Shown: positions 1 to 12,294 of the stretch, one piece after another
Position numbering within the stretch: position 1 is the first letter of the stretch
How the letters are laid out: the number at the start of each line of letters is the position of its first letter
DNA from: Candidatus Calescibacterium sp.
GTDB lineage: Bacteria > Calescibacteriota > Calescibacteriia > Calescibacteriales > Calescibacteriaceae
NCBI GenBank assembly: GCA_032249135.1
Contig: JAVVGL010000039.1
Location: 1 to 12,294, forward strand
Length of the DNA stretch: 12,294 nucleotides
Direction: 5' to 3'
Made by a program: the position numbers and the translations under genes
Notes under the pieces: model-generated
The model's input: only the letters and a program-made list of their open reading frames with translations
Database searches by the model: none
Told to the model about the DNA's origin: nothing

Positions 1-111
1 ATAATCTTTGGGGGCTGCTGCAACGCCTGGCCACTTAATCATTGGTCCGTTGTTTTTTCCGCCCTCCACGGCGTTTGAGTGAGAGAAGAAGTCTTGGAGT
101 GTGTGGAACAA
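1..111 (-). pseudogene. Orphan toxin C-terminal cassette (5' part only, runs off the window): alternative tip of the Het-C/VWA7-like domain
   Basis: The minus strand reads LFHTLQDFFSHSNAVE-GGKNNGPMIKWPGVAAAPKDY... with no stop to base 1. The first part is identical to the Rhs toxin motif, then diverges from the main copy (KDFNWANVKEDPPRY). It lies 20 bp after the stop of the 474-aa gene and has only a TTG (109-111) as a possible start ahead of the motif. Confidence 0.8.
64..107. repeat. 44-bp exact direct repeat, copy A
   Basis: ctccacggcgtttgagtgagagaagaagtcttggagtgtgtgga is identical to 1991-2034. Confidence 0.97.
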
Positions 112-130
112 ATTACAAAATTCAGAATCC

Positions 131-1555
131 CTACTCAACCTTCTTCCTAACATAGTAAACGGTATTAGCTGGCGCAAAAGGACTTGTCCAGAATACCCAT
201 AAATAACCCATATCATCTATACATATATCTTCTTCATCATATGACATATCTATTATTTTCTCCTTAATCCACCCTTCATTCGTTCTAATGTAAAGAAACG
301 ATTCACTTAACAAATATATATTTCTCCTAACATCAAAGCTCAAAAGCGGTGCCCATCCTATTTTCCCCACAAATTCCCACACTATATTTTCTATATTATC
401 TCCCACCAGATCCCAGCTATGCAAGTAAATCTTTCCTCTCCACATATTCGCATAATAAAACTTGCTTCCTTTTACCTTCATAACAAAGTTATCTAAAACT
501 CCTGCGAGTGGTTCGTTATATATATCCACATTTTCCATTTCCAGCTCCTTCATCCTCCTTATCCACTTTAACCTTTTCTCCTTCGTATCTATCTTCAAAA
601 GAAGACTTTTAACTTCTACTCCTTTTCTGTCAATAGTTGGTCCCTGCCATAAAACTATATATAAATTACCATCTGGTCCTATAGCTCCTGAATCAATTTG
701 AAAAACATCAACTATCTCCTTTGCCTCAGGTAATAATTCAGCTAAATCATATAAATCCCATCCTCCTTCTTCATTCTTTACTGCAAAAATATGGCGTGCT
801 TCAGGAACAAAAAGAAGTTCAGGGGGATAGTCCTTCCTATATCCTGGCGCTTCCCAATGATAATAAAGACTATAACTCATAGCTACCTTCTTTTCAAAAG
901 CTGATACCCAATCAGGGAAAATAAGTGGTTCCTTAATCCCAGTACTTTCTAATGGATATATAGGGAATTCATATGGAGGGAAAAAATCAAAAACTTTTTC
1001 TTCCCATCTCCCATCTGTCTCCCTCATAAAATATATCAAATAGCTTCTTATGGTAGTATATATAGACTCATAGCTTCTATCCTTAAGTCTATAATCAGCG
1101 GTAACAAAAAGATGTATTCTTCCTTCTTCATCTACATCAAACTCAGTAATTTGAAAATTAATACGGTGATCATCTAAATCTAAACTTTCCTTGTTAAATC
1201 TATATTTTTTCCCCAATGATTCCTTATTATGTAATAATATCTCATCTTTTATCTTTTCTCCCACAATTTCTGGTCCATGCCATTTATCTTCTCTCAAATC
1301 GTAAATGAAAAATAACAAATCTTTATCGATATCAATAAACATTACATAAACTCTGTTATTCTTACACAACACTTTTAACCAACCTAATCTCAAACCTCTA
1401 TCTCCCTTATAGAGAATTTTTGGAGGAGGCCACTTGCTCTTATTTGTTTCTGTTAAAAATTTACATCTTGGAGCTAACGCAAATACTGACACAAAAATAG
1501 TAATAAAAGAGTTCAAAATATAAAAATAAATCTTATTCCTCATCTTTCTTCCCAC
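131..1555 (-). CDS. Putative immunity protein: exported or lipoprotein-like beta-propeller-type protein (start may be ATG at 1543)
   Basis: 474-aa ORF abutting the toxin stop codon (0 bp gap). It has a basic then hydrophobic N-terminus followed by Cys (MRNKIYFYILNSFITIFVSVFALAPRC) and repeated blade-like motifs (VDEEGRIHLF, IGPDGNLYIV, IDDMGYLWVF). The immunity role is inferred from position. Confidence 0.75.
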   Translation of the reverse strand: MGRKMRNKIYFYILNSFITIFVSVFALAPRCKFLTETNKSKWPPPKILYKGDRGLRLGWLKVLCKNNRVYVMFIDIDKDLLFFIYDLREDKWHGPEIVGEKIKDEILLHNKESLGKKYRFNKESLDLDDHRINFQITEFDVDEEGRIHLFVTADYRLKDRSYESIYTTIRSYLIYFMRETDGRWEEKVFDFFPPYEFPIYPLESTGIKEPLIFPDWVSAFEKKVAMSYSLYYHWEAPGYRKDYPPELLFVPEARHIFAVKNEEGGWDLYDLAELLPEAKEIVDVFQIDSGAIGPDGNLYIVLWQGPTIDRKGVEVKSLLLKIDTKEKRLKWIRRMKELEMENVDIYNEPLAGVLDNFVMKVKGSKFYYANMWRGKIYLHSWDLVGDNIENIVWEFVGKIGWAPLLSFDVRRNIYLLSESFLYIRTNEGWIKEKIIDMSYDEEDICIDDMGYLWVFWTSPFAPANTVYYVRKKVE

Positions 1556-4500
1556 TTATCTTTTAAGCTTAAACAAATCCATATTTAATTGAGTTTTCAA
1601 ACTTGAACACTCCTCACCATATCCCGCAATCCTACACCATTCTTTCACACGATTCACACTATGCTCTACTGCATTACCCCGCCCAATATAATGGTATAAC
1701 CTTCCATCTCTACCAGGTTGTCTTCCTTGGTAAGTTGCTGGACTATCTTTGTTCACGCGACAATGAGATGTTTCCTTATCAACTGATGCCGGCTTACATT
1801 TCATCATGCGCAGAACTAATTCTCCATCTCCCCCATACGCCCGTGAAAGCACATCAACCGTTGAGACAAATCTACATACTGTATCCCCTATGCCACACTC
1901 AGTTCTCCATCCCCAAAACCAGCCAGTAATGAGTCCTTCGGGTTTATATCTAGGTGGATCTTCTTTAACATTTGCCCAATTAAAGTCTTTCTCCACGGCG
2001 TTTGAGTGAGAGAAGAAGTCTTGGAGTGTGTGGAGTTTTTCCCCGAGTTGTGCTGGGGTTAGGGGGATGTTGATTGTTTGTAAAACATAGTTACAGACCG
2101 TATCCCAGTATGGTTCCCAGGTGATCTGCTGTACTGTTTTATAGGTTTGGACAACTATGGTTTTCATGCATCTTACAGACCTAAACCTGATTTCTTCTTT
2201 ATATCCTACTATAACTCGTTCTTCACCTACCTTTACTCTTACCCAAAAGCAAACAACAAGACAAACCCTTCTCCTCTCGTATTTTGGTCTCGTTTCATAT
2301 ATTGGAACCATTTCTTTGTAAGCTCGCAAACAACTTGATTCAACTTCTCTCACCTCTTGAACCGGAATCTTAACCGTTTTTACAACTTGCCTATATTTTT
2401 TAACATTTTCACATCTTTCAGCCCACCTTGTTTGCGGTATAAGGTTTTGTTTAGCCACATTAACACTATTTATGATATTGTCGTAATTGACTACACCATT
2501 ATCAAAGTGTAATGTTTGATTGTATTTATCTGCCAGCCCAGTATTTAAATCCGTATCCCTATTACCCTTTACTACCTCTCTTACTATTTCTTCTTTCAAA
2601 CCAAGCTTCCAGTATAAAGCCTCCCAAGTTATTCCTTCGTGAATTGGAGAAGATACGGGTCCTGTCAGAAGAGATTTTAACTTAAATCTTATATCTCTGA
2701 TTTTACTTAATATTTCGTCTATTTTTTTAACTGCTAAGTTTATATCTGCAAGATATTCAGTAATGTTAGTAAATTCGATTTCACGCTCGAGCTTTTCACT
2801 CCTTTCCTTAGATACTTGCGTTACTTCTTTTATTAATTTTTTTGTTCCTTCTTGAAATTTTCTAAATTCCGTTGGATCTAATTTTGTATTAAGACCTGCG
2901 GTTTTCAGTGCAGCCTCTACAAAATGTTTGGTAACAGCATTCCATACAAAATCTTCAATAGCATCTCCAATACGTTCAAAGAAAGCTAGGATATTTTTTC
3001 TTACCCAGTCAGCAAGGTCTTTTGAAACTTTTTCAACAACTTTACCTACTGCCTCATAAACCAATGCTTGGAAATCATCTATTAATATTTCCAAATTAAT
3101 GAACGCCTTTGCGGCAAGTTCAATTATATCTTTTACGCATATTGTAATTATATGGAACTCTTCACAGCGAAATTTCACTTTCTTAAAAAATCCTTCTATT
3201 TCAGGCCAGCATATTTTGCCAGAAACTTTCGCACAAGCTGTTAGGAATGCTCTCAAATTTACGAAAAATTTTTCAAGAGTACTTAAAACTCCATCTACTA
3301 ATCCTGCCAATGTTTTTATTTTTTGAAAATCCTTCCCTGTTGCTTCTTCAAGGGTCATTTGAACTTCAAAGAGTCCAAAAGGGTCGTAAAATCTTTCGGG
3401 ATTATTCCTTGCGTAAACATAAAGGTTCGCATCTCGGGTTATGTCTGGCTGCAAATACCTACCTGAAAATGGGTCATAATATCTCGCTACATTGTAGAAA
3501 AACCCTGTTTCAAAATCATAGTACATTCCGGGAAGGGCTAAGGGTATTCTGTGATTTCCACTCACAAGCTCACCAAAAGGTGAAAGCTCTCTTTTCCACA
3601 CAACTTTACCTCCTTCATCAGTAGCAAACCAGGGAACACCTTTTATGTCATTATGAACATAAAGGAAGGTATCTTTTTCGGGCGCATATATCTTCAAACA
3701 CTTCTTACTCTTACACAATATCCATTTTAAGTCCTCACTGAAAATCTCAGAAAAATGTAAGAATTTAAAATCAAAATTAAGGCTCAGGTCAGGATAAACT
3801 GGGAATTTTCCGCTCACTATATCATCAAGGCTCAACGGCGTGTATAAAGTAACATATCTTTCTTCGCCAGTTGTATTATCTTTAACTTTCAAAAGCAAAA
3901 CATTTATAGGAAAGCTTTCTTTGTTCATTTGCTGCTTATAATACGATGAAACTAACTTGAGATCAATAAAAACTTTTTCGCCCTCTTCTATAAACATCAT
4001 AGTAGTAACTAGTCCAGTAAATACGGGGTACCAATATACTCCTTTTGAGTTAGCCTTTGCACCCCAAACACCGTCAGTGATTATGTTATTGAAAGTAATT
4101 CCTGGAAATTTTGCCGGAGAAACTCTCACGGTATACCCAGAAAGTTTAATGTCTGAACTTATCTCGTCAAATATTACAGTATTGTTACCCGATGCCTTAT
4201 AAAGAACTAACGATACAAAATTATTGAAGCTAACAGGAAGATTAGCTGAATAATTTATCTCCGGAATTTCAAAAGTGATACCTGAACCAGAATTATATTT
4301 TATCTTTAAAGTCAAATCCATATTATCAAATGAAGGAACCGGAGCATAAGTTGAATTAGAAGTACTACATCCAGATGAATCACATATTTGATAGAAAGCT
4401 AAACAATAATTTCCTGAGCTAACTTTAACACAACCAAATCTTAATTTACCATATGGCACAAGTTCCGCCTGTCTATCTACCAAATCTATGGTAAAACCTC

Positions 4501-7500
4501 CTTCACCACCTTCATATCTTACCTTGGCTGATATGTTAAAGCTATTTTCTTTGAAGAAAAATTTAGATGCTAAATATACTTCACCTCCTCCGTACATTCG
4601 CAATTTTCCGTCTTTTACTTCTACACTTGCATTATTAGGGAATAGAACTTCCCACATATCTTTTTTCAGTATATCAAACGGATCATAAAATGTTGCCTCA
4701 AAGGGTTCAAGAACACCATCTTCATCTGTGAACATAGCCTCGGCACACAAAGTTATGCTATCTGACATGTTCTTGAGTTTTTCTTTTACTCCTACCAATT
4801 TTCCGCTTGACCACACAAAATCTTTTGAACCCTCATAAAGCTTGTTTTGACCAGAGTATATAACCACCCTTTCAGATAAAATTTTGTTCCCCCCTAAATT
4901 ACCCCTATCCCAAACATAATAGAGATTGAAAGAGCAATTTGGACCTTTTATGCTTTTTAGAACTCTTCTACCTTCGCTATCGTAAGAGTATGAAGCCAAA
5001 ATTTCTGTACCAAAAGAATCTTCAATCCTGACCTCACTTAAAAGTTCTCTCTTGTACTTCATCCAAAAACCAGTATCATTGAGAAAATCAACAAACTGGG
5101 CTACCCTGCCTGCCGTATCATATTCGTAAGCTGCTACTTCCTTTCCGCTGGTATCTTTGATAAGAGTTAGTCTGTTGTCTGGTTCATATTGGTAAATGTA
5201 TTCTTTTGTTTTTGAACCTTCCATATACTTTGTGTATATTCTATTGCCAAATTCGTCATATTTTATAGTCTGAGTTAAACCATCTGATGAACTCCATTCT
5301 AAAAGTCTGTCGGCTCTATCGTATTTGTAATCTATTATTTTTGCTTCGCTCCCAAGTCTTTTTGAAATTGAAGTTGTATTCCCTCTTATATCTTGCTCTA
5401 CAACTTGTTCTGAAATTGTCTCTATGCCGCTTTTATATCTTATTATTCCTTTCCTGCTTCCTATCCTTGAAGCTTCAAAACTCACACTATTTCCATATTG
5501 TCCGCTAAAATAACCTTCTGTAAAAACTTCCTTTCCGTTGTAAAGAACAGAACCATCATCACGATACTCAAATTCTGCCCATTTTGGACTTCCAAAGAAT
5601 TCAATCCCAACCAGATTCCCATTAATATCATATTTATATTTTGTTGAATAATTCCAGTCTTTAATTTGTAGTTTCTCTCCTGAAACCATTCCTAATTTAT
5701 TGTAAGAGATAGCAACTTTGAAATCATCTGTTTGAGCTCCTGTTTTATTTCCTTTACCACCCGATACAACCTCGTTCAAAGGATTTTGACCATCATAGAA
5801 AAATTTCACAGTTTCATCTTTGAATCTTAGTGTAGTGATTCTGCCCATTTGGTCATATTCAAACTCTGTAAATTCGCCTTCTGCTTTGTCAATCCGTTTT
5901 ACTCTCCCTGTTTCATCGTAGGTAAAGATAGACCAACCGGCATCTCCCCTCACTTCGGCTAAAACATCATCCATAATACCATACAGTGTCTGGTATTGAA
6001 CTACTTTCCCCGAAACTCCTTCATATTTTACAAGATTTGGAAATCCTGGTTTTTCAAATGCTTGAACTATGGCTAAATCTTCAAAATTTATTTTAAAACC
6101 TCCGTCAAAATATGAGTATTGGACTGTAACCTTGTTGTTTTCTTTTACGCTTATAATTCTTCCTTCGGCATCGTATTCATATTCAATTATTCTTCCATTA
6201 AAGTTATAGCGAACGAGCCTTCCGAGCAAGTCATAAGACCATTCAAGATTCTCAATAATATTTCCATCTTTATCTAACTTTACATCTTTCACGATATTCC
6301 CAAAATTGTCAAAATCTCTTATTACCTCAATAGAACCCGGAATTACTGTTCTCTGTCTTATTGAATCTGGTTTTATATCAAAGAATATTTCTGCGACAAT
6401 TTTTCCATATGAGCTTATTCTGTGAGTGTGATCCCACAGTCCTTCAACTTTCATAACCTCAATGCCATTTCTCATGAATGTTTTTCTTTTTCCTACATCG
6501 TGTATAACTTGCTCAACTATATCTTCTCCATTTGGTCCTGCTTTTTCCTTTACTATCTTATAAACTTCTCCCGTTTCGTCATAAAAGTATCTTTTTACAT
6601 TTCCGTTTTCATCTACCTCGTAAAGCACTCGCGGAAGAATTATCGCATGTGGAGTAACTTCTGGCTCCCCTTCAAATTTTACAAGTTTTGTTCCAATTGG
6701 ACTTTCTATTCTGAGAGTTTGCGAAGCTCTGTCTATTTTATATATCGTTTCTCCAACTCCACTTTGCTGAACTCTTACCTCATCTCTCTCAGGAGAAATA
6801 TTTATAAGAATTTCCTTCTGACCTCCGCTCCTTGCATCATTATCCCACCAGGATATTTTGATACACCTTACTTCAAGCCCTAACTCTCCTTCTTTCCTTT
6901 GAGCACAGCCTTCATTATAATCTCTTATAATTTCTATAAAACCCTTTTCCTTTTCAACTCTCATTGAAGTGTATTCATCTAAAAACGGGTGGTAAGTATA
7001 GTAGACGGTCTCAACAGGGACACCTTCTTCATTTAAAAATGAAACAACAAGAGGGTTTCCTCTCTCATCAAATGCTTCATACAAAATTTTCAGAATACCA
7101 GATTCTGTTGGTAATTCTGTCGGCAATTCTACGACTTCTGTTGTAGATTCAGCTGAAACTTCATATCCGCGCGGTGGGACTTGAAAATCAAACTTTTTAT
7201 AATTCCCCAAAATATCTTGAGCTTCTACTCCGATTACTTGCCAAGACTTCAAATTTGCTACAAGAACACTAATTTTATTTTCTGATATTTGAGCATCAGC
7301 GCCACCTACTTTTACAAATGCAACAGGAACTTCATCTTTCAAATTCCCTTCAAATAATACTTTGTCTCCTATCCAAGAGATATTCAAATTTAAATCAGGA
7401 GGTGTGCTATCAAGATTTAATTTCAATGTTCTAAATTCTTCTACATTTCCAGCTTTATCTTCTGATCTGTACAAAAGAGTGTATTTACCGTCTGGAAGTT

Positions 7501-8592
7501 CTAACATGAACTCATTGAGGTTACCAAGATAGATTTGTTCTGATCCAAGCTCTACAAAAACACTTGCTCCATCGCTTCCGGCAATGTTATCTTGGACGAA
7601 AATTTTGATTGGAGTCTTTGGAGTTACAAAAACATCGGAACCAGATTCATATTTTGGATTACCTATAAAAACTATTGATACAGGTGGAGTGTTATCTACT
7701 GCAACTTCACCATATTGCGGATATTCTTCAGATTCTATAATCTCAACCGTAATTCTGGATTCTGCCGATAATGAAGATAGTAGATTTTTCAAGTTTTCCA
7801 AAAGCTCCTGAGATACTACTTCGCCCTTTATCTCATATTCACTATCTTTTTTCTGATTTATTTCAAACTCTATTTTCTTTTCAGGGAGTTCTGCTGATAT
7901 TTTTGCACCTGAGCTTGAAAAACTTTTTGTAATTTCTATCTTTGCACTTTTAATTCCAGTAGCAACAAGAACTTTTATTATATCATCTAATATTTTCCGT
8001 TGCTCTTCTTTCAGTTCCCCTTCTATTTTTTCGTTTATAAGACTTGCAAATACTGTGAAGTAAAAGCGACCATCCTGAACAAAATTGCCTCCTTCATCTT
8101 TTCCATCCCACAAAATCTGAATGTGATATGTGTTTAAATCTTCGTAGGGTTTCAAATAATGCTCGTATCTTCTATATAAATTCTTGATTAAACTATCGGT
8201 AAGGTATGTTTTGGTTAAAATTGATTTCACCTTGCTCCCTTGTGCATCTTTATATACAGCAAGTCCTGAAACATATAAACTTGCCTTATCTTCAATCCTA
8301 TCTGAATTAACAACAACGGAAAGTCTGATTTTGTGTTCATCAAACTTGCCATCCTTGTTTTTGGGAGAGATAATGTGAGGAGACGGAACAAAATCTTTTA
8401 TCAGAATTTTCGGCTCAGCTGAAAAATCCTTTTTAACTTCCCTTTTTTTACAACCAAAATCAATAAAAGAGAGAAATAAAAGAAAAACAATTGCTAATGC
8501 TGATTTGAATATTTTATGAGTTAATCTTGAACCACTAAATTGCCCAACTTGCTTTCCGGTATTCCTACCCCCCCCGACCTTCCGGAAATCAT
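1556..8592 (-). CDS. Rhs/YD-repeat polymorphic toxin with lipoprotein-type signal peptide, FlgD-Ig and Ig-like domains and a C-terminal Het-C/VWA7-like Zn-hydrolase domain; frameshifted at a G8 tract near the 5' end (ORF track calls 1556..8230)
   Basis: YD repeats (YDLLGRL, YDAEGRI, YDETGRV, YDQMGRI, YDRADRL, YDEFGNR) and the Rhs core signature PGMYYDFETGFFYNVARYYDPFSGRYLQPD...NLYVYARNNP...DPFGL (ends ~3371). FlgD-Ig-like ISPKNKDGKFD...WDGKDEGGNFVQDGRFY and Ig-like DNTPP...YRSEDKAGNVE...DSTPP. The frame is open from 8593; the ATG at 8592 is in another frame. Confidence 0.9.
1991..2034. repeat. 44-bp exact direct repeat, copy B (encodes HTLQDFFSHSNAVE in the toxin)
   Basis: Identical to 64-107, 1927 bp apart, same orientation. 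Confidence 0.97.
8568..8575 (-). repeat. Poly-G (G8) tract at the 5' end of the Rhs gene, a candidate phase-variation switch
   Basis: C8 on the + strand in an AT-rich context. G9 (or G6) would put ATG 8592 in frame with the Rhs ORF; G8 gives a stop at 8521-8523. Confidence 0.6.
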
Positions 8593-8780
8593 TTTATCTG
8601 CTTTCTCACAGACCAACATCTTGTAGAAAAATATAATCATTCAAATAAAAATTTCAAGAAATTGAGCGGTTTTGGAAGGCTTGTCAGATAATGGAAAGAA
8701 AAAGGTCAGAACTAAATTTTTTATTTTTTTAAAGAAAAACAGAAAAAATTTCCTAAAATCTATTACACTATTTTTTATCA

Positions 8781-8787
8781 GGGGGTG
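8781..8787 (+). promoter_or_regulatory. Shine-Dalgarno-like site for the 8795 gene
   Basis: GGGGGTG 7 nt upstream of ATG 8795. Confidence 0.55.
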
Positions 8788-8794
8788 AATATAA

Positions 8795-9469
8795 ATGAAG
8801 GTATCGCTATCGGTGGAAGCACTTGAAGTTCTTGAGGATAAACTTGGGAAGGAAGGAGCGAAAGCTTTTATCAGGTCCATAGATGAAATAATATCAGAGA
8901 TAACCGAACTCAAGTGGAAGACATCAAAAGAAGAATTACTCAACGCAATAAGAGAAGAGTTCATAAACAAAAACATCTTTGAAGAAAGAACACGCTCAAT
9001 AGAAGAAAGAGTTAATTTTTCAAGGTCAGAACTTGAGGCAAAAATAGATAAATTCAAATCAGAACTTGAGGCTAAAATAGAAAATGTTAGAGTAGAACTG
9101 GAAAAAGTGAAAGCAGAACTTGATGCGAAGATAGAAAAAGTTAGAGTAGAACTTGAAGCAAAGATAGAGAAAGTTGGAGCAGAATTAGATAAAGTCAAAT
9201 CTGAGCTTGATGAAAAGATAGAGAAAGTAAGAGCTGAACTTCTGAGTGAGATAGAGAAAGTTAGAGCAGAAGTAGAAAGATTGAAAATTGAGATTGACGC
9301 AAAAATAGATAAAGTAAAGGCAGACCTTGAATCTCAGATACGAAAGTTTGAATCTCAAATACAAAAGAGTGATATGAAACTTAATTTTCTTATCATTTTG
9401 ACTATTATTGCTATTGCTCTTATGAACCCAGTTGTAGCTGAAATCATAAAATCACTCCTGAAACTCTAA
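8795..9469 (+). CDS. Coiled-coil membrane-anchored protein (DUF1640/CCDC90-like head-stalk-anchor architecture)
   Basis: Short helical head (LEDKLGKEGAKAF), repeated ELEAKIEKVRV-type 11-residue units mixed with 7-residue units, and a single C-terminal hydrophobic helix (LNFLIILTIIAIALM). Confidence 0.8.
   Translation: MKVSLSVEALEVLEDKLGKEGAKAFIRSIDEIISEITELKWKTSKEELLNAIREEFINKNIFEERTRSIEERVNFSRSELEAKIDKFKSELEAKIENVRVELEKVKAELDAKIEKVRVELEAKIEKVGAELDKVKSELDEKIEKVRAELLSEIEKVRAEVERLKIEIDAKIDKVKADLESQIRKFESQIQKSDMKLNFLIILTIIAIALMNPVVAEIIKSLLKL
9028..9330 (+). repeat. Imperfect 33-bp/21-bp coding tandem repeats
   Basis: For example agaacttgaggcaaaaatagataaattcaaatc (9028-9060) and agaacttgaggctaaaatagaaaatgttagagt (9061-9093), followed by further degenerate units. 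Confidence 0.75.
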
Positions 9470-9474
9470 TCAAT

Positions 9475-10206
9475 ATGAAAAACGAAAGAGAAAATAAAAA
9501 AGAAAGAGAAAATAAAATGAAAAAAATCAGAAAAAAATTCCCATACTCATTTCCCAAGTTTTTAACTTTTCTTGTTTTAGTAAGTCTGAGCTTCATATTA
9601 CAGTTCTCATTACAGTTTTCAATTTTCCTATCAAAAGCGTTGGCAGAAGAAATAAAAAATCAAGAGGAAGAAGAATGGAGAAAAAACCTTATAATCTCAA
9701 ATATACTTCAAGCTCCTTTTGGAATACTTGGTTTAGAGTATCATAGAGGATTATCAAGGAACATATCAATAGGTGGAAGCTTTACATATATTTCTCTTGA
9801 ATTTTTCAGAGGTTTCAGAGTTGGTCCAGATTTAGGATTATTTCCCTTCGGAAAAGCACCAGAAGGTTTTAATCTGCTTTTGTCTCCCGGGTTCCTTTCA
9901 GGAGATGTTGGAATTGAAAAAGAATTCACTCTTTTGATAATAAAAATCAAAGCGGAAGCAGAAATTGGTACTTTGAAAGGTATAAGTTTTCCGGTACTTT
10001 TAAGATACAACTGGATATTTGGTAAAAGTGGATTGGGCTTTGCACTGTCGGCAGGTGCAGGACTTCATTTTCTTGCTCTTACATTTGAAAGACCTATCGG
10101 AGAAATTAAAGTTTTAGGGATAATAAAAATTTCAGGAAAGGCAAAAGTTCCAATTCCCTTACCACCTTTACCAATTTTCAATTTGAGTTTGGGTTTAGGG
10201 TTTTAA
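9475..10206 (+). CDS. Putative outer-membrane beta-barrel protein (DUF3575-like); start may be ATG at 9517
   Basis: Signal peptide ending ALA|EE, amphipathic Gly/aromatic beta-strands (LGLEYHRG, FALSAGAGLHF), and C-terminal FNLSLGLGF with a terminal Phe typical of BAM substrates. It starts 5 bp after the upstream gene. Confidence 0.7.
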   Translation: MKNERENKKERENKMKKIRKKFPYSFPKFLTFLVLVSLSFILQFSLQFSIFLSKALAEEIKNQEEEEWRKNLIISNILQAPFGILGLEYHRGLSRNISIGGSFTYISLEFFRGFRVGPDLGLFPFGKAPEGFNLLLSPGFLSGDVGIEKEFTLLIIKIKAEAEIGTLKGISFPVLLRYNWIFGKSGLGFALSAGAGLHFLALTFERPIGEIKVLGIIKISGKAKVPIPLPPLPIFNLSLGLGF

Positions 10207-10386
10207 GTTTGTTAATTGCTTAAAATTTCCCTCTTTTAAAATCAACTTCAGGTTACAATCAATATGCCCACCGAAAAATCTTCTGATTTGATCATATGCT
10301 TCAAAGAGATACTGAATAAAGAAATCATGAGATGAAAGGAATCTTTTTATTTCATCTGGATTATGAAAGGAATATATCGCTTCCAA
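10195..10386 (-). pseudogene. Small hypothetical protein, probably a truncated remnant
   Basis: LEAIYSFHNPDEIKRFLSSHDFFIQYLFEAYDQIRRFFG looks like genuine helical protein sequence and resembles, from memory only, the N-terminus of a longer uncharacterised family. The frame extends upstream to ~10450 without an ATG, and the 3' end overlaps the convergent gene. Confidence 0.45.
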
Positions 10387-10425
10387 TTGGCTAGTTTCAC
10401 TTATTTTTCTGATAGATACAGGATT

Positions 10426-10460
10426 TTCATTTATTGGTTCATTTATTGTTCATTTATTGG
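10426..10460. repeat. 12-bp tandem repeat x3 (middle copy 11 bp)
   Basis: ttcatttattgg / ttcatttattg / ttcatttattgg. Confidence 0.85.
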
Positions 10461-10517
10461 TGGATTTTTTTATTTCTTTATTTTTCATTATTTCATTATT
10501 ATTTTTAGCTTTTATTT

Positions 10518-12152
10518 TCATATCACTATTGGCTCCTTGAACTCTCCATATACTTTTTTCAAAGCTTTTGTTGTTTCTCCAATGGTTGCTCCATTTTCAA
10601 GTGCTTCAATCAAATAAGGCATGACATTTTCTCCTTTTTCTGCTGCTCGTGAAATATTGTCAAGTAGCTTTTGAATTTTTCTCATATCTCTTTTAGATTT
10701 GAATTCTTGAAGCTTTTTTGCTTTTTCTACTGCCTCACGAGGTCTGAATATCTCAAACTTGTGTTCCGATGCACCATCTTCTTCCCTAAATATATTAACT
10801 CCGATTATTTTTTTCTTTCCTTGCTCAATAAGAACTTGCTGTTTATAAGCTTCTGAAAGTATGATTGATTGAATAAATCCATCTTTTATCGCCTTCACCA
10901 TACCTCCGTAGTCTTGAACTCTTTTCATTTCTGCCCTTATTTTCTCTTCCATCTCATCTGTGAGTTTTTCTATAAAGAATGATCCTCCGAGTGGATCTGC
11001 TACTTCTGGTATATCGGTCTCAAAAGCTAATATCTGCTGAATTCTCAAAGCTATTTTTGCGGAGTGTTCTGTTGGTATTGAGTAAGCTTCATCATAAGCT
11101 TCTGTGAATATAGATTGTCCACCCCCTAAAACTGTTGCAAGAGCCCCTAATGTGACTCGTGCTATGTTAAGCAAAGGTTCAGCTCGTGTTAGTGATGCTC
11201 CCCCGCATGCGACTGCAAATTTCATCGCCATATTCTTTTCATCTTTTACTCCGAGCTCCCTTGTGATGTGAGCCCATAGCCTCCTTGCAGCTCTATATTT
11301 TGCTACCTCTTCAAAAAGATTGTGATATGTGCAGAAGAAGAACGTGACTCTTTTTATAAATGAATCGGGATCAAGACCTCGGGATAGAACTTCATTTACA
11401 TAGACTTTTGCGTTCTCAAATGCAAATGCTACCTCCTGATAAGCTGTTGCTCCTGCTTCCCTTATGTGATACCCACAAACTGATATCGGATTAAATTTTG
11501 GAACATACTTTGTGCAGAATTCAATAACATCACAAGCAAGTTTTACAGAAGGCTCTACCGGATATATCCATGTGCCACGAGCTATTATTTCTTTTAGTAT
11601 ATCGTTCTGCAATGTTCCCGTAAGTTTCTCAAAAGGTATTCCTCTCTTTTTTGCAACTATAAGATAAAGAGCCATAATCTGTGGAGCAGTTCCATTTATT
11701 GTAAATGAAACGGAAATTTTGTCTATCGGGATACCATCAAAAATCTCCATCATATCTTCTACTGTATCCACTGCAACTCCGACTTTTCCAACCTCTGGTA
11801 ATGCAACTTCTTCGTCTGAATCATAGCCCATCTGTGTTGGAAGATCAAAAGCCACTGAAAGCCCAGTATTCCCCTGTTTCAGGAGAAATTTAAATCTTTC
11901 ATTTGTTTCTTTTGCCGTTCCAAATCCTGCATATTGTCTCATTGTCCAAAGCTTATCTTTATACATAGTTCTGTATGGCCCCCTCGTGAAAGGAAACTCT
12001 CCTGGATCTCCGAGTTTTTCTTTATAATACCGATTTATATCTCCCAAATCATCCGGCGTATAAAAAATTTTGTAGTTATATAGTTTGTAGTCTGAATTTG
12101 AATCGTTCCATCCGTTCTGTGTTTCTTTTTCTTTTGAATTCTCTTTTCGCAT
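10518..12152 (-). CDS. Methylmalonyl-CoA mutase family (AdoCbl-dependent acyl-CoA mutase) large, substrate-binding subunit
   Basis: Hallmark motifs PGEFPFTRG, WTMRQYAGFG, GLSVAFDLPTQMGYDSD, GTLQNDILKE, GYHIREAGA, DPLGGS and IIGVN. No DxHxxG cobalamin-binding domain, so this is a split enzyme. Confidence 0.95.
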   Translation of the reverse strand: MRKENSKEKETQNGWNDSNSDYKLYNYKIFYTPDDLGDINRYYKEKLGDPGEFPFTRGPYRTMYKDKLWTMRQYAGFGTAKETNERFKFLLKQGNTGLSVAFDLPTQMGYDSDEEVALPEVGKVGVAVDTVEDMMEIFDGIPIDKISVSFTINGTAPQIMALYLIVAKKRGIPFEKLTGTLQNDILKEIIARGTWIYPVEPSVKLACDVIEFCTKYVPKFNPISVCGYHIREAGATAYQEVAFAFENAKVYVNEVLSRGLDPDSFIKRVTFFFCTYHNLFEEVAKYRAARRLWAHITRELGVKDEKNMAMKFAVACGGASLTRAEPLLNIARVTLGALATVLGGGQSIFTEAYDEAYSIPTEHSAKIALRIQQILAFETDIPEVADPLGGSFFIEKLTDEMEEKIRAEMKRVQDYGGMVKAIKDGFIQSIILSEAYKQQVLIEQGKKKIIGVNIFREEDGASEHKFEIFRPREAVEKAKKLQEFKSKRDMRKIQKLLDNISRAAEKGENVMPYLIEALENGATIGETTKALKKVYGEFKEPIVI

Positions 12153-12277
12153 ATCACAGAGATTTTATTATTTTCTTCGCTCAAAATTGCAATTTCTATA
12201 AAAATCAAGTTTTCGGAAGAAAATTTTCAAAAAATTGACAAAAAAAAAAATTAAAATTTTAAGAGTAAATATAAAAA

Positions 12278-12285
12278 AAGGAGTG
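12278..12285 (+). promoter_or_regulatory. Probable Shine-Dalgarno site for a divergent gene starting at or after the window edge
   Basis: AAGGAGTG followed by aaagaaaat at the window end. A TTGACA lies at 12235-12240. Confidence 0.35.
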
Positions 12286-12294
12286 AAAGAAAAT

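Follow-up and report, generated by a model that had tools for sequence, protein, structure and literature searches.

Polymorphic toxins are thought to diversify through swaps of whole C-terminal domains at a boundary that lies within the delivery part. The closest described systems are orphan CT/immunity modules. In the accounts of the Rhs loci of Salmonella (PMC3967940) and Snodgrassella (PMC5727410), these are promoterless, start-less fragments with immunity genes of their own, which are redeployed by homologous recombination with the main gene ("C-terminal displacement") and whose number varies by strain. The homology described for Salmonella lies in the core upstream of DPxGL (522 bp at 95%), and every orphan there carries a whole toxin domain (PMC3967940). 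The orphan cdiA-CT/cdiI modules of CDI systems are built alike, with units that run from one VENN-encoding block to the next; in Yersinia pestis Microtus, an orphan has become joined to the main gene through a natural deletion (3,557 bp), and such orphans can be disrupted by insertion elements (PMC3150448). A further likeness is found in the tandem immunity paralogues of type VII secretion toxins, which are non-identical, lie beside a polymorphic toxin, and are reshaped by recombination (PMC9484751). The locus reported here is an unusual variant of the orphan CT/immunity "C-terminal displacement" scheme, in which less than a single enzyme domain is swapped and the metal-binding motif of the enzyme itself forms the boundary.

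The analyzed stretch of DNA (the window) comprises 12,294 nucleotides and is the whole of contig C39 (JAVVGL010000039.1) of a Candidatus Calescibacterium sp. genome (GCA_032249135.1); all features described below lie on its minus strand. A gene of 2,224 codons plus stop (1556..8230) matched Pfam RHS_repeat with an E value of 7.1e-25 (87.3 bits versus a cutoff of 22), while Pfam RHS (PF03527) scored 16.9 bits, under its cutoff. At the end of the Rhs core, weak matches to YenC2/TccC3 chains were obtained in a PDB sequence search, and DPFGL, at which the variable C-terminal region canonically starts, is encoded at 3371..3385 (aa 1616). The identity to the L001/L009 allele falls from ~0.95 to ~0.55 at window position ~3340, within ~15 codons 3′ of DPFGL. 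The gene thus combines an RHS/YD-repeat shell with divergence after DPxGL, as an Rhs polymorphic toxin does.

The last 365 aa of the toxin (1559..2653), including an insertion of ~135 aa, resemble the VWA7_N/Het-C family, which is predicted to be similar to zinc phospholipase C or S1-P1 nuclease in having an all-alpha fold, and to act as a metal-dependent hydrolase. Pfam VWA7_N scored 24.9 bits on the window domain, below the cutoff of 27.5, and 27.6 bits on the L001 allele. When four toxin alleles were compared by hhalign with four Pfam-confirmed VWA7_N proteins, the match had a probability of 96.8% and an E value of 2.6e-10. The related Tox-HET-C domains (VWA7_N, PF25107; Het-C, PF07217) likewise serve as C-terminal toxins of polymorphic systems, and their signature consists of H, [DE], HxD, HxxxDxxxH, Nxx[DE], and [ST]G (Zhang et al. 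2012, PMC3482391). All six elements could be placed in the window domain, as PIHE, HFD, HTLQDFFSH, NAVE, and TG (in LITGW), and an alignment with the Pfam-confirmed protein P0003 shows no change in any of them, in the HxxxDxxxHSNxxE block as a whole, or in HCxxNKD; the window domain differs from Tox-HET-C in its ~135-aa insertion and strong divergence. On these sequence grounds, the toxin domain is a putative, divergent VWA7_N/Het-C-like metal hydrolase. At an E value of ≤0.001, the domain has matches in only 2 of 1.84 billion cluster representatives, and a protein search with the 365-aa domain gave one match in the near length range and none in the 640- to 2,000-aa range, relatives longer than 2,000 aa falling outside that range. 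No copy of the domain turned up in the 40 other genomes searched, only 6 of which belong to the same family (82 to 86% completeness). A scan of species-representative genomes yielded only three distant VWA7_N proteins, and no solved relative was found among PDB sequences with the VWA7_N profile. In the ESM Atlas, the neighbors of the domain are VWA7_N clusters, which we regard as a lead only.

An exact 44-nt direct repeat (copies at 64-107 and 1991-2034, 1,927 nt apart), which the initial annotation had placed around the distal toxin end and the immunity gene, does lie there, and it occurs only these two times in the 2,097,337-base assembly. On the minus strand it reads TC plus 14 codons, HTLQDFFSHSNAVE, and encodes two Tox-HET-C signature motifs, HxxxDxxxH and NxxE. 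Past the main copy (1991..2034) come 144 toxin codons and then an open reading frame of 470 aa. The orphan copy (64..107) is preceded by a 23-nt spacer (108..130) after the immunity stop, identical before every orphan examined, and is followed by an open frame of differing sequence, GGKNNGPMIKWPGVAAAPKDY, which is the start of variable segment V1 of orphan tip 2 (1..63); this frame is still open at the window end, which is also the end of the contig. A terminator-like site was looked for in window 1-2400 and not found. The junction had been put ~450 codons past DPFGL and inside the enzyme, and both points hold: the distance is 446 codons (motif His at aa 2067), and the hhalign match (query 199-340) extends across the motif and into the tip. 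Because the repeat encodes the HxxxDxxxH-SNxxE signature at this place, the orphans lack everything but the distal portion of the domain, which in the main copy amounts to 158 of 365 aa. On the basis of an alignment of 25 tips and of sliding-identity comparisons, the main tip (1559..1990) is divided into V1, C1 (LITGWFWGW...MMKCKP), V2, C2 (SHCRVNKDSP...QGRQP), and V3 plus tail. The proposal that recombination at the repeat keeps the chemistry needs a qualification: the tip also holds the family-invariant H-C-x-x-N-K-D, so that the sequence upstream of the junction does not contain all of the chemistry.

A window that is a contig from a metagenome-assembled genome and ends 63 nt beyond the repeat invites the explanation that the second 44-mer and the sequence after it are a chimeric join of strain variants, the more so as several tip variants occur within runs and the L007 locus is possibly a chimeric path. 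However, the junction recurs in a 64.9-kb metagenome contig of a separate assembly (L002) and in 14 database proteins from JGI, NCBI, and ENA records. Furthermore, in two independent public runs, single k=31 contigs (X1, covering 78-683; X2, covering 78-1042) span the 44-mer, the spacer, and the 3′ end of the immunity gene at the depth of the neighboring genes. An artefact, against which the initial annotation had warned, is therefore extremely improbable. In all four runs available as k=31 contigs (X1 to X4), a contig joins sequence like that of the window up to 1933 via 9 nt to window position 1. The depth at 1841-1920 is 2 to 4 times that of neighboring bins in the run contigs, figures that we did not take as copy numbers.

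The L002 contig is 98.5% identical to window 1-8432 and extends the locus in the order Rhs toxin, immunity 1, orphan tip 2 (160 aa), immunity 2 (472 aa), orphan tip 3 (160 aa), immunity 3 (477 aa), and flank. There, GGKNNGPMIKWPGVAAAPKDY continues as ...EGNLITGWFWGW..., and the orphan frame, rather than ending quickly, yields a complete tip with SHCRVNKDS, then a paralogous immunity gene and a second orphan with a third immunity gene, which agrees with what leftward extension had been expected to reveal. In the window's own genome, the end of contig C35 carries IYYVRKKVE, the stop, and the start of the spacer, followed by the L002-type flank. Contig L007 is 100% identical to the ends of both the window and C35; its tip 2 contains a repeat insertion of 370 to 377 nt, and its immunity gene, a hybrid, has a nonsense codon; an Rfam search of L007 gave no match. 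In the window's own population, such an insertion may likewise disrupt the orphan.

The motif block is the 5′ limit in 17 of 18 orphan-context copies, seven of which start at HTLQ/HALQ and ten at QDFF, 9 nt further on; the remaining copy starts inside V1. None of the 18 includes the N-terminal half of the domain, with PIHE and HFD. Orphan frames open inside the 3′ end of the preceding immunity gene in an alternative frame, as 14 of the 21 short proteins returned do, their starts covering this 3′ end and the spacer. Like the modules of Poole et al. 2011, these are start-less, delivery-less toxin fragments followed by their own immunity genes, but unlike them they have neither a VENN/DPxGL demarcation motif nor a whole toxin domain. 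Lacking the N-terminal half and a start of their own, the orphans would be limited to two roles, as carriers of immunity genes and as recombination donors. The canonical Rhs orphan type is also present in this genome, in two other Rhs arrays (C8 and C3) that retain ~100 aa of core per orphan.

Both the tips and the immunity genes are mosaics of segments that have been reassorted. Among the 25 tips, all four combinations were found for each of V1 × V2, V2 × V3a, and V3a × tail, and identical segments occupy the main position in one strain and an orphan position in another. Five orphan-context tips (P0005 to P0009) carry the V1 type of the window's main position. The main unit of L005 is 96 to 98% identical to orphans u2 and u3 in the toxin tail; over the distal half of its immunity gene the identity to u2 is 90 to 100%, and elsewhere the unit matches u1. 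In these metagenome data, paralogues and strain variants are not fully separable.

Some orphans are decaying, since the first His codon is deleted in 10 of the 18 orphan-context copies and invariant positions are altered in three (P0013, NKY; P0014, FFFHSNGVE; P0015, SYSN). Together with the insertion and nonsense codon of L007, this would fit a scenario in which the orphan tips, left over from displaced toxin ends, are dead and no longer act as donors, with selection acting only on the orphan immunity genes, as protection from neighbors; the orphan immunity genes do retain RBS-like sequences and intact frames, and such retention is well known (PMC5727410). We consider this very unlikely, as main genes share 96 to 100% identical segments with the orphans of other strains and three pairs of tip segments occur in every combination. 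In addition, C1 of main genes and orphans differs mostly at synonymous sites, with dN (0.02 to 0.04) low relative to dS (0.25 to 0.34), and tips are uninterrupted in two L002 orphans and 14 orphan-context database proteins, a count that is biased because gene callers report open frames only.

The motif had been proposed as the homology anchor, and it is indeed the 5′-most one, but it is not the sole one, for exchange also takes place at several conserved blocks within the tip and the immunity gene and at a conserved anchor at the 3′ end of the unit. Between the window allele and L001, which are 59% identical, the longest exact run is 53 nt over the motif (runner-up, 26 nt), and the motif codons are identical at 14 of 14 places versus 66% for other same-residue codons (p ~0.003). 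The 42 coding nucleotides of the block are identical in 11 of 12 copies. The lack of any synonymous change in 14 codons fits repeated homogenization at the motif. It speaks against a different history, in which one illegitimate join put a motif-starting toxin fragment behind an immunity gene and the motif is the scar of that event, copied since as the arrays grew and shrank through unequal crossing-over. Such a single old join could account for the one spacer common to all orphans examined. Crossing-over could then take place anywhere in the 1.9-kb units, and the motif would have no special role in it: crossovers are demonstrably spread along the unit, L007 resembles the loss of one unit by a crossover within immunity genes, and C1-like internal blocks offer ~250 nt at 84 to 96% identity, exceeding the 44-mer. 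A further point against the single join is that K-type and G-type V1 segments stand behind the same type of upstream N-part (the window, L002, L004, and L005 versus L006), which calls for a breakpoint at the motif or adjacent to it, provided that L006 is not a longer orphan. L006 is the sole main-context copy with an orphan-type V1; it has only 101 nt of upstream sequence, with an in-frame stop 28 codons ahead of the motif, and could represent either a longer orphan or a gene that is broken. We judged a single join unlikely, and a motif devoid of any special crossover role equally so.

The putative cognate immunity gene (131..1543; ORF 134-1543, stop 131-133) encodes 470 aa, begins 12 nt after the toxin stop with a purine-rich RBS-like stretch ahead of its ATG, and co-varies with the tip across alleles. 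Its product has an N-terminal hydrophobic signal or anchor, and a Pfam search of it found no family. Top matches in the ESM Atlas were without a family, and the leads obtained there were BNR/sialidase-like clusters (0.88 to 0.90); the earlier "propeller" label has these leads as its basis and is itself a lead. A complex prediction of the toxin domain with the mature immunity protein scored 0.01, which speaks neither for nor against binding. The table of the 2012 survey gives no immunity family for Tox-HET-C (PMC3482391), for which the 470-aa exported protein is a candidate. The 3′ anchor of the unit (115..159), conserved in every allele, comprises the last immunity codons (YYVRKKVE), the stop, and 16 nt of spacer, and recurs at the end of C35. 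It is 93 to 96% identical in L001, L002 (three units), L005, L007, and L009, versus 68 to 79% for the rest of the units. An ambiguous loose end with a C35-type flank was seen at place 115 in runs X1, X3, and X4; it may represent the 3′ end of the last unit, which is 93 to 96% similar to the window, rather than an orphan-less variant.

Taken together, these results make it likely that this is an Rhs locus with an orphan array of distal-domain cassettes, whose segments are exchanged by recombination with the motif block as the 5′ limit. The left 2 kb of the window is the 3′ end of a polymorphic-toxin locus, which would encode a toxic domain and, alongside it, an exported protein that would neutralize it. 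A silent cassette runs from the HxxxDxxxH-SNxxE motif to the stop codon and includes a paralogous immunity gene, the 44-nt block forming the 5′ limit of the unit and the conserved immunity 3′ end plus spacer its 3′ limit. Recombination among units and strains, probably of the RecA type, would swap tip and immunity segments but leave the Rhs shell and the upstream enzyme half unchanged, and the motif block would set the 5′ limit of exchange because it is the longest perfectly conserved stretch. The predicted deletion product would join the N-part of the window gene to tip 2 with the removal of 1,927 nt. Among the run contigs no such join was listed, which does not argue for its absence because k=31 contigs break at the 44-nt repeat and cannot span this junction.

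This organization departs from each of the known systems. In contrast to Salmonella rhs, the common block lies far beyond DPFGL, in the catalytic domain, and an orphan is the distal part only. VENN of the CDI systems demarcates the delivery part and is outside the toxin domain (PMC3150448), whereas the block in the window is the metal-binding signature of the enzyme. The type VII system is described as an array of immunity genes alone (PMC9484751); here, fragments of a toxin sub-domain alternate with immunity genes. A literature search, with most subscription journals outside its scope, found no orphan modules that start within a toxin catalytic domain, which is weak evidence that none have been described.

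More tentatively, the locus might be a sub-domain, cassette-based diversity generator for toxin-immunity specificity, with a fixed catalytic front and reassorted back segments with matching immunity segments. In this possible but doubtful arrangement, short perfectly conserved blocks would join V1, V2, and V3/tail drawn from silent cassettes, and antigenic variation by segmental gene conversion would be a closer parallel than all-or-none C-terminal displacement. If so, the variable segments would trace the surface that immunity proteins bind on Het-C-type toxins, and the first immunity family for these toxins would be founded by the 470-aa exported protein. If the variable segments set immunity specificity, as we infer, the alleles would be a natural experiment on how a Het-C-type hydrolase can vary without loss of its chemistry and would show which parts of it the immunity protein reads. 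The locus also illustrates how weapons diversify among strains of a deep-branching lineage from hot springs that is uncultured.

The window is the complete contig C39 (12,294 bases) of assembly G000 (2.10 Mb in 51 contigs, G+C of ~34%). Its minus strand carries an Rhs gene of 2224 codons (8230..1556), an ORF of 470 codons, the putative cognate immunity gene (1543..134, stop at 133..131), and an open frame that leaves the contig at its end (216..1). The initial annotation had reported an exact 44-nucleotide (nt) direct repeat at 64-107 and 1991-2034, and an assembly-wide search recovered it, with only these two copies in the whole assembly. The repeat is read as TC plus the codons HTLQDFFSHSNAVE. 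In the Rhs gene, the DPFGL motif is located at residue 1616 and the motif histidine at residue 2067, with a gap of 446 codons (estimated at ~450 before), and the 144 codons said to follow the motif were counted again. The factual statements made from the sequence all check out, and the interpretation attached to them is supported in its main lines.

That interpretation placed the junction inside an enzyme. The last 365 residues of the Rhs toxin scored 24.9 bits against the Pfam family VWA7_N (cutoff, 27.5), with the match limited to the motif, while the toxin domain allele of locus L001 from a metagenome scored 27.6 bits. When the domain was searched against 1.84 billion cluster representatives, two matched at an E value of ≤0.001, including P0003, whose membership of VWA7_N/Het-C is confirmed (45.1 and 21.5 bits). 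In the ESM Atlas, the neighbours of the window domain are VWA7_N clusters, which we take as a lead only. Alignment with P0003 revealed PIHE, HFD, L-H-x-L-Q-D-F-x-S-H-S-N-x-V-E, the Gly of LITGW, and H-C-x-x-N-K-D in common, the window domain having an additional insertion of ~135 aa. Furthermore, profile-profile comparison of four toxin alleles with four Pfam-confirmed VWA7_N proteins gave a match probability of 96.8% (E value, 2.6e-10) over residues 199-340, which begin at the motif block and extend into the tip, the distal part of the toxin. In the account of Zhang et al. (2012, PMC3482391), the Tox-HET-C signature comprises H, [DE], HxD, HxxxDxxxH, Nxx[DE], and [ST]G, and the metal-dependent active site of the family is predicted to be akin to those of zinc phospholipase C and S1-P1 nuclease. 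Since both HxxxDxxxH and NxxE are encoded by the 44-mer, the junction falls inside the predicted catalytic domain. Because the tip keeps family-invariant residues, the predicted active site is probably drawn from the tip and from the N-part upstream of the 44-mer together.

A metagenome search with a degenerate motif block yielded 8 contigs representing nine loci. One 64.9-kb contig (L002/L003) matches window 1-8432 at 98.5% identity before extending leftwards, where a complete tip with an NKDS-like motif and a paralogous immunity gene had been expected; both are present. Its array consists of the Rhs toxin with tip 1 and immunity 1 (469 aa), orphan tip 2 (160 aa, counted from motif to stop) with immunity 2 (472 aa), and orphan tip 3 (160 aa) with immunity 3 (477 aa), followed by an ordinary flank. 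Units 2 and 3 show 76% and 71% nucleotide identity to unit 1, respectively, and the family motif SHCRVNKDS is kept in both orphan tips. In G000, the terminus of contig C35 reads IYYVRKKVE, a stop, and the opening 16 nt of the spacer before entering an L002-type flank, which places C39 and C35 on either side of an array that was left unassembled. The number of orphans varies by strain: none in L005, L001, and L009, two in L002, and at least one in the window.

A duplicated 44-mer could also arise from misassembly. Parts of window 1-2300 were present in 20 public hot-spring or sediment runs, and 5 of them, from five studies, contained at least 75% of its sampled words. Contigs built at k=31 from four runs (X1 to X4) were aligned to window 1-2400. 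Single contigs in X1 (78-683) and X2 (78-1042) begin inside the orphan 44-mer, cross the spacer, and reach into immunity 1, with zero differences from the window and a depth equal to that of adjacent genes. Each of the four runs has a contig that links sequence like the window up to position 1933 to position 1 via 9 nt, ATTGCCTTC, which on the coding strand gives ...PKDY-EGN-LITGWFWGW..., an exact match to the L002 continuation. A second block of near-identity thus starts 9 nt past the contig end; summed depth of the run contigs at 1841-1920 was 2 to 4 times that of neighbouring bins. Among 21 short relatives in the protein database, 14 begin in an alternative frame across the immunity 3′ end and the spacer (MLGRRLSRD.EFCNL...), which identifies them as orphans from other assemblies. 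The run contigs, L002, and these 14 proteins exclude an artefact at the junction for practical purposes.

The stop at position 1 has two explanations that agree with the data, namely the repeated C1 block of the tip just beyond it and an insertion of the type found in L007. This 2.5-kb contig matches window 1-127 and the final 262 nt of C35 at 100% identity, and it carries a non-coding insertion of 370 to 377 nt (L007:128-504) in orphan tip 2, precisely at window position 1. Both ends of the insertion, dispersed separately, recur as partial copies on at least nine other G000 contigs, including C5:17493-17656, C18:1-119 and 20903-21052, C14:9353-9446, C9:35964-36060, C16:35803-35877, C2:1213-1267, and C11:27067-27128. 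The 5′ part of the insertion is AT-rich, and its 3′ part, which ends in a perfect hairpin, folds strongly (−54 kcal/mol for 120 nt). The insertion also contains a long purine tract and may have duplicated TTAT at its target; no Rfam family matched it. In this lineage, it may represent a small mobile or repeat element. Past the insertion, L007 follows unit 2 at 100% until roughly codon 125 of the immunity gene and then unit 3, bar one base. The resulting hybrid gene (L007:895-2319, plus strand) joins the first ~125 codons of L002 immunity 2 to the remainder of immunity 3 by an in-frame crossover at KELLKKYEPY, and the lone base change creates a nonsense codon (WEE*IF). L007 could be a chimeric assembly path, or one unit could really have been lost through in-register recombination of immunity paralogues, with decay afterwards.

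Alignment of 25 tips resolved the conserved blocks C1 (LITGWFWGW...MMKCKP) and C2 (SHCRVNKDSP...QGRQP) and the variable segments V1 (K, GG, or KK), V2 (ASVD..,.QVKDNT, or IPDPDK), V3a (GRDG or KEGDG), and a tail of three types. All four combinations were present for V1 with V2, V2 with V3a, and V3a with the tail, and the V1 type of the window main gene was found in orphan context in P0005 to P0009. The main unit of L005, a locus with no orphans, is a patchwork: unit 1-like over the motif, V1, and C1, with a toxin tail 96 to 98% identical to orphans u2/u3 and an immunity gene whose first half is unit 1-like and whose second half is 90 to 100% identical to u2. L006 and L008 are mixed in a similar way. 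In L006, a GG-type V1 also follows 101 nt of window-type N-part, as predicted for a recombinant; with an in-frame stop 28 codons upstream, L006 could be a longer orphan rather than that recombinant. Thus, the exchange of tips proposed earlier is real and includes immunity genes, but the motif is not its only site.

The motif block is a candidate 5′ anchor of this exchange. The window and L001/L009 alleles share 59% of residues in the toxin domain, and their longest exact nucleotide run (53 nt) covers the motif, the second longest being 26 nt. Motif codons are identical at 14 of 14 positions, versus 66% of other same-residue codons (p ~0.003), and 11 of 12 copies from the window and 8 contigs agree in all 42 coding nt, the exception being L002 tip 3 with three changes. 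Each unit ends in a 3′ anchor, the final immunity codons plus 16 nt, that is 93 to 96% identical among alleles otherwise 68 to 79% identical. Of 18 orphan-context copies, 7 start at HTLQ/HALQ, 10 start 9 nt later (NL[FL]-QDFF), by deletion between two TCCA repeats, and 1 starts inside V1. The recurrent loss of the HTL codons was seen in P0006 to P0009, P0011 to P0014, P0016, and P0017, and the two TCCA repeats flanking the site in the intact form suggest slipped deletion.

In block C1, the L002 orphans differ from the main gene mainly by synonymous changes (dS, 0.25 to 0.34; dN, 0.02 to 0.04), and this divergence may be older than the displacement. Invariant positions are altered in three orphans. 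No terminator-like site was found in window 1-2400, and the orphan immunity genes keep purine-rich sequences resembling ribosome-binding sites, which makes their expression by read-through plausible. The hydrophobic N-terminal segment of the immunity proteins would fit an exported protein and a toxin acting outside the cytoplasm. Elsewhere in the window, a coiled-coil-like ORF of 224 aa (8795-9469, plus strand) has a hydrophobic C-terminal segment and degenerate repeats at 9027-9374 with 33/21/54-nt periods (ELEAKIEKV... type), and is followed by a 243-aa ORF with a signal-like N terminus. A 544-aa ORF (10518-12152, minus strand) resembles, by eye, the methylmalonyl-CoA mutase large subunit.

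The window locus works like the orphan systems of cdiA-CT and rhs. As described in PMC3150448, each orphan cdiA-CT module starts at a VENN-encoding block and extends to the following one, and a 3,557-bp deletion that occurred naturally joined an orphan to cdiA. The Salmonella study PMC3967940 describes recombination between main and orphan rhs via 522 bp of core at 95% identity, following a duplication in which the main immunity gene is retained. PMC5727410 gives a summary of both the term C-terminal displacement and recombination between conserved core regions. The window orphans nevertheless lack one defining feature, as they carry neither the demarcation motif nor a whole toxin domain.

Judged from sequence, L001/L009 is a case of canonical C-terminal displacement alongside the intradomain type: it carries a distinct allele of the whole C-terminal region, with identity to the window falling from ~0.95 to ~0.55 within ~15 codons after DPFGL. 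G000 has two further Rhs arrays, each of three orphan-type C-terminal fragments and each touching a contig end, at the start of C8 (3-5274, plus strand) and the end of C3 (120899-126890, minus strand). An open frame just past the latter (C3:119394-119846, minus strand) begins ...GEPIHEEITETAI..., a sequence resembling the N-terminal PIHE motif of the Het-C-like domain. Each fragment of the two arrays retains ~100 aa of core up to DPxGMF and has a different toxin region of ~340 aa, followed by small ORFs of ~160 to 200 aa with hydrophobic N termini that are probably immunity genes. Since these orphans keep the core up to DPxGMF, the intradomain boundary is peculiar to the window locus and not to the organism.

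Follow-up and report, generated by a model that had tools for sequence, protein, structure and literature searches.

The stretch of DNA analysed here (the window, 12,294 nucleotides) carries on its reverse strand a gene for an RHS/YD-repeat polymorphic toxin (1556..8230; 2224 aa from a GTG, by the ORF list and translation). The stop-to-stop RHS frame is longer, 2345 aa, and its in-frame upstream extension (8231..8593, reverse strand) encodes a lipoprotein-like signal, KIFKSALAIVFLLFLSFIDFGC, with a hydropathy of 2.18; inspection of the DNA found no ATG, GTG or TTG in that extension. The YD/RHS repeats were recognized in four stretches by the Pfam model RHS_repeat (PF05593, E 7.1e-25), and the gene product also scored above the cut-offs of two NCBIfam models, YD_repeat_2x (TIGR01643, 50.5 bits versus 15.8) and Rhs_assc_core (TIGR03696, 56 bits versus 32.5, aa 1550-1620). 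The RHS-associated core closes with a PxxxxDPxGL cleavage motif, and a variable toxin comes after it: DPFGL marks the core end at aa 1616, and the C-terminal 609 aa comprise a linker and the toxin domain.

A candidate cognate immunity gene (131..1555, reverse strand; 474 aa from GTG, 470 from the ATG at 1543) abuts the toxin stop. Its product matched no Pfam or NCBIfam family and has a single N-terminal hydrophobic segment (residues 5-23 only, Kyte-Doolittle 19-residue mean 2.03), which is kept in five of five immunity paralogs. The immunity role attributed to this neighbor comes from gene arrangement only; in L002 and L004, an immunity paralog follows every toxin or orphan copy. A complex predicted for the toxin domain and the immunity candidate scored 0.20 against a mark of 0.32, which speaks neither for nor against an interaction. 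Beyond this gene, at 1..105 on the reverse strand, lies the start of an orphan cassette for a toxin C-half (FHTLQDFFSHSNAVEGGKNNGPM...), which ends at the contig edge and has the same flanks as the first L002 orphan.

The toxin domain (aa 1857-2224; 1559..2662, reverse strand) is Het-C/VWA7_N-like. Its motifs PIHE, D38, HFD, HTLQDFFSH, and HCRVNKD keep all the metal-ligand motifs, and the residues given as conserved in Het-C in the consulted portion of Zhang et al. 2012 (PMC3482391), namely H, [DE], HxD, HxxxDxxxH, and Nxx[DE], were all found. In a 16-sequence alignment H8, D38, H52, D54, H211, D215, and H219 were invariant, with N304 and D306 near-invariant. The Pfam model VWA7_N (PF25107) reached 25.0 bits on the toxin, under its gathering cut-off of 27.5, and matched only 22 residues; the VWA7_N-like domain is split by an insertion. 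The homolog P0007 has a precomputed PF25107 label, and the phmmer match P0004 (E 4.7e-4) and its 11 relatives all belong to PF25107, two of them also to PF07217. An NCBIfam search of the domain returned no family, and searching PDB sequences, whether with the domain or the 16-sequence profile, gave chance-level rows only.

We then compared the model of the domain with known structures. With VIA-align, the best 6 of 48,161 chains were zinc phospholipases C (PLCs) and S1/P1 nucleases at Z 5.5-7.6, values that are middling by the tool's own notes and come from a model that is poor outside the core. The PLCs (Z 7.4-7.6) ranked above the nucleases (Z 5.5-6.0), and the next unrelated chain had Z 4.4. 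Foldseek against the PDB gave no match for the domain model at E≤0.001; its weak rows, long-stem pore toxins among them, reflect the hairpin as drawn and were not counted as evidence. As modeled, the toxin domain has the zinc PLC/S1-P1 nuclease fold, with putative zinc binding and enzyme activity.

Between HFDN (aa 1908) and LGEKLHTLQD (aa 2062), the earlier note had described a stretch with six almost symmetrically placed cysteines and had taken it for an insertion. The translation bears out the description: the Cys residues lie at aa 1940, 1967, 1990, 1994, 2021, and 2046 (codons ending at 2413, 2332, 2263, 2251, 2170, and 2095; spacings 27-23-4-27-25), PIY/PKY and VGE/VGY stand on the arms, and the center, RRRVCLVVCFWVRVK, starts at aa 1986. 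The distance from HxD to HxxQD was 159-161 residues in 6 insert-bearing sequences versus 42-69 in 16 VWA7_N-type relatives (13 plus 3 more; 46 in P0011), so the stretch is not a regular component of the Het-C/VWA7-like domain but a true insertion in it. The insertion is specific to one clade, comprises about 113 residues, and follows the second metal-ligand motif (HxD) and precedes the third (HxxxDxxxH). The region that was modeled, placed by alignment with 13 non-insert relatives, is slightly wider (2051..2443, reverse strand; aa 1930-2060, here numbered insert 1-131), has a net charge of +10, and holds the six Cys of 2093-2413. The composition of aa 1930-2061 is V22 R14 E13 T10 K10 I9 Q8 Y8 of 132 residues, with no His in the insert, and a Pfam search with the 107-aa stretch at E values up to 10 found no family. 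A mini-intein (HINT), which would carry the block A/B/F/G motifs (TxxH, terminal HN), was considered and rejected, the insert having no His and no HINT match in Pfam over the same range of E values.

The insert turned out to be rare. Seven near-full insert-bearing sequences were found, all in one small clade of uncultured bacteria. A search of 1.84 billion representative proteins gave 2 matches at E≤1e-3, and there are three long homologs; three metagenome loci carry insert homologs. The insert is absent from all 40 other genomes searched, 6 of which belong to the same family, and an insert profile search of the own genome returned the gene itself and nothing else. Viral contigs searched with the insert alignment yielded 58 pattern matches and no relatives, and the ESM Atlas gave no usable match to the insert. 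All six Cys are invariant in the four aligned insert sequences, including L004, which has 45% identity in the insert, and P0005, P0006, and P0007 have them too. This alignment amounts to about two effectively different sequences, and dN/dS, 0.31-0.65, comes from few changes. With the two end Cys fixed and the other four positioned randomly within 107 residues, a symmetry this strong with a center gap of ≤6 arose in 0.28% of 200,000 placements; we consider the conservation of the Cys at 45% identity more telling than this figure.

AlphaFold2 (AF2) modeling of the insert alone paired strand 2-28 antiparallel with 100-126 over about 27 rungs, and the whole-domain model used the same register, i+j=128. 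The two outer arms are arm A (2360..2440, reverse strand; aa 1931-1957, insert 2-28; pLDDT block means 83, 92, and 66 with the insert modeled alone) and arm E (2066..2146, reverse strand; aa 2029-2055, insert 100-126; block means 77, 91, and 79 in the same run), and C1 on the former (insert 11) stands opposite C6 on the latter (insert 117), the sum being 128. L004 has a Cys pair at 7 and 121 in place of W7 and L121, again summing to 128, and the invariant pairs Y17-P111, P27-Y101, and P47-Y81 fit this register as well. In shuffles scored by a post hoc criterion, the count of Cys-Cys plus Pro-Tyr pairs, the observed count was reached in 157 of 5000 cases for the window sequence and 18 of 5000 for L004; scoring of hydrophobic and charge pairs across registers did not single out 128. 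The predicted two-stranded ribbon would be about 9 nm long. The insert is thus beta-rich and extended in the predictions, as the earlier note had proposed, and neither a compact or metal-binding fold in the model nor a counterpart of the segment in homologous domains was found. VIA-align with the insert model assigned no known fold (best Z 2.9).

The two models have mean pLDDTs of only 50 and 62, with insert residues 30-72 below 50, and AlphaFold is capable of drawing long hairpins when given orphan sequences. The distal 71 residues (2147..2359, reverse strand; aa 1958-2028), which hold C2, C3, C4, and C5 and the cationic tip RRRVCLVVCFWVRVK (2231-2275), have pLDDT 32-57, and the inner region was drawn as a helix at 37-45 and coil (pLDDT 32-45). 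A compact beta domain, or a Cys-ligated Zn or Fe-S site in place of a disulfide-stapled ribbon, would accommodate both this low-confidence distal part and the six invariant Cys, which could bind metal. We nevertheless regard such a fold as highly improbable: the insert has no CxxC pair and no His, its Cys fall into cross-strand pairs, the extra Cys of L004 come as a pair at cross-strand positions, the base ribbon is extended in both AF2 models, and no Pfam family matches.

The earlier note went further than a base ribbon. It envisaged a single uninterrupted hairpin, potentially more than 15 nm long, held by three nested disulfides (C1-C6, C2-C5, and C3-C4) and with a hydrophobic-cationic tip that could insert into a target membrane; such a hairpin would have about 62 rungs. 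The nearly symmetric Cys spacing is in keeping with this arrangement, and C3 and C4 exactly flank the sole indel between the window sequence and L004, the position expected of a hairpin tip. In addition, register 128 accommodates the invariant P47-Y81 pair, which lies far up the arms, and the four internal Pro (27, 47, 53, and 111 via its partner 17) lie with both base Cys pairs in one parity class, for which the chance is about 1 in 16; this is the class in which a beta-sheet tolerates cross-strand disulfides and Pro. Of the three nested pairs, however, only C1-C6 is in register. C2+C5 equals 130 and C3+C4 equals 126, the inner arms are unequal (23 versus 27 residues), and AF2 did not pair them; given the low pLDDT of the middle 70 or so residues, the C2-C5 and C3-C4 pairs are hypothetical, as is a length of >15 nm. 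Nor is the hydrophobic inserting tip conserved: CLVVC here (loop LVV) corresponds to CSKPLKC in L004 (loop SKPLK), F66 is replaced by S in L003 and P0007, and V63 by G in P0007, so that only the positive charge and a W at insert position 67 persist. The arms are moreover highly charged, unlike amphipathic membrane hairpins. We therefore hold the continuous, membrane-inserting hairpin to be unlikely. A transmembrane beta-hairpin or pore stem was likewise considered unlikely, the arms being charged and not alternately hydrophobic.

The charge of the arm sets it apart from the rest of the domain, with a net +9 to +15 versus about +1 for the core. Such a basic beta-arm could serve an S1/P1-like nuclease toxin as a nucleic-acid clamp like the arms of HU/IHF, and S1/P1 nucleases are indeed within the six best fold matches, although the PLCs stand more than one Z unit above them. 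The portion of Zhang et al. 2012 (PMC3482391) at hand leaves open whether Het-C is a nuclease or a phospholipase, and the insert model weakly matched the HU-like 6lmh at a Z of 2.7, which is not significant. A clamp on nucleic acid is harder to reconcile with the hydrophobic N-terminal segment of all five immunity paralogs, which fits toxin action outside the cytoplasm, and with the 12 conserved Cys of the toxin domain, which would be reduced in the cytoplasm. On this evidence we rate a nuclease clamp as decidedly unlikely.

The organization of the locus separates the insert from the part of the toxin that is exchanged. A 42-nt block (1991..2032, reverse strand) encoding HTLQDFFSHSNAVE holds the catalytic motif and the junction where the orphan C-half cassettes start. 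Its DNA is identical in the main genes of the window, L002, L003, and L004 and in the orphan copies, with the second L002 orphan differing at 3 positions. The exchangeable part comprises the C-terminal 155 or so residues, and the insert stays in the constant half. This suggests that a single catalytic domain can be divided, one half staying constant and the other being exchangeable and linked to immunity, a point relevant to the diversification of polymorphic toxins and to the question of which toxin portion is recognized by immunity proteins. An Rfam search of the L002 5' region gave no match.

The reading we prefer, with slightly better than even confidence, is that the insert forms a base ribbon closed by C1-C6, a basic arm that tethers or orients a PLC-like active site at the anionic surface of an envelope. 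The first and last 27 or so residues would form an antiparallel beta-ribbon of roughly 9 nm projecting from the helical catalytic core, with the C1-C6 disulfide closing it near the base; the 70 or so residues beyond, with C2-C5 and the conserved cationic, Trp-containing end, might continue the ribbon or make a small distal beta unit. The toxin would be released outside the cytoplasm of a neighbor cell and oxidized there, and the strongly basic arm would then hold the phospholipase-like active site on the envelope surface, in the role of the central loop and C-domain of clostridial alpha-toxin. In the consulted part of PMC4690130, alpha-toxin has a loop (residues 55-93) after the equivalent His on its membrane-facing side. 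The insertion site probably corresponds to this central loop, a match of motif order and not a residue-level superposition. The sequences and models show the insertion, the conservation of its Cys, and a predicted base ribbon with its register; disulfide formation, the place where the toxin acts, and anchoring by the arm to a membrane or another target are what we infer. The locus context is compatible with envelope action. DsbB (28.9 bits) is encoded in the genome, as is a DsbA-like protein (118 bits).

The insert might instead be a regulatory or handling element and no targeting arm. It would then be either a lid that blocks the active site before the toxin is oxidized or released, or a segment needed for packing in the RHS shell and exit from it. 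It adjoins the active-site motifs, between HxD and HxxxDxxxH, and it lies in the constant half, which is not exchanged with the immunity-linked cassettes; a reference title cited in PMC4690130 indicates that the equivalent alpha-toxin loop can close the active site. The predicted ribbon, however, points away from the core and not over it, albeit in a low-confidence model, and we consider a lid or handling segment very unlikely.

A tethering ribbon admits of a bolder form, which we put forward with considerable doubt: a new targeting module in which a free-standing, disulfide-laddered basic beta-ribbon, a "lance" of 9-20 nm, would stand in the active-site face of a phospholipase-fold toxin, become oxidized in the periplasm of the victim, and dock on or bridge to the membrane or another envelope layer. 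This module would belong to the constant half, the other half being swapped with the immunity gene at the 42-nt HxxxDxxxH block. Short of that, the protein is a bacterial contact weapon whose rare Cys-rich insert, to judge from the models, probably juts out as a long arm of two strands. Should this arm exist and have a function, the surface-binding element of a PLC-fold toxin would be an internal cystine-stapled ribbon replacing a separate C-terminal domain, an arrangement of which no description was found in the literature searched, and the arm would be a rare case of a free-standing two-stranded beta structure of such great length.

Tachyplesin, protegrin, and arenicin are free cationic beta-hairpin peptides of 17-25 residues that permeabilize membranes. 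The predicted base ribbon would resemble them in its two antiparallel strands, its cross-strand disulfides, and its strongly positive charge, but it belongs to an internal enzyme insert of some 113-131 residues that is not amphipathic, which makes this a resemblance and not membership. Known Rhs orphans usually start in the RHS core, whereas the orphans here start inside the catalytic domain, at HTLQDFFSHSN in the 42-nt identical block. In the excerpted accounts of Rhs orphan-cassette loci by Poole et al. 2011 (PMC3150448) and Koskiniemi et al. 2014 (PMC3967940), a main rhs gene and its immunity gene are accompanied by promoter-less orphan ends, each with an immunity paralog; the arrangement is the same here, with putative immunity genes.

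With Tox-HET-C/Het-C (PF07217) and VWA7_N (PF25107), as far as the consulted portion of PMC3482391 describes them, the toxin has in common the motif set, an all-alpha core resembling the PLC/S1-P1 fold, and the C-terminal toxin position, and P0020 is another RHS-fused example. It differs from them by the 113 or so extra Cys-rich beta residues, present in 0 of 16 relatives, and by its sub-threshold Pfam score. The zinc PLCs, namely Bacillus cereus PLC (1ah7), clostridial alpha-toxin (1olp), and Listeria PLC (8cqm), matched the core model at Z 7.4-7.6 over 140-145 aligned residues with an rmsd of 4.0-4.3, whereas no Pfam or PDB sequence match links the domain to them. In alpha-toxin, according to the part of PMC4690130 consulted, membrane binding involves the loop after the equivalent His and a separate beta C-domain; in the toxin described here, the putative membrane module is an internal ribbon and not a C-terminal PLAT domain.

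The window is one entire contig of 12,294 bases from a 2.1-Mb genome that is 87% complete, and its main gene (1556-8230, minus strand) translates into an RHS toxin of 2,224 amino acids, counted from a GTG. The protein carries RHS/YD repeats (Pfam PF05593, E = 7.1e-25) and an RHS-associated core (NCBIfam TIGR03696, 56 bits; cut-off, 32.5), which is closed by DPFGL at aa 1616. The 609 residues remaining C-terminal to the core include a helical linker (aa 1621-1856) and a terminal toxin domain of 368 residues (aa 1857-2224; window 1559-2662), both on the minus strand. Between DPFGL and the toxin domain (aa 1617-1856; window 2663-3382, minus), the window protein has four Cys; a different, shorter linker with fewer Cys takes this place in the related proteins P0006 and P0007 and in L004, a metagenome locus with a divergent homolog. 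Upstream of the GTG, the RHS frame stays open for another 121 codons (8231-8596, minus), which include no ATG, GTG, or TTG and code for a lipoprotein-like signal (…ALAIVFLLFLSFIDFGC), and a run of eight G (8568-8575) lies between an out-of-frame ATG (8590-8592) and the RHS frame. An assembly error, a phase-variable homopolymer, or a non-canonical start could be the cause of this start-less frame. At the metagenome locus L002, the 5' signal-coding region is broken, relative to the window, by an element of ~150 nt (L002 88-240), which looks like a small mobile repeat, since the window's genome has other copies of it (C34, 85% identity; C10, 70%); an Rfam search with it gave no match. On the plus strand, the window also encodes a coiled-coil protein of 224 aa whose C-terminus is hydrophobic and whose only matches are sub-threshold apolipoprotein-like ones (8795-9469), and a protein of 243 aa that has a hydrophobic segment at its N-terminus and matched no family (9475-10206).

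By its motifs and relatives, the terminal domain can be filed as Het-C/VWA7_N-like, the Pfam cut-off not being reached. The VWA7_N match covered 22 residues around HTLQDFFSHSN and scored 25.0 bits versus the threshold of 27.5, probably because an insertion splits the domain. Of 1.84 billion representative proteins searched, two matched: P0003 (a 149-aa fragment, 63% identity) and P0004 (a 311-aa protein, E = 4.7e-4); PF25107 was found on P0004 and all 11 of its relatives, and Het-C (PF07217) also on two. In a 16-sequence alignment, H8, D38, H52, D54, H211, D215, and H219 were invariant; N304 and D306 were almost invariant. The passages of Zhang et al. 2012 (PMC3482391) on Tox-HET-C list the same residue set and tie the family to zinc phospholipase C and S1-P1 nucleases. 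The AlphaFold2 model of the domain was poor overall (mean pLDDT 50), with core helices at 70-92. Among 48,161 solved chains, its best six matches were three zinc phospholipases C (1ah7, Z = 7.6; 1olp, 7.6; 8cqm, 7.4) and three S1/P1-type nucleases (6.0, 5.5, and 5.5), the first unrelated chain following at 4.4. Foldseek gave no significant match to the model, and no sequence relatives of the domain were found in the PDB.

The earlier note had taken a Cys-rich segment of this domain for an insertion, and the spacing of the metal-ligand motifs bears this out. The stretch running from the HxD His to the HxxQD His measures 159 residues in the window, P0005, P0006, P0007, and L002, and 161 in L004, versus 42 to 69 in 13 VWA7_N relatives (46 in P0011). 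In three more genomes, picked up by the Pfam model in a sample of 301, it is 43, 49, and 46. Some 113 residues are thus extra and stand in place of a short inter-helix loop. The insert is real and is not a standard component of the family. It occurs in three RHS proteins (86-98% identity), at three metagenome loci (L002, L003, and the divergent L004), and in the fragment P0003, which follows L004 up to the second Cys and diverges beyond it. It was absent from 40 other genomes searched, six of them of the same family, and from the viral contigs searched; no second copy was found in its own genome, nor any Pfam family or Atlas look-alike. The six Cys (C1-C6; aa 1940, 1967, 1990, 1994, 2021, and 2046, with codons ending at window 2413, 2332, 2263, 2251, 2170, and 2095) have the positions and spacings (27-23-4-27-25) first described, and the peptides quoted with them were all found in the translation.

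The window and L004 share 45% identity over the insert (59/131) and 66% over the remaining domain (148/225). The six Cys, four Pro, several Tyr and Trp, and one Gly of the insert are invariant; the Cys spacings in L004 are 27-23-6-27-25, the sole indel across the 131 residues falling between C3 and C4. Against close relatives, dN/dS was 0.31-0.65 for the insert, from just 6.5-8.5 non-synonymous changes, and 0.15-0.18 for the C-terminal core, so that, judged from sequence, the insert is constrained, though more weakly than the core.

The insert had been proposed to be an extended hairpin with a hydrophobic tip that could insert into a membrane. Within the whole-domain model it had a pLDDT below 50, with DSSP strands of 28 residues (domain 81-108 and 166-193). 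Folded alone from an alignment of four sequences, it paired strand 2-28 with 100-126, with pLDDT means per ten residues of 83, 92, and 66 along the first arm and 77, 91, and 79 along the second, while residues 30-100 stayed at 32-57. Common to both runs is the register i + j = 128 (insert numbering), with which three independent sequence features agree: C1 (11) and C6 (117) add up to 128, as do two extra Cys of L004 (7 and 121, in place of W and L in the window), and the invariant pairs Y17-P111, P27-Y101, and P47-Y81 sit in it. The observed maximum of Cys-Cys plus Pro-Tyr pairs over all registers was reached by 157 of 5,000 shuffles for the window and 18 of 5,000 for L004, which favours register 128 weakly, since the criterion was picked after the pattern was seen; simple hydrophobic or charge pairing scores did not favour it. 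The best-supported reading is a predicted antiparallel base ribbon of ~27 rungs, which, as a beta-strand rises 0.33 nm per residue, would be roughly 9 nm long. A hairpin continuing past this ribbon would agree with the indel at the tip, the P47-Y81 pair, and the fact that the Pro and the base Cys pairs all have one parity, but the inner arms are unequal (23 versus 27), C2 + C5 and C3 + C4 give 130 and 126, and the model leaves these arms unpaired. The extended hairpin is supported in its outer half, the base ribbon, and the evidence on its inner half is divided. No solved fold matched the insert model (best Z, 2.9). The hydrophobic tip turned out not to be conserved: the C3-C4 loop is LVV in the window and SKPLK in L004, S replaces F66 in both L003 and P0007, and P0007 also has G for V63. 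W67 and the cationic run before C3 (RRR in the window, KKK in L004) are kept, and the net charge is +9 to +15 for the insert in four sequences and +1 for the core. In these comparisons, the conserved property is positive charge and not hydrophobicity, and the proposed membrane-inserting hydrophobic tip is not supported.

At L002, two toxin fragments that lack a start (8571-9053 and 10510-10992) come after the candidate immunity gene, each with its own immunity paralog behind it. These orphans start 25 nt past the preceding stop, exactly at HTLQDFFSHSN, inside the catalytic domain; the start of another lies at window 1-105 (minus), cut by the contig end. A 42-nt block (1991-2032, minus) encoding the catalytic motif HTLQDFFSHSNAVE does not differ among the main genes of the window, L002, L003, and L004, the last despite 57% protein identity, and recurs unchanged in the orphans, bar three mismatches in the second one of L002. 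Among close relatives, the insert-bearing N-half is 92-100% identical and the C-half just 76-100%, that of P0007 resembling an orphan (85%) more than it does the window (76%). The pattern resembles half-domain swapping at the catalytic motif, in which only the C-terminal ~155 residues and the immunity gene appear exchangeable. By these identities, the insert belongs to the constant half, the exchangeable, immunity-linked part beginning right after it, which argues against the insert as a determinant of immunity specificity.

The gene abutting the toxin stop (131-1555, minus; 474 aa) matched no Pfam or NCBIfam family, and a paralog of it follows each toxin copy in L002 and L004; its position, typical of immunity genes, makes it a candidate for one. 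The product is unusually large for this role (about 470 aa) and has at least five paralogs (48-99% identity), all with a terminal YYVRKKVE. Its single hydrophobic segment, N-terminal (mean hydropathy, 2.03) and kept in five of five paralogs, suggests that it works outside the cytoplasm. Twelve Cys occur in the toxin domain, all retained in L004, and the genome has a DsbB match (28.9 bits; cut-off, 22.1) and a DsbA-like thioredoxin (118 bits); VKOR was not found in this 87%-complete genome. From the hydrophobic immunity segment, the 12 Cys, the Dsb proteins, and the rank of phospholipases above nucleases in the fold search, we infer a phospholipase-like toxin that acts at the envelope and whose disulfides are able to form. 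We also infer, as a plausible role of the insert, membrane or envelope anchoring.

The significance of these results is bounded by a tiny clade, low-confidence models, and conclusions drawn from sequence and prediction. An RHS toxin with a Het-C-like domain is of a known kind, and the novelty here is the insert, of which we found no description in literature searches on Het-C, VWA7, Tox-HET-C, Rhs, polymorphic toxins, or phospholipase C. By motif order, its site would be the inter-motif region that corresponds to loop 55-93 of clostridial alpha-toxin, which the account of that loop in PMC4690130 places on the side of the active site that faces the membrane and describes as involved in binding.
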